The position numbers and the translations under genes are program-made. The notes beneath the pieces were generated by a model. That model made no database searches, was not told where the DNA came from, and was given only the letters and a program-made list of their open reading frames with translations. A stretch of DNA of 61,937 nt, counting the filler. It is 6 parts of 6 records of this genome, joined end to end, with 100 filler letters (N's around TTAATTAATTAA, not from the genome) between each part and the next. Parts side by side here need not be neighbours in the genome. Positions count along the whole stretch, not along the records: positions 42,327 to 51,255 come from SRR31156797_3950; 5 more parts are not named here. One strand, given 5' to 3'. Shown one piece after another: positions 1-61,937 of the stretch (its first letter is position 1; each line of letters opens with the position of its first letter).

Positions 1-99
1 TGCAGGGTGCCGCAGATGCAAGGCGCCGGGTGTGCAGGCGTACGGTCTTGTACTTCAAATGCCCGGGAACAAGCAGATGCGGTGCCCTGTGAACGCAAC

Positions 100-2007
100 C
101 TAATAGTCTATGCTGAATCCCGCATAATAATACATAGGTTCAATGTAAGTTACGCCATCTTTTGCCTCCTGTTCATCGAAGATATTGTCGATTCCGGCAA
201 AAAGATTGAAGTACTCTTTAAACTGCTTGGAAAGGTAGGCGTTCCAGAGTGTATAGGAGGACTGGTTGCCGTCCGCGTAATACATCTCGCCGACATAATC
301 CATACGAATGTGAGTACGTATTCCCCAATTGGCCAGGGTATATGCGAATTTCAGGCTCCCCTTGTAGTCGGGCTGTCCTTCTAGCTCCTCTCCGGTCTCT
401 TCGTTTTCGGTATCGAGGTAGGTCAGGTGGCCGCTGATATCAAAATTCAGAGGCAATTGCAGGAATGCCTCTACCTCCACACCCTGGGTGGTTGCCTCGG
501 CGACATTTTCATACAGATAGTAGCGGATCTGTTTCTTTCCCGATCCGGTGGAATATTGAAACACCGGTTCGATCAGGTTTTCGATCTCGTTTCGAAAGGC
601 CGTAACGCCGCCCCAAAACGGTCCTGCTTCGCCCTCCAGTCCGAATTCGTAGCTGACGGACTCTTCGGCTTCCAGGTCGGCATTGGGCTCATAGACAACT
701 TTTCCCCTTTGCCTGTAGGAGGTAACATACAGTTCGGAGATGGAAGGGGCACGAAATCCCAACCCGTAGGAGGCTTTCAGTCGTAGATTATCAAAAAAGC
801 TGTAGATCAGAGAAGCTCTCGGTGTCCACTGGTCGCCGAATTCGGAATGGTTGTCGTATCGAAGTCCCGCGACCAAATAGAGAGGGTCGAACAGCTGGAT
901 CTCGTCCTGGAGAAAAAGGCTGGTGTTGTCCATGTCGTCATCCCCCCCGTCACTGTCTTTTCTCCCTTCAGATCTGAAATCTCCCCCCAAGGAGAGGGTT
1001 TGCTTGTCAAACAAAGGGGTTGTAAAAAGTGCTTCTACCTGATTCAGATAGCGCTCGGCATCTTCTTCCGCCGTAACGTCGGCGGCAGGATCGAAACCAA
1101 TCTCGTTTTCATGCTCCGATCGATAGGCTCGAACTTTCAGGTGACGGGCTTCGGCAAAAAGGGCGTCATATTGCAGATAGTAGTCCAGTCTCTTATCTTC
1201 GGCGATCCGCTGGCGATCCCCGTTCTGGTAATACCGACCACCCTCACGATCCATATCGCTGTATTCGAATCCGGCTGAAAGTTCGTTTCCTTCGAAAAAA
1301 TCAAAGGACAATCGGCCGGCGGCGGATCCCAGCTGTTCATCGTCCCCATCGTCAGGCAGTTCTCCATCTTCATCCCATTGAGCCTGGTCACGATAGCCAC
1401 CGGAGAGCAAAAGTCCGACGTTTCCGAAACGGCTCCCTGCGAAGGCGTTGCCTTCGTACAACTCTCCTCCATCACCGGAATGATCACCGAGCCTGCCGCT
1501 CAAACCCGCTACGGTTCTGCTGGGTGCCTGACGGGTGATGATGTTCACGACACCGCCAATCGCGTCACTTCCATAGAGCGCCGAGTTGGGACCCCTTACG
1601 ATCTCAATCCGTTCGACGATGGAGACCGGAATCTGGTGAACGTCGACGAAGTCTTTATAGCCTTCAACACGCCGCCGCCCATCCAGCAGCACCAAGGTGT
1701 GCTTGCCACCGGTTCCGCGAATGTTGACCACCTGGGCTCGACCGGTATCGCCTGCTATAACGAGACCGACTGCTGTTTCCAGGGCCTCCGCCACCGTCGT
1801 TGCACCCGTCTCCTTAATTTCTAGGGCCGTCAACACCTGGACGGAACCGGGTGCGTCTTCAAGGTTTTTTTCCGTTATCGTGGCCGTCACGACCACTTTG
1901 CCTGCATCCATGGCTGAGCTTTTCTCATCCGTTTCCGCACCGATGGCAATCAATCCGCAGCAATGAAACACCAACAGACATCCAATTCCCCACACCCAAT
2001 TTTTCAT
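100..2007 (-). CDS. TonB-dependent outer-membrane receptor (BtuB/CirA-like)
   Basis: Signal peptide; TonB-box-like VVVTAT; plug motif IERIEIVRGPNSALYGSDAIGGVVNIIT; C-terminal aromatic residue. Start moved to ATG 2007 behind GGAGG. Confidence 0.92.
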   Translation of the reverse strand: MKNWVWGIGCLLVFHCCGLIAIGAETDEKSSAMDAGKVVVTATITEKNLEDAPGSVQVLTALEIKETGATTVAEALETAVGLVIAGDTGRAQVVNIRGTGGKHTLVLLDGRRRVEGYKDFVDVHQIPVSIVERIEIVRGPNSALYGSDAIGGVVNIITRQAPSRTVAGLSGRLGDHSGDGGELYEGNAFAGSRFGNVGLLLSGGYRDQAQWDEDGELPDDGDDEQLGSAAGRLSFDFFEGNELSAGFEYSDMDREGGRYYQNGDRQRIAEDKRLDYYLQYDALFAEARHLKVRAYRSEHENEIGFDPAADVTAEEDAERYLNQVEALFTTPLFDKQTLSLGGDFRSEGRKDSDGGDDDMDNTSLFLQDEIQLFDPLYLVAGLRYDNHSEFGDQWTPRASLIYSFFDNLRLKASYGLGFRAPSISELYVTSYRQRGKVVYEPNADLEAEESVSYEFGLEGEAGPFWGGVTAFRNEIENLIEPVFQYSTGSGKKQIRYYLYENVAEATTQGVEVEAFLQLPLNFDISGHLTYLDTENEETGEELEGQPDYKGSLKFAYTLANWGIRTHIRMDYVGEMYYADGNQSSYTLWNAYLSKQFKEYFNLFAGIDNIFDEQEAKDGVTYIEPMYYYAGFSIDY

Positions 2008-2169
2008 GAATCCCTCCAATGGAAAACCAAATTGAGCGATTAGCAGCAAAAGCTCCAACAATTATTGAAATTCCGAATGGTTCCCATTGTGTGTGAATCG
2101 AATTCTGAAAATTTCACAACAAGACGGGGCCAACTGCTAATTGCTAAAGGCTAATGGTTCGCCTCATGT

Positions 2170-2219
2170 AAAAAAAAAGGCGCCGGTAGATCTGCAAATG
2201 GCAGACCCACCAACGCCTT
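2170..2219 (-). terminator. Intrinsic terminator inside the TonB receptor 5' leader (attenuator)
   Basis: Minus strand AAGGCGTTGGTGGGTCTGC-CATTT-GCAGATCTACCGGCGCCTT then a T run; 19-bp stem with 4 G-U pairs valid only on this strand. Confidence 0.75.
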
Positions 2220-2388
2220 CACTTCAAACCGCGCCGTAAAACGACCGGGAGTCGTAAGGTATTTCACACTTAATTTGATAGATCAATCTAAGAGATATAT
2301 CTCGTATAACCAGCAACATCACTTGTCAAGGTTTTTTGTGAATGCTATTTATGAAACTGAATCGACTAAGATCAAATGAGAGGCAGTT

Positions 2389-3411
2389 ATGATCCCCCTA
2401 CCTGCATGCACCACCACATCCAAGCCGCTCCACGACATGTTGAATGGCGCCATTCAATCCAGAATGCTTCAGACCGCTATCAAACTCGGTGTGTTTGACA
2501 ACCTGAAATCCTTTCGATTTGCTGCAGAAGTGGCAGAAAAAATAAGCACACACGAAAAGAATACGAGATTCTTCCTCGATGCCCTGGCCACGATTGGACT
2601 CCTCATGAAAAAAGAGGGTCGCTATCGGAATAGTGCCGTGGTACAAGAGTATCTCACCTCCGACTCCCCCCTTTTTGTTGGGCCGCTGTTCGCCATGGTT
2701 CAGCAGATGTGCATCGATCCGCTGGACGATATGGAAGCATACGTGAGAAAAGGCCCCGCTCCAACGAATCCCGAAGAGAATTTTGCCTCAGCATCCACGT
2801 GGGACAAAGGAACTCGTGCCGGTGCGGCCTGGGCCTTGGGAGAGATGGGAAACCGGCTGGCCGGTATCATCGCAACCCTTCCTGGTTTTGCCGATTTCCG
2901 AACAATGCTCGATCTTGGCGGTGGGCACGGGCTCTTCGCCCTATATATGGTCCAGGCGAGTAAAAAACTAAATGCGGTTGTATTCGATTGGCCAGCCGTG
3001 GTCAAAGTGGCAGGAGAGTATATCGAAACGTACGAAATGAACGGCCGGGTGAGTACCATGGCAGGTGACTACAGGAAAGACGATATCGGTCAGGGTTACG
3101 ACCTCATCTGGGCCAGCGCCACCTTGGGCTTCGCCAAAAACGACATGGACCGGCTGGTTTCAAAAATCCATTCTGCACTCAACCCAAAAGGCTATTTTAT
3201 AAGCCTCCATGACGGAATGACCCATGAAATGACGCAGCCCGACACCAACCTTGGCTGGCTGGGCGGCCTGTTGACAACAGGGACGGATTATCGATTCGAC
3301 CAGGGAGAAATCGCCGAATCAATGTTGCGATGCGGCTTTTGCACCGTACGATCGAGAACCATCGTCACACCAATGGGGGAATTGGATTTGGATATTGCCT
3401 GGAAAAAATAG
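2389..3411 (+). CDS. SAM-dependent O-methyltransferase (family 2, N-terminal dimerisation domain)
   Basis: MLDLGGGHG motif I, VVFDWP, AGDY motifs; N-terminal winged-helix-like region. Confidence 0.88.
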   Translation: MIPLPACTTTSKPLHDMLNGAIQSRMLQTAIKLGVFDNLKSFRFAAEVAEKISTHEKNTRFFLDALATIGLLMKKEGRYRNSAVVQEYLTSDSPLFVGPLFAMVQQMCIDPLDDMEAYVRKGPAPTNPEENFASASTWDKGTRAGAAWALGEMGNRLAGIIATLPGFADFRTMLDLGGGHGLFALYMVQASKKLNAVVFDWPAVVKVAGEYIETYEMNGRVSTMAGDYRKDDIGQGYDLIWASATLGFAKNDMDRLVSKIHSALNPKGYFISLHDGMTHEMTQPDTNLGWLGGLLTTGTDYRFDQGEIAESMLRCGFCTVRSRTIVTPMGELDLDIAWKK

Positions 3412-3436
3412 CACATCGGTACTTCTAACATTCGGG

Positions 3437-3467
3437 TTCGAACCGGGTGCGAAGCACCCGGTTCGAA
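3437..3467. terminator. Perfect hairpin between convergent genes
   Basis: TTCGAACCGGGTGC-GAA-GCACCCGGTTCGAA. Confidence 0.6.
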
Positions 3468-3500
3468 ACAGCTATCCATCCGGGGCAACGGACAGAACGA

Positions 3501-5585
3501 TCAAGCTTTTGAAACGGTTACAAAATGTTCCTGATAGGCAATGGCACCGCCGGCTTTATCCCAGATCTCCATACCACCGGCCATGAACTTGTTGTCGGCA
3601 AGGCCCTTGTTGAAAGCGCGGCTCTCGACTTCGAGCTTGTGACCGAATCCGTGAATCACAAACACCGCCTCCGGATGAATCACATCCGTGACCTTGGCTT
3701 GGATGGACTCTGAATATCCGTTTTGGGAAACATTGACCGTGTCGCCGTTCGATATCCCCAGTTTCTGCGCCTCTTGGGTGTTGATCCAAAGCACATTCTC
3801 AGGCATCTGTTCGAAAAGCATGGGATTGTTCGCCGTGTGACCCTGTGTATGAAGGGCACAGCGTCCAAAGGTCAGCCGAAACTCCCCTTCAGCCGGGGTT
3901 TTGGGTGATTCATAGGGCAGAAGGGATGGGATGCCGTTATCCTCCAGCTTTTTGGAGATAATTTCTATCTTCCCGCTGGGCGTATTGAACTTGTAATCGT
4001 TGAAATCAAGGTAAGCCGGTTTGTCCGCCAGAGCCACATGTCCGGTCGCGTCAAAATCGGATATGTCGACACCCGTTCCTTCTAGCTGGAACTTCCAGAG
4101 ATCCTCAACACTGTCAAACACCAGTTCCGGAAGGTCCATCCTCTTGGCCAGGCCGGAAACGATCTCCCAGTCCGCCTTGGTATCATAGCAGGGTTGAACG
4201 GCCCTGTGCCTCACGAAAAACTGCGGTTTCAGCGCATTTTTCGTGACGATAATGCTCTCCCTTTCAAGGTAAGGCGACAGGGGCAGGACAACATCGGAAT
4301 GCCAGGCCGTGTCGGACCAGGAAAAGGTGACGGAAACCAGAAGGTCCAGTTTCTCCCACATCTTTTTTAACCGTTCCGGATCCGGGTACCCCATCAATGG
4401 GTCGTGGCGGTAGACGATATAGGCTTTTACCGGGTACGGCTCTTCTGTCTCCATGGCTTCATACAGCAGATGGGCAAGCCCCGGACCCTCTTCGAAGTGC
4501 TTGTATTTCCAACCGATACCATCCGCACGTTTCTCTTCCGGTTTGGGATAGAGATCCATGAATTTTTTAAGGCCCTTTTTCCCTACGTCCCCTGGCTTGC
4601 TGACAAACGGCAAGCCTCCTTTTGCGCCATAGGTACCCAGCAGTGCATTGATGATATAGATGGTGCGGCACACGTAGAATGAATTTTTATACCGCGCTGT
4701 CATCCAGCCAGGATGCCAGATCACCGAGGGTGCGGCCTCAACCAGTTCCTTCACGAAACGCCTGAGTTGCGTGGCAGGGATCCCGGTCTCTTTTTCAGCC
4801 CATTCAGGCGTGTAGGGCTCGACAAACTGCTCGAGTTCCCGGAAGCCATCGATATAGGTGTCTTTGAATTTTTGATTCCAGAGCCGGTTGGCGATAATTT
4901 CATTGATCACCGCCAGGTTGAAGGCATAGTCGGTTCCCGGTCGGATCTGCATGTAAGTGTGGGCTTTGGTTGCCGATTTATTGGCCCGGATGTCTATGAC
5001 GCTCAAGCGGCAGCCGTTTTCCATGGCGTCCATGAGATTGTTGACTTCCTGGACATTGACCGCCTCAAAAATGTTTCGCAACTGCAGAACCACATGCTTG
5101 GCGTTCTTTAAATCATAAGCAACAGCCTTGCGGCCTTTGCCCGTCAAAGAGAGAGCTGCATGCTGGACGTTGCGTGCGCAGGATGAATCGTGATTGTTGT
5201 AGTTCGGGGTACCGAGGCCTCTTAAGAACGCACGGTGGTAATCCCGGAACGGTCCGCCGCGGTCCGTAAAAGAGATCGCTTTTGCGCCATGGGTCTCCTT
5301 TATCTCAAGGAGACGGCCGGCAACGTAATCCAGGGCCTCTTCCCATGTGGCCTTGCGCCATTTGCCTTCGCCTCTTTCCCCTTCCCGGATAAGCGGAGTC
5401 TGAGGGCGTTCATTGTCATAGATCAATCCGGTTCCTGCCGCGCCCCGCGGGCATACCGCGCCTTTCATGGCAGGCACGTGGGGGTTCCCCTCGATAAAAG
5501 AGACCTTGCCGTCCGTTACATGGACTTTAATAGGACAGCGCACCGTACACATGCCGCACACACTATAAGAACTTTCTGTTGCCAT
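3501..5585 (-). CDS. Molybdopterin oxidoreductase, thiosulfate/polysulfide reductase (PhsA/PsrA) family catalytic subunit
   Basis: N-terminal CGMCTVRC...CPRG [4Fe-4S] motif; NHDSSC putative Mo-ligand Cys; IRPGTD; SDVVLP; C-terminal molydop-binding domain; no Tat signal. Confidence 0.88.
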   Translation of the reverse strand: MATESSYSVCGMCTVRCPIKVHVTDGKVSFIEGNPHVPAMKGAVCPRGAAGTGLIYDNERPQTPLIREGERGEGKWRKATWEEALDYVAGRLLEIKETHGAKAISFTDRGGPFRDYHRAFLRGLGTPNYNNHDSSCARNVQHAALSLTGKGRKAVAYDLKNAKHVVLQLRNIFEAVNVQEVNNLMDAMENGCRLSVIDIRANKSATKAHTYMQIRPGTDYAFNLAVINEIIANRLWNQKFKDTYIDGFRELEQFVEPYTPEWAEKETGIPATQLRRFVKELVEAAPSVIWHPGWMTARYKNSFYVCRTIYIINALLGTYGAKGGLPFVSKPGDVGKKGLKKFMDLYPKPEEKRADGIGWKYKHFEEGPGLAHLLYEAMETEEPYPVKAYIVYRHDPLMGYPDPERLKKMWEKLDLLVSVTFSWSDTAWHSDVVLPLSPYLERESIIVTKNALKPQFFVRHRAVQPCYDTKADWEIVSGLAKRMDLPELVFDSVEDLWKFQLEGTGVDISDFDATGHVALADKPAYLDFNDYKFNTPSGKIEIISKKLEDNGIPSLLPYESPKTPAEGEFRLTFGRCALHTQGHTANNPMLFEQMPENVLWINTQEAQKLGISNGDTVNVSQNGYSESIQAKVTDVIHPEAVFVIHGFGHKLEVESRAFNKGLADNKFMAGGMEIWDKAGGAIAYQEHFVTVSKA

Positions 5586-5627
5586 ATTTACTCTCCATAA
5601 GGTTGAAATAATTTTTCAGGTAATACA

Positions 5628-5644
5628 AGCCAGAATCATGCCAA
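5628..5644 (-). promoter_or_regulatory. sigma54 -24/-12 promoter for the molybdoenzyme
   Basis: Minus strand TTGGCATGATTCTGGCT (GG-N10-GC) about 45 nt upstream of the ATG; TGCAC-rich enhancer-like tract at 5765-5820. Confidence 0.65.
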
Positions 5645-6031
5645 AAATAGTCATAAATCTTATAAACCACCCAGTTGCAGCCGATCGGTATTGAGCAGGT
5701 GAAATAACTCCAGATAGAGAGTTCCGCGACGACTGTCAAGCAATGAACGCAGGCACCGGCACCGTTGCACAATAAATAATGCGCAATCTTATTGCTGCAC
5801 CGAGTTGTTTTTATTGCACTACGTAAAAAACAGACCGTCGGATTTACTGTAAATAAATCGAGAATGAAGTTGAATGCCATACGCTACTTGTTAAAAGCGG
5901 ATCGCTCCCCCTGGGTGTTTATTAAAAAAAAAGGTTTGAAACCAGCACAAAAGAAATTGTATCAGGTTGTTTTGAACGTATCTCAAAAAGGGATCTCCTT
6001 GTTTATCTTTTCAGCTTTAGGGAAAAGTGTA

Positions 6032-7067
6032 ATGCCTTCGGGTTTGATTGTTTCACTGCTGCTGTCGGTGCTGTTTATCTTTCAGGCTCCAGAAACCGCC
6101 GGTTCTTCGGAGTTGCCTCAGTCCGTACAGGCTGAATTGAAAAATCAAATCGGCCTTAACGATTCAGTGGTTCTGGCAACCCCGAACGGTCGTCTGCTCA
6201 TCAGCATAAACGCGAACCGGAAACGGGTACCAGCTTCGACACTCAAGGTGCTCACGGCCCTGGCGGCACTTCACCATCTCGGGCCATTTTTCCGTTATCC
6301 GACAGACTGTTTCACCGACAACCACAACAATCTGATTATCAAAGGATATGGAGATCCACTTCTCGTCTCCGAGGAGGTGGAATTCATCTGCACCCGGTTG
6401 AGGCATCAGATAAAGACGATCAATCAAATTCTGATTGATGACAGCTATGTCTGCCAGCCGGTCCGCATCCATGGCCGCAATTCAAGCCTTGAGCCATACG
6501 ATGCCCCCAATGGCGGGGTCGGCGTCAATTTCAACACAGTGTTTTTCAAAACCAAGAACGGTACCGTTGTTAGCGGGGAACCCCAGACCCCCTTGCTTCC
6601 GCTCGCCATTTCAAAAATCCGAAAGTCCGGCATGAGCGAAGGAAGGATCACGTTGAGCCATGACCGGGGCGATATTTGTGCCTATGCCGGAGAAATGTTC
6701 GCCTATTTTCTTAAAAAGAACGGTGTGGTGCTGGCCGGGCAGGAGAGGATTGCCAGGGCAGAGCCTTTCGACGAATCGCCGGCTCTTGTCTATCGCCACA
6801 AGTCCCGTTTCAAGCTGGACATGGTCATTCAAAAGCTGTTGAAATTTTCCAACAATTACATTGCCAATCAACTGTTGCTGACACTCGGGGCAACATGCAG
6901 ATCGACACCCGCAACCATTGATAAAGGGGTCTGCGTTCTGAAGGCATATGCAGCGGAACACCTGGGAATTTTGGATCTCGATATCGTGGAGGGATCGGGC
7001 ATTTCACGCCTGAACCGGATAAGCGCCACCGACATGTTGAGGGTGCTGGATGCCTTCAAACCTTATT
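6032..7067 (+). CDS. dacB: D-Ala-D-Ala carboxypeptidase/endopeptidase PBP4 (peptidase S13), 3' truncated by contig end
   Basis: PASTLK (SxxK), GYGDP, SNN, GSGISR motifs; ATG 6032 precedes a signal/anchor helix. Confidence 0.88.
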
Positions 7068-7167
7068 NNNNNNNNNNNNNNNNNNNNNNNNNNNNNNNNN
7101 NNNNNNNNNNNTTAATTAATTAANNNNNNNNNNNNNNNNNNNNNNNNNNNNNNNNNNNNNNNNNNNN
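7068..7167. other. Artificial contig spacer (N + TTAATTAATTAA + N)
   Basis: 100-nt linker with stops in all frames. Confidence 0.98.
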
Positions 7168-8593
7168 ATTAATGGCTACCGTAAAAGGTGATGTTCACGA
7201 TATTGGGAAAAATATTGTAGATGTTGTTTTGGGCTGTAACAATTTCGAGGTGATCGATTTGGGCGTAATGGTTCCATGTTCTCAAATACTGGAAGTTGCT
7301 AAACGCGAAAATGTTGATGCCATTGGCTTGAGTGGATTAATCACTCCTTCGTTAGAGGAGATGTGTTTTGTTGCTGAAGAAATGAAGCGGGAAGGATTTG
7401 ACATTCCTTTGGTGGTTGGTGGAGCGACAACTTCTGAATTACATACAGCAGTTAAGGTAGAACCAAATTATGAAAATGGTGTGGTTCATGTTGTTGATGC
7501 CTCAAAATCAGTAGGGATTTTCAAAAGTTTGTGTGATAAAAACAAGCGTGGAGATTTTCTTACAACTATTAAAGAAGAATATCAGAGAGTTAGAGATGAG
7601 CATGCCAATCAGAAATCGGCGGAGTATTATAGTTTGACCGAAGCCAGAAAAAACCGAGAGGCAATTGATTGGAATGTTTCATCAATTTATAAACCCAATA
7701 AAACAGGCTTGCAGGTTCAAAAGAACTTCTCGATTAGAGAAATCAGAAAATATATCGATTGGACTTTCTTTTTTGTTGCCTGGGAACTGAAATGCATGTA
7801 TCCTGAGATCATGGAAGATCCAGATCTGAAAGATGAGGCTAAAAAATTATTCGACGATGCCAATCGCATGCTTGATGAGATTGAAAAGGAGAATTTATTA
7901 GAGGCAAGTGCAGTTTATGGATTGTTTCCAGCAAATGCTGTGGGAGATGATATCGTACTATATTCTGATGAGGATAGAAGTCTGGAATTAACTCGATTTT
8001 GCAGTATTCGTCAACAAGAAAAATTTTCGAAAGGATTGAGTAATTTATGCTTGAGTGACTTTATTGCACCAATTGAATCAGGTAAACTGGATTATGTAGG
8101 TGCTTTTGTTGTAACAGCAGGATTAGGTATTGAGGATAGTTTGAAGAAATTTGCTGATAAGCATGATGATTACAACAGCATCATGATTAAGATTTTAGCG
8201 GATCGATTGGCAGAAGCATATACAGAATTGCTTCACGAACAAATCCGTAAAGAGGATTGGGGATATGCAAATGGAGAAGATTTAGGAGTTGAAGAAATGC
8301 TGAGAGAAAAATATCAGGGAATTCGTCCAGCATTTGGATATCCTTCTTTGCCCGAGCATTCCGAAAAAAGAGTTCTTTGGGATTTTCTTGATGTTGAAAA
8401 GCAAATTGGAGCAACACTTACTGAGAGTTATGCCATGTATCCGGCAGCATCGGTTAGTGGATTAATTTTGGCTCATCCCGATGCAATCTATTTTTCTATA
8501 GATAAGATAAAGGATGATCAATTGAAGGATTATGCATCGCGTAAGAAGATATCAGAAGAAAAGGCTAGAAAGTTGTTAGCACCAATATTATAG
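7168..8593 (+). CDS. metH: Cobalamin-dependent methionine synthase, C-terminal part (5' truncated)
   Basis: ATVKGDVHDIGKNIV B12-binding motif, SGLITPSL, GIRPAFGYP activation domain. Confidence 0.96.
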
Positions 8594-8679
8594 AGACATC
8601 AATTTATTAGTTATACTATAATTGAAAGGGAGATATAAATTTAATATTTAAATCACTTTTTCAGATCTAATTATTACCA

Positions 8680-9639
8680 ATGAAAGTAATCGAACATTTA
8701 AATCAGGCAATTGAGAATAAAACCACACATTTCTCTTTTGAACTGTTGCCACCTTTAAGAGGCAACAGTATATATAAGGTTTTTAATACCATTGAAAAAT
8801 TAAAAGAATTCGATCCCAAGTACATTAATATTACTGCTCATCGCGATGAGGTGGTATTTGTAGAATCAGGAAATGGAGGATTCGAGAAAAAAATTACTAG
8901 AAAACGTCCTGGTACGGTTGCCGTTGCTGCTGCGATTCAAAATAAATATAAACTGACAGTTGTTCCTCATGTTATTTGTAGTGGTTTTACGCCGGAGGAA
9001 ACCGAAAATGCACTTTTAGATTTAAACTTTTTGGGCATTTACGATCTTTTATTGCTTAAAGGTGATTCATCTCCTCGTCATGATTTTATTCCTACTGAAG
9101 GAGAGCACAAGTATGCATTGGATTTAATTGGACAAGTGAACGATATCAACCGAGGACAATTTTTAGATGGAACCCATGTGGATCCTTTCGAAACACCATT
9201 TTCTTTTGGTACAGCTGGTTACCCAGAGAAACACGAAGAAGCGCCCAATATGGATTCTGATATTTATTGGTTAAAGCAAAAAGTTGATGCCGGTGCCGAA
9301 TATATCGTGACACAAATGTTCTTTGATAATCAGAAATACTTCGAATTTGAGAAAAGAGTGCGTGATGCTGGAATTACGGTACCTGTTGTTCCTGGAATTA
9401 AACCAATATCGGCTTTAAGCCAGTTAACAGTGCTTCCACAGATATTTAAAACGGATATTCCAGAAGCTTTGGCAGCTGAAGTTCGTAAGTGCAAAACCAA
9501 TGAAGAAGTGAAGCAGGTTGGTATAGAGTGGGGAATTCAACAATCTAAAGAACTGATTCAGCACGGTGTTCCATCATTGCACTTTTATACTTTAATGGCT
9601 TCGAATTGTGTTCGTGATATTGCAAAAGCGGTTTACTAA
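8680..9639 (+). CDS. metF: 5,10-methylenetetrahydrofolate reductase
   Basis: FSFELLPP, AGYPEKHEEA, KVDAGAEYIVTQMFFD, LHFYT; follows metH. Confidence 0.95.
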   Translation: MKVIEHLNQAIENKTTHFSFELLPPLRGNSIYKVFNTIEKLKEFDPKYINITAHRDEVVFVESGNGGFEKKITRKRPGTVAVAAAIQNKYKLTVVPHVICSGFTPEETENALLDLNFLGIYDLLLLKGDSSPRHDFIPTEGEHKYALDLIGQVNDINRGQFLDGTHVDPFETPFSFGTAGYPEKHEEAPNMDSDIYWLKQKVDAGAEYIVTQMFFDNQKYFEFEKRVRDAGITVPVVPGIKPISALSQLTVLPQIFKTDIPEALAAEVRKCKTNEEVKQVGIEWGIQQSKELIQHGVPSLHFYTLMASNCVRDIAKAVY

Positions 9640-9661
9640 AGAAACTATTCAATTTATAAAT

Positions 9662-9699
9662 AACGCCCCTCTTTGTTCATAGTCATAGAGGGGTGTTTT
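9662..9699 (+). terminator. Terminator after metF
   Basis: ACGCCCCTCT...AGAGGGGTGT followed by T residues. Confidence 0.55.
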
Positions 9700-9703
9700 A
9701 GTC

Positions 9704-10327
9704 TTATTCTTTTAGAACTTTGTACTTGCTTAATTCTTCCTTTGTCATCCAGTGGATATCATTTGCTGAAGCAGCATTAATAGTGAAATAGTAGAATTCC
9801 TCAGCTTCTTCTTGGGTAAAACCGATATTCTTGTAGTATTTAATATATGGCAGATGATGTTCGTGTCCTTTTGGAAAATCAGTTGCAGTAACTTCTTTTC
9901 CGTTATCATCTTCACCACCCCATGAATGAACACCAATTCTAGTATCAACACCCACAGTTCGTTTTATTCCAGCCAAAAAGAAATCTGTTCCGCCAGAAGC
10001 AACCAATCCACCATTGTTAATGTGAATCTCAAATCCAATTTGATGAACTTTTAAAGATAGTTTCAGGTTGGTTTCATCATCCTCCGATCCTTCACATTCT
10101 TTAATAACAATTTTTTTAATGTCTGGATAAGCCTTATGAAGTGCATTAAAGTTTTTTAATGAATTACTATTAATAACTCCATTCATTTCAATGCTTTCGT
10201 TATTGTCCATCACTTTAAAGATACCGTAATGTGTTTTATTACTGACTTTATCGCTGCTACTGCAAGCAATAAAAGATAAACTACTAATAATTAGGATAGC
10301 GAAAATTTGCACTGTTGATTTACTCAT
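9704..10327 (-). CDS. Lipoprotein, COG3904-like (ClpP/crotonase-like fold)
   Basis: Lipobox FIAC; VASGGTDFFLAG..R...IGVHSW motif. Confidence 0.65.
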   Translation of the reverse strand: MSKSTVQIFAILIISSLSFIACSSSDKVSNKTHYGIFKVMDNNESIEMNGVINSNSLKNFNALHKAYPDIKKIVIKECEGSEDDETNLKLSLKVHQIGFEIHINNGGLVASGGTDFFLAGIKRTVGVDTRIGVHSWGGEDDNGKEVTATDFPKGHEHHLPYIKYYKNIGFTQEEAEEFYYFTINAASANDIHWMTKEELSKYKVLKE

Positions 10328-10371
10328 AATTATAATATTTAATGATTATTAATTCAATTTGTTACAAAAGA

Positions 10372-10421
10372 AAACACATACCTCAGTCTTACTCTATAGA
10401 GCAAAACTGAAGTATGTGTTT
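10372..10421 (-). terminator. Long leader hairpin upstream of the lipoprotein
   Basis: 23-bp stem (3 G-U pairs on the minus strand), TATA loop, followed by TCTTTT, about 45 nt before ATG 10327. Confidence 0.55.
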
Positions 10422-10664
10422 AACACAGATTAGTAAACAATCAAATCTCCTATTTCTTCTTCAGTGTTGAGATTTGCTTGATATGAAAAAGTTCAATTTG
10501 AAACTATAGCTTCAAATTTTGAGCATTATATAAGTAAGACAAATTAAAATAGAACTACACGTATGTGGGTTCTTATTTTTTTTCTAAAAAACGTTGAATC
10601 ATTAGAAATGAAAAGCAATATTTTCTTTCATTTGCAGTTTAAACTAATACTAAAATTGAAAAAA

Positions 10665-11204
10665 ATGAAGAAAGGACTATTCTTATTATTGTTAATTTTT
10701 GGAGTGACGTTAACGAACGCACAAGTATTCAATACATCAGGAATTTTGAGAAGTGGAGAAGCAGCTATTGGCTTTGAACCATCTTTATTGGTTTATGATG
10801 GGACAACCGATTTCCAAATGTTTTTTCATGCTGGAGTTGGAGTGGGAAGAAATATTGATATTGGTGCAAAAGTTGGTGCTTTTGGTGATGAAATTTATTA
10901 TGGTGGAGATGTAGAGTTTGGAATTAGTAAAAACCTGTCTTTATCTGCTGGTGCGCATCACTTTCATGATTTTGGATTAGATGGTACCGCAAATGTTACT
11001 GTTCCTCTTGCTTCCGGAACTAAGTTAATTACAGGTTTAGATATGGATGTTATTTTTGGAGATGATACTCGAATTCCACTTTGGGTTCCAATTGGAATTC
11101 GAGTATCAGTTGGTAATGGTTGGTCTTTAATTATGGAATCGGAAATTGAATTAACCGATGAGGCTTATCATTATTTTGGTTTTGGAATGGCTTATGGCTT
11201 TTAA
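10665..11204 (+). CDS. Small outer-membrane beta-barrel protein
   Basis: MKKGLFLLLL signal at ATG 10665; Gly/aromatic alternating strands; C-terminal Phe. Confidence 0.7.
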   Translation: MKKGLFLLLLIFGVTLTNAQVFNTSGILRSGEAAIGFEPSLLVYDGTTDFQMFFHAGVGVGRNIDIGAKVGAFGDEIYYGGDVEFGISKNLSLSAGAHHFHDFGLDGTANVTVPLASGTKLITGLDMDVIFGDDTRIPLWVPIGIRVSVGNGWSLIMESEIELTDEAYHYFGFGMAYGF

Positions 11205-11225
11205 AAGTAAATTCACTTTTGATAT

Positions 11226-11251
11226 AAAACTCCGCTATAGCGGAGTTTTTT
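11226..11251 (+). terminator. Intrinsic terminator
   Basis: AAAACTCCGC-TATA-GCGGAGTTTTTT. Confidence 0.8.
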
Positions 11252-11390
11252 GTTTGGAAGAAAACTGTTTGTTGATAAGTGTTGAATAAACTATTTTGTT
11301 TCTTATTTGTATTTGCAGTAAATTAATGATCTAGTACACAGAATATAAGATAATGATTTGCTTTATAACCATTCAACCTAACTATCCATT

Positions 11391-12029
11391 ATGGAAAAAG
11401 AAAAAACCACCATCCAAAAATTAAGTGATTTTGCCAATAAAACACATCGAACAATTGAATTAACAGAACAAGCTTATCCTTCTAATGCCTTACACCCGGT
11501 AACCTATCATCGCAGATTGGTATATATTCCTGAAAGTGGGTTGGGAAACACATACTTTGCTTGTTTTGGTGATTCTCGTAGATTAGATAAACAAGCAATT
11601 TATAGCGGTGTGTTTTTTTCTGTACCTCTGCCTAAATCATTGAAAATTTGCATTCGGAGAAAAGACATTCTAGATAAAATGAGTCTGTTTTCGAAAAAGA
11701 AAGGTTATAAAACCGGTAACGTCGATTTTGATTCTCAAGTGGTTTTTGAAGAATTCGATGGAATTGGAACCAGTAAAATTTTTAAGAGTTCTAAAGTTCA
11801 AAAACTAATATTGAAAGCTTTTGATTTTGACATTAGGCTTAGAATAGGTGTGAACATGATGAATATGGATTATGTGCCAGGATTGAAAGGGGAGTCACAT
11901 TTTGGAATTTATACAATGCAAGATTGGTTTATTGATTCATCCAAAATAGAAATATTATATGATCTGGCTGAACAGCTTAAAAAACTTACTATTAGAGTTG
12001 AAGAAGAGGATTTGGTTGCACAATATTAG
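11391..12029 (+). CDS. Hypothetical protein
   Basis: 212-aa ORF in AT-rich DNA, preceded by a Bacteroidota-like TATTTGCA element. Confidence 0.7.
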   Translation: MEKEKTTIQKLSDFANKTHRTIELTEQAYPSNALHPVTYHRRLVYIPESGLGNTYFACFGDSRRLDKQAIYSGVFFSVPLPKSLKICIRRKDILDKMSLFSKKKGYKTGNVDFDSQVVFEEFDGIGTSKIFKSSKVQKLILKAFDFDIRLRIGVNMMNMDYVPGLKGESHFGIYTMQDWFIDSSKIEILYDLAEQLKKLTIRVEEEDLVAQY

Positions 12030-12089
12030 AATTGGTTCAATACCAGATAAAAAAAGCATCATATCTAAATAGAAATGATGCTTTTGTAT

Positions 12090-13031
12090 TTATTGTGCAA
12101 ATTCATTTATAATTTTTTGAGCCGTAACTTCTGAAAGCTTAATGTTCGATTCATGAGTCCAACCTCCAACATGCGGACTTAGCAACACATTTTCAGCCTC
12201 TATTAAATATTGAAATTCGGCTGGTAATTCCGAAGCATGAAGATCTTCAAAAGAAGTTTTTTCGTATTCAAGAACATCCAAACACGCACCTTTTACTTGT
12301 CCTGATTTCAAATTTTTAACCAAATCAGCAATTCGAACAACCTTTCCTCTTGCAGTATTAATTAGGAAAATTGGCTTCTGGAATTTATTTAGAAACTCAT
12401 CGTTCACCATAAGCATGGTTTCTTCTGTTTGAGGTACATGTAGACTAAGTACATCACACTGCTCGAACAAATCATTTAATTCTTTCTCCTCACAAAGTTC
12501 ATCGGAGTAATTATACTTGTATTTGTCGTAGGCTATTACTTTGCAACTAAAACCTTGAAGTCTTTTAGCAAAAGCTCCTCCCATATTACCATACCCGATA
12601 ATACCGATGGTTTTACCCATGATTTCTATTCCACGATTTTCTTCTCGTCGCCATTTTCCATTCCGAACTTCCCAATTGCATCGACATAAATTGTTGAAGA
12701 GAGTCAGTAGCATGCCAACCGCATGTTCGCCAACTGCATCTCGGTTTCCTTCAGGAGCATTGAAGCATTTAATGCCTTTGCTTTCGGCATAATCCACATC
12801 AATATTTTCTAAACCTGCTCCCACACGACCAATAAATTTAAGGTTGGTAGCCAAATCCAATTCAGTTTTAGTAAGCTTGAATTTGCTGCGAATTATAAAT
12901 CCATCAAACTTTGGGAATATTTCTAATAATTCCTCTTTGTTTTTTTCTGGAGCATAAGTGCAATCAAACCCGGCTTCTTGCAACATCTCTAATAATCGTG
13001 GATGTGTGGAATCTATAAATAATACTTTCAT
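12090..13031 (-). CDS. D-isomer 2-hydroxyacid dehydrogenase (SerA-like)
   Basis: RVGAGLENID, GIIGYGNMG, LINTARG, LDVLE, SPHVGG; ATG at 13031. Confidence 0.9.
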   Translation of the reverse strand: MKVLFIDSTHPRLLEMLQEAGFDCTYAPEKNKEELLEIFPKFDGFIIRSKFKLTKTELDLATNLKFIGRVGAGLENIDVDYAESKGIKCFNAPEGNRDAVGEHAVGMLLTLFNNLCRCNWEVRNGKWRREENRGIEIMGKTIGIIGYGNMGGAFAKRLQGFSCKVIAYDKYKYNYSDELCEEKELNDLFEQCDVLSLHVPQTEETMLMVNDEFLNKFQKPIFLINTARGKVVRIADLVKNLKSGQVKGACLDVLEYEKTSFEDLHASELPAEFQYLIEAENVLLSPHVGGWTHESNIKLSEVTAQKIINEFAQ

Positions 13032-13092
13032 GATAAGCAAATAGAAATTTTAAGATACAAATGTAGTATTTTCCAGATGGATTGAAATAGGA

Positions 13093-13584
13093 TTATTTCT
13101 GCGATAAATTCACAACAAAACTGGCTTTATAGCCTCTTAGTTTTCCTTGTGAATCATAAATTTCGTAGCCAAACATTATCTTTTTTACTTCTTTCCGAAG
13201 TTGTAACTGATTTTTATCCCAATACCAATCTTCTTCGAACTGAATTTTTCCAACTTTATCTTTCAAATTATTTTCTGAGATGATTGATTTTATTTCACTA
13301 GTTGTTAATTGATGATTGTTGTAATAGTCGAAAGCTGGAAGTGTACCATTTTTAACAGCGGCTAAAATATCCGATACAAATTCTTTAGTTTGAGTATTTG
13401 CCAAGCACTCCTCAAGCCAATCATCATCAGGATTTGGGTTTTTTATTACCACTTCATAGGTGATAGGATCGGATATTTTATTACCTGATGCTACTAATTC
13501 TTGTTGAGAATGATCACTCTTACATGAAAACAAAAACAGCCCTGAAAAAATCAGAGCTGCTTTTATAGGATAGAATTTATTCAT
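13093..13584 (-). CDS. Lipoprotein, possibly a distant GldN/PorN-like protein
   Basis: Lipobox LFSC; IQFEEDWYWDK resembles the GldN-type E-x-W-Y-F-D-K motif. Confidence 0.5.
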   Translation of the reverse strand: MNKFYPIKAALIFSGLFLFSCKSDHSQQELVASGNKISDPITYEVVIKNPNPDDDWLEECLANTQTKEFVSDILAAVKNGTLPAFDYYNNHQLTTSEIKSIISENNLKDKVGKIQFEEDWYWDKNQLQLRKEVKKIMFGYEIYDSQGKLRGYKASFVVNLSQK

Positions 13585-13609
13585 CTTCTATAATATTTTG
13601 AAAAATCAA

Positions 13610-14950
13610 TTATCGATCAAAAGTCAATCTCATTCCTTTATTGCTTTCATTAAAAGTACCATTATCGTAAGCCAAATGACCATTAACAAAAGTCTTTTCT
13701 ACTTTATATTGGAATTTTTGACCATCAAATGGAGTCCAACCACATTTATATAAAGTGTTTTCCTTTGTTGCTGTCCAATCGTCTTCGCTCAATAATACCA
13801 AATCCGCAAAATATCCTTTACGGATAAATCCACGTTTTTCAACCTGGAAAATTTCAGCAGGAGTGTGACACATTTTTTCTACCACTTTCTCCATTTTAAT
13901 TTTTCCCATACGAGCTTGTTCCATCATAGCAACTAAAGAATGCTGCACCAATGGACCACCGCCTGCAGATTTCATATAATTACCATCTTTTTCTTCCTCT
14001 GTATGTGGAGCGTGATCTGTTGCAATAACATCCAATCTGTCATCCAACAAGGCTTCCCAAAGTTTTTCCTGATCATCTTTAGTTTTAACAGCTGGATTCC
14101 AACGAATTCTTGATTTTTTGGTCAGATAATCCTGATCGTTAAACCATAAGTGATGAACACAAACCTCTGTAGTAATTCTTTTTTCTTTAGCAGGAATCGA
14201 ATTGTCAAACAGATCCATTTCCATACCAGTTGATAAATGAAGAATGTGCAATCTTGTGTTGTATTTTTTTGCTAATTCAACTGCTTTCGACGATGATTTG
14301 TAACAAGCTTCTGCACTTCGAACTTCTCCATGCAATTCAATTGGAATATCATCGCCATATTTTGCTTGAAACTCAGCCTGATTCTTATCAATGGTTGGAG
14401 TATCTTCACAATGAGTAGCAATTAATAAAGGAGCTTTCTCAAATATTTGCGATAAGGTCTCAATATCATCCACCAACATATTACCAGTTGATGAGCCCAT
14501 GAAAATTTTGATTCCGCAAACTGATTTTGGATCCGTTTTTAATATCTCATCCAAATTGTTATTCGTAGCACCCATATAAAATGAGTAATTAGCCAGCGAT
14601 TTTTCAGAGCCCAGTTTGTATCGCTCAGTTAGCAATTTTTGGGTAATGGTTTGAGGTTTTACATTAGGCATATCCATAAAAGAGGTGGTTCCACCGGCAA
14701 CTGCCGCTCTCGATTCTGTATACAAATCTCCCTTATGTGGCATTCCCGGATCACGAAAATGAACCTGATCATCAATAACACCCGGGATTAGTAATTTTCC
14801 TCCTGCATCAATCACTTTGCATCCTGATTCAATATTCGCAGGAGTAGTGGTATATATTTCTTCTATTAGTTGATCTTTAATTAGAACACTTCCGGCGAAT
14901 TTTTTGCCTTCATTAATTAGTAAGGCATTTTTAATAAGATAAGTCGACAT
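13610..14950 (-). CDS. pyrC: Dihydroorotase
   Basis: PGVIDDQVHFRDPG, IKIFMGSSTGNM, HCED, ATDHAPH. Confidence 0.93.
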   Translation of the reverse strand: MSTYLIKNALLINEGKKFAGSVLIKDQLIEEIYTTTPANIESGCKVIDAGGKLLIPGVIDDQVHFRDPGMPHKGDLYTESRAAVAGGTTSFMDMPNVKPQTITQKLLTERYKLGSEKSLANYSFYMGATNNNLDEILKTDPKSVCGIKIFMGSSTGNMLVDDIETLSQIFEKAPLLIATHCEDTPTIDKNQAEFQAKYGDDIPIELHGEVRSAEACYKSSSKAVELAKKYNTRLHILHLSTGMEMDLFDNSIPAKEKRITTEVCVHHLWFNDQDYLTKKSRIRWNPAVKTKDDQEKLWEALLDDRLDVIATDHAPHTEEEKDGNYMKSAGGGPLVQHSLVAMMEQARMGKIKMEKVVEKMCHTPAEIFQVEKRGFIRKGYFADLVLLSEDDWTATKENTLYKCGWTPFDGQKFQYKVEKTFVNGHLAYDNGTFNESNKGMRLTFDR

Positions 14951-14983
14951 TTTGGTTGTTTAGTTGTAAGTTATCGTGAAAAT

Positions 14984-15712
14984 CTATCTTTCGTATTTAG
15001 TAATAAAACTTCTCAGCTTCATTTTAATCACTCCCCAAACGGCTTCATTAAAAATTCCACCACTCATTTTCGAGGTTCCTTCTGTACGATCTGTAAATAT
15101 AATAGGTACTTCAATAATATTATAACCAAATTTCCAGGTCGTAAATTTCATTTCAATCTGGAAAGCATATCCTTTAAATCTGATTTTGTCCAAATTAATG
15201 GTCTCCAAAACTTTTTTAGTGTAGCATTTAAAGCCGGCTGTAGCATCGTGAATTTTCATTCCCGTAACTATTCTTACATATTTGGATGCAAAATACGACA
15301 TCAAAACTCTACCCATAGGCCAATTTACGACATTTACACCGGAAACATAGCGTGAACCTATGGCCATATCACCGCCTTTATTGGCGCAAGCATCATATAA
15401 ACGAACCAAATCTTCTGGGTTATGCGAGAAATCAGCATCCATTTCAAATATGTATTCGTATTTGTTTTCTAATGCCCACTTAAATCCGGTAATATAGGCA
15501 GTACCTAATCCGAGTTTACCTTTTCGTTCTATAATATGAAGTTGCGAAAATTCTTTTTGCAAACCTTTAACGATATCAGCAGTTCCATCTGGAGAGTTGT
15601 CTTCAATAACTAAAATATCAAATGCAGTTTCCAGTGAAAATACCTTTCTTATTATGGCTTCAATATTTTCTTTTTCGTTGTAGGTCGGTATAATAACAAG
15701 TCTATCTGTCAC
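14984..15712 (-). CDS. Polyprenol monophosphomannose synthase (GT2, DPM1-like)
   Basis: IIPTYNE, EDNSPDGT, EMDADFSH, GSRY; likely GTG start at 15712. Confidence 0.9.
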   Translation of the reverse strand: MTDRLVIIPTYNEKENIEAIIRKVFSLETAFDILVIEDNSPDGTADIVKGLQKEFSQLHIIERKGKLGLGTAYITGFKWALENKYEYIFEMDADFSHNPEDLVRLYDACANKGGDMAIGSRYVSGVNVVNWPMGRVLMSYFASKYVRIVTGMKIHDATAGFKCYTKKVLETINLDKIRFKGYAFQIEMKFTTWKFGYNIIEVPIIFTDRTEGTSKMSGGIFNEAVWGVIKMKLRSFITKYER

Positions 15713-16096
15713 CTTTAGAGAATTAATGTTTTTACAATTTTGTAACACGAAGATAGTATATCTACTTAAATTCTTTTCTTCACAATTGTTAAAAAGCCTA
15801 AAAATGTATTTTCTTTGCAGACCATTACCAAGCACTTCCTTTATATAGTGCTTGGTCGGGCTATTCACTTTATCTTTTTTTCATTCTTCAAAAAAGGATA
15901 TCGCTACTATCCCTAATGGACGTTTCGAATATTGGAGCTAAATTATAGCGAATGCTTAAATTGATAAAAATATAGATGTACCATTCGCTATTTTTATTTT
16001 TTTCAAAAATTTTCAACCAGGTTACCAGAGTGTTAAGTGTGGTTTGTGAAAAAGTTTGGGAAAAGCATTTGGAATAGTGGAATAGTATAGCTTATC

Positions 16097-16196
16097 NNNN
16101 NNNNNNNNNNNNNNNNNNNNNNNNNNNNNNNNNNNNNNNNTTAATTAATTAANNNNNNNNNNNNNNNNNNNNNNNNNNNNNNNNNNNNNNNNNNNN
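16097..16196. other. Artificial contig spacer
   Basis: N + TTAATTAATTAA + N. Confidence 0.98.
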
Positions 16197-16225
16197 TGGG
16201 TTACGCTGCGCTAACCCAACCTACA
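16197..16225 (-). repeat. REP-like palindrome (GTAG family) at contig edge
   Basis: Minus strand GTAGGTTGGGTTAGCGCAGCGTAACCCA. Confidence 0.6.
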
Positions 16226-16291
16226 ACGAAATTGAAAAACTAGTTTAAAATTGGTGGTTAGTCCGCTCTTGATAACGAATAGCATCGATTT

Positions 16292-17581
16292 ATGAATGAT
16301 AGCGTCAAACCAAAACAATCGTCCCTGTTAAGAACATTCCTGTTTCATTTTCGCCCCCGTTTTGTTCCGGCGCCTATGATCAGGTTCACCCTGAGTTTCG
16401 GACTTGGCGGCATGGCCGCTGTTCTGGTTTTTCTTTTATTACTATCCGGCATCCTGCTCAAATTCGTGTACGAGCCTTCCCCGGCCGGCGCTTATGCTTC
16501 AATCATATCGATCCAGGACGATATTGTTTTCGGCCGGTTTATTCGAAATATCCACCATTGGAGCGCTCATTTACTGGTCCTGGTGCTTTTTTTTCACATT
16601 CTCAGGGCTTTCTTCAGCGGGGCTTTTCACCAACCAAGAAGGTTGAACTGGATCGTGGGCCTCTGCTTGTTCGCTCTGGTCCTGGCTTCCAATTTTACCG
16701 GCTACCTTTTGCCATGGGATCAGTTATCATATTGGGCGGTTACAATAAGCATCGGCATGCTGGATTATATGCCGGTTTTTGGCCCCTGGCTGCAGGGCGT
16801 CCTAAAGCAGGGGGCGGAGATCGGCCCTGAAACCCTGCATTTCTTTTACACCGCCCACACCGTGGTTTTACCTGCCGTGCTTTTATTTTTAGCCATGTTT
16901 CATTTTTGGCGGGTGCGTAAAGCCGGTGGGTTGGCTATACCGAGGGAAACAGGAGAAGGGGGCGGGTATAGCCGCATCCCGGTCATGCCGGATCTTTTGA
17001 TACGCGAGTTAACGGTTGGTTTGTCAGTCACGGCTTTTATTATGATGGCTGCTGCGTTTTTTGACGCCCCGTTGGGGTTGCCCGCCAATCCGGGCCTCAG
17101 CCCCAATCCGACCAAGGCGCCCTGGTATTTTTCAGGGCTGCAGGAATTGCTACTGCATTTCCATCCTGTAATGGCGGCGGCAATCATTCCGGCTTTGGCC
17201 GCGATCATCCTTTTATTACTCCCGTTTTTTAAATATAAAAACAATCCGTCCGGGGTGTGGTTTGTTTCTCCTACTGGAAGAAAAACCTCGATTATCGCGG
17301 CTTTGCTGTCTCTCTTCATTACACCGGCAATAGTGATTCTTGATGAGTATTCGGCTTCGGCCGTCGGTGGAACGCCGCCGGCTATAAGCAGCGGCCTGTT
17401 TTTACTTGTTCTGGTTGTCCTGGGCGCCGCAGTCATTTTATGGCTTTTGCACAAAAAATATTCATTATCAAAACTGGAAGCAGTCCAGTTTGCTTTTACA
17501 TTTTTTATTACTTCTTTCGTTGTATTGACGATAATCGGCGTGTGGTTTCGTGGGCCGGGGATGGTTTTGTCCTGGCCATGA
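16292..17581 (+). CDS. Cytochrome b of a Rieske/cytb complex (b6 + subunit IV-like fused)
   Basis: RNIHHWSAH..FFH and AH-x14-H heme ligands; TGYLLPWDQ; APWY (PEWY equivalent); GVWFRGPG C-terminus. Confidence 0.9.
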   Translation: MNDSVKPKQSSLLRTFLFHFRPRFVPAPMIRFTLSFGLGGMAAVLVFLLLLSGILLKFVYEPSPAGAYASIISIQDDIVFGRFIRNIHHWSAHLLVLVLFFHILRAFFSGAFHQPRRLNWIVGLCLFALVLASNFTGYLLPWDQLSYWAVTISIGMLDYMPVFGPWLQGVLKQGAEIGPETLHFFYTAHTVVLPAVLLFLAMFHFWRVRKAGGLAIPRETGEGGGYSRIPVMPDLLIRELTVGLSVTAFIMMAAAFFDAPLGLPANPGLSPNPTKAPWYFSGLQELLLHFHPVMAAAIIPALAAIILLLLPFFKYKNNPSGVWFVSPTGRKTSIIAALLSLFITPAIVILDEYSASAVGGTPPAISSGLFLLVLVVLGAAVILWLLHKKYSLSKLEAVQFAFTFFITSFVVLTIIGVWFRGPGMVLSWP

Positions 17582-17607
17582 TGATTGATAAAGAAAGCTG
17601 TTGATTT

Positions 17608-18126
17608 ATGGGTAAGACAGAAAAAAACGAAGGAACGGAACGGCGCAGCTTTTTAAACGGCTTGTGGCTGCTTTTAGCCGCGATCGGTATAACAGAATTC
17701 ACCGGATTGGCGGCCTGGTTTTTTAAAACGCGTCCAACCCGGGCCGCCAAACAGGCATCCGCTTCAATGATTGAGGCCGGCCTGGTGAATGAGTTCGAGC
17801 CGAACACTGTGACTGCTTTTCAACAGGGAGGATTTTACCTTGTTCGTTTGGATAACGGCGGATTTTTGGCCCTTTCCCGGCAGTGCACCCACCTGGGGTG
17901 CACAGTGCCTTGGAATGATGACGAAAAGAAATTTATCTGCCCCTGCCATGCCTCGGTTTTCGACATAACCGGCAATGTTGTAAAATCTCCGGCGCCAAGG
18001 GCCCTGGACCTGCATCCTGTGAAAATTGACAATAACATGGTGTTGGTTGATTCGGCGCGGCGCATAAAAAGAAGCCTGTTTCAGGACGACCAGGTTGTGC
18101 GGCCGCCTCAAAGCGGCAAGTCATAG
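17608..18126 (+). CDS. Rieske iron-sulfur subunit
   Basis: Tat RRSFL anchor; CTHLGC and CPCHAS boxes; PAPRAL. Confidence 0.93.
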
Positions 18127-18144
18127 AAACGGCTGCAATAGCGG

Positions 18145-20463
18145 ATGAGCAATCAAAACAGAAAATGGAAAATCGGGGGTATAGTCGCCACTCTGCTGAT
18201 TATCCTCGCCCCGCCCATTTATCTTTATAAAGAAAAGATCAGGGAGCAGGCGCCAAGACCCGGCTTTATAGCCTCCACTGCCTCCTTTACAGGCAGCGGT
18301 CGTTGCCAGGATTGCCACCAGCAGGAATACGCACGCTGGGATAAATCCCACCACAAGATGGCCATGGCGGTTGCTTCCCCGGAAACAGTGTTGGGTGATT
18401 TCAACAATGCGACTTTTAAATTCAATGGGGCCGTTTCAAGGTTTTATCAAAAGGACGGACGATATTTTGTAGAAACTCCGGGGCCTGAAGGCAAAATGGG
18501 TGAATATGAAATCACCCATACTTTCGGCTGGCATCCTTTGCAGCAGTACCTGGTTCCTTTTCCCGGCGGAAGGCTTCAGTGCCTGCCCCTGGCCTGGGAC
18601 GTGGAAAAGAAGAAATGGTTTCATCTTTATCCGAATGACCCGCCAAAATCCGGGGAGTGGCATTATTGGACCAATTCAGGGCAAAACTGGAATGGAATGT
18701 GTGCGGAATGCCATATTACCAACATGACCAAAAGCTACGACCCGGAAAAGGATGAATTTAAAACCGAATGGACGGAATTAACCGTGGGCTGCGAATCCTG
18801 CCATGGTCCGGGATCCGTGCATGAAGCCTGGGCCCAGATGCCGGCCATGGGAAGGCCGAAGATCGATAATTACGGCCTTACTGTCCGGACATCCAACATC
18901 GGCGCAAGGCGCCTGGTGGAAATATGCGCGCCGTGTCATGCCCGGCGGGCGTCATTGGAAGACAATAAACATGATTACAAGGATTTCATGGATTACGCCG
19001 TTCCTCAATTGCTCAGCAGAGGCATGTATTATGCCGACGGGCAGATTCTCGAGGAAGTATACGTTTATGGATCCTTTGTTCAGAGCAAGATGTACGACCG
19101 GGATGTCCGCTGCAGCGATTGTCATGACGTGCACAGCCTGAAGAGAGTCAAGGACGGCAATGAACTCTGCCTGCAGTGCCACCGGGCCGAGCTTTATGAC
19201 ACGCCGAAACACCATTCCCATAAAAAAGCCGGGGAACAGGGCGAACCGATCAGGTCTGAAAACGGAGAAATACTATTTGACGTCGGTACTGGCGCCCAGT
19301 GTGAACAGTGCCATATGCCGGGCAAGTATTACATGGTTGCCGACTATCGGCCGGATCACAGCTTCCGTCGTCCCAGGCCGGACCTGACGGCGGCCCTGGG
19401 AATGCCTAACGCCTGCAACCGCTGCCATATGGATAAGACCGTGTCATGGTCCATGGAATATATGACCAAGTGGTACGGAACCCAATACCGGCCTCACTAT
19501 GGATCGGTCATCAGCGCGGGCCGGGACGGGACGCCTGGAGCAAAAGACGATTTGCTGAGGTTGTTTAATGACGGTTTACTGCCGCCAATCGTCCGGGCTA
19601 CAATCTTATCCTTGTTGAACCAATATATTGGTAAGGATGTGGATGAGGTCTACAAAAGGGCTTTGACTGAAGAGGAGCCGCTTATTCGACAGGCCGCGGT
19701 TCGGAATTGGGTCTCGGCCGATTCCGAAGCTCACCTGAAACATATGCTTCCCTTGCTCCGCGATCCTGTAAAAGCGGTGCGAATTGAAACCGCCTGGCGT
19801 TTGTCTTCGGCGCCAAAGGAGCGATTAACGCCCCGGCAGCAGCAGGATCTGGAGAAAGAACTTAATGAATACCGGAAGGCCATGCTGTATACGGCCCATT
19901 TTGCCCAGTCCCGGCATAACCTCGGCAACCTTGATTTGGCCCTGGGTAATTTTGAAAAAGCGGAAAGACATTATCTGAAAGCCGTCGACATCGACCCCGG
20001 TTTTTATCCGGCCAAGGTCAATCTGGCCATGCTTTACAATCAGAAAGGACGCAACGACAAAGCGGAACAGATTTTCAAGGACATTGTTCGCGATCATCCG
20101 GATCTTCACGAAGCCTATTATTCCCTGGGGCTTTTATTGGCGGAGCGTAAGAAATACAAAGAAGCATTGGAATACCTGGAGCAGGCTTCCGAAAGAATGC
20201 CGCACCGTGACCGCGTGCATTACAACCTGGGACAACTTCAGATTTTTATGAAAAAAACGGCTGCCGCGGAAGAGTCTTTAATGAAGGCGCTTAGGCTGCA
20301 GCCGGAAAACAGAGATTACTTGTTGGCGGTTGTTGATTTTTATATTAAACAAAGAAATTTGCCCAAGGCAATCGCTTATGCCCGCGAGCTGGTTATTAAA
20401 CACCCGGATTGGCCGGTCGGACGCCGGATACTGAAACGGCTGACCGGCAGCTCGTCGCCCTGA
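18145..20463 (+). CDS. Membrane-anchored octaheme cytochrome c with HEAT and TPR repeats
   Basis: Eight CxxCH motifs (CQDCH, CAECH, CESCH, CAPCH, CSDCH, CLQCH, CEQCH, CNRCH); N-terminal TM helix; C-terminal TPRs. Confidence 0.9.
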   Translation: MSNQNRKWKIGGIVATLLIILAPPIYLYKEKIREQAPRPGFIASTASFTGSGRCQDCHQQEYARWDKSHHKMAMAVASPETVLGDFNNATFKFNGAVSRFYQKDGRYFVETPGPEGKMGEYEITHTFGWHPLQQYLVPFPGGRLQCLPLAWDVEKKKWFHLYPNDPPKSGEWHYWTNSGQNWNGMCAECHITNMTKSYDPEKDEFKTEWTELTVGCESCHGPGSVHEAWAQMPAMGRPKIDNYGLTVRTSNIGARRLVEICAPCHARRASLEDNKHDYKDFMDYAVPQLLSRGMYYADGQILEEVYVYGSFVQSKMYDRDVRCSDCHDVHSLKRVKDGNELCLQCHRAELYDTPKHHSHKKAGEQGEPIRSENGEILFDVGTGAQCEQCHMPGKYYMVADYRPDHSFRRPRPDLTAALGMPNACNRCHMDKTVSWSMEYMTKWYGTQYRPHYGSVISAGRDGTPGAKDDLLRLFNDGLLPPIVRATILSLLNQYIGKDVDEVYKRALTEEEPLIRQAAVRNWVSADSEAHLKHMLPLLRDPVKAVRIETAWRLSSAPKERLTPRQQQDLEKELNEYRKAMLYTAHFAQSRHNLGNLDLALGNFEKAERHYLKAVDIDPGFYPAKVNLAMLYNQKGRNDKAEQIFKDIVRDHPDLHEAYYSLGLLLAERKKYKEALEYLEQASERMPHRDRVHYNLGQLQIFMKKTAAAEESLMKALRLQPENRDYLLAVVDFYIKQRNLPKAIAYARELVIKHPDWPVGRRILKRLTGSSSP

Positions 20464-20488
20464 ATATTTATTGCGGTGGTTAATAATT

Positions 20489-20517
20489 TTACGGCCGCCA
20501 TGGATGCGGCCGTGGAA
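20489..20517. terminator. Hairpin between convergent genes
   Basis: ACGGCCGC-CATGGAT-GCGGCCGT. Confidence 0.5.
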
Positions 20518-20530
20518 GTGAGCTTGATGC

Positions 20531-20833
20531 TTAACGGACAGCCATCCAGAACAAGCACCCGAATGTGCCGCCGCCGAATTTCTTGCACCACATGAATTCG
20601 TCAGCCGCGCCGCCGGCCCTTTTTTCGGACTTGTATTCATTCACCGCGGTGATGTTTTTTTCACAATCGCTTTGCATTACGCCCTTAACGCATTCATCAT
20701 ACTTGTCCGGATGGTTCGCTTTACAAAAGGACTCGACTGCCTTTTTATCAGGCGGACAATCTCCGGCCCAGGCAAATGAAACACAGAACATGGCGACTAG
20801 AACAAATAAACCAATCATCATCACTCTTTTCAT
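20531..20833 (-). CDS. Small secreted cysteine-rich protein
   Basis: AAGGAG RBS, Sec signal ending AWA, six Cys in the mature 77 aa. Confidence 0.75.
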   Translation of the reverse strand: MKRVMMIGLFVLVAMFCVSFAWAGDCPPDKKAVESFCKANHPDKYDECVKGVMQSDCEKNITAVNEYKSEKRAGGAADEFMWCKKFGGGTFGCLFWMAVR

Positions 20834-21097
20834 TTCTTGACTCCTTTTTTATGGTAATAGTGCGGACGCTCCCGCTTTGCACTGCACTTTCTTACGCATG
20901 AAATGGCAAAAAGGATTTAAGTTTATCCCCTTTAATGGATCCCGTGGATTCAGTAACAACATTTTTTGAATTGGTATAAATAGATAACATGTATATTGGG
21001 GACCTGCAAATCCTTTCACATTGTTTTATTATTATTGTTATAATCAGTCGATATGGTCAGCGTTTGTAATATCCATTAATCCGGGGAGAAGAATTTT

Positions 21098-22210
21098 TTG
21101 TACTTACGCATCCTGTTAATAGCTGCCGCCGTGTTTATTTTTTTCTTTATTCCGATTAATCCGGCGATAGGGTCTGAAGACTATGTAGAGGATCTGACCG
21201 ACGACCTAGACCCATCACAGGCCGAAGACAGCGGTAATGATTACGTAATTATGCCTATCCCCATGTCCAATCCGACTGTCGGTTCCGGTTTGGCCCTAGC
21301 CTTTATGTTTTTATATGATATTGGAGAAAACGCACCGACGTCGAATACTACCTTTGCCGCCGTCTATACGGATACGGAAAGCTGGGCCGTGGGCTTTTCA
21401 CAGAAAACATATTTTTCAAATGATAATTACCGGTTTAATGCCGTAGGCGGCTACTTTAATCTTAACCTGGATTTTTATGGAATAGGCGCTGACGCCGGAG
21501 ACCGGGGCTTTACTATACCTCTAAATCAAAAGGGAATATTTTTTACGCCCGATTTGATGAAAAGGATATACGGCGATCTGCATTTAGGCCTCCGATACCG
21601 CCTGCTGACCGTTTCCACGTCTTTGAGAATCGACCAGATCGGGCCGATTGAAATACCGGATGCATCCCTTGACGTCACCACGGCTGGTTTGGGCGTCATC
21701 ATGAATTACGACACCAGGGACAACCCGCTTAATCCGACAAAAGGAACGTTTCTGGAATTTAAAACGTGTTTCACATCGGAAGAATTGGACAGCGACCAGG
21801 AATACGAGATTTACGAGGTTGCGTACAACCGCTATATCAAGACAACTAAAAACGGCGTTTTGGCCTTAGGTGTAAACGGCAAGTTTACAGCAGGCGACGT
21901 TCCCTTTTTCGACCTCAGTTATTATACTCTTCGAGGGTACGTAGAAGGCCAATACAGGGATAACCACATGATAGCCGCCCAGGCCGAATACCGGTGGCAG
22001 GTCCTGGAACGCATCGGCCTCGTGTTTTTCGGCGGGGCGGGCACGGTTGCTCCGGAAGTCGACCAATTTGATTTCAAGGACCTTCTGCCCAGTGGAGGCG
22101 TAGGGCTCAGGATAATGGCTTCCAAGGAAAAAAGAGTCAACGTGAGCATCGACTATGCAGTGGGCAAGGGGTCGGATGCTTTTTATTTTTCCATTGGCGA
22201 AGCATTTTAG
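21098..22210 (+). CDS. Omp85/BamA-TamA family surface-antigen barrel without POTRA domains
   Basis: YDTRDNPLNPTKG, LRGY..G.YRD, C-terminal FSIGEAF. Confidence 0.85.
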   Translation: MYLRILLIAAAVFIFFFIPINPAIGSEDYVEDLTDDLDPSQAEDSGNDYVIMPIPMSNPTVGSGLALAFMFLYDIGENAPTSNTTFAAVYTDTESWAVGFSQKTYFSNDNYRFNAVGGYFNLNLDFYGIGADAGDRGFTIPLNQKGIFFTPDLMKRIYGDLHLGLRYRLLTVSTSLRIDQIGPIEIPDASLDVTTAGLGVIMNYDTRDNPLNPTKGTFLEFKTCFTSEELDSDQEYEIYEVAYNRYIKTTKNGVLALGVNGKFTAGDVPFFDLSYYTLRGYVEGQYRDNHMIAAQAEYRWQVLERIGLVFFGGAGTVAPEVDQFDFKDLLPSGGVGLRIMASKEKRVNVSIDYAVGKGSDAFYFSIGEAF

Positions 22211-22311
22211 CAGCCCGGGATGATATAAGCGTTTTGCCGAAATATGGCCGGAGCTTGATTGGTTTTCAGCGGGTTTTTCCTTATTTATTGAAGAAAAAGG
22301 AGGCGGAGTGC

Positions 22312-23631
22312 ATGCCTGCAAAGAGAAAAGGCTTGGGAATTCGTTCCTTGCACCGCAAACTGGTTTTCAGGCTTGTCCTTATGACCCTTGTAATAGCTCT
22401 GGTTCTTGGAGCTTACGTTTACGCCAACCGCAGAAATAATCTCGGAAATGCAATAATTGCCCGGACCGTACAGGATGTCGGCTATTTTAATGTATACGCC
22501 TCCTACCTGTTTGACGCGCCCGATACGCCGGACAGTGAATCCCTTCAACGCGAACTTGATCTTTTCGCCAAAAACGCCCCAGCCAACAAATGGCTGGGGG
22601 ACATAGTCATGGCCAGGGTATTTGATCTTAAAGGAAAGGTTCTGGCTGAATTAAAGGAAGATACATACTTGCATCTTAAGGAAGTCTGGGATCGGTTCGA
22701 ACGGGACCCTGCGTCCCTTGGCGAAGTCAGGGCCAAAAGATATAGCGTCCTGCGCGTTTCCGGGGCCCCTTATGTACAAATGGTTTTCCCTCTTAATAAT
22801 AGCGCCGGCAAAAGGGCGGCGGACATGGAAATATTCTTTGCCGTGTCTCCGAACACAGTACGGGATCTGCGCTGGGCGACCGTCCAGGCGGTGCTTATAG
22901 TTATGGGCATAGTTATCGGCGCCTCGGTGTTGCTCTATCCGACAATTGTCAGTCTTATGCGCCGGCAGACCAAATTATCCCTGCAATTGCTGGATGCGAA
23001 CCTGGAAACGCTTGAAGTTCTGGGAAGCGCGATTGCCAAGAAAGACAGCGACACGGACGCTCACAACTACAGGGTTACTATTTATTCTGTCCGGCTGGCT
23101 GAAGCCGTGGGCCTGGAAGCCGAGGAAATACGGACCATTATCAAGGGCGCGTTTCTCCATGATGTGGGCAAGATAGGGATTGAAGACAAGATATTGCTGA
23201 AACCGGGCCGGCTGGATGAAGCGGAATTCGGTATCATGAAAACCCATGTCAAGCATGGCGTGGACATTGTCAACAAGTCTTCCTGGCTGGACGACGCCTT
23301 GCAGGTCGTGAGTTATCATCATGAAAAATTTGACGGCAGCGGGTACTATTCCGGTTTAAAGGGTGAGGAAATACCAATGGCCGCCCGTATATTCGCTATT
23401 GCCGATGTATTTGACGCCCTCATGTCCAGGCGGCCTTACAAGGAGCCTCTGTCGTTTGAAGAGACCATGGGGATACTGGAAGAAGGGGCGGGGTCGCACT
23501 TCGACCCGCTCCTGGTTGAAAAGTTTAAATCAATCGCCAGGCAGCTCCAAAGCGAGTGGGCGGGCCGTGAAGACGACCTTCCCAAAATAGAATTAGTGGC
23601 GATAGTCGGGCATTATTTTGGCGAGGATTAG
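22312..23631 (+). CDS. Membrane-bound HD-GYP phosphodiesterase
   Basis: Two TM helices flanking a periplasmic domain; HDVGK, HHEKFDGSGYY, ADVFDALMSRRPYK; AGGAGG before ATG 22312. Confidence 0.9.
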   Translation: MPAKRKGLGIRSLHRKLVFRLVLMTLVIALVLGAYVYANRRNNLGNAIIARTVQDVGYFNVYASYLFDAPDTPDSESLQRELDLFAKNAPANKWLGDIVMARVFDLKGKVLAELKEDTYLHLKEVWDRFERDPASLGEVRAKRYSVLRVSGAPYVQMVFPLNNSAGKRAADMEIFFAVSPNTVRDLRWATVQAVLIVMGIVIGASVLLYPTIVSLMRRQTKLSLQLLDANLETLEVLGSAIAKKDSDTDAHNYRVTIYSVRLAEAVGLEAEEIRTIIKGAFLHDVGKIGIEDKILLKPGRLDEAEFGIMKTHVKHGVDIVNKSSWLDDALQVVSYHHEKFDGSGYYSGLKGEEIPMAARIFAIADVFDALMSRRPYKEPLSFEETMGILEEGAGSHFDPLLVEKFKSIARQLQSEWAGREDDLPKIELVAIVGHYFGED

Positions 23632-24058
23632 AATAAAGGGACCGGGCGCCGCATTTTTGGCTATCGCCCTGTTAAAGAAAACTCCACTGGCTGTCATCGT
23701 GCCTGTTTCCGACGCCATAGTTGTGTTGGGGCTGGCTTTTTACATGATCCCGCAGCCGATTCGCCTGTTCACAAACGCATACCGGGAAGTTATCGGCGAG
23801 TCCGCGGATCAGGAAACTACAAAAAAGCTCAGGGACAGCATAGATGGAGCCTTGGCCGATACACCATTTATGCTTTTGCAAGCAGCGATGACCAAAGTCG
23901 GGCGGTCTTTTTTCGCGGCTTTGTATATCAAACCGGGAAGCCCGGTTACCGTGGAAGAGTTGGACGAAATAAGGCAAAAGGTTTTCCTGGCCGGCCGAGC
24001 CGATTTTTCAGGCCTGAGAATGGAAGTTATTTTTACCGGCGTGATGCCGTATGAGTAA
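23630..24058 (+). pseudogene. 3' remnant of a cation diffusion facilitator (CDF) transporter
   Basis: Only the last TM helix plus cytoplasmic domain (DAIVVL..., TKVGRSFF..LY, ELDEIR, EVIFT) are present; no credible start or RBS. Confidence 0.55.
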
Positions 24059-24106
24059 TCTAAAATGCCTCCGATACGCAGGCGCGGGATCGGAGGATTG
24101 AAGTTT

Positions 24107-24841
24107 TCATTCCTGAATGAGGTTGTTACGTTTACTTAGAGCCTTAAATGCCTGGTTCATCTGCTCTATTACCTCGGCAGGATCTTCGATATACTCCCTG
24201 TTGACCTCGTCTATTGTTTTCTCGCTGATCGCGCCTTGGATCACTGCTTCCTCGCCTGCCCTGGCCAGGGCATCCAATTGATCGGCCAGCAATTCAGGGT
24301 GCACGGCCGCCAGATGGGATGACGGGAAAAAGAATTCTCCAAGCAATCGTCCCTGCATGTTTTTGACAATGCGAGCGACAGTCCGGCTTAATGATTCAAG
24401 GCATTGCCTTTCCGGGTTGCCGCAAAGTGAAATGCTGACGACATTTGGCTTTTTAGCGCTTACCGGCAAATGATAGGTTCTTCCGTCTCTAAACTCAAAA
24501 ACAGGCCCAAGCGTCGGCATCAGCCGTTCGAACAATCTTTTCATATCACTGGGCATGGTGTCAAAATACACGGGCGCGGCCAGCACTAGCAGATCCGCAT
24601 CTTCCATTTTTTTTAAAAAGGACTGCATATCATCTTTTTGGAAACATATTCCCGGCGTTTCAAGGATGCATTTATGACAGGCCTTGCAGCTTGCTATTTT
24701 CATTTTTGAAGGATAGACGACTTCGCAATCGGCCCCGGCTGACCTGGCGTCCTTTAGAAAAGTTTCCAAAAGTATTTCGGACATTCCTTTTTCCGACCTG
24801 TGGCTGCCGTTAACGGCGAGAATCTTATACGGCTGGTTCAT
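24107..24841 (-). CDS. Iron-sulfur flavoprotein / NADPH-dependent FMN reductase (flavodoxin family)
   Basis: NGSHR, CKACHKC-x6-C, KDDM, AAPVYF. Confidence 0.88.
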   Translation of the reverse strand: MNQPYKILAVNGSHRSEKGMSEILLETFLKDARSAGADCEVVYPSKMKIASCKACHKCILETPGICFQKDDMQSFLKKMEDADLLVLAAPVYFDTMPSDMKRLFERLMPTLGPVFEFRDGRTYHLPVSAKKPNVVSISLCGNPERQCLESLSRTVARIVKNMQGRLLGEFFFPSSHLAAVHPELLADQLDALARAGEEAVIQGAISEKTIDEVNREYIEDPAEVIEQMNQAFKALSKRNNLIQE

Positions 24842-24950
24842 TTTTATTACCTCTTCTTGTCACCGCTATTCTCATAAACGAAAATAACCCTGATATTTTG
24901 CCGCTCCGCTCATGAAGCCTTTGTTGCGGGCGCCTTTATTCGATATATAG

Positions 24951-24965
24951 TCAATATTTGTGCCA
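24951..24965 (-). promoter_or_regulatory. Probable sigma54 promoter for the flavoprotein gene
   Basis: Minus strand TGGCACAAATATTGA (-12 GC reads GA); inverted TAAGACACT...AGTGTCTTA at about 25024-25074. Confidence 0.5.
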
Positions 24966-25112
24966 TTTTAAAAAGGTAGTATATTCAGGCTGTTAAGAAA
25001 TGATTGATATGATAGGGGCTAAATAAGACACTTTGTGGTGTTGAATATGGCATTAATATGATAATAGTGTCTTATATGAACCTTTTCGGTAGAAAAACTG
25101 GAGCTTTTTATT

Positions 25113-26669
25113 ATGACCAGCGATTTGGAATTTTTTCAGCAAGCAGTAAAAAGAATTTGCGGGACTCTCGAAATAAATGCCGCACTCGAAAACTGCTTTG
25201 AATTCCTTCAACATTTTATGCCCATCCATGGCCTGGCCATGAATATATACGATCCTGAATACAGGGTTGTCAGAAACGTCGCCCTGGTAACCGATCTTGA
25301 TGAAAGCCAAATAAAGCGTTTCGGTCCGGTGAGCCTGAACCGGGAAGCAGTGGATTATATAGAAAACCTGCCCCTGGTTTCCGAGCCGGCCGTTGTTTTA
25401 AACCATCCAAAAGAGCAAAAGGTCGCCAACCTCGTGTGGAAGGCCATGGGATCGCCGGAAATCTCCCTTCTTTTTCTTCATCCTGTACTTGATGGAGTCA
25501 AGCTCGGGGTTGTATTCATGTTTACAAAGGGATTTAACCAGTATAATCCGGAGCATGCCAGGCTTTTTACCCTGCTCCACGACCCGTTTGCCATTGCCCT
25601 GTCCAATACGGTTAAACACCGGGAACTTTTGAATATAAAAGAAAGACTGGCTGATGAAAACCGCTATCTTAACAGTCAACTTCGTAAACTTGCGGACAGT
25701 GAAATCATCGGCCGGGATCTGGGCTTGAAGAATGTAATGGAAATGGTCGGGCAGGCAGCCCCGCTATCCAGTCATGTCCTTCTTGTAGGGGAAACAGGGG
25801 TGGGGAAGGAAGTTATCGCCAATGCAATCCATTACTCGTCCACCCGGAGCGATGGGCCTTTAATCAAGGTAAATTGCGGAGCAATTCCCGATAACCTGGT
25901 GGACAGCGAACTCTTCGGACATGAGCAGGGCGCTTTTACGGGCGCCATTAAAAGAAAGCAGGGAATTTTCGAGCGCGCGGATAAAGGGACAGTTTTTCTG
26001 GATGAGATTGGAGAACTACCGCCTCATGTTCAGGTAAGGCTGCTGCGAGTAATACAAAACCGTGAAATTGAGCGCGTTGGCGGCTCAAAATCCATAAAGG
26101 TTGATATCAGGATCATCGCTGCGACTCACAGAAACCTCGAGGAAATGGTGGAAAATGGAGAGTTTCGCGAAGACCTCTGGTTCAGGCTTAATGTGTTTCC
26201 AATTCACATACCCCCCTTGAGGGAAAGACTTTCAGACCTGCCTGAATTAGTCAGTTATTTCATCAATCGAAAATCAAGGGAAATGAATTTCAGGCTTCCT
26301 CCGGTTCCGGCGCCGGGATTTCTTGAACAGTTTCGCGGGTATGATTGGCCGGGTAATGTCAGGGAACTGGAGAATGTGATTGAACGGTCCCTGATCCGTA
26401 ATTTTTCCGCGCCGCCGAATACGCCTTTAAAATTTGAAACTTTTGAAAGGCCGGTTGTTGGAAAGGAAAAAACGCCAATGGTCGACTCGCGCAAGGATTA
26501 TAACCTGGATAATGTAATAAGAGAGCACATCAACCTGGTGCTGGACGTAACGGCGGGCAAGGTCAAGGGAAAGAACGGCGCGGCAGATCTGTTGGGGTTA
26601 AACTCAAGCACGCTCCGGAACCGTATGAAAAAGCTGGGCATCCCTTTTGGAAAAAAAAGTCGACATTAA
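25113..26669 (+). CDS. sigma54-dependent enhancer-binding protein (GAF-AAA+-HTH)
   Basis: GETGVGKE, GAFTGA, FLDEIGE, WPGNVRELEN, C-terminal HTH. Confidence 0.95.
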   Translation: MTSDLEFFQQAVKRICGTLEINAALENCFEFLQHFMPIHGLAMNIYDPEYRVVRNVALVTDLDESQIKRFGPVSLNREAVDYIENLPLVSEPAVVLNHPKEQKVANLVWKAMGSPEISLLFLHPVLDGVKLGVVFMFTKGFNQYNPEHARLFTLLHDPFAIALSNTVKHRELLNIKERLADENRYLNSQLRKLADSEIIGRDLGLKNVMEMVGQAAPLSSHVLLVGETGVGKEVIANAIHYSSTRSDGPLIKVNCGAIPDNLVDSELFGHEQGAFTGAIKRKQGIFERADKGTVFLDEIGELPPHVQVRLLRVIQNREIERVGGSKSIKVDIRIIAATHRNLEEMVENGEFREDLWFRLNVFPIHIPPLRERLSDLPELVSYFINRKSREMNFRLPPVPAPGFLEQFRGYDWPGNVRELENVIERSLIRNFSAPPNTPLKFETFERPVVGKEKTPMVDSRKDYNLDNVIREHINLVLDVTAGKVKGKNGAADLLGLNSSTLRNRMKKLGIPFGKKSRH

Positions 26670-26851
26670 ACAACAGTGGTTCTTTTTGGTGCTTTCCGAA
26701 CCGAATTGTTGCAGCGTCGTGCGGTTGAATATGGAATAAAGAACATCTTAGCTTTAATGTTCAGGATTAAAGGTATAATTATCCCTTGCCCGGCCTGCCC
26801 CATGCAAATCGCGCCGAAATCGGGATCTATGTTTGAATCGGTACGGATCAA

Positions 26852-27781
26852 TCAGGAAGCGACAATTCTCACTTGTATGCTTATCAGGTCAAAGACCAGG
26901 TGCATGCCCAGGAATTCGAAAAACCGGCTCGAACCGTAAAGTATATTCCATCTTGTCTTGTCAATGTCGAAATGGGCTTCAGCGGAAAATACATTATCCG
27001 CCATTCCGGCGACAGTGGCCGTAAAGTCCTGCCTGGCTTCAATTCCTCTTAGTTCCAGAGCCCCCTCAATTTCGTAGTTTGGAACGGTTAAAAACGGTTC
27101 GTGAACAGGCTTGGCGCTTATGATTTTATACCTGGCGGATGGAAAAAGTTTGGTCAGAAAAAAGTCGTCGGATTTCAGGTGGGCGACCAGGATCGGCTGC
27201 ATTTCATCGCCATCGAGATTTATATTAGTGATGGATTCCATGTCGATGTCGATCACGCCGGTGAAAACCCCGTCTTTTGATGTGAGTTCCCCGCCGGCAA
27301 TTTTAACTCGACCGAAATGGCTGGTATTCGGATTTCTGCCGGTCCACTCAATATGGCTCTGTTCCGCATCAATCCGGTAGGTGCGATCCTCAAGTTTAAG
27401 CATGGTTTGCGGGTCGCCGGGACTGTCAACGGCTTCCCCCTCAACGGCAAAACCAGCCTTACGCCATGACTCAACGCCGCCCTGCAGGACATTGAGGCGG
27501 GTGTAGCCTTCCTGGTTGAGCTTTTCAGCAGCCGTGATCGCATCCCGGGACCTGGAACTGGATCCGTAAAGCACAATTTCAGCATTTTTGTCTTTTACAA
27601 GCTCTTTGACCTTACTTACGAATACAACTTCAAAGACGCAGGCGTTCAGGGAATCAGGCAAATGAACTTTTTGATAATGGTCATTGGTCAAGGTATCGAT
27701 CAGGAAGAATTCTTTTTTCTCTTCCATCCACTGATTCAGTTCAACCGCCGGCATCTGTTTGAAACTTTTTTGATCCGTCAT
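26852..27781 (-). CDS. Rhodanese-like + YceI domain fusion
   Basis: N-terminal rhodanese fold (HLP, IVLYG, LQGGVESW) without catalytic Cys; YceI motifs HLKSDDFF, IDKTRWNI. Confidence 0.85.
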   Translation of the reverse strand: MTDQKSFKQMPAVELNQWMEEKKEFFLIDTLTNDHYQKVHLPDSLNACVFEVVFVSKVKELVKDKNAEIVLYGSSSRSRDAITAAEKLNQEGYTRLNVLQGGVESWRKAGFAVEGEAVDSPGDPQTMLKLEDRTYRIDAEQSHIEWTGRNPNTSHFGRVKIAGGELTSKDGVFTGVIDIDMESITNINLDGDEMQPILVAHLKSDDFFLTKLFPSARYKIISAKPVHEPFLTVPNYEIEGALELRGIEARQDFTATVAGMADNVFSAEAHFDIDKTRWNILYGSSRFFEFLGMHLVFDLISIQVRIVAS

Positions 27782-27798
27782 CTTTCTTCCCCTTTAAT

Positions 27799-27862
27799 TC
27801 ATAAGCTAAACCACCGGCTCTGCCGGTGGGAATTTATAAGGCTCTGCCGGTGGTTATTGATT
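27799..27862. mobile_element. Possible collapsed IS200/IS605-type end remnant
   Basis: Hairpin CCACCGGC-TCT-GCCGGTGG plus direct partial copy GGCTCTGCCGGTGG 10 nt later; no transposase. Confidence 0.45.
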
Positions 27863-27934
27863 GTATAATAATTACACCCATGGACCGGTCAATACCGGTA
27901 ATATTATTAACTCGGAAATGCATATCCCGTGAGT

Positions 27935-28849
27935 TTACGGGCGACCATGCTTAATAAAAGTTCCATTTTGATACTCTTCAAAAGAGGTTCGCAATTCCGC
28001 ATTAGTGTTCATGACAATTGGGCCGCGCCAGGCCACGGGCTCGCCTATGGGCTTGCCGGAAATGAGCAGGAACCTGACGTCCTCTTTCCCTGTTGAAACC
28101 AGTATCTCATCTCCGTCGTCAAACAGGATTAGAGTTCCGTTTTCGGCGAATGGATCCTGCTGATGATCAAAATAGTTGACGCCTTCCGCCTCATAGGTGA
28201 AGGGATCCTGTTCCCCGCAAAAAAGACCCCTGCCTTTAATAACATAGGCAAAGACCGTATGACCCCATTTGACTCCACGCCTGAATTCGGTATTGGCAGG
28301 AACTGAAACGTCTATGTATTCCGGATCGATGACTATGTCGCCCACCGGACCTTTAACGCCGGATTCATCACCGGCGATAACCTTGACTGCGGCTCCATTG
28401 GGGAGCGATACTTCAGGAATGTCCCGGCTCTTGACATCCCTGTAACACGGATCCATCATTTTACTGCTGGATGGCAGGTTGGCCCAGAGCTGAAAGCCGT
28501 GCATCTTGCCTTTTTCGTCGCCTTGCGGCATTTCCTGGTGTATGATGCCGCTTCCGGCGGTCATCCATTGGACGTCCCCCGAGCCTATTATACCCTTGTT
28601 GCCGAGGCTGTCGCCGTGCTCCACGTCTCCCGACAGAACATAGGTTATTGTTTCGATCCCCCTGTGAGGATGCCAGGGGAATCCTTTTAAATAATGCTCC
28701 GGAATATCGGATCGAAAATCATCAAGAAGTAGAAACGGATCGAACAAGGGAACCTCGCTAAACCCAAAAGCCCTTTTCAAGTGAACTCCGGCCCCTTCAA
28801 TTGCTGGCTTGCTTATAAAAATTTTACGGATTTTGCGGATATTCGGCAT
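27935..28849 (-). CDS. Pirin family protein
   Basis: DPFLLLD, PWHPHRGIETITY, WMTAGSGIIHQE, QLWANLP, GPIVMN. Confidence 0.95.
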   Translation of the reverse strand: MPNIRKIRKIFISKPAIEGAGVHLKRAFGFSEVPLFDPFLLLDDFRSDIPEHYLKGFPWHPHRGIETITYVLSGDVEHGDSLGNKGIIGSGDVQWMTAGSGIIHQEMPQGDEKGKMHGFQLWANLPSSSKMMDPCYRDVKSRDIPEVSLPNGAAVKVIAGDESGVKGPVGDIVIDPEYIDVSVPANTEFRRGVKWGHTVFAYVIKGRGLFCGEQDPFTYEAEGVNYFDHQQDPFAENGTLILFDDGDEILVSTGKEDVRFLLISGKPIGEPVAWRGPIVMNTNAELRTSFEEYQNGTFIKHGRP

Positions 28850-29189
28850 AATAACATCCTCTCATTATGCGGCCGTTAGTCGATATGTCTGCAGAAAAAC
28901 GATCAAACCCGACAAATTACACATAAGAATATATATTTTGAATGTCTTAAGGATTTTCGAATATCATTCCGGCAGCCATTCGGCGCTTAACTGACAGTAT
29001 ACACCTTTGATGAAAATGCGGCAGTAACCGTGGGTTGCGAGGATGTGAAGGCGTCTTGTCGGAGGAAGTGGAGTTCACTGCCGGAGACTGGCGGGAAGAC
29101 CGAGAATTTTCCCTTCCGCTTTTCCTCCAGCTTAGACTTATGACCGCGGGATTGGCGTCTTTGGTCAAATAGAAAAAGGTGGAAGCGGC

Positions 29190-30305
29190 CTACCTGCTAA
29201 TGGCGGGGAAAATATAATGAACGACGCCGTTTTTGGCAAACTTGTCGGCCAGGATGATTTTAGCTGAGCCCACGTATATTTTTCCGTTTTTTATCTGAAC
29301 CGGCAACTGGGTATTATCAATGGTTGTAACCGTTTCCAAATTGAACAGATCCGATTTAAGTATTTTTCCCTTAACCACGTGACCGGCGGCAAATCGTTTA
29401 AGCTCTTCTTTATTTTCAGGCTTGAATAACTCGATGAGTTTTTCCCGGGGCATGTCGGTAAAAGCCTTATCAAGGGGAGCGAAAACAGTATATTTTTCCG
29501 CTCCTTTTAAATCCTTCGTGTATCCGGCGGTTTTTAGTGCACTGAAAAAAGTCTTTAACTTGCCAGATTTATTCAGCATGTCCGCAATTGTGTTTAATGG
29601 CCCTCGGTATGGATTGTCAGCAACAATAACGTTTTCAACCTTTATTACATATTTTTCATTAACAGTTGTAAAATTAGCTGAGCCGAAACGAAATTTCGGT
29701 ATGACCAATGGCGTGTCCTGCTTTTTGAGTTTACCGGTGACTGCGGCCCATTCTCCGTCTTTCAATCCCGTAACCTGGTCGTAAGGAACCAGAAACCCGA
29801 GCGCCAAGGCATCTGCCGCGCAACAGAACATTACGTATTCCATTAAAGCAAAACCGCCCGACTTGTCCAGTTCTGGAAGTCGTTTGACCATTCCTATGGC
29901 TGTAAAAGTCGAATTGGCATACTTGGAGTCCGAATCTTTTTGGGTGGAAAAAAAGAGTTCGCTTAATCTGATTTGGGCAGGCCCGGGACCGGCTGAAAAA
30001 GTCAGTGCTGAATTGGGATTAATCAATTTAGCCGAAGGATTTACCGCGCTGGAATAAGGCCGTCCCACAACAAGAATCAGAAAAAAGAATAAAAACACAA
30101 TGATGTTGAAGTGATTCACCTTGCCCGGCCGATAAAACAATAGAATCAATCCCAAGGACAACACTAAAGCAGACCCGCAAATGGTAAGCCATTTAAAAAC
30201 AGGATTCATCAGAAGCCAATAGTCGCCCCAAATGGCAAACCATCCGGCGCCCAGGCCGACGGCGCTCAATATGATTCCATCCAATGTGCCGATTACTTTC
30301 TTCAT
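29190..30305 (-). CDS. DUF1980/YcgQ-like membrane protein fused to a fasciclin (FAS1) domain
   Basis: ATG 30305; TM helices; CCAADA motif; C-terminal YTVFAP.DKAF...NGVVHYI. Confidence 0.75.
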   Translation of the reverse strand: MKKVIGTLDGIILSAVGLGAGWFAIWGDYWLLMNPVFKWLTICGSALVLSLGLILLFYRPGKVNHFNIIVFLFFFLILVVGRPYSSAVNPSAKLINPNSALTFSAGPGPAQIRLSELFFSTQKDSDSKYANSTFTAIGMVKRLPELDKSGGFALMEYVMFCCAADALALGFLVPYDQVTGLKDGEWAAVTGKLKKQDTPLVIPKFRFGSANFTTVNEKYVIKVENVIVADNPYRGPLNTIADMLNKSGKLKTFFSALKTAGYTKDLKGAEKYTVFAPLDKAFTDMPREKLIELFKPENKEELKRFAAGHVVKGKILKSDLFNLETVTTIDNTQLPVQIKNGKIYVGSAKIILADKFAKNGVVHYIFPAISR

Positions 30306-30313
30306 TTTTGACT

Positions 30314-31267
30314 CTATAGCACTGAGCTGAATATAAGGCTTAGTCCAAAGACGCACACGGTTGGAACAATAATCAGTGCATAAAACAACCGTAAATGAAA
30401 TGACGCGGCAAACATGCCGATTAGTTTCAAATCCACCATGGGGCCAATGGAGATAAAAGCCAGTTGGGCTGCCGGCGGAAAACCAATAAATGAAGCTGCC
30501 ACAAAAGCGTCCGCTTCCGAACATATGGAAAGTAATACCGCCAGAATCATCATGCCGCTGACGGAAAGAATAATATTTGAGTTAAAGTATTCCCATATTT
30601 CCTGCGGCAGAAACGTTTTGAAAAACGCGGCGGCGAGCGCGCCAAGAACCAGGTATTTGCCCATATCCAGGAAATCAAGGCCCGCATGCCTTAGAACTTC
30701 AATCACTTTGTGACTGGAACAATTGTTAGAATGATCGTGACCGCAACAGGAATTGTCGGGATGACTATGTATATGCCCGCCGCAATGGCATTCCTGTTCA
30801 CAATTCGGATTGCCGGCATTCGAGTTCAGCAGAACCGTGGAGCTGTCTTTATCTTTCAGCATCAGGCCGAACAGGCCGGCAATAAAAACGGCGATGGCGG
30901 CCCGGCCGATAACCATATTGAGGTTTCCTCTAAAAGCGATATATGTGGAGGCCAAAACAATAGGGTTTATAATAGGCGCCGCCAGCATGTAGGGGATGAC
31001 CACATGAGGCGCAACGCCTTTACCCATCATTCTCCTGACAATGGGAACCACGCCGCACTCGCAAGTCGGAATGATAAACCCGGCCAGTATGCCTACGGTC
31101 GCCCCTGCCGCGAAATTTCGTGGTATATAACGCGTCAGTCTTTCCGGCGAGACATACACTTCTATAACCGCGCCGATTAAAGCGCCGAATGCCAAAAATG
31201 GCATGGCTTCAAGGAAGACGGCCGCGGCAATGGCTGAGAAATTGTAAAGATCATCACTTAAAATCAT
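30314..31267 (-). CDS. DUF318/YcgR-like permease with His/Cys-rich loop
   Basis: EAMPFL, PTCECGVVP, AAPIINP, SICSEADAFVA, GPMVDLK. Confidence 0.88.
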   Translation of the reverse strand: MILSDDLYNFSAIAAAVFLEAMPFLAFGALIGAVIEVYVSPERLTRYIPRNFAAGATVGILAGFIIPTCECGVVPIVRRMMGKGVAPHVVIPYMLAAPIINPIVLASTYIAFRGNLNMVIGRAAIAVFIAGLFGLMLKDKDSSTVLLNSNAGNPNCEQECHCGGHIHSHPDNSCCGHDHSNNCSSHKVIEVLRHAGLDFLDMGKYLVLGALAAAFFKTFLPQEIWEYFNSNIILSVSGMMILAVLLSICSEADAFVAASFIGFPPAAQLAFISIGPMVDLKLIGMFAASFHLRLFYALIIVPTVCVFGLSLIFSSVL

Positions 31268-31606
31268 AGGTCAACAGCACACTAATCCAGTTTGACGAAA
31301 AATCGTGAACAGGGTCTTATTGTTAAACCGTTATTATGCAGCATGAACCTTGGCCGGGCCCTGAAGCTAATAATGTCTTAAAAGACTGATGTTGTGTTCA
31401 GGGGCTATAGAACCAAATTTACCGCCTGATACAGGACAATACAAATATTTGTGATAGAAATAAAGAGTAATAAAGGAATAATGAATAGCGGCGGCTTAAA
31501 AACGACTATTTGTCTGATGTCCGGCCGCCGCTATCAGATACTAAACTGACCTGTAACTTGGTCTTATAAAGGCAGGTGAGAAATAAATGATGGTATAATT
31601 TATAAG

Positions 31607-31970
31607 CTATGCGGTCGATACTAATGAGCCCAGTTCATCGGCGTTCAATACTCTGTCGATATCCAGCAGGATTTTTACGCCCCCATCTATTTTAGCCATG
31701 CCAAGTATGTAATCCGTATCGAGCCTTGTCCCAAAGGTTGGCGAATCCTCGATATCTTCGCCTTTTATGTTGATCACTTCAGAAACATGGTCAACTACGA
31801 CGCCTATCTGGACAGCATCGGATTGGCCTTTTGCTTCAACAACGATGATGCTTGTCCGATCAGTATATTCTATTTCAGCCATTCCGAATTTGAGCCTCAG
31901 GTCCAGAACCGGTATCACCTTGCCCCTAAGGTTTATGACTCCCTTGACGAAAGCCGGAGTCTGGGGAACC
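31607..31970 (-). CDS. cheW: Chemotaxis coupling protein CheW, 5' truncated
   Basis: VKGVINLRGKVIPVLDLRLKFG, GVVVDHVSEV, ILLDID. Confidence 0.92.
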
Positions 31971-32070
31971 NNNNNNNNNNNNNNNNNNNNNNNNNNNNNN
32001 NNNNNNNNNNNNNNTTAATTAATTAANNNNNNNNNNNNNNNNNNNNNNNNNNNNNNNNNNNNNNNNNNNN
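31971..32070. other. Artificial contig spacer
   Basis: N + TTAATTAATTAA + N. Confidence 0.98.
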
Positions 32071-32100
32071 ACCGGGGGTTCGAATCCCCCCCTCTCCGCA
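32071..32100 (+). tRNA. 3' end of a tRNA, probably tRNA-Ser
   Basis: T arm GGGGG-TTCGAAT-CCCCC, acceptor CCTCTCC + G discriminator; terminator ACCCGC-GTAA-GCGGGTTTT follows. Anticodon not in contig. Confidence 0.75.
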
Positions 32101-32203
32101 ATAGACCCGCGTAAGCGGGTTTTACTTTTTGAGATAGTTTTTCTTATATTCCATAATCAATAATTCATATTTCATAATTAATAGAATTGACTTATATTTA
32201 AAA

Positions 32204-34801
32204 ATGGCTAAAAAAGCACAAACACCCTTAATGAAGCAGTATTTCGAGGTCAAGTCCAAACATCCGGACAAGATCGTGCTCTTCCGCATGGGTGATTTTT
32301 ATGAGACGTTTGATAAGGATGCCAAGGTAGCGGCTCGAGTTCTGAATATAGTTTTAACAAAGCGTAGTAACGGAGCAGCTGCCGATATGCCTTTGGCAGG
32401 TTTTCCACATCATTCACTTGATTCTTATCTGCATAAACTGTTGCAAGCCGGATTAAAGGTGGCAATTTGTGAACAATTGGAAGATCCCAAGCAGGCAAAA
32501 GGCCTGGTAAAACGCGGGATCACGGAGATCATTACACCCGGAACGGCTGTGAATGATAAGTTTCTGGATTCCAATGTCAATAACTACCTTGCAGCCTGGG
32601 TGCCGGGTGATAAAGTAAGTGCTTTAGCCTTTGTTGATATTTCCACAGGTGAATTTCGATATGTAAATGCTGAAAATGAAACGATCATAGAACTGATCGA
32701 AGCAAAACCCATAGCGGAATTGCTAGTCCCGGAACATGATGATGAATATATCAAATCCTTGCTTCCGCATTACAGTGGTATGTTTACACGCATTCCCGAT
32801 TGGGTTTGCGATGAAGCTTATACAAAAGAAACCATTACGTCTCATTTTAAAGCATCAACTCTAAAAGGGTTTGGTCTTGACGACAAAGCCGAAGCAATTC
32901 AAGCAGTCGGACTTATTCTCCACTACGTTAAAGAGAATTTCCAGAAACAACTTTCGCATATAAATGCTATCAGACAGCTGGATCCCGGTAATTATCTTGG
33001 ATTGGATCGTTTCACGATCAGAAATCTTGAGCTTTTTCAGAGATTATCCGGAGAACTGGGTGAGGGGACGTTTTTCTGGTCCATTAATGAAACACAAACG
33101 GCTATGGGATCTCGTTTATTAAGACAATGGATCTATTATCCTCTACTGGATCATCATGCCATCAATGAACGTTTGGAGCATGTGGCATCTTTTGTAAACG
33201 ATTCTCAGCGATGTGAAGACGTTCGGGATATTTTAAGACGCATTGCCGATATAGAACGTATTTGTGCCAAGATCGCCTCACGAAAAGTGGGTCCCAAAGA
33301 ACTGAATACACTGCGTGACAGTCTACACGCTTTATTAGAAATACCCTCAAAGATAGATCCTGAGCTTAAATTCTCACTTGATAACATCAAAGTACTTGAA
33401 AACGTTATTCAAACCATCACGGAATCTATTCTTGATGATCCGGTGAACCAATTGAATAAGGGCGGATATTTCAGAGAGGAATTTCATCCCGAGATCGCTG
33501 AATTACGGAAAATATCTCATGGTGGAAAAGACTATCTCCTGGAATTGCAGGAGCGTGAGCGCGAACGTTTACAGATTCCGAAATTGAAAATATCATATAA
33601 CAGAGTTTTTGGTTATTACATCGACATCAGTAAAGTACATACCGACAAAGTGCCGGAAGATTACATCCGCAAACAGACTCTGGTAAATTCTGAACGATAT
33701 ATTACTCAGGAACTGAAAGAATACGAAGATAAGATCCTGAATGCCGAAGACAAGCTCATTTCTTTGGAAATGAAACTTTATGAAGAGCTTTTGATCAAAT
33801 TAACGGCTGATATTCCCGTTCTGCAAGCCAATTCCATTAAGGTGGCACAAATAGACGTCTTGTCAGCGTTCGCCCATTCAGCGCTTCGTGAGCAATGGAT
33901 TAGGCCCGATGTGGATGATTCTACGGTTCTAGAGATCAAAGGTGGACGCCATACGGTGGTTGAAGCGCTTTTACCACCTCATGAAGCATTTATTCCAAAT
34001 GACAGTTTCATTGATATCGAAAGCGAACAGATACATTTGATCACGGGACCGAACATGTCGGGTAAGTCGACCTATCTCAGACAGATTGCGCTTATCACCC
34101 TGATGGCGCAAATGGGTTGTTTTGTTCCGGCTGTTTCGGCACGTATAGGTATGGTTGACAAAATATTCACTCGTGTGGGCGCCAGCGACAATCTGGCATA
34201 TGGTGAAAGTACATTTCTGACGGAGATGATCGAAACGGCGAATATTTTAAATACTGCAACGCGCCGTTCATTGATCCTTCTTGACGAAATAGGGCGGGGG
34301 ACCAGTACCTACGATGGACTTTCCATTGCATGGGCGGTTGTCGAGTATTTGCATAATCAACCTTCTATTGCTGCAAGAACACTTTTTGCTACACATTATC
34401 ACGAGCTGACCGATCTTGAGAATATTCTTGAAAGAGTAAAGAATTACAATGTCCAGGTCAAGGAATACGGTGATAAGGTCATCTTTCTGCGCAAGATCAT
34501 ACCCGGTAGTACAGATAAGAGTTACGGTATCTATGTTGCTCAAATGGCCGGTGTGCCACAACAAGTTGTAAAACGTGCCAATGAGATCCTTTTTAATCTT
34601 TCAGGAGCGGATCATACATTACCGAACGGATCTCATGTTCTGGATCCATCTCAGGATAAAGAAAATATAATCCAACTTGATATATTCTCTGCAAAAGATA
34701 GTGAACTCCAGAAGGAAGTTGAGAATCTTGATATTGAGAATATGACACCTGTAGATGCGTTGTTGAAACTGCAGGAATTAAAAGATAAAACTTCTAAATG
34801 A
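32204..34801 (+). CDS. mutS: DNA mismatch repair protein MutS
   Basis: TPLMKQY, FRMGDFYE, TGPNMSGKST, DEIGRGTST, FATHYHEL. Confidence 0.98.
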   Translation: MAKKAQTPLMKQYFEVKSKHPDKIVLFRMGDFYETFDKDAKVAARVLNIVLTKRSNGAAADMPLAGFPHHSLDSYLHKLLQAGLKVAICEQLEDPKQAKGLVKRGITEIITPGTAVNDKFLDSNVNNYLAAWVPGDKVSALAFVDISTGEFRYVNAENETIIELIEAKPIAELLVPEHDDEYIKSLLPHYSGMFTRIPDWVCDEAYTKETITSHFKASTLKGFGLDDKAEAIQAVGLILHYVKENFQKQLSHINAIRQLDPGNYLGLDRFTIRNLELFQRLSGELGEGTFFWSINETQTAMGSRLLRQWIYYPLLDHHAINERLEHVASFVNDSQRCEDVRDILRRIADIERICAKIASRKVGPKELNTLRDSLHALLEIPSKIDPELKFSLDNIKVLENVIQTITESILDDPVNQLNKGGYFREEFHPEIAELRKISHGGKDYLLELQERERERLQIPKLKISYNRVFGYYIDISKVHTDKVPEDYIRKQTLVNSERYITQELKEYEDKILNAEDKLISLEMKLYEELLIKLTADIPVLQANSIKVAQIDVLSAFAHSALREQWIRPDVDDSTVLEIKGGRHTVVEALLPPHEAFIPNDSFIDIESEQIHLITGPNMSGKSTYLRQIALITLMAQMGCFVPAVSARIGMVDKIFTRVGASDNLAYGESTFLTEMIETANILNTATRRSLILLDEIGRGTSTYDGLSIAWAVVEYLHNQPSIAARTLFATHYHELTDLENILERVKNYNVQVKEYGDKVIFLRKIIPGSTDKSYGIYVAQMAGVPQQVVKRANEILFNLSGADHTLPNGSHVLDPSQDKENIIQLDIFSAKDSELQKEVENLDIENMTPVDALLKLQELKDKTSK

Positions 34802-34862
34802 TCAATTTTTGTATGATAGTAGGGGCGTAGTTCATACGCCAGACATAGAAAATAAATTTAAG

Positions 34863-35005
34863 TAGCCCCGAGCTTCAGCTCGGGGTTTCCATATCTCACA
34901 TAAAAGGGGTTTTAACCCCATGATATTTTTTCAGAAGAAGTGTGCAAGCACGGGTTAAAACCCCTTTGATTGTATCATAGCACCCCGGGCTTCAGCCCGG
35001 GGCTA
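34863..35005. repeat. REPIN/MITE-like double-hairpin element
   Basis: TAGCCCCGAGCTTCAGCTCGGGGT...AAAGGGGTTTTAACCC mirrored by GGGTTAAAACCCCTTT...ACCCCGGGCTTCAGCCCGGGGCTA. Confidence 0.7.
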
Positions 35006-35025
35006 TTCATATATTTTATTTCATT

Positions 35026-35055
35026 AAAAAAAGACGCGAAAATTCGCGTCTTTTT
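35026..35055. terminator. Bidirectional terminator
   Basis: AAAAAAAGACGCGAA-AA-TTCGCGTCTTTTT between convergent genes. Confidence 0.8.
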
Positions 35056-35065
35056 ATTAGTGATT

Positions 35066-35093
35066 GTATGGAACAGACATGTCTGTTCCGTAC
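35066..35093. repeat. REP-like palindrome
   Basis: GTATGGAACAGACATGTCTGTTCCGTAC. Confidence 0.6.
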
Positions 35094-35101
35094 GTTATAC
35101 G

Positions 35102-37060
35102 TTAAAAGTATCTAACCCAATTCAACTGTAATCCGGCGCCACTTACGTTTTCAGTAAATGAGAAATCAAGATCATAGACCCGTACTTTAATACCAAACTC
35201 ACTAGCTTGACTAAATAGCTTTATTCCAGCTTCTGAATAGCGGTAATTTCCCTTCTGAGTAACTTGTCCGTGTAAACACAGTGACGGAATAGGATAGATC
35301 TCAGCACCATAGAAATAATTCTGTCCGGTGTTTGAGTTTAATCCTTCACTCAAGAAAGTGGTCATACCACCTTTAAGCAGGAGCTGTGGAATAGGTTGAT
35401 AATGCACGCTCATATTGAGTTTCGCACCCAAGGGCATGCTGATGGTCGAATCATCTGCAATGACAGTTTCATCTAGAACCATCATTGAGTTTAGATCGAG
35501 ACTATCAGTAACCAAGCTCATCAAATCATCTGTTTCCATTTCAAAGTTGATCTCACGCACATAAGCATGATTCATGGCAATGCTTGCACCAAGATCCTCG
35601 ACTCCAACCTGGAGATCGATATAGTTTTTGATGAATTTGGGCATGATCGGTAGAATACGATTCAGTTTTATTCGCCAGGCTAATCCAAAATCATAACCTA
35701 AAGTAATATTTGGAATGGTCATATAATCATCAACAAAACTGAAAGCAAATCCTTCGGGGCCGAAAATACTTAAAGTATCCAATGGTGCGGTTGCCTGCAG
35801 AGTACCCTGGACGCTAACACCTTCCATACTTGGTACAAGTTCAAGATTTGTAATATTGATATTGGTAAATGCACCTGCGTAAGCATTGACTGCAGCACCA
35901 AAACGTAATTCACCAAATACACTGGGGAGTTCCAGGAAGGTACCGTAACCGGCAGAGCCTTTTGCGTAAGCATTGATTCCTAGACCTAAATTCTCATTCA
36001 TTTCAAATGGATTATCAATGGTTGCACCATCAAGAATGATCCCGAAGAATTCACCCGGGATTCTGGAGCGTTCCTGTATGAACAGACCTGCATTGGCAAA
36101 GATAGATCCACCAAGTAAACCCATTTTAAGGTTTAGAACTGTCGGCATGTTGATATCCAACGGCAATTCAAGGCCATTTGGACCCAGCATGGCGATCATG
36201 CTGTCTTCTCGCTCTGGCGTCAGTAATTCGCCTGTGCTCATAAACTCTTCCATAAATACAAAAGGACGAGTTGAAGTTTTAAGGTCCAGTTCCAATGTAT
36301 TAATTGGGATAATGGAAAAGGTATTTGTTAATTCGGCTCTAACACCCAGGTTAGCCGGATTTGCAATGGCGTATTCGGGGGAGCGGAATTTCCTTGAAAA
36401 AACATGATCCGCTTGATCAAGTGTGATCAAACGCATACGGCTTTTCATAAGTTTTTCCATTTCCTTAACATACTTTTTCTGAGCTTTCGATTTTGCTTCA
36501 GGTGGCTCTATATAGGGCACAAACTCTTTCTTTTCGCGCTCTTTTTTCACCTTTTCCTTTTTCTCTTTTTTCTTACTGTCATTTCCACCTTTTTTACCGA
36601 TCACGATATTAGGTGAAGCAACAGGTTGAGGCGCGATAGTTTGAACATCCTGTTTAGCAGGGGCATCAACCGGTAATACGGGAGTATCTTCTTTTGCCGG
36701 AGTCAGAACAGGTGTAACCGCCTTATCCTGAACAGGTGCTGATGTTGTATTTGTACCGAGATTTACAGCCGGAACAGGTGTAGCTTGTATGGGAGCCGGA
36801 ATATCTGCTTTCTCTTTGACAGGTTCTTCTTTTTCAGGTTCGGGAAGATCAGGAAGGGGTTCAGGTGCCGGAAGTTCTGCTGTCTTGGGTAGTTCTTTCT
36901 TGCTTGTATCTTTGTTAGCATTCAAAGAAGAAATAAGATCATTAAAGAAACTTTCCGGTTGAGAATTCTCACCCTTTGGTTCTGCGGGCGTTGATTCCTG
37001 TGCAATTACCATGAATGGCACAAGAAGAATGATAAATAGGAGGCTAATTAACCGTTTCAT
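35102..37060 (-). CDS. Putative outer-membrane beta-barrel (DUF5723-like) with Pro/Lys-rich N-terminal linker
   Basis: Signal peptide; ANPANLG; GYDFGL..., DLGASI; C-terminal Phe. Confidence 0.6.
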   Translation of the reverse strand: MKRLISLLFIILLVPFMVIAQESTPAEPKGENSQPESFFNDLISSLNANKDTSKKELPKTAELPAPEPLPDLPEPEKEEPVKEKADIPAPIQATPVPAVNLGTNTTSAPVQDKAVTPVLTPAKEDTPVLPVDAPAKQDVQTIAPQPVASPNIVIGKKGGNDSKKKEKKEKVKKEREKKEFVPYIEPPEAKSKAQKKYVKEMEKLMKSRMRLITLDQADHVFSRKFRSPEYAIANPANLGVRAELTNTFSIIPINTLELDLKTSTRPFVFMEEFMSTGELLTPEREDSMIAMLGPNGLELPLDINMPTVLNLKMGLLGGSIFANAGLFIQERSRIPGEFFGIILDGATIDNPFEMNENLGLGINAYAKGSAGYGTFLELPSVFGELRFGAAVNAYAGAFTNINITNLELVPSMEGVSVQGTLQATAPLDTLSIFGPEGFAFSFVDDYMTIPNITLGYDFGLAWRIKLNRILPIMPKFIKNYIDLQVGVEDLGASIAMNHAYVREINFEMETDDLMSLVTDSLDLNSMMVLDETVIADDSTISMPLGAKLNMSVHYQPIPQLLLKGGMTTFLSEGLNSNTGQNYFYGAEIYPIPSLCLHGQVTQKGNYRYSEAGIKLFSQASEFGIKVRVYDLDFSFTENVSGAGLQLNWVRYF

Positions 37061-39195
37061 TATGCACCTCCTGTCGTGTCAGTTCCTGTCGAGTCTGGGA
37101 AGAACTCACCAATATCCAATGTCCCTTCCGCTTGTATGAACAGATCGATCGTGATCGAATCCGTTGTTACAAATGTTGTTGGTGATCCATCTTCTCTTCC
37201 TGTAAGGGAAATTGCCATGGATAACCATGATGAGTCTTCACCATTTGCAACAAAATCATAATCATCTTTAGTTAAGGTCAATGTTTGTGTGGTTGTATCC
37301 ATAGCAGGGATCGTAAGTTCAGCAATCGTCCGAACACAATCAGCATAGGCGACATTATCAAAGTAATTTGTGTCTCTGGCTGCCAGAACCAAGAAATCCA
37401 CCCCGAACTGGAAGGAGTTGTTCACATGCGCTTCGACTGATCCTGAGAAATCATCCAGGAAAGTGGGAAGTTCACCAAGTTGAAGTTTCATGCTTGGCAT
37501 CTCAAATTCAAGAGGCTCGGTAATATTGAACTGGAATGGGACAGCAAAGGCACCCAAAATATCAATTCTTTGAGACAAAGGCATATTTCCGGTACCATCT
37601 AAACTGATAGATCCGTTGAATATCAATGAATCCGGCATGAAGTTGATCAGGTCTTCGGCGTCATCAAAAACAATATGTCCATTGCCACCAACACCGGTGA
37701 TCTGCTGATTGACCGATAAAGCCAAAGAATCAGCACCTCCATTTTTAACACCGACAAGATTCATATCCAAGGTCATGGGGATCGAAATATCTGTTGTAAT
37801 GTCTAAGCTTAATTCGATCTCTGATATTTCTATTCCACCGAATTCATCCGGGAATAATTCACCCATGCCAATATCCATCGCCATGTCATCAAATGTATAT
37901 TCCATATCGCTGAAAGTCGCATCAACTGATTCGATACCAATATCATCTCCGGGATTTTCACCGTAAAATTCAAGTTCTATCGTGAATTCATCCGTTCTGT
38001 CAAATTCTCCGTATTGAGCCGGGATATTGACATATGAGCGGTAAACAAAATCTTGATCTAAGAGCACCGCACTATTGTACAGGTTAAAATAGAATGTTGA
38101 TGTACTGCTGGCAGGGATGTTCAGTGAGTCGGTGCTGAACATTTGAACGCCTGCTGTTGCAGATGTATCAAGAGATAGTATCTCAAGCAACATTTTTCCG
38201 GTTACATCACATGTATTGGTAATAACAACTGCGATCGTACTGGTATCAAGATATACTTTATCTACTGAAAGATTGGCATCATTAAGTTCATCACCGAATG
38301 AGATAGAACTGGTGTCAGCTAAATACTGGCGATCAAGGTTACCTTCGATCAGGTCTCCTTCAAGTCCGCTGATCGATCCGTTGGCTGTAAATGAAGATGT
38401 TCTCATTGCATTGTTGTTGGTCAGTGTATCGGGCTCATCACCACAGATCACACCATTCACAACGATCATTACGGATTTACCGAACTCAACACCTGCAAGA
38501 TCAAGGTTCTTAGTGGAACTTCCTCCTGCTGCTATAGGTGTATCCCAAACCAATTCAATGGGAGATCCACCAGCATCTTCAATAGGGGCTACTGTAATTG
38601 AATCAAACAATTCAATGGTGATGGGCGTGCCCAGTTCGCAAAGCAGATCGTTTTGAATGGTAACTCCCAATTGTCCTGTATGAAAACGTTGGCGTTCCAT
38701 CGGGAAGTTTACATAGGAAGTATCCGCCGGGAAAACAACCGAATCCACGGGGACCGGTGATCCTTCCGGAACGGCAGATAGATCTATAGCTTCTTGCAAT
38801 TCAATTGGATCTGATAATCCAAAAGTTCTGGTCGCATAGTCCACCAGTACCATATTTTGCGATACGGAAACTGAAACCGGATCGATCGTCATACCCATAT
38901 CCATTTCAAAATCTGTTGAGAAGGTATCCCGCATAACGAACCAATCCGAGTTCCCCGATACATCACCGGGATAAGTCTCACGATATTCATCCAAAGGTAG
39001 CTGATCACCAACGAAGGTCATAAGCGTATCGAAATTAACGGTCATACTCGCTACATAGAACTCATAAGGGCCTAAGTTTACTTTTGGAGGAATAATCTCT
39101 CCAATTTCCGGAATTCTGAATTCAAAACATCCAGATAGGCCTATGAGGACAAGCAGAAGGAGTATCACACTTTTTCTTCCTTTTGTCATAAGCAA
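37060..39195 (-). CDS. Large acidic beta-rich lipoprotein of unknown function
   Basis: Lipobox LSGC; stop overlaps the next start. Confidence 0.75.
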   Translation of the reverse strand: MLMTKGRKSVILLLLVLIGLSGCFEFRIPEIGEIIPPKVNLGPYEFYVASMTVNFDTLMTFVGDQLPLDEYRETYPGDVSGNSDWFVMRDTFSTDFEMDMGMTIDPVSVSVSQNMVLVDYATRTFGLSDPIELQEAIDLSAVPEGSPVPVDSVVFPADTSYVNFPMERQRFHTGQLGVTIQNDLLCELGTPITIELFDSITVAPIEDAGGSPIELVWDTPIAAGGSSTKNLDLAGVEFGKSVMIVVNGVICGDEPDTLTNNNAMRTSSFTANGSISGLEGDLIEGNLDRQYLADTSSISFGDELNDANLSVDKVYLDTSTIAVVITNTCDVTGKMLLEILSLDTSATAGVQMFSTDSLNIPASSTSTFYFNLYNSAVLLDQDFVYRSYVNIPAQYGEFDRTDEFTIELEFYGENPGDDIGIESVDATFSDMEYTFDDMAMDIGMGELFPDEFGGIEISEIELSLDITTDISIPMTLDMNLVGVKNGGADSLALSVNQQITGVGGNGHIVFDDAEDLINFMPDSLIFNGSISLDGTGNMPLSQRIDILGAFAVPFQFNITEPLEFEMPSMKLQLGELPTFLDDFSGSVEAHVNNSFQFGVDFLVLAARDTNYFDNVAYADCVRTIAELTIPAMDTTTQTLTLTKDDYDFVANGEDSSWLSMAISLTGREDGSPTTFVTTDSITIDLFIQAEGTLDIGEFFPDSTGTDTTGGA

Positions 39196-39264
39196 TCCTC
39201 TATGTTAATTTAAAATTTACTGTCTCTTAAATAATATTTAATTTGGTATATAATTGCAAGGATA

Positions 39265-40113
39265 TTATATCAATTTATTAATGTCTGAAACAATTTTTTC
39301 CGCGGCTTCACGTCCTGCTTTAATAAGTTTAGGTGAACGGTCAAAATCATACCACATGAGCTCATCCGTATCAGGTTTTATCACGATATCCGCACTTTCC
39401 AATGATAGATCGATAGAGCGATTGACAGCCATGGAATCAGCAATACTGTCTACGTCAAGTGCGTTAATAATTTGATCCGGTTCGCTTCTGAGAGAGATAT
39501 CGACCGCTATCACGATATCGGCACCCATATCTTTCAGGCTACGTACCGGGACAACATCATGTGCGATGCCGTCAACGTATAGATCACCATCGATTTCTAC
39601 GGGTTCCATCCACATAGGCAGGCTCATACTCGCTTGAACGGCTTTTAATAGATCACCGCCTCTGAAACTAACTCCTTTTTTCCGGGAAATGTTTCCCGCT
39701 ACCAAAGCCAATGGCATATTAAGATCCGAAAAACGGATATCTTTAAACAATGTTCTTAAAAAAGCCTCTGTTTTTTCCGCTTTAAGGAATCCTTTGCTTC
39801 TATGCAAATAATAATTGGCAAAAGAACCTTTCAGATACTTGAACCGGGATTCAGTTCGGGCATTTTTAGCGATCCTGTCTAACTGCAGGGCTTTGTATTC
39901 AGGATTCTCCTGGGCTTCAAAGAATATTTTGCTGATCTTCTTTGCATCACCATGGTATGCGTACATAGCTGCGACGATGGCACCAATGGAGGTTCCGGCG
40001 ATCATATCAATAGGGATAGCGTATTTTTCAAGGATATATAATACACCAAGATGGGCGATGCCTCGCGCACCGCCACCACCCAAGGCCAGTCCTATCTTTT
40101 TCTTAGCCGCCAT
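39265..40113 (-). CDS. Patatin-like phospholipase
   Basis: GGGARG, GTSIG nucleophile, YVDG. Confidence 0.92.
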   Translation of the reverse strand: MAAKKKIGLALGGGGARGIAHLGVLYILEKYAIPIDMIAGTSIGAIVAAMYAYHGDAKKISKIFFEAQENPEYKALQLDRIAKNARTESRFKYLKGSFANYYLHRSKGFLKAEKTEAFLRTLFKDIRFSDLNMPLALVAGNISRKKGVSFRGGDLLKAVQASMSLPMWMEPVEIDGDLYVDGIAHDVVPVRSLKDMGADIVIAVDISLRSEPDQIINALDVDSIADSMAVNRSIDLSLESADIVIKPDTDELMWYDFDRSPKLIKAGREAAEKIVSDINKLI

Positions 40114-40115
40114 GG

Positions 40116-41072
40116 CTATTCCTTTACGATAGTGACCCTCATGAAAATAGGTTCGAGGGGATTGTCAGCTTTGTCTCGTTGTACATTTGCGATTTGTGCA
40201 ATGATGGGTAAGCCTTCAATGATCTCACCAAACACAGTGTATTGGTTGTCAAGGAAAGTAGGGGAGCCGTCACAAATGAAGAACTGTGAACCTGCTGAGT
40301 TCGGATCGGGTGTCCTTGCCATAGAAACGATACCCGTTACATGAGAAACATCATTGAATTCCTGGTCAATAGTGTATCCGGGACCGCCCATACCGTCGGT
40401 AGCGCGATTTCCATCACGGGAATTGATATCGCCGCCCTGGATCATAAAACCCGGGATAACGCGGTGGAATTTTACTCCGTCATAATAACCGCTGACTGCA
40501 AGTCTTTTGAAGTTAGCACAGTGATTTGGTGCTTTTTCGGGCAAGAATTTCATTTTCATAGTACCGAAACGGGTTTCAATAATAGCATATTCGTTCTTTT
40601 TGACCGGTTCAGCCGGAGTGGTCTCTAAAACAGCAAGAATATCATTGATCTGTGCCGTATCAAGGACTTCAGTCAGGGTTTCAATATCTTTTAAACCCTT
40701 AAAGATAACTTCATCGTTAGAGTATTTGCCATCGGGGTAGGTTTCTATGTAGTCTTTAACTGCAAAAACGCTCTCTTTGGCACGCTTAAACGCTAGTTCT
40801 TCGATCTTTTCTTTTGTTTGTTCCACGTATTTTCCCTCCGGGTATTTTGCAAGATAACGAAAGCAGGATGCTTCGTCATTAGCTCGCTTAAAGTATATTT
40901 TTTCAAGCCGTATTTCGGCACGTTCTGCATATTTGTCAGAATCCGTCGATTTTATGTAGCGGCTGATCTTTCTGGGGTTTTGGGTCTTCATGACCGTGCG
41001 GTATTCATTCCAATCTGAACAGGACGTGAGTACAACTAATGCGATAAGTAGGACCAAGATGCTTTTTTTCAA
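40116..41072 (-). CDS. Lipoprotein cyclophilin-type peptidyl-prolyl isomerase
   Basis: Lipobox LTSC; FHRVIPGFMIQGGD, SMAR, SAGSQFFI, YTVFG; N-terminal YP.GKY repeats. Confidence 0.92.
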   Translation of the reverse strand: MKKSILVLLIALVVLTSCSDWNEYRTVMKTQNPRKISRYIKSTDSDKYAERAEIRLEKIYFKRANDEASCFRYLAKYPEGKYVEQTKEKIEELAFKRAKESVFAVKDYIETYPDGKYSNDEVIFKGLKDIETLTEVLDTAQINDILAVLETTPAEPVKKNEYAIIETRFGTMKMKFLPEKAPNHCANFKRLAVSGYYDGVKFHRVIPGFMIQGGDINSRDGNRATDGMGGPGYTIDQEFNDVSHVTGIVSMARTPDPNSAGSQFFICDGSPTFLDNQYTVFGEIIEGLPIIAQIANVQRDKADNPLEPIFMRVTIVKE

Positions 41073-41124
41073 ATTTAAATCTCCTAATTAATTGATGTAA
41101 ATGTAATTAAAAACAAGTAAAAAG

Positions 41125-41380
41125 GCAAAGGTCAAAAGTCGTAAAACGTAAAACGCGAGAAGGAGAGGAGGAGAGAAGGAGAGGTGGTGAAATAGCGCAT
41201 TAGGGCGCTAGTGCACTGGTTCTCTCACGCTCTATTGCATCTTTACACTTTTAAAGAAATAAAGAGACAATAGACAAATTCCAATAAGCAAGTATTGAAG
41301 ATTGTTGATTGAAAATTGTTGTTATAAAAAGGGTAGAGTATTCTAAACCCTTAAACCTTAAACTTTTAAACGGTTTAAGC
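41125..41380. repeat. Patchwork of degenerate 7-8-mer tandem repeats
   Basis: GTAAAAC x2, GGAGA(G)A arrays, AGCGCATT/AGGGCGCT/AGTGCACT, TAAACCCT/TAAACCT/TAAACTTT. Confidence 0.5.
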
Positions 41381-41381
41381 G

Positions 41382-42158
41382 TCAGCGCAAAACCACCGGT
41401 TCATGCTGCTTTGCAAAGATGAAGGGCAGATCAATCTCTGCTTGCTTAAATATTTTATCATAAGTTGCTTTCGTTTGTCTTTCGGTGTTGTTTTTCTCGC
41501 TGAGATGTGCAAGCATGAGGTATTTTAGTTTACCGTTCTTGATGATCTCTATAGCAGCTTCTGCAGATTGAGTATTGGATAAATGTCCTCGATTTGAACG
41601 GATGCGTTGCTTGACATATTCAGGGTAGTGAGGATTGTTTTTCAACATGACAAGATCATGATTCGATTCCAGGATCAGGCTCTCAACTTTGCGCAGATTT
41701 GTACTGACAAGCGTATTCATTTTACCTAAATCGGTTACGATCCCAGTCATATGTTTTCCATCATCAATTGTAAAACACACCGGATCGGATGTATCATGAG
41801 AGATACTTAATGGATGTATTGTAACATCCTGATAATCAATTATATCACCTGTGTTGAATAAGTGGATATCTTTAATTTCTTCCAGCTTATAGCGTTCTTT
41901 AGCTGCATTATGACAGGCGTGGTTCATGAAGACGGGAATATTCATTTTCTTGGAAAATACTCGCACGCCGCCAATGTGGTCGACATGTTCATGCGTGACG
42001 AATATTGCGGATATTTCCGATGGATCGACATCAACATCCTGAAGCCTTAAAGAAAGCTGTTTTGCCGATAAACCGGTATCCACAAGGATGGATGTGCTAC
42101 CGCTCTTGATGTAATATGAATTGCCTTTAGAACCGCTGGCGAGTGAGATTAATTTCAT
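41382..42158 (-). CDS. MBL-fold metallohydrolase (YycJ/WalJ-like)
   Basis: LASGSKGN, THEHVDH, SHD, TDLG, ESNHD, GHLSN, AHLSEKNN. Confidence 0.92.
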   Translation of the reverse strand: MKLISLASGSKGNSYYIKSGSTSILVDTGLSAKQLSLRLQDVDVDPSEISAIFVTHEHVDHIGGVRVFSKKMNIPVFMNHACHNAAKERYKLEEIKDIHLFNTGDIIDYQDVTIHPLSISHDTSDPVCFTIDDGKHMTGIVTDLGKMNTLVSTNLRKVESLILESNHDLVMLKNNPHYPEYVKQRIRSNRGHLSNTQSAEAAIEIIKNGKLKYLMLAHLSEKNNTERQTKATYDKIFKQAEIDLPFIFAKQHEPVVLR

Positions 42159-42198
42159 AGTTTGAGGTTTATCGTTTATAGTTTTAAAATTTGTATTT

Positions 42199-42226
42199 GT
42201 AGAGACGCAAGATCTTGCGTCTTTAC
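42199..42226 (+). repeat. REP-like palindrome (GTAG family) at contig end
   Basis: GTAGAGACGCAAGATCTTGCGTCTTTAC. Confidence 0.65.
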
Positions 42227-42326
42227 NNNNNNNNNNNNNNNNNNNNNNNNNNNNNNNNNNNNNNNNNNNNTTAATTAATTAANNNNNNNNNNNNNNNNNN
42301 NNNNNNNNNNNNNNNNNNNNNNNNNN
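42227..42326. other. Artificial contig spacer
   Basis: N + TTAATTAATTAA + N. Confidence 0.98.
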
Positions 42327-42410
42327 GCAAACCTCTTTCCCTACAAGGATTCCAAGGGTCAACCGGCCGCAGCCGGAACATCTTCTGTCGAGTATTCGAT
42401 GTGATTTCAT
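42327..42410 (-). CDS. Start of a gene running off the contig (CxxC-containing)
   Basis: GGAGG RBS then MKSHRILDRRCSGCGRLTLGILVGKEVC; not in ORF track. Confidence 0.45.
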
Positions 42411-42590
42411 GCCGACCTCCCCTTTCTTGACCTTGGGCCTGGATCACTGGTTTATTTAACCGTTGCCCTCAGTTCCGGTACTGGAACAAATCGTTTCAAC
42501 TCCTAGTTGTGTCATCGGTTCTTTCGCCCGAAAACTTCACCGCACCGGTTAACCCTTTAACCATGTCATTCACGAAACGAACAATTTCAT

Positions 42591-42658
42591 TTGACATTTG
42601 ATTTAATATCTGGCTATCGTATTTTTACGACATTGTCGACAATCGTCTGACGATTGTC
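42591..42658 (+). promoter_or_regulatory. sigma70 promoter with overlapping palindromic GntR-type operators
   Basis: TTGACA at 42591, TATCGT 18 nt later; ATTGTCGACAAT (42632-42643) and GACAATCGTC-T-GACGATTGTC (42638-42658). Confidence 0.7.
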
Positions 42659-42707
42659 TTTAAAAGCAGCACGGCTGACCAATGAATAATTCATTCAATT
42701 CAAAAAA

Positions 42708-43382
42708 GTGAACACGACCATGACTCAAATCAAGACCCATAATCTCAGTGAAGATATCGCTCAACATATTGGTGAAAAGATTATTCAACTTGAAATCAAG
42801 CCCGGCGAAAGAATCCTTGAGGCAAAGATTGCCGAAGAGCTGGGGGTCAGCAGAAGCCCGGTACGGGAAGCATTCCGGATACTGGAACGCTACCGCCTGG
42901 TGGAACTCATCCCCAGAAAAGGCGTTAAAGCCACTGAAATCACGGAGTTTTACATAAGTTGTCTCTACGATATCCTGAAAGTCAACTTTGGGTTGATGGC
43001 AAGCCTGGCAGTAAAAAAAGCCGATGACGGGCAGCGAAAAAAGGTAAAAGAGATGCTGCTGCAGATCGAATCACACGCCCGGAGAGGTAATGTCCTTGAC
43101 TATTACAGCGGCATATTTGAGTTCGCGGCCATTGGGATGGCAGCCGCCCAAAACCCTCTCCTGGAACAAATGCTGATGGATTTATGGCCGAGCATCAGAA
43201 GGATACAATTTGCTTCCCTCAGCATCAGGTCGGAAAGATTAAAGGAAAACGGCGCTTATTTTAAAAAGATGATCCGCTACCTGGAGGAAAACAATCCGGG
43301 CATGACCGAGAAGATCGTAAGGGAATATGCAGAGAACGAAAAACAATTCGCAATGAGCATTATCAGAAAGGGACTCATATGA
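42708..43382 (+). CDS. GntR/FadR family regulator (FCD domain)
   Basis: PGERILE..IAEELGVSRSPVREA HTH; NPLL. Confidence 0.93.
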   Translation: MNTTMTQIKTHNLSEDIAQHIGEKIIQLEIKPGERILEAKIAEELGVSRSPVREAFRILERYRLVELIPRKGVKATEITEFYISCLYDILKVNFGLMASLAVKKADDGQRKKVKEMLLQIESHARRGNVLDYYSGIFEFAAIGMAAAQNPLLEQMLMDLWPSIRRIQFASLSIRSERLKENGAYFKKMIRYLEENNPGMTEKIVREYAENEKQFAMSIIRKGLI

Positions 43383-44674
43383 CTAAATATAAAGACCGGG
43401 AATATGATGCAATCGTTGTGGGAACAGGGCCGGGTGGAGCAACGGTCGCCAAGGAGCTTACCCATGGGAACAGATCCGTTCTAATGCTCGAATGGGGCAA
43501 TAATGAACCGGTGAACGGCACCCTGGCCCAGGCCATACGCAATCTCGGAATACCAGGCAAAAGCGCTCTGTTCACCAATGAACTGCTGACAATGGTGCGG
43601 GGAATCACAACCGGGGGAAGTTCCATCTATTACTATGGTACGGCCTTTTATCCGCCGGTCGGGATGCTGAAAAAATATGGTATCCGAATCGAGGATGAAA
43701 TCGAAGAAGTAAACAATGAACTACCGATCGCTCTCCTGTCTGACAGGCTGATGGGCCCCATGGCGAAACGAATCATGAACAGTGCCCGGGAACTGGGCTA
43801 TGACTGGCAGAAAATGCCCAAGTTTTTAGACCAGGAGAAATGCAGTCCGGAATGCTGGAAATGCGGATATGGATGTCCCCATGGAGCGAAATGGACGGCC
43901 AGGAATTATGTTGAACAGGCCCGGAAAAAGGGCGCGACCCTGATCAATGGCGCAAAGGTGACAACGGTTTTAACGGACAATGGAAAAGCCCGGGGGGTTG
44001 TGTTCAGGCATCATGGAAAAACCCGCAGGGCTTATGCCGGGCAGGTGGTCCTGGCGGCCGGCGGCATCGGGTCGCCGCTCATTTTAAGGACATTGGGGTT
44101 TCCCAATGCCGGGCGGGATTTCTTTTATGATCCGTTGATCGCGGTCATGGGCACGGTACCGGATATGACGGGGGGAAAAGAAATTCCCATGGCTTCCGCC
44201 ATCCACATGGAGGATGAGGGGTATGTCATGTCGGATATGACGCTTCCCCCGGCCCTGTATGGAATTCTGACCGCCGAGGTGGGCCGGATGGACCAGTTGT
44301 TGAACCATCCCGGAGCGTTAACCATCATGATAAAGGCAAAGGACAGTCTGGGCGGTTATTTGTCCGGGTCTGGCGGGGTGCGCAAACGGCTCTCCGATAC
44401 GGACAAACAGAAACTGTCAAGGGGCTATGAACGGGCCAAAGAGATTCTCAGGAACGCCGGGGCCAGGCAGGTTTTCAAAAGCTGTTTCCTGGCGGCCCAT
44501 CCGGGCGGTACCGTAAAAATCAATGAACTGGTCGATTCCAATCTTGAAACAGATATTAAAAACCTTTTTGTGTGCGATTGTTCCGTCATTCCGGAAGCAT
44601 GGGGCTTGCCGCCGACATATACCCTTTTGTGCCTGGGCAAGCGGTTGGCAAAACATATGGACAAATCATCATGA
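43379..44674 (+). CDS. GMC-family FAD oxidoreductase
   Basis: VVGTGPGG, GGSS, C..C..GC..GAKW, LAAGGIGSP, AHPGGT, LFVCDCS. Confidence 0.88.
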   Translation: MTKYKDREYDAIVVGTGPGGATVAKELTHGNRSVLMLEWGNNEPVNGTLAQAIRNLGIPGKSALFTNELLTMVRGITTGGSSIYYYGTAFYPPVGMLKKYGIRIEDEIEEVNNELPIALLSDRLMGPMAKRIMNSARELGYDWQKMPKFLDQEKCSPECWKCGYGCPHGAKWTARNYVEQARKKGATLINGAKVTTVLTDNGKARGVVFRHHGKTRRAYAGQVVLAAGGIGSPLILRTLGFPNAGRDFFYDPLIAVMGTVPDMTGGKEIPMASAIHMEDEGYVMSDMTLPPALYGILTAEVGRMDQLLNHPGALTIMIKAKDSLGGYLSGSGGVRKRLSDTDKQKLSRGYERAKEILRNAGARQVFKSCFLAAHPGGTVKINELVDSNLETDIKNLFVCDCSVIPEAWGLPPTYTLLCLGKRLAKHMDKSS

Positions 44675-44827
44675 GTCGAAAATCAGCAAAACACAGCTTC
44701 CGGTTCAGAAGGAGAGCGGTCAACTAATTCAAGCCCGGGGCTTGCCCCCCTGCGCCTGCATTGTTTGTTTTTTGGGAAGAGACCTGCTAGTTATTTTTTT
44801 AAAAAACTATTAAAGGAGATTTTTCCA

Positions 44828-46267
44828 ATGTCTGGCCTGCAATTTAAAAATGCTTCATTTGCTTTTTGGGCAACCGAAGTCATGAAGACACGGGAAGCCA
44901 GAACGATTCTGGATTCCACAGTTACGGATTTTTTTGACAAATGGGGCGAAAAAGGTGACATCAAATCTGAATTTGCAAAGCATGCGAAACGGATTATTCA
45001 AAGGAGGCTGGCCCACTCGGAAAACAGACACAACGACCAGGAACTGAAGGATCTTTTGCAAAATCCGGAAGTAATGAAATACATTGGAAAAAAGTTGCCG
45101 GTGTCAATGAACAGCCTGGTGGAAATTGTGCATCTGATGGCTGTTACACTTGAAACCTACCCCGAAGAGAAACAGCTGGAGTTCATAAATGATATTTTTG
45201 CTTCAATCAACGCAGATAAACTCGCCGAGATACTGACCTCCCTGGCCGGAACAATTGATGCCCTTCACAGGAACAATCCGACGATTATCGCAGATAACCT
45301 GGTTCCGGTCCTGGGACAAGTTTTAGAAAATATCGATTTTGGGGAGATAAAGACGCTCTCTGAAAATTCAAGAAAAGAACTGCAAGCCCTTATTACCAGA
45401 ACCAACGATCTTTTATTCGAATTTCCCTCAAAGCTGATTCTGATTCTCTCTTTCATCCCCGGGGCCTCAAATACGCTGCTGTTTTTTATTGAAGATATGA
45501 TCAAAAGGTTCAATGCACTGCCGGCTGACATTTTAACAGATCTGCTGATTTCATTTTTTAAAGACATTGATGAAAAAACCGTTGGCAAGCTTATAAATAA
45601 CCTGGCCGAGCTCATACGACAGGTTCATACGGGGAGCGCTCTGATCGGCGATCCCGGGTCTCCCAGGTTCTCGACCGAGTTTGCCCGTAAAACCGGGACG
45701 ATTTTAAATGGGATGGACCCGGAACTGGTTTTCACAGCTGCCAATGCCCTGGTGGACGGCAAAGAGGCTTTGCTGAAATCAATGTATGACGCCGCCTGGG
45801 AAAATCCCCGATTTACGGAACTTGCCCTTAAGCAGGCAATGGCTGTCAGGAATTCAAACACCAGGGTGACACAGCGGAAAATTGAACTGCTGGACGAACT
45901 CGGGGAGGAAGATGCAGCGGGTGCAATAGAAACCGCGTCTTCAGAATGGAATGCCGACGCGTTTGCCGAATTAGTAAACTCGGGCTGCAGCCTGGCCAAC
46001 CGCCTCCATGGCGATTCACCGGATCTTATAAAGAAATTTTTTACTGAATTTGTCGACACACTCGACCTCCATGAAATTGAGGAAACCGTTACCTGGGTCT
46101 CCCGCGATCTCACGAAGACATTTAAACCGGTTATACAGACCGTTTTGCCCATTGTTGTCAAAGACCTGATCGAATGCCTGTCATCGGAATACAACGGCAA
46201 TGGAGAACAGATAACGGCCATGCGCAAAACCCTGCGCCGGTTTATAATGGATGAGGAAATCTGCTGA
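44828..46267 (+). CDS. Unknown alpha-helical protein with threefold internal repeat
   Basis: AAGGAG RBS before ATG 44828; coupled to next gene by TGATG. Confidence 0.75.
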   Translation: MSGLQFKNASFAFWATEVMKTREARTILDSTVTDFFDKWGEKGDIKSEFAKHAKRIIQRRLAHSENRHNDQELKDLLQNPEVMKYIGKKLPVSMNSLVEIVHLMAVTLETYPEEKQLEFINDIFASINADKLAEILTSLAGTIDALHRNNPTIIADNLVPVLGQVLENIDFGEIKTLSENSRKELQALITRTNDLLFEFPSKLILILSFIPGASNTLLFFIEDMIKRFNALPADILTDLLISFFKDIDEKTVGKLINNLAELIRQVHTGSALIGDPGSPRFSTEFARKTGTILNGMDPELVFTAANALVDGKEALLKSMYDAAWENPRFTELALKQAMAVRNSNTRVTQRKIELLDELGEEDAAGAIETASSEWNADAFAELVNSGCSLANRLHGDSPDLIKKFFTEFVDTLDLHEIEETVTWVSRDLTKTFKPVIQTVLPIVVKDLIECLSSEYNGNGEQITAMRKTLRRFIMDEEIC

Positions 46268-47421
46268 TGAAAAATATATTCCGGGAGGCCGCCACAACCC
46301 TTGATGTTCCAAGCGTTCAGGAGTGGAAAGAAAACAAAGGGAAGATTGTCGGATATACCTGTTCATTCATGCCGGTTGAACCCTTTTACGCCGCGGGTAT
46401 CCTCCCCCTGCGTCTCCGGGGGATAAACGCCGCAAGCATGGAAATAGCAGACTCATACTATGGCCCTTTTGTCTGCAGTTTCCCCAAAGCCCTGCTCCAG
46501 GTCGCGGGCACCGGGAAATATGCGTTCCTGGATGGGGTGGTCCTGTCAAACGGATGCGATACCCTGCGCAGGCTCGATGACTGCTGGCGAAAGATGGGGC
46601 AGGATATAAAAGGCTCCCTTCCCCCCTGGCATTATTACCTTGATGTGCCCCATAAACCCGGCGGCCATGCCTTTGACTGGTATGTCAACCAGATCAGAAA
46701 AATGATGACGGCCATCGAAAAACAGTTTGATGTAACCATTACCGACGAGGGCCTCCGCCACGCCATAAAGGAACAGAACAAATTACGCAGACTGCTTTGG
46801 GAACTTGAGAAGCTGCGGCGGAAAGAGGTTTTAACAGTCACCGGATCGGAGGCCTATGCAGCCATCATCGCCGGTACGGTGATGCCAAGGGATATTTATG
46901 CCGGGCACCTTGCTGATTTACTGGAGGATATTCAAAACAGGACAGCCGATGTTGCCCTTAACAGGAAAAGACTCTTCTTAAGCGGCAGTGTGTGTGATGA
47001 TTTTGAACTTATCGATCTGATTGAACAATCAAATGCTGTTGTTGCGGGTGAAAATCTCTGCTTCGGCGTTCGCGATGACGGGGACATGGTCAGTGAAACA
47101 GGCGACCCTGTCGCCGCCCTTGCCGCCAGATATCTGTCCGGTTCGGTCTGCCCCCGGATGATGGGCTGGTATCAGTCAAGGTCGGCCGGGATCATGGACA
47201 GAATAAAAAGCATCAATGCCGACGGCGTGATCCTGCAGAATATCCGGTTCTGCGATCTCCATGGTTCTGAAAACGGTCTTTTCGAGCGCGATCTTGGGAA
47301 AAACGACCTTCCCTCTCTACGAATCGAAAGGGAATATGGTCCTTTGACTGAAAGCGGCAGGCTGAAAATGAGGGTGGATGCCTTTATTGAGCAACTCTCA
47401 TCAGGCAACAAAACAAAATAA
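46267..47421 (+). CDS. 2-hydroxyacyl-CoA dehydratase / benzoyl-CoA reductase subunit (HgdB/BcrC-like)
   Basis: GYTCSFMP.E, CSFPK, CDTLRR, CPRM, FCDLH, RVDAFIE. Confidence 0.88.
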   Translation: MKNIFREAATTLDVPSVQEWKENKGKIVGYTCSFMPVEPFYAAGILPLRLRGINAASMEIADSYYGPFVCSFPKALLQVAGTGKYAFLDGVVLSNGCDTLRRLDDCWRKMGQDIKGSLPPWHYYLDVPHKPGGHAFDWYVNQIRKMMTAIEKQFDVTITDEGLRHAIKEQNKLRRLLWELEKLRRKEVLTVTGSEAYAAIIAGTVMPRDIYAGHLADLLEDIQNRTADVALNRKRLFLSGSVCDDFELIDLIEQSNAVVAGENLCFGVRDDGDMVSETGDPVAALAARYLSGSVCPRMMGWYQSRSAGIMDRIKSINADGVILQNIRFCDLHGSENGLFERDLGKNDLPSLRIEREYGPLTESGRLKMRVDAFIEQLSSGNKTK

Positions 47422-47430
47422 AGGTGGCAC

Positions 47431-48834
47431 ATGAGACCGGAATTAAAAGAGTACAATCTGGACTGGCTTTTTGCATCAACGTTCAATATCTCAAAGCATC
47501 TGTGCAACGCGACCCCCAAAGAGCTTGAAGCCATGTTCAAATATATACCTTACGTAAGAGGACTTTTGGAGCCATTGCTGGCCACGGGTAAGCCTGCCAT
47601 GACATTCCTTGATTTCTTTGGGGATTACTACACCAACATCGTCGATGCAAAAAAAAATGGTAAAAAGGTTGTCATGACGACCTTCTGCTTTGATCCTTCC
47701 ATATTTTACGCTGTTGACAATGTTGTTCCGGTTACATTGGAGATCGGCACGGCCCTGACATCCATGCTCTGGAAACGGGGGTCAACCGATTTCATGGATT
47801 TTTGCACGGAGATCGGTTTTTCTGAAACCGGGTGCTCCTCCCAAAGGGGGGCCATGGGCGCATATCTTGCAGGCCTTGGCGCCGAAATCGACCTGGTGGC
47901 CCTGAACATGGGCGGGGTTTGCGACACCAATTCAAACGCCTATGCGTTCGCGGCTCAATATCTCAATGTCCCCTATTACGGGCTTGACTACCCGGCCAAC
48001 CTGACGGCGGAGGATGTGCAGGAATACCATCATAAAGATTACAGGGCCCTGATCAGATTTATAGAGGACCATACCGGGAGTAAATTTGACATTGACCGGC
48101 TCAGGGAAGTCCTGGAGGAAAAGAGGAAACAGGATGATTTAATGAACGAGCTGGAGGAGATGCAGCGCCTGGTGCCCAATCCGGTGCCGGGGATTTACCA
48201 TATTATGATCTACGCCGGGCGCTATATCTTTTCCGGGAAAAAGAAATATACAAAGATGCTGAGGGAAATGGTTGAAATCGTGCGCAACAATGCTGAAACG
48301 GGCCGCTCGGGACTGAAACAAGGGGTTGAGAAAAACAGGACCTTTCTTCTGTATATCGACAATTATTCCCTTGGCATATCAATGGTTGAATGGTTTGAGA
48401 AAAAAGGAATATCCCATATGGGCAATATTTTATCCCGTACATTCACGGAGACCGCGCCCTATACCACGGGAGTGCCCGGCACCACCTACCGCATCGATAC
48501 CAGCACCCTTGACACCATGATCGACACCCTGGCGGATATCAACGCAAGAATGCCCATGACCCGCACCATAAGGGGACCCTACGATGCGCCCAACATGTGG
48601 CTCGAGGACAGCATCTCCCTTGCAAAGTTCTATAATGCGGACAGCTGCATTTACAACGGCACACCGGGCTGCAGAAACACATGGTCAAACATCAAACTGA
48701 TGACACGGGATCTCGAAGCCCTGGGATATCCCACCCATATTACCTATGCAGACAGCTTTGACAGCCGGGTGGAGGCATGGGAAACCACTGAGAACCGGCT
48801 GGAAGAATTTTACAGCATCAGGGGGTTATTATGA
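47431..48834 (+). CDS. 2-hydroxyacyl-CoA dehydratase / benzoyl-CoA reductase subunit (HgdA/BcrB-like)
   Basis: CSSQRG, CDTN, FIEDHTG.KFD.DRL, GCRN, DSFDSR. Confidence 0.85.
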   Translation: MRPELKEYNLDWLFASTFNISKHLCNATPKELEAMFKYIPYVRGLLEPLLATGKPAMTFLDFFGDYYTNIVDAKKNGKKVVMTTFCFDPSIFYAVDNVVPVTLEIGTALTSMLWKRGSTDFMDFCTEIGFSETGCSSQRGAMGAYLAGLGAEIDLVALNMGGVCDTNSNAYAFAAQYLNVPYYGLDYPANLTAEDVQEYHHKDYRALIRFIEDHTGSKFDIDRLREVLEEKRKQDDLMNELEEMQRLVPNPVPGIYHIMIYAGRYIFSGKKKYTKMLREMVEIVRNNAETGRSGLKQGVEKNRTFLLYIDNYSLGISMVEWFEKKGISHMGNILSRTFTETAPYTTGVPGTTYRIDTSTLDTMIDTLADINARMPMTRTIRGPYDAPNMWLEDSISLAKFYNADSCIYNGTPGCRNTWSNIKLMTRDLEALGYPTHITYADSFDSRVEAWETTENRLEEFYSIRGLL

Positions 48835-49610
48835 GTATTGTTGCCGGATGCGACGTTGGGTCCCTGACCACCAAGGCCGTCATCATCAAAAACCGGAAAC
48901 TCATGGATTCCGCGATTATCAGGTCCGGTCCCAAACCGACGGAATCCGCAGTAAAAGTGATGGAACGGCTTTTTGAGAAAACAGAAATGTCTCAAAAAGA
49001 CATTGCATGTTGTGTCGGGACCGGGTACGGCCGTGAAAAAATCGCGTTTATCGACCATGCCGTCTCGGAGATCTCATGCCACGGGAAAGGGGCCCAATGG
49101 CTTGTTCCCACCGCCAGGACCATCATCGATATCGGGGGCCAGGATTGCAAGGTGATTAAACTGGATAAACAGGGCAACCTGCTGAAATTCGCCACCAATG
49201 ACAAATGCGCTTCCGGCACCGGCCGCTTCCTGGATGTGATGGCCAAGGTGATGAACATGGACGTTTCGGATCTTGGCAAACTGTCGGCAAAATCAAACGC
49301 CCCTGTCACCTTTGCTTCGGTCTGCACGGTCTGGGCCCAGGCCGATGTGATCAAGTTGATCAACTCCAGGCGTCCGGCGGAAGATATCTGCGCGGGCATC
49401 AATACCGCCATGGCCAACAGGGTTTCCATGCTGGCAAATACCCTGAAAATCGAAAACGATGTCTGCATCACCGGCGGCGTGGCGAAAAATGAGGGGGTCG
49501 TCAAGGCCCTGGGCAAAATCCTGGGGTGCAGAATAAAACGCATCAGAAGAACAGATCCCCAACTGACCGGCGCCGTGGGCGCCGCCCTGTTTGCCCGGGA
49601 AAGGCTGTAA
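48831..49610 (+). CDS. ASKHA ATP-dependent activase (HgdC/BcrA/BcrD family), copy 1
   Basis: GCDVGSLTTK, TGYGR, DIGGQD, NDKCASGTGRFL, SVCTVW, TGGVAKN. Confidence 0.93.
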   Translation: MSIVAGCDVGSLTTKAVIIKNRKLMDSAIIRSGPKPTESAVKVMERLFEKTEMSQKDIACCVGTGYGREKIAFIDHAVSEISCHGKGAQWLVPTARTIIDIGGQDCKVIKLDKQGNLLKFATNDKCASGTGRFLDVMAKVMNMDVSDLGKLSAKSNAPVTFASVCTVWAQADVIKLINSRRPAEDICAGINTAMANRVSMLANTLKIENDVCITGGVAKNEGVVKALGKILGCRIKRIRRTDPQLTGAVGAALFARERL

Positions 49611-49663
49611 GCCCGTGAAATGACCCGAACACCAATTTTGAACAAGAGAACCTGGAGACACCA

Positions 49664-50449
49664 ATGATAACAGCAGGCTGCGATGTGGGGTCCAGAACCG
49701 CAAAAGCGGTGATCCTTGAAAACAACAAAATAATTACAAGCGCGGTGATCCCGGCAAAACTGGATCCCGTCGAATCCGCGGAAAGCGTAATGGCGATCGC
49801 ACTGGAGCGGGCGGATCTTCCCTTGGATGGGATAAAAAGAATCGTCGGGACCGGATACGGCCAGCAGGAGATTCCATTTGCCCACACCTGTGAATCGGAG
49901 ATCGTCTGCCATGCCAGGGGCGCGTCCTGGAACATTCCCTCCGCCAGGATGATCGTCGATATCGGCGGCCAGGATTCAAAGGCAATCAAAATCGACAACA
50001 CCGGCAGGGTCATCCGCTATTCCTACAACGACAAGTGTGCCTCCGGAACAGGCCGGTTCCTTGAAATCATGGCAGACGCATTGAACGTTGAACTCGATGG
50101 GATGGGCGAATGCGGCAAGTCGTGGAAGGAAGAGATCCGCATCTCCAACCAGTGCGTGATCTTTGCGGAGACAGAGGTCGTTTCCCTGATAAATGAGGGC
50201 AAGGAGGTGGCGGATATCATAAACGCCCTTCACTGCTCCCTGGGCAAACGGGTGGCCTCCCAGGCAAGAAGCCTGATCATAGAAGAAGATGTGATCATGA
50301 CCGGCGGGGTCGCAAAAAACATCGGGGTCTTTGACGCACTGTCCCAGGGACTGGGGGTAGAGGTAAAAAGCCTCCGGGGCATCGATCCCCAAATCAACGG
50401 CGCCCTGGGTGCCGCATTGATCGCGGCGGCGGTGGCCAATCCCCTATGA
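49664..50449 (+). CDS. ASKHA ATP-dependent activase, copy 2
   Basis: GCDVGSRTAK, TGYG, DIGGQD, NDKCASGTGRFL, NQCVIFAE, TGGVAKN. Confidence 0.93.
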   Translation: MITAGCDVGSRTAKAVILENNKIITSAVIPAKLDPVESAESVMAIALERADLPLDGIKRIVGTGYGQQEIPFAHTCESEIVCHARGASWNIPSARMIVDIGGQDSKAIKIDNTGRVIRYSYNDKCASGTGRFLEIMADALNVELDGMGECGKSWKEEIRISNQCVIFAETEVVSLINEGKEVADIINALHCSLGKRVASQARSLIIEEDVIMTGGVAKNIGVFDALSQGLGVEVKSLRGIDPQINGALGAALIAAAVANPL

Positions 50450-51180
50450 AAATCTTCAATCAACTCATCGATGAGATAAAGGCCTATAAACACCATAAAC
50501 AAACGAGCAACCGATACCGGGAGTTCCAGGCAACGACCGCCATTAACTGGCCGGCCGCCGGCAAAAGGGATATCATCCTCATGCCTGATCTTGCCATGGA
50601 ATTGGGCAGTCCCGAAACCGCTTCCGTATCATTCATGGTATGGACCGGGGACGGGTCCCTCATCAAGGATCAAAGGATCACCCTCCTGGGGCCGGACCTT
50701 ACTGAAACATCGGATAAAAAATTGCCTTTCGGCAAGATTGTCATGGCAGGGGTCCAGGGGTTTAATGAAAACAACGCCTTTGACCGAAACAGGGAAATGT
50801 ATCTGAAGAAATTCGATCTGTCGTTAAAAGGCCATATGCTGAGATCCGCATCACACTACATGGCGGAATGGCACCGGATAAGTAAAGCCGCCATCACAAA
50901 CGGCTTTTCCTTTGACCGTCTGGGCAGCGCCCTGATCAACGCATATAAGAAAATCGATTATGTAAAATCGGTTGAGATCATTTTTGTCACATCATCGGAC
51001 AAGGATGTGAACGAATTGTATGACCTGGGCAAACGCTCGACCCGCATGATAAGCGCAATGTCCAAAATGGTGAATGAGATGAGCTATGACTGCTCGGAAT
51101 GTGAATATCAGGACCTGTGCGGAGAGGCCACGGAGCTTCGCAAGCTAAGGTCCGGATTGACTCAAAAAATCAGGAATTAA
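50446..51180 (+). CDS. Stand-alone acetyl-CoA synthase (CdhC/AcsB)-like domain protein
   Basis: ELGSP..S.SF, D.RITLLGPDL, LPFGKIV, RISK.A...GFSF..LG; C-terminal CSECEYQDLC. Confidence 0.7.
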   Translation: MKIFNQLIDEIKAYKHHKQTSNRYREFQATTAINWPAAGKRDIILMPDLAMELGSPETASVSFMVWTGDGSLIKDQRITLLGPDLTETSDKKLPFGKIVMAGVQGFNENNAFDRNREMYLKKFDLSLKGHMLRSASHYMAEWHRISKAAITNGFSFDRLGSALINAYKKIDYVKSVEIIFVTSSDKDVNELYDLGKRSTRMISAMSKMVNEMSYDCSECEYQDLCGEATELRKLRSGLTQKIRN

Positions 51181-51185
51181 TCCAT

Positions 51186-51255
51186 ATGCAGGAAAAACCG
51201 GTAATAATAGCGGTATGCGGAAAGGGAGGGGTCGGGAAAACCTGTATCAGCGCCC
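51186..51255 (+). CDS. CooC/AcsF-like (MinD-class) ATPase, 3' truncated
   Basis: IIAVCGKGGVGKT deviant Walker A; only 23 codons visible. Confidence 0.6.
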
Positions 51256-51355
51256 NNNNNNNNNNNNNNNNNNNNNNNNNNNNNNNNNNNNNNNNNNNNT
51301 TAATTAATTAANNNNNNNNNNNNNNNNNNNNNNNNNNNNNNNNNNNNNNNNNNNN
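51256..51355. other. Artificial contig spacer
   Basis: N + TTAATTAATTAA + N. Confidence 0.98.
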
Positions 51356-51385
51356 TTCGGGGTTCAAGTCCCTGATGGCGTACCA
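51356..51385 (+). tRNA. 3' end of a tRNA (possibly Lys)
   Basis: T arm CGGGG-TTCAAGT-CCCTG, ATGGCGT-A-CCA; terminator GCTCCTCA..TGGGGAGC-TTTTTT follows. Anticodon missing. Confidence 0.75.
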
Positions 51386-51516
51386 TTCGCTCCTCATTAT
51401 TGGGGAGCTTTTTTATTGTATGAACTTTATGAGGGATGCTTGTAGCATTTTAAGATGTGAGCGAGGGCAAGAGGGTGCGAGAGAGCGAGAGAAATGATTT
51501 ATGAATATCGAACATT

Positions 51517-51549
51517 AGCCTGTCCACCGAAGCCTTGTGCGAAGGTGGA
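51517..51549 (-). repeat. Short dispersed element (CCACCTTCG..AAG.CTTCGGTGGACA family)
   Basis: Minus strand TCCACCTTCGCACAAGGCTTCGGTGGACAGGCT; related copy at 59995-60045. Confidence 0.6.
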
Positions 51550-51666
51550 AGCATTCGATTGACGAATTGAATTTAGATATGCGAAGTATTCAAAATCACA
51601 TATCGTTAATCCTTGTTCGTATATCTTCCCGACCACAGGTACCGGTTACAGGTTACCGGTCACTGG

Positions 51667-52725
51667 TCACTGGTTTCTGGTCAATTCCTCGATCCACTCT
51701 TTATTTTCATTTAAAGCGCATCCACCTTTGCTTTCTTTAAGCAAATGGTGATTATCGCGGATCTTTTTCAGAAGAGGTGATCTAAGGGCTTCTTTCATAC
51801 TTGTCCCTGTCACATTCACATCCGAGAAAGGAGCGAAAGGACAAGCTTCTATGGCACCGGTGGAGCTGATGTGAAGGAACCCACGTCCGGAGGCCAGGCA
51901 GCCGCCGTATTTTTCTTCGTCACCCGGGAGGGGAACGATAAGCATATCCAGATCAAATTCTTTTGAGATAAGGTCTTCTTTCTGTTTATCCGAGATGCAT
52001 TGATCCATATCAGCATCACCCGAGGGGACGTATTCAATCAAAAAGGCCGCCCTACTGCCTTTGTCTTGTAGTTCCCTTAATAATCTAGAACTGACAACCT
52101 CATCGTAATTTTTGTTCGTCAGCGTAAAGGATGAGCCAAATAATAGAGTATTCTTATCCAACTTTTCGATCGCAGCCATGATCTTGTCGTACACACCTTC
52201 ACCCCGGCGATCGTCCGTGGTTTTTTTATTTCCTTCAAGGCTGACAATGGGGATCAGGTTCTTGGTATGTTTCAACTCATTCATAACAGTAGTATCTATC
52301 AATAATCCGTTTGTAAACATGACAAAAAGTGTCCCCGGATGCTCCTTTGGAATATCAAGGATCCCATCTTTAAGCAAGGGTTCTCCCCCGGCAATAAGAA
52401 TGATGGCAACACCCAATTCAACGGATTCATCGACTATACGCTTGATCTCTGAGATATCCATTTCGCCGCTTTTATCTCGTTGCTGATCACAGGCATAGCA
52501 ACCTTTGCACGTAAGATTGCAATCGTTCGTAATGCTCAGGATCAGGACCGGTGGCACGATCAGATCATCTTTTGCCAAAGCTGTCCGTACTTTTACCTGT
52601 TTTTTTATATTCGACCCAATTTCAAGAAAGGTCTTTAAATACGAAGGCCTTTTCAACAGAAACTTTTTGTTCTTAATCAGAGAAGCAGTAATTACCTTAT
52701 CAAATCGCTTGATTTCTTTGCTCAT
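51667..52725 (-). CDS. Radical SAM protein with SPASM/twitch-like C-terminus
   Basis: CNLTCKGC, GGEPL, FTNG, GCLASGRG.LHI...G.IEACPF. Confidence 0.92.
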   Translation of the reverse strand: MSKEIKRFDKVITASLIKNKKFLLKRPSYLKTFLEIGSNIKKQVKVRTALAKDDLIVPPVLILSITNDCNLTCKGCYACDQQRDKSGEMDISEIKRIVDESVELGVAIILIAGGEPLLKDGILDIPKEHPGTLFVMFTNGLLIDTTVMNELKHTKNLIPIVSLEGNKKTTDDRRGEGVYDKIMAAIEKLDKNTLLFGSSFTLTNKNYDEVVSSRLLRELQDKGSRAAFLIEYVPSGDADMDQCISDKQKEDLISKEFDLDMLIVPLPGDEEKYGGCLASGRGFLHISSTGAIEACPFAPFSDVNVTGTSMKEALRSPLLKKIRDNHHLLKESKGGCALNENKEWIEELTRNQ

Positions 52726-52802
52726 GAGCTACCTTATTATTATTACATGGGATAAATCTAAATTCCGGCAGGCGCGAATACAAGAAAATTGTTGTTATAA
52801 AA

Positions 52803-52829
52803 AACGGAACGGTTTAAAACCGTTCCGTT
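52803..52829. terminator. Palindrome/terminator after the CTD protein gene
   Basis: AACGGAACGGTTT-A-AAACCGTTCCGTT. Confidence 0.6.
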
Positions 52830-52854
52830 CATCTGAGTTTATTGATTAATATGG

Positions 52855-54561
52855 TTACTTCATCAATATCATTTTCTTAGTCGCTGTAAAGCTCCCTGTC
52901 TGCAAGCGATAGAAGTAGACACCCGAGCTGTAGTGTGCGGCATTCCAGATCAACTGATAACTGCCTGCCTGTTGGTATCCACTTGCCAGAGTTTCTACCA
53001 AGCGTCCCGTAATATCAAAGATCGTCAATTCAACGTCGCTGTTCGCTGACAGTTGATAGGAGATAGAAGTTATCGGATTAAAAGGATTCGGGTAGTTTTG
53101 CTCAAGCACGAAGGCTGAAGGAATAATGGGATCCCACGAAATATTCGTAGCGGTTCCTTCGGTTCCCATAACAGCCAAGGAGCTAAAGTGGATCACACCG
53201 GAGAAAATACGATTGAAGTTTTCATCAACGACAGTCTCCGTAATGCCGGTCCCGTCAAATACCAGGGTATCTCCACTTTCAATTGCAAAAAACAATCCCA
53301 GTGTTTCGGGATCGATACCAAGCTTATCAAGTAAACCGCGTTTATAGACCATGCCAACAACCAAGGGTGTCTCAAAATAATAGGGCTCCTGAATGGTATC
53401 ATTGACCATGACTGTGAAATCAACACCGGCCAGCATACCTTCATGTCCCCAGCCAACACTATCGCCGCGGATCTCGGCAAATTTCGGCAGTGAAATATGG
53501 ATCCTGATATCTTCTGTTAATGAACCAATAGGGAAATATACCTGACTGCCGTTCAGCACGTTCATCGGATGCGGCAAGCCACCCATGGTCCAGATCTCGC
53601 CTTCGGTCAGTTCGCGCATCACTGAATAGCCCTGTTGATTTGGACTGTCACGAGTAATAATTATATTGTTGAGGGAGTCATCACGTGTTGAATCCTGAAC
53701 GATCACGAGCGCACTTGCACTCATATCGCCCAATTCAGCTCGAACCACTGCATATCCGCTCGCCGTAACATCCAACAAACCATCCTGATCTATTGTGCCA
53801 ACGGCCATGCCTTCCAGACTCCAGGTAAAGGTCGTATCTATTTGCAGGCCGATGCTGTCGTTTTCCGCTTTTTCAAAAACCGTATATTGGACTTGATCAC
53901 CTACGGGTATAACCGTTTCATTAGGCATTAGAATAAAATCACAGTAATTTTCCGGTTCTTCAAGATTTCCCGCGGGAAATACACTTACATAGACCCAGGC
54001 CATCAGATCACCGACATAAACCTCGATCATGCCTTCACCGGAACGAGCTGCAATGAACTGTCCGCTGGTGCTGTCTAAAGTTCCCAGTGAATCGGGACGC
54101 AACTTCCACACGCCGACGGTATCGGTCTCAACTTTATTGGTATCGATATAAACGACAGAATATTGTAATGTGTCTCCGACAAACATCTCCATATCGCTTT
54201 GAACGATCTCAACGGCAGGTAAAAGAAATTCGGGTTCATCTGTTTCAATCGTTATCTCAATAGTATCGGTCAATTCATTCAATGTTGCGATCACAAGACC
54301 TGTACCCACATTCTTTGCAGTAAGCACGCCCTTGTTATTTACCGTTGCCAGTTGGTGCGGGTCAACAGCCCATGTTGCCGTTGTATCAAATTCATTTTCA
54401 TTTGAATCGACATAGACAGCTTCCATTTGAATCGTATCGCCTACGGTCATTTCAAGTTCATCCGGAACGATTTCCAGACTTTGTGCAAAAATGAGACCTG
54501 AAAATATCATTAATACAAGGCTTATCTTTACAGCTTGTAAATGCTTTAACATTCTAAACAT
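52855..54561 (-). CDS. Secreted Ig-like (Big_2) repeat protein with T9SS type-A/FlgD-like C-terminal domain
   Basis: Signal peptide; three Ig-like repeats; LEQNYPNPFNP...SSGVYFYRL...KKMILMK. Confidence 0.85.
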   Translation of the reverse strand: MFRMLKHLQAVKISLVLMIFSGLIFAQSLEIVPDELEMTVGDTIQMEAVYVDSNENEFDTTATWAVDPHQLATVNNKGVLTAKNVGTGLVIATLNELTDTIEITIETDEPEFLLPAVEIVQSDMEMFVGDTLQYSVVYIDTNKVETDTVGVWKLRPDSLGTLDSTSGQFIAARSGEGMIEVYVGDLMAWVYVSVFPAGNLEEPENYCDFILMPNETVIPVGDQVQYTVFEKAENDSIGLQIDTTFTWSLEGMAVGTIDQDGLLDVTASGYAVVRAELGDMSASALVIVQDSTRDDSLNNIIITRDSPNQQGYSVMRELTEGEIWTMGGLPHPMNVLNGSQVYFPIGSLTEDIRIHISLPKFAEIRGDSVGWGHEGMLAGVDFTVMVNDTIQEPYYFETPLVVGMVYKRGLLDKLGIDPETLGLFFAIESGDTLVFDGTGITETVVDENFNRIFSGVIHFSSLAVMGTEGTATNISWDPIIPSAFVLEQNYPNPFNPITSISYQLSANSDVELTIFDITGRLVETLASGYQQAGSYQLIWNAAHYSSGVYFYRLQTGSFTATKKMILMK

Positions 54562-54707
54562 AGCTAACTCCTTTCATTATGCATCAAACCTATCACAATA
54601 TATAGACACTTGCAAGTTAAGAAAAGGTTAAGGGTTGAGAATAATTTAATCCTAATAAAAAACAGCTTCAAAATAAATTGAAGCTATTAAAGTCATTTGG
54701 TTTTATA

Positions 54708-55208
54708 CTATTTGATAAAGTACACTTTTACTAATTTATCATCTTCAATTACATAATGCTCAAAGCCCAAGCTGGCACCTTTTTCGATCAGGGGTACGGG
54801 AAGAAAGGATGCGATCAATTCATATATCTTAGCATCTTCCATTTCACTCAGATCAGAGACGACCTGATTGATCGGATGTTCTCCGCGTGCCAGCATATCA
54901 CGGGCATCAAAGCTTTTACTGACTTTTCCATTTTTATACCACTCGGGTTGCTCGCGGTTTACCTTGAAGTCATCCGAGCTTTCTATACAGTCTTGTCCAA
55001 CCAGTTTACGTAACATATTTATCAGGTCCTCCACGTTGATCTTGCCGATCGCCGCCACTTGCTGCATGGTTGCAACCTTTGCGATCGTTTTTCTTAATAT
55101 CGGGTTCTTCAGATCTTTGAATACGGGTATGTATTCAATCAATTTATCTTCAAGTTGTGGAAATTCATCCAACACTTGCATTAATTTTGATTTGGGTGTA
55201 ATGATCAT
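54708..55208 (-). CDS. DUF1858 domain protein
   Basis: LDEFPQL, F.DLKNPILRKTIAK.AT; C-terminal DUF2249-like FDAR...F.PVPLI. Confidence 0.75.
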   Translation of the reverse strand: MIITPKSKLMQVLDEFPQLEDKLIEYIPVFKDLKNPILRKTIAKVATMQQVAAIGKINVEDLINMLRKLVGQDCIESSDDFKVNREQPEWYKNGKVSKSFDARDMLARGEHPINQVVSDLSEMEDAKIYELIASFLPVPLIEKGASLGFEHYVIEDDKLVKVYFIK

Positions 55209-55219
55209 AATATCACCTC

Positions 55220-56449
55220 TTAACTATAGGATAAGATCCTCTGTTCACCTTCCAGCTCACGATATTTATTTACATTGTGAGAGACTTCCAGAGTTCCAAG
55301 ATATTCGCCTTTATCATTCCTTAGGGCAAAGTATTCGATGTAGATCATTTGCCCACCCATATTGATCCAGAAAGGCGCTTTACTTTCTTTGCCGCTCTTA
55401 AAATCATCAATGATCTTATCAACGATATGCGCAGATGCCGGCGGATGGCAAAGACGAACATCACGATTCAAGATGGCGCGATTGCGTTGGAATACGCGTT
55501 CAGCACCCTGCGAGAAGTATTTCACTTTGTCGTTTCTGTCAACAAAGGTCATGTCGACAGGAAGATGATTCAATATGGCTAACAATTCTTCAACACTAAA
55601 GCCGCCCGAAGGTAGCTGGATCTGTCCTCCGCTTTGTTGGATCTCATTAATGGATTCCTCGGCAACGCCTTCAGGGCGCCAGTCTACTTGAGGATCATAA
55701 AGACAAAACCCGATCTCTATGGATTGTTTAGCGATCTCATACCATTCGCCATCACCGATATTATCCATGGTCATGGGAAAAAGGATCTCTTCTTCCTTGA
55801 TCACCATATCATCCACACCCTGTACTGCAGGAAGAAGGATCAATTCGGCTGAAGCATGCAATTCCTTAGCGCTGATATCTTCGGTCTTCAATAATTCAAT
55901 ACCGCCTTTGATCAACTCGCGGATCTCGTCATCCTTACCCCATAATACTTTGGGCGGACCTGTAATGCCTTTTGATTCCAAATAAGGAAAGATCAGGTAT
56001 TCTTTTCTCTGGTAATGCTTGTCTGCATCGAACAATTGATTGAACATGGCACGTAAGCCCATAATACCTTTTTTCAATTCCTCGGCATCAGCGTCTTTTA
56101 ATTGTTCGATCGCAGCACGAACCTGGGTGGTCACTTTTTTCAGTTCGAGATTCTCTTTTTTCATCACATCAATTGGATGACCCTCAGGGACTTCTTTTGC
56201 ACCTGTCAGATCTACCTTGCCATGCAAAACAGCAGAATGGATATCACAAAGCTTCAGCACTTCCTCTTCCGGAAGTCCTTCACTTATCAGTTCCTGTTCA
56301 ACTTCCACTACATCTCCATAAGGCACCTGCGATAAGATCTCGGTCAATTCTGCACGAACCGTATCTTGAGATTCACCTTCATGCAGTTTCAGTATAAGCT
56401 TTTTTAATTCGGCTTTCCGTTTTGATGAATTATTGATCAATTCACTCAT
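55220..56449 (-). CDS. DUF438 + hemerythrin-like + PAS protein
   Basis: KLCDIH, GHP, HYQRKEYLIFPYLE, GPPKVLW, KEEEILFP, LP.DMTFVD, CHPP.S. Confidence 0.88.
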   Translation of the reverse strand: MSELINNSSKRKAELKKLILKLHEGESQDTVRAELTEILSQVPYGDVVEVEQELISEGLPEEEVLKLCDIHSAVLHGKVDLTGAKEVPEGHPIDVMKKENLELKKVTTQVRAAIEQLKDADAEELKKGIMGLRAMFNQLFDADKHYQRKEYLIFPYLESKGITGPPKVLWGKDDEIRELIKGGIELLKTEDISAKELHASAELILLPAVQGVDDMVIKEEEILFPMTMDNIGDGEWYEIAKQSIEIGFCLYDPQVDWRPEGVAEESINEIQQSGGQIQLPSGGFSVEELLAILNHLPVDMTFVDRNDKVKYFSQGAERVFQRNRAILNRDVRLCHPPASAHIVDKIIDDFKSGKESKAPFWINMGGQMIYIEYFALRNDKGEYLGTLEVSHNVNKYRELEGEQRILSYS

Positions 56450-56463
56450 GGTTCACCTCTCTT

Positions 56464-56805
56464 CTATAAAATTATTGCTTTTGAATTTGGCCGTGGAGCC
56501 TTGATGACTAAAATCCTAAGATCCTTATCGCTCTCATTATACCAGCAATGGGCGATCATTTTGGGGCTTTCGATAAGGGTTCCTTGCTCCACTATTTTCT
56601 TCTCTTCACCGATCAGAACCTTTCCTTTTCCTTCAAGAACATAGAAAGCTACGTCTACAGGTGTCAAATGTGGTTTGAGCGCTTCCCCGGGTTTAAGCAG
56701 AATATGTACGACCTGTGCCGTTTCATCGGAATACAGATCTCTAACATCCACTTTATGGATATTCTCTCTTGGTTCAATATCTTTCCAATTGCGTGTTTTC
56801 ATCAT
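56464..56805 (-). CDS. Cupin domain protein
   Basis: LKPGE..KPH.TP....FYVLEGKG...IAH; AAGGAG before ATG 56805. Confidence 0.88.
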   Translation of the reverse strand: MMKTRNWKDIEPRENIHKVDVRDLYSDETAQVVHILLKPGEALKPHLTPVDVAFYVLEGKGKVLIGEEKKIVEQGTLIESPKMIAHCWYNESDKDLRILVIKAPRPNSKAIIL

Positions 56806-56858
56806 CGCTCCTTTTTCAATTTTCATAATAAAATACAAAAGATCACCGGTGTTAATCG

Positions 56859-56872
56859 GTAATCTATGTTAC
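56859..56872 (-). promoter_or_regulatory. Crp/Fnr-family (HcpR-like) box
   Basis: Minus strand GTAAC-ATAG-ATTAC, about 30 nt upstream of a candidate -10 TATTTT (56835-56830). Confidence 0.5.
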
Positions 56873-56939
56873 AAAATTGATACAAAATTTAAAAAGCCAC
56901 CCTGCATAGGATGGCTTGGTACTTTCTGATCACTATAAA

Positions 56940-59861
56940 TTATTTCATAAGTATCATTTTCTTCGTAGCGCTGTATTCGCCTGTTTCAAGGCGATAAAAG
57001 TATACACCCGAACTATATTGCGAAGCATTCCAGTTCAAGCGATAATTGCCCGCCTTCTGATATGCACTTACCAAAGTCTCAATCCGGCGTCCTGCAATAT
57101 CAAAGATCGTCAGTTCAACAGGACTATTCGTTGATAACTGATAACTGATAGCTGTGATTGGATTGAAGGGATTGGGGTAGTTTTGATGTAATTCAAATTC
57201 TTCCGGCACATCTGCCAATGCGGTAATAAGCGTAGTAAATGAAAGGGTATCACCGTAAGCGGGGCCATCGAAATTATCAACAAAAGATCTAACATAATAT
57301 TTTGTATTCTCTTTAAGATCTTCGACCTTGATCTTGAACGTATGAATGCTATCTCCAGCACCTAAATCAATCAAGTTATCACGCATATCAGGGTCCGGAA
57401 GAGTATCCCAGCAAATGCCGTAATGATCAGGATGTGGATCACCCAGATAAAATAACTCGCAATTCACCACGGCGCTATCGGCGCCAAGTTCTTCAAGTCC
57501 AATGATCTTGACCTTCGGTACGTTTGCTTCCCAAAACAAATGTGGATATCCATTATTGATCGAAGATTTCATACTCCAAAGGGTATTGAAATTCCAGCCG
57601 GCTTCTACAAATGTGCATTCATCCTTCATTTCACCTGTTGATTTGCCGGTTCCTGCAAAGGACGTGCTAATACTTGACGTAATGGTATCCCAAAAACATG
57701 CAGTAATGTACGAATGAGAATACTGATCATTGTAAGAATGAGAAATAATTCCACCAAACTTACTTCCTGTAGTATTAATAAGCCCAACATTGTAGCTATT
57801 TTTGGTATTGGCGCCTAAATCTGTACCTACCAATCCCCCAACATAATTTGCTGAGATCACGCGTGAAGTATTGTAACAATTTGATATTAACCGTCTATTG
57901 CTTCCTACAAGTCCGCCTGTCGGGCTACTTCCATCAACACTTCCTCGATTGATACAAAAATATAATTTACCGGTATTCGATCCAACAAGACCTCCGGTAG
58001 CACCATTCCAACCTTTCACTGAAGCAAAATTCTGACAGCGAACTATGGAACCACCATTCGTTCCTGTCAGGCCTCCAATATTATATGAAGCCTGGCAATG
58101 CCCATAACTTTCCGAATCATAAATATTGGCACTGTTATCACCCACTATCAGGCCCACCATTCGATTTCCCTCAAGAAAACCGCCTACTCTGGAATTATAA
58201 ATTCTAGATTCCAGCGCTCTTCCGGCCAGTCCGCCGACATAATCCTCACCCATTATCCATATGTTGTTTAAAACTATGTTTTTCAATACGGCATCCGGGC
58301 CGGCACATCCTATAAATCCGGTTTCGTGCCTGTCCGGCCTGTTGATATAGAGACTATCGATGGCATATCCCTGTCCGTCGTAGGTCCCCTGAAATCGTAC
58401 CGGTGAAAATTCTCCCAAAGGAGTCCAACCTTTACCACTGTCCCAGCTCCGGGTGGCAGATGCATTAATATCTTGAACCTGAATATAATGCTCATTCCAT
58501 GAATATTTATTATTCATTATCCATTTTAAGTGGTCAAGTTTGGATACTTGATACGGATCTTCTATACTTCCTTCCTGATCAAACATTTTTGTTTCAAAGA
58601 CAATCGTTCGTGTATAATGAATACCACTGGAATCCTCTGCAAAAGCGCAAATATAGTATTCGGTGTTTTCATTAAGACCCATTATATGTGAAATATATTC
58701 ACCATTTTCACCCCTTATATAAACTTCAGTAAGGGAATCACCAACACTGGGGTTTCCACTGGTATTCCAACACAATCCAATTCTTGAAAAGTTATGAACA
58801 AAATTGGAATCTAAGAAATAATTAACCTGAGCGCTCGTTCTTGATATATTTTCAACATCAAGCATTTCGATCAAGGGATGAGACTCCCAAAGCAGATATG
58901 GATATCCGTTGTTCCTTATAACATTAATAGACCAAGTACTATCAAAAGCCCATCCGGCATCGGTATATGTCTCCAGCGTTTTCATTTCCTCGGTGGTTTT
59001 GGCTGTTCCACCTTGAGAGCTGGAGCGAAAGGCCAATTCTTTGTCCCAAAAACTATTGCGTATGGTTGCGCTTTCTTTTTGACCGATCAAACCACCAATA
59101 TCGTAAGTACCGCTAACCCGCCCAATGCTATAACAGTGATCAGCTTCAGAACTATAAGATAATGAACCGGCTAAACCTCCGGCGCTGATATGGCAGTAAA
59201 CTGAAGAGAAATTATAACAGTCAAAAATATTTGATCCGGAGATAAAACCAACAACACCACCGGCATGATACTGCCGTGCCCATACTGAACCTTTGCTATA
59301 GCATTGAGACATATTTGAATTATAATATAATGCTGCAACAACACCACCTGTATAGTTTATCCCTGTTATTTCTCCGGAAACAAAGCATCTTTCAATCGTC
59401 AATGTAACGGTTCTTCCAACTAATCCTCCAACCATTGATCGACCACGGACAACTATTTCGGTCAAACCAAGGTCATGAATATATGCATTACTTACATAGC
59501 CAAACAAAGCAACATTATCCGTTGAATCACGGCCAATAAACAAATTCTCGATCAGATATCCACCACCGTCATATGAACCCATAAATCTACTGGTATCATG
59601 ACCGATAGGTAACCATCCCAGGAATCCACCATTTCCATCCGGAAACCAATATTTTGTTGAATCGGCATTAAGATCGTTCATTTGAACATAATGCTGAGAT
59701 AGTCTTGATTCGTCTTGTGTGATCCAATAAAGATTTTCTATTGACTCAATTTGGAAAGGGTCTTCCGGTGTTCCGCTTCCATTCTCGGGTGCTATGGCAT
59801 TCTGAGCCCAAGCAGCAGCGGTCATCAGGGAAATAACTAAAAATAATTTCAGAATTCGCAT
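56940..59861 (-). CDS. Secreted GLUG-repeat/FN3-like protein with T9SS-type C-terminal domain
   Basis: GGAGG before ATG 59861; many VGGLVG motifs; two G.CW...P FN3-like modules; LHQNYPNPFNP...KKMILMK. Confidence 0.85.
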   Translation of the reverse strand: MRILKLFLVISLMTAAAWAQNAIAPENGSGTPEDPFQIESIENLYWITQDESRLSQHYVQMNDLNADSTKYWFPDGNGGFLGWLPIGHDTSRFMGSYDGGGYLIENLFIGRDSTDNVALFGYVSNAYIHDLGLTEIVVRGRSMVGGLVGRTVTLTIERCFVSGEITGINYTGGVVAALYYNSNMSQCYSKGSVWARQYHAGGVVGFISGSNIFDCYNFSSVYCHISAGGLAGSLSYSSEADHCYSIGRVSGTYDIGGLIGQKESATIRNSFWDKELAFRSSSQGGTAKTTEEMKTLETYTDAGWAFDSTWSINVIRNNGYPYLLWESHPLIEMLDVENISRTSAQVNYFLDSNFVHNFSRIGLCWNTSGNPSVGDSLTEVYIRGENGEYISHIMGLNENTEYYICAFAEDSSGIHYTRTIVFETKMFDQEGSIEDPYQVSKLDHLKWIMNNKYSWNEHYIQVQDINASATRSWDSGKGWTPLGEFSPVRFQGTYDGQGYAIDSLYINRPDRHETGFIGCAGPDAVLKNIVLNNIWIMGEDYVGGLAGRALESRIYNSRVGGFLEGNRMVGLIVGDNSANIYDSESYGHCQASYNIGGLTGTNGGSIVRCQNFASVKGWNGATGGLVGSNTGKLYFCINRGSVDGSSPTGGLVGSNRRLISNCYNTSRVISANYVGGLVGTDLGANTKNSYNVGLINTTGSKFGGIISHSYNDQYSHSYITACFWDTITSSISTSFAGTGKSTGEMKDECTFVEAGWNFNTLWSMKSSINNGYPHLFWEANVPKVKIIGLEELGADSAVVNCELFYLGDPHPDHYGICWDTLPDPDMRDNLIDLGAGDSIHTFKIKVEDLKENTKYYVRSFVDNFDGPAYGDTLSFTTLITALADVPEEFELHQNYPNPFNPITAISYQLSTNSPVELTIFDIAGRRIETLVSAYQKAGNYRLNWNASQYSSGVYFYRLETGEYSATKKMILMK

Positions 59862-59994
59862 TTTGCCTCCACATTTATAGTGTTGCTTACTTCCCATTTC
59901 TTTGATTACTTACCTTTGTATAATAATATGCCTGTATTATCTAAAAGTCAATGTATAATATTTAAAGCCTAAAGAATTCTTTTTTACTGGTCAC

Positions 59995-60060
59995 CCACCT
60001 TCGTCAAGACTTGCTCCTTCGCTCCTTGAGCTTCGGTGGACAAGCCTGCGGGTAGGCAGG
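59995..60060 (+). repeat. Nested short palindromic elements inside a heptamer tract
   Basis: CCACCTTCGTCAAGACTT / CCTTCGCTCCTTGAGCTTCGGTGGACAAG / CCTGCGGGTAGGCAGG flanked by TTACTGG-TCAC and TCACTGG-TTACCGC. Confidence 0.55.
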
Positions 60061-60146
60061 TCACTGGTTACCGCTTACTTTTTCCTTTACATTTCCCTTA
60101 TTTTCAGTAAATTATGTTTAGCATAATAAACAATAAGGAGCGGGTC

Positions 60147-61937
60147 ATGAAAAAACGCATATTTTTTGCCATCGTTTTGTTTTTGTGTTTTTCCCTTCTT
60201 TTTTCAGCTGACTGGGATATGATATCTAAACTCACAGCTTCAGATAGAAGCTCGGATGATTACCTTGGTAAAGATGTTGCGATTTCGGGAAATTGGGCTA
60301 TTGTGGGAGCCGGAAATGAATCCCAAAGCGTGGATGAGGGGGGATCTATTCATCATGCCGGCGCTGCTTATTTTTTCCGCTTTAATGGAAGCGGATGGGT
60401 GGAAACCCAGAAGATCGTCGCTCCCGACCGAGGAGAGGATCACTATTTTGGAAAATCCGTAGATCTTTGTGGAAATTATGCAATTGTTGGTGCGCACAGA
60501 GAAGAAGTTGGCAGTGGCTATAGCGAAGGTGTTGCTTACATATATCATTATGATGGTGTTGAATGGGAAATGCAAGAACGGATCTATGCAGATGACAGGC
60601 AGTACGGTGATTACTTTGGTTCATCTGTCGCGATGACCGAAGACCATGCCGTTATTGGAGCTATTTATCAGGATTATGCAGGAGTTGCCAGCGATAGCAT
60701 CTCTCAAGCAGGTGCTGCTTACGTTTTTTCCCGCAGTGGTGAGAGCTGGGGACAAGTTGATAAATTGACCGCTCTCTACAGATCTGCGGATGCCAATTTC
60801 GGTGAAACCGTTGATATCTCCGGTACGCGCATCGTTGTGGGAGTACCTCTGGAGGATATGGATGCCGACAGTCTGGATTATGAGATGAATGCCGGAGCTG
60901 TTTATGTTTTTCATAAAAATATTTCCGGCTGGGATCTACACACAAAACTTCTGGCCTCAGATAGAAATTCCTACGATCAATTCGGTTACAGCGTCGCGAT
61001 AGACGGTACGACCATTGCTGTCGGAGCTTACATGGAAGACCATGATGCCGACGGCCTGAACAACGAACCGCAAACCGGATCGGCCTATGTTTTTGATTTC
61101 AATGGGACGGCCTGGACCGAAACCCAGAAGATCGTTGCTTCTGAACGCTGGGACTGGGATCTTTTCGGTTCCAGTATCGACATTGATGACAATATCATTG
61201 TCGTCGGCGCCAGACAGGAAGACCACGATACGTCTGCAGCTAATTACGTAGCTAATGGAGGAGCTGTATACGTCTTTGAAAAATCCGGAACATGGCAGGA
61301 AACAGAAAAGATCACGGATTATTACCGTCGTGCTGATGATGAATTTGGTGGCAAGGTATCACTTTCCGGAGATGTGCTGATCGTTGGCACTTTGGGCAAT
61401 GACCTTGATTCAGATAATCTAAATCTGATCAATGGTGCCGGAGCAGCTTTTGTATTTTCTACTGGCATAGGGGGAACCCTGGAGTCGAACATCGGAGTTT
61501 TTGCTGATACTGTTGAGATCCTTAATGGTGACAATACGCCCTCGCTAATTGATCAAACCGATTTTGGCACTATTTATGTCGATTCGGCTGCCGTTATTCA
61601 TACCTTTACCATCGAGAACAGCGGAACCGGCGATCTAATGATCGACACCCTGTATGTATATGACAGTCTCTTTGTAAACTTCACCCTGAGCACTGATTTC
61701 CCTCGTACGATCTCTCCCGGCGGATCCGATGATTTTTCGGTTTCCTTTACTCCGGAAGATTCCTTGTTCTATTGGGGTACCGTTTACATCTGGAGTAATG
61801 CCCCCGGCAACTCCCCTTACTCTTTCAAGATACAGGGACAAGGTGCAAAGGTGGAGGTTGCTATCGATAATGCAAGTATTCCCTATGAATTTGCATTATT
61901 GCCGGCTTACCCCAATCCATTTAATCCTGAAACAGTA
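60147..61937 (+). CDS. FG-GAP beta-propeller + ASH/choice-of-anchor-D + T9SS-type CTD protein, 3' truncated (absent from ORF track)
   Basis: AAGGAG then MKKRIFFAIVLFLCFSLLFS; open to window end; seven FG.SV.I....VVGA...G.AYVF repeats; TFTIENSGTGDL; ends LLPAYPNPFNPETV. Confidence 0.9.
   Translation, partial: MKKRIFFAIVLFLCFSLLFSADWDMISKLTASDRSSDDYLGKDVAISGNWAIVGAGNESQSVDEGGSIHHAGAAYFFRFNGSGWVETQKIVAPDRGEDHYFGKSVDLCGNYAIVGAHREEVGSGYSEGVAYIYHYDGVEWEMQERIYADDRQYGDYFGSSVAMTEDHAVIGAIYQDYAGVASDSISQAGAAYVFSRSGESWGQVDKLTALYRSADANFGETVDISGTRIVVGVPLEDMDADSLDYEMNAGAVYVFHKNISGWDLHTKLLASDRNSYDQFGYSVAIDGTTIAVGAYMEDHDADGLNNEPQTGSAYVFDFNGTAWTETQKIVASERWDWDLFGSSIDIDDNIIVVGARQEDHDTSAANYVANGGAVYVFEKSGTWQETEKITDYYRRADDEFGGKVSLSGDVLIVGTLGNDLDSDNLNLINGAGAAFVFSTGIGGTLESNIGVFADTVEILNGDNTPSLIDQTDFGTIYVDSAAVIHTFTIENSGTGDLMIDTLYVYDSLFVNFTLSTDFPRTISPGGSDDFSVSFTPEDSLFYWGTVYIWSNAPGNSPYSFKIQGQGAKVEVAIDNASIPYEFALLPAYPNPFNPETV

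Follow-up and report, generated by a model that had tools for sequence, protein, structure and literature searches.

An operon for a putative ATP-dependent iron-sulfur reductase with class I benzoyl-CoA reductase architecture in an uncultured relative of sulfate-reducing bacteria

Benzoyl-CoA reductases fall into two classes, and the pertinent part of PMC5109826 assigns class II to strict anaerobes and class I to facultative anaerobes, in agreement with the contrast drawn in an earlier note on the DNA described here. For the class I enzyme, the relevant part of PMC11971306 places the [8Fe-9S] cluster of BzdN on six cysteine ligands and gives the roles of BzdO His131 and of the thioester-binding Tyr97. 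The double-cubane motif is described in PMC7317905, the relevant portions of which give the described 2-hydroxyacyl-CoA dehydratases one homodimeric activator and give the known double-cubane protein, a homodimer, one homodimeric reductase. Here we report a complete nine-gene operon that, judged from its sequence, is likely to encode an ATP-dependent iron-sulfur reductase with class I benzoyl-CoA reductase architecture. Its substrate is probably a CoA ester, though not benzoyl-CoA, and its partners are an orphan protein (U), a short acetyl-CoA synthase-like protein (mini-ACS), and a CooC-type ATPase. Literature searches gave no description of this system.

The window, the whole stretch of DNA analyzed, is 61,937 nucleotides long and consists of six contigs placed end to end with five spacers of the form N...TTAATTAATTAA...N. 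The whole cluster sits on a single 8.9-kb contig (42327-51255), the GC content of which is 0.45 to 0.52 compared with 0.40 to 0.44 in the neighboring contigs; its host is an uncultured relative of sulfate reducers. The nine co-oriented, partly overlapping genes reported in the earlier note were confirmed by ORF calling and domain search of this contig, all on the plus strand, with overlaps of 4 nt (GntR/GMC, L/A1, and A2/mini-ACS) or 1 nt (U/S). The features are as follows.

42327..42409, minus strand: divergent gene, 5' end only, beginning MKSHRILDRR... (sequence reading; cut by the contig start)
42591..42620, plus strand: promoter-like site, TTGACA, 18-nt spacer, TATCGT (10/12 matches, the contig's best)
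42626..42658, plus strand: candidate GntR operator, in which the palindrome ATTGTCGACAAT overlaps a 10-nt inverted repeat, GACAATCGTC/GACGATTGTC
42708..43382, plus strand: GntR and FCD regulator, 224 aa (PF00392, 57.4 bits; PF07729, 44.4 bits)
43379..44674, plus strand: GMC-like FAD protein, 431 aa (PF00732, 66.3 bits; PF05199, 26.8 bits)
44828..46267, plus strand: U, orphan, 479 aa from ATG (without Pfam or NCBIfam family)
46267..47421, plus strand: S, HGD-D family, BzdN/BcrC type, 384 aa (PF06050, 269 bits)
47431..48834, plus strand: L, HGD-D family, active-site subunit, 467 aa (PF06050, 156 bits)
48831..49610, plus strand: A1, BcrAD_BadFG activase ATPase, 259 aa (TIGR00241, 245 bits)
49664..50449, plus strand: A2, BcrAD_BadFG activase ATPase, 261 aa (TIGR00241, 224 bits)
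50446..51180, plus strand: mini-ACS, CdhC domain, 244 aa (PF03598, 42.9 bits)
51186..51255, plus strand: CooC-type P-loop ATPase, first 23 codons, starting MQEKPVIIAVCGKGGVGKT (GKGGVGKT, from sequence reading; truncated at the end of the contig)

All nine genes recur in unchanged order, at 81 to 95% amino acid identity, in two Desulfobacteraceae MAG contigs (L001 and L002). Of the 39 genome loci found via the mini-ACS, 31 show the order U-S-L-A1-A2-mini-ACS, and 4 others are truncated yet consistent. The nine-gene match and the recurring core order argue that this arrangement is not due to chance. Each of the 31 full loci has U immediately 5' of S and retains both A1 and A2. CooC stands immediately 3' of the cluster in 36 of the 39 loci and is absent from two genome loci (L024 and L029); in L002, a 257-aa CooC closes the operon, and the genes on either side are unrelated. 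GMC is a facultative member (9/39 loci), and when loci were found from the GMC side, the cluster came next in 26 of 55 informative ones. Partial arrangements also occur: in the metagenome loci L064 and L065, GMC-U-S-L is followed by neither an activase nor a mini-ACS over the next 9 kb, and GMC-mini-ACS-CooC stands without the quartet of S, L, A1, and A2 in genome locus L006 and metagenome locus L115. Of the three accessory genes whose co-occurrence with the quartet in other genomes the earlier note had proposed to check, mini-ACS and CooC co-occur with it, and GMC does so in a minority of loci. U, mini-ACS, and CooC are newly recognized obligate partners of this branch.

The six cysteines of S (C32, C70, C97, C265, C295, and C329) all align to cysteines of BzdN and are invariant in 29/29 orthologues. 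The closest solved relatives of S in the PDB are BzdN (6e-33) and MbdN (4e-30), and its cysteine spacing fits the double-cubane motif as given in the relevant part of PMC7317905; S has the [8Fe-9S] double-cubane ligand pattern and is predicted to carry such a cluster. In L, three cysteines (C135, C164, and C414) are invariant in 37/37 sequences and correspond in a profile alignment to BzdO C95, C128, and C380; E104, D165, and N167 are also found. E104 is invariant and aligns to a Glu of HadB; the alignment does not reach BzdO Glu65, to which E104 is matched by extrapolation, with an uncertainty of one residue. The predicted site is a [4Fe-4S] cluster on three cysteines with one open iron, plus the conserved Glu. 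BzdO His131 corresponds to the invariant Asn167 of L, and the thioester-binding Tyr97 corresponds to Ser, which argues against benzoyl-CoA as the substrate.

The cluster cysteines of the activases, C126 and C165 in A1 and C125 and C164 in A2, are invariant in 32/32 sequences each and are presumably the two that bridge a [4Fe-4S] cluster in activase dimers. A branch with SH-aLRT support of 92 sets all 32 A1 rows apart, A2 is weakly compatible with one group (support, 44), and the single activases of neighboring second modules form a separate clade (support, 100). A1 and A2 are two old paralogues, and the layout of two distinct activases with two catalytic subunits, already recognized in the earlier note, is real and ancient.

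In the proposed mechanism, a reduced donor would load the cluster of A1A2, and ATP hydrolysis would push an electron onto the double-cubane cluster of S, from which it would move to the [4Fe-4S] cluster of L for reduction of the bound substrate via radical chemistry. The likely substrate is an acyl- or aryl-CoA ester. Genes for CoA ligase, CoA transferase, ferredoxin, ring cleavage, or a downstream pathway were found neither in the operon nor in the flanks of L002, which extends what the earlier note had remarked for the contig, and for this reason a CoA ester can only be inferred. Indirect evidence for it comes from the flanking genes of distant relatives: among 16 loci, acyl-CoA dehydrogenase was found in 7, an ADP-forming CoA ligase type in 3, and enoyl-CoA hydratase in 2.

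In profile comparison, L lies no farther from the double-cubane protein (6e-18) and HadB (6.7e-18) than from BzdO (1e-12); the chemistry could also be dehydration or small-molecule reduction. In the first case, L and S would dehydrate a 2-hydroxyacyl-CoA through a ketyl radical after one activating electron, the GMC protein would convert the hydroxy acid to the oxo acid and back, and sensing of the acid would fall to the GntR/FCD regulator. HadBC with HadI (PDB 3o3m) belongs to the same superfamily and has a similar conserved Glu and three-Cys site in its catalytic subunit; HadB is the top single-sequence PDB match (5.4e-9) and the top NCBIfam match (52 bits) of L. The usual ligands of FCD regulators are carboxylates, and three distant loci (L010, L015, and L031) have a gene for D-2-hydroxyacid dehydrogenase close to the cluster. 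We nevertheless regard dehydration as unlikely: two unlike activase paralogues are kept throughout instead of one homodimeric activator, HadC has no cysteine at the C32 and C265 positions of the six-Cys small subunit, the operon has no CoA transferase, and the Had scores are 52 against a cutoff of 750 and 123.5 against 700.

A reductase like the double-cubane protein, acting on a small non-CoA substrate, would account for the operon's lack of a CoA-activating gene; the ACS-like protein and CooC, whose relatives normally act in CO/acetyl chemistry, would in that case suggest chemistry on a small compound of carbon or nitrogen. DCCP with DCCP-R (PDB 6eno and 7yyl) resembles the cluster in the six-Cys ligand pattern and spacing of S and in ATP-driven electron delivery through an activase-type ATPase, as proposed here; the double-cubane reductase model is the top NCBIfam match of S, and the double-cubane protein is the top match of the L profile. 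However, S scores 169 bits against a cutoff of 350, whereas an orthologous genome has two genuine members at 497 and 438, and S forms its own clade (SH-aLRT, 100) apart from them; with two different subunits and two different ATPases in place of homodimers, and a mini-ACS devoid of the domain bearing the Ni-Ni site, we give this reading a lower probability still. That the operon encodes a true class I reductase of benzoyl-CoA or a substituted aryl-CoA in a strict anaerobe is very improbable despite the four-subunit layout and the BzdN and MbdN relatives of S, given benzoyl-CoA reductase equivalog scores of 128 against 421, 117 against 454, 32 against 487, and 21 against 449, the His131 and Tyr97 replacements in L, and no dienoyl-CoA hydratase or ring-hydrolase genes in the contig or L002 flanks. 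The enzyme nests in no characterized family, as the earlier note had supposed, every NCBIfam equivalog score being far below its cutoff. An undescribed reductase of a non-benzoyl CoA ester is the reading followed below.

Among the partners, U is translationally coupled to S; an alternative TTG start at 44765 would give 500 aa. An AF2 model built with an alignment is all helical (pLDDT, 79.8), a fold search with it gave no match, and the U family comprises 438 representatives at an E value of ≤1e-3. The mini-ACS profile aligns to ACS residues 316 to 498 of 1mjg_M, and the three cysteines of its C-terminal motif, Y-D-C216-x2-C219-x5-C225, are invariant in 36/36 sequences. The CooC orthologue at L002:10732-11505 (257 aa) has CooC1 (3kje; 7e-13) as its top PDB match with the CxC metal motif aligned, and this motif is present in 27/27 strictly detected CooC orthologues. 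Mini-ACS may carry a metal cluster inserted by CooC and serve as an electron entry or CoA-handling subunit.

The GMC-like protein bears a Cys-rich motif, CSPECWKCGYGCP; four cysteines are kept in 8/9 orthologues, and H374 is invariant. Its closest solved relative, the FAD glucose dehydrogenase alpha subunit (6a2u_B/8hdd_A), aligns across this motif, which in that enzyme we take to bind an Fe-S cluster. The oxidation of an alcohol that the earlier note had assigned to the GMC enzyme is weakened by this likeness and by the gene's presence in 9/39 loci. The shared motif suits an electron-transfer module no less than a pathway enzyme, and the flavoprotein might either supply electrons or convert a precursor. 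Such an FAD/Fe-S dehydrogenase and the GntR/FCD regulator would be additions in this Desulfobacterales sub-branch.

The promoter-like site, with TTGACA beginning at 42591, is the sole 10/12 site of the contig and is kept in L001 and L002. The arms of the inverted repeat (42638-42647 and 42649-42658) are 100% complementary, and the palindrome/repeat block is near-invariant in the three-way alignment with these loci. We infer that this block is the GntR operator; the operon is probably self-repressed, and the regulator may sense a carboxylate effector. A marine sediment RNA library contains short contigs, 90 to 98% alike, that match GntR/GMC, GMC/U, U, S, and A1; gene junctions are crossed by two of these contigs. 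The operon is possibly expressed; the contigs could stem from carried-over DNA, and they belong to relatives, not to the same strain.

Compared with known systems, the GMC-like protein shares its GMC fold signatures and aligned cysteines with the FAD-dependent glucose dehydrogenase catalytic subunit but has only 431 aa, is very distant (E value, 1e-6), and is accompanied by no cytochrome or small-subunit genes. Mini-ACS has the middle domain of acetyl-CoA synthase (AcsB/CdhC), and the cluster CooC retains the P-loop and CxC metal motif of CooC/AcsF-type maturases, their genes adjoining as in those systems; in contrast, mini-ACS ends about 20 residues past Cx2Cx5C, genes for CODH, corrinoid protein, or methyltransferase are lacking, and the pair is linked instead to a benzoyl-CoA reductase-like module. 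That module has two HGD-D subunits and two different BcrAD-type ATPases, as do BzdNOPQ (PDB 8s02) and MbdNOPQ (9g87); in all of these, the small subunit shows the six-Cys double-cubane pattern and the large one has an open [4Fe-4S] site with three cysteines. The module differs from these enzymes in its obligate U, mini-ACS, and CooC, in having no aromatic-pathway genes, in curated-model scores far below the cutoffs, in the active-site residues of L, and in a large subunit that is frequently duplicated in its relatives.

The window consists of six contigs, not one molecule, with five N...TTAATTAATTAA...N spacers between them, so features on different contigs have no physical linkage. The contig at 42327 to 51255 has a GC content of 0.45 to 0.52, above that of the neighboring contigs (0.40 to 0.44). 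The earlier note had described nine co-oriented, partly overlapping genes at 42591 to 51255, and open reading frames and family matches bore out every item. Overlaps of 1 to 4 nt occur at four gene pairs of the operon, and position 42591 marks the -35 hexamer of the promoter-like site that scored best. Neither Rfam nor a tRNA scan matched anything in this contig.

Spacers and operon genes along the window
7112, 16141, 32015, 42271, and 51300: N-run spacers around TTAATTAATTAA
42708-43382, + strand: GntR regulator with FCD domain (family match)
43379-44674, + strand: GMC-like flavoprotein, 431 aa (family match)
44828-46267, + strand: U, orphan helical protein, 479 aa from ATG (without family match)
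46267-47421, + strand: S, small HGD-D-family subunit, 384 aa (family match)
47431-48834, + strand: L, large (second) HGD-D-family subunit, 467 aa (family match)
48831-49610, + strand: A1, BcrAD/BadFG activase-type ATPase (family match)
49664-50449, + strand: A2, BcrAD/BadFG activase-type ATPase (family match)
50446-51180, + strand: mini-ACS, CdhC domain protein, 244 aa (family match)
51186-51255, + strand: CooC, P-loop ATPase (GKGGVGKT), first 23 codons, then contig end (read from sequence)

The nearest relatives of the operon contig are Desulfobacteraceae MAGs, in contrast to the next contig, which is of lower GC and encodes a Big_2 protein whose C terminus is a T9SS sorting domain (52855 to 54561, - strand). 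The bin or record may mix organisms. A radical SAM protein encoded on that neighboring contig (51667 to 52725, - strand), unlinked to the operon, has its best matches to AhbD/NirJ-like heme-maturation models, at 97 bits against a cut-off of 500. The start of the contig after the spacer (51357 to 51420) resembles the 3' end of a tRNA-like/tmRNA-like gene (…GGTTCAAGTCCC…ACCA) followed by a T-run; neither ARAGORN nor Rfam matched it, probably because the element is cut.

A survey of one genome per species, searched with an alignment of mini-ACS homologues, yielded 39 loci, nearly all from Desulfobacterota MAGs and two from Actinomycetota MAGs. All nine genes were found in the same order in a Desulfobacteraceae MAG (L001) and a Desulfobacterium sp. 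MAG (L002), with identities to L001 from 81% (mini-ACS) up to 95% (L). In L002, the CooC gene encodes 257 aa, unrelated genes on the opposite strand lie beyond it, and an ATP-grasp gene lies upstream. From these flanks, the truncated ninth gene is the last of the operon, and nothing pathway-related is hidden past the contig end.

The order U-S-L-A1-A2-mini-ACS recurs in 31 of the 39 loci, including the distantly similar L033 and the frame-broken L034 and L038. L011, L022, L025, and L028 are cut by contig ends yet consistent with this order, and L032 gives no information. The order is broken in L006 (GMC-mini-ACS-CooC alone), L030 (a single-activase module), and L031, in which an IS91-type transposase precedes mini-ACS-CooC. 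In 36 of 39 loci, the gene immediately after mini-ACS is of the CooC type; L024 and L029 lack one. The synteny search proposed in the earlier note thus recovered the core gene set. Of the genes that the note had tied to the reductase-like quartet, the CdhC-like and CooC-like ones do accompany it, but the GMC gene is missing from most loci (present in 9 of 39).

Several loci depart from this plan in gene dosage or content. L is tandem-duplicated in nine (L010, L015, L016, L018, L024, L027, L029, L035, and L036) and triplicated in L033, in each case beside a single S and a single U, which suggests that the extra copies are alternative substrate-binding subunits served by one electron-delivery module. 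In 14 of 39 loci (L007 to L009, L012 to L014, L017, L019, L022, L023, L025, L026, L034, and L038), a second module of the HGD-D type, equipped with just one activase (S', L', A') and about 30%, 24%, and 42% identical to S, L, and A1, lies downstream of CooC; in that sub-branch, the mini-ACS/CooC pair thus sits between two ATP-driven modules. L006 (2201 to 3805) and the metagenome locus L115 have GntR-GMC-mini-ACS-CooC without U, S, L, A1, or A2 in between, reflecting either a deletion or an ability of GMC, mini-ACS, and CooC to work without the reductase core. The metagenome loci L064 and L065 contain GMC-U-S-L, and no activase, mini-ACS, or CooC was detected in 9 kb downstream; in some organisms, the ATPases are encoded elsewhere.

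Among solved structures, S is most closely related to BzdN (6e-33), followed by MbdN (4e-30), HadC (3e-26), and a double-cubane protein (4e-19). Six Cys residues of S (C32, C70, C97, C265, C295, and C329) each align to a Cys of BzdN and show no variation across 29 of 29 orthologues. In BzdN, six Cys ligate an [8Fe-9S] double cubane (PMC11971306). The spacing in S (x37, x26, x167, x29, x33) is compatible with ligand positions of the 7-Cys motif of double-cubane cluster proteins (DCCPs), as that motif is given in PMC7317905. S carries the ligand pattern for an [8Fe-9S] double cubane and is predicted to hold this cluster.

L is very divergent. Single-sequence searches matched HadB (5e-9) and MbdO (2e-3), and a profile of 26 orthologues matched the double-cubane protein (6e-18), HadB (6.7e-18), and BzdO (1e-12) about equally. 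Its homologues form 512 clusters at 90% identity, and their public names are all generic. C135, C164, and C414, invariant in 37 of 37 sequences, align to BzdO C95, C128, and C380, the three ligands of a water-bearing active-site [4Fe-4S] cluster (PMC11971306). The same paper assigns Glu65 and His131 of BzdO to an acid/base pair and Tyr97 to thioester binding. L has an invariant Glu, E104, which aligns to a HadB Glu and lies within one residue of the expected Glu65 position, an extrapolated equivalence. His131 is replaced by an invariant Asn167, next to an invariant D165, and Tyr97 by Ser137.

A1 and A2 are retained as paralogues in every full locus, and the two cluster Cys of each are conserved in 32 of 32 sequences. 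A quick tree sets A1 on one side of a branch (SH-aLRT 92), shows A2 as weakly compatible with one group (SH-aLRT 44), and unites the single activases from the second modules in a separate clade (SH-aLRT 100). The two orthologous genomes, those of L001 and L002, each contain eight PF06050 matches, and that of L002 encodes two proteins above the double-cubane equivalog cut-off as well as another HadBC/BzdNO-like pair. These Desulfobacteraceae are equipped with several ATP-driven radical-enzyme systems.

Three further proteins accompany the core. U matches no Pfam or NCBIfam family, and 29 of its homologues, scanned against Pfam at E≤1, returned scattered chance matches only. Its alignment-based model is confident and entirely helical (pLDDT 79.8, versus an unusable 39.6 for the single-sequence fold). 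With the alignment-based model, no fold match was found in the PDB by Foldseek (best E, 3.8) or in a wide VIA-align search (maximum Z, 5.4, on single helices only), and all clusters matched in the ESM Atlas were unnamed. Searched as a profile against 1.84 billion representatives, U recovered only 438 proteins, 298 of them at 1e-30 or better; the 150 matches listed span 241 to 529 aa and give no hint that the family belongs to a larger one. The conserved polar motifs of U are TDFGE, YPAK, and E..R..HTGS. A complex prediction for S with U, made with the partner's fold uncertain and alignments unused, gave an uninformative score of 0.00.

Mini-ACS matches PF03598 (42.9; cut-off, 24), the middle, CoA-side domain of acetyl-CoA synthase (ACS), and its profile matches residues 316 to 498 of Moorella ACS at 1e-11. 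This domain is followed by Y-D-C216-x2-C219-x5-C225, with the three Cys, the only conserved ones, invariant in 36 of 36 sequences, and the protein ends 19 residues past C225. No C-terminal domain with the full A-cluster ligand set, Ni ligands included, was found in it, and its NCBIfam scores are 32 to 43 against cut-offs of 356 to 809. PMC2707248 describes the [4Fe-4S] cluster of the ACS A-cluster as bridged to nickel via Cys509. Since Cys509 lies a few residues beyond the end of the mini-ACS alignment, the Cx2Cx5C motif may, judging by position and not by alignment, be a remnant of the A-cluster's first Cys. No CODH or full ACS is encoded in the contig or near L002. The CooC orthologue has CooC1 as its best solved match (7e-13), with the CxC metal motif aligned. 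This motif is found in 27 of 27 strictly detected orthologues; the window copy ends before it and contains the P-loop, a deviant Walker A (GKGGVGKT).

The GMC protein has both Pfam domains, N-terminal (66.3; cut-off, 23) and C-terminal (26.8; cut-off, 24.6). Its best solved relative is the alpha subunit of an FAD glucose dehydrogenase, in an alignment that spans the motif CSPECWKCGYGCP, whose four Cys are kept in 8 of 9 orthologues; H374, in an HxxGT stretch, is invariant in 9 of 9 and is what we take to be the catalytic His. A metagenome search from the GMC side kept 80 loci of 407 relatives, 55 of them with at least 1.5 kb downstream. U follows directly in 26 of these 55, and the remaining cluster genes come after it until each contig ends; another two contain different core genes, and 27 contain none. 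The contexts of these 27 are diverse. Among GMC homologues without the cluster, no common alternative partner emerged from the ORFs scanned (40 of 82): 3 of 12 loci had a PLP enzyme plus an amino-acid permease, and the others varied.

The Desulfobacterales sub-branch is associated with GntR regulators, whereas a TetR gene immediately precedes U in 10 of the 16 loci examined from the other sub-branch. Across two scans, one of which covered 91 of 146 ORFs, acyl-CoA dehydrogenase genes were found in seven of these 16 loci, ADP-forming CoA-ligase-type genes in three, and enoyl-CoA hydratase genes in two. Downstream of the -10 box, the palindrome ATTGTCGACAAT overlaps a perfect 10-nt inverted repeat and is nearly invariant in L001 and L002; it is plausibly an operator for self-repression. 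The FCD regulator, together with this conserved operator, is a practical entry point, since the ligand that the regulator binds should identify the pathway.

An 18.1-kb contig in one public run, which may be where this DNA came from, spans the whole stretch, continues about 9.3 kb further on the GntR side, and also stops within 5 nt of position 51250. Runs X2 and X3 contain only small parts, 90 to 95% alike. In a marine-sediment RNA library, 16 short contigs are 90 to 98% alike to the operon; some cross the GntR/GMC and GMC/U junctions, and some cover parts of U, S, and A1. Given possible DNA carry-over, these contigs hint only weakly at transcription of the operon in relatives.

Sequence establishes which genes are present, that they are conserved, and which ligand patterns they encode; the following scheme is proposed. 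A donor would reduce the cluster of A1A2, and ATP hydrolysis would drive the electron first to the double cubane of S and then to the open [4Fe-4S] cluster of L, where a bound substrate, probably a CoA ester other than benzoyl-CoA, would be reduced. U probably either belongs to the complex as a stoichiometric subunit or assists its assembly. Mini-ACS is probably a cluster carrier matured by CooC, with a role in electron entry or CoA handling, and the GMC flavoprotein would be an optional module that transfers electrons or converts the precursor.

Some of the lowest-potential reactions in biology are catalyzed by ATP-driven benzoyl-CoA reductases and the dehydratases related to them. To our knowledge, only a handful of substrates are known for this very large superfamily. 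The branch studied here is widespread in sediment and subsurface anaerobes and has put components of the acetyl-CoA-synthase machinery to use in an entirely different context. Its substrate, once found, would add a reaction to anaerobic carbon cycling, and working out what mini-ACS and CooC do would reveal a new use of a nickel-chaperone-type ATPase. In the full-text literature searched, which leaves out most subscription journals, no description emerged of a benzoyl-CoA-reductase-like module combined with mini-ACS and CooC, with a U-like protein, or with a GMC partner. A bolder proposal, which we regard as rather doubtful, is a new "archerase" class of six or seven components, in which the S-L-A1-A2 core would depend on the fold-orphan U and on an ACS-derived subunit with an unusual, possibly nickel-containing, CooC-installed cluster for the low-potential reduction of a nonaromatic CoA ester by anaerobes of sediments; among Desulfobacterales, substrate oxidation by a GMC-type FAD/Fe-S dehydrogenase would be coupled directly to this reduction.

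NCBIfam equivalog cut-offs were among the membership tests for known systems. One of the two main rivals is a dehydratase-type reaction by S and L, with which the HadB and HadC matches are compatible; however, HadBC/HgdAB dehydratases use one homodimeric activator, whereas two paralogous activase genes are conserved here, the HadB and HadC models score far below their cut-offs (52 versus 750 and 123.5 versus 700), and a CoA transferase gene is absent from the contig and from the flanks of L002. The other is small-molecule reduction in the manner of a DCCP, to which both S and L are measurably similar. DCCPs are single-gene homodimers with one reductase gene, in contrast to the two unlike HGD-D subunits and two ATPases found here. 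The DCCP model NF040772 scores 169 against a cut-off of 350, compared with 497 and 438 for two control proteins from the genome of L002, and S forms its own clade, apart from the DCCP-model proteins of that genome and from S'. A true aryl-CoA reductase, for all the likeness of S to BzdN, is unlikely, as all four equivalog models are missed (BcrC, 128 versus 421; BzdN, 117 versus 454; BcrB, 32 versus 487; BzdO, 21 versus 449) and L lacks the His131 and Tyr97 of BzdO; the best activase score against the benzoyl-CoA reductase models is 190, with a cut-off of 380.

We favor an ATP-driven reductase of a different kind. The class I layout of two catalytic subunits and two distinct activases, recognized in the earlier note, stands on family matches and on activase paralogues in all full loci, and its expectation that the proteins do not nest in a characterized family agrees with the wide margins to every curated model and the separate clade of S, a placement drawn from curated model scores, PDB alignments, and trees with in-genome controls. 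CooC resembles CooC/AcsF-type ATPases in its deviant Walker A and CxC motifs, with a metal-handling role predicted. The enzyme resembles class I benzoyl-CoA reductase in its two HGD-D subunits, its two unlike BcrAD-type ATPases, the six Cys of S, and the three active-site Cys of L, yet on sequence grounds it is a separate, uncharacterized branch with a different predicted active-site make-up.
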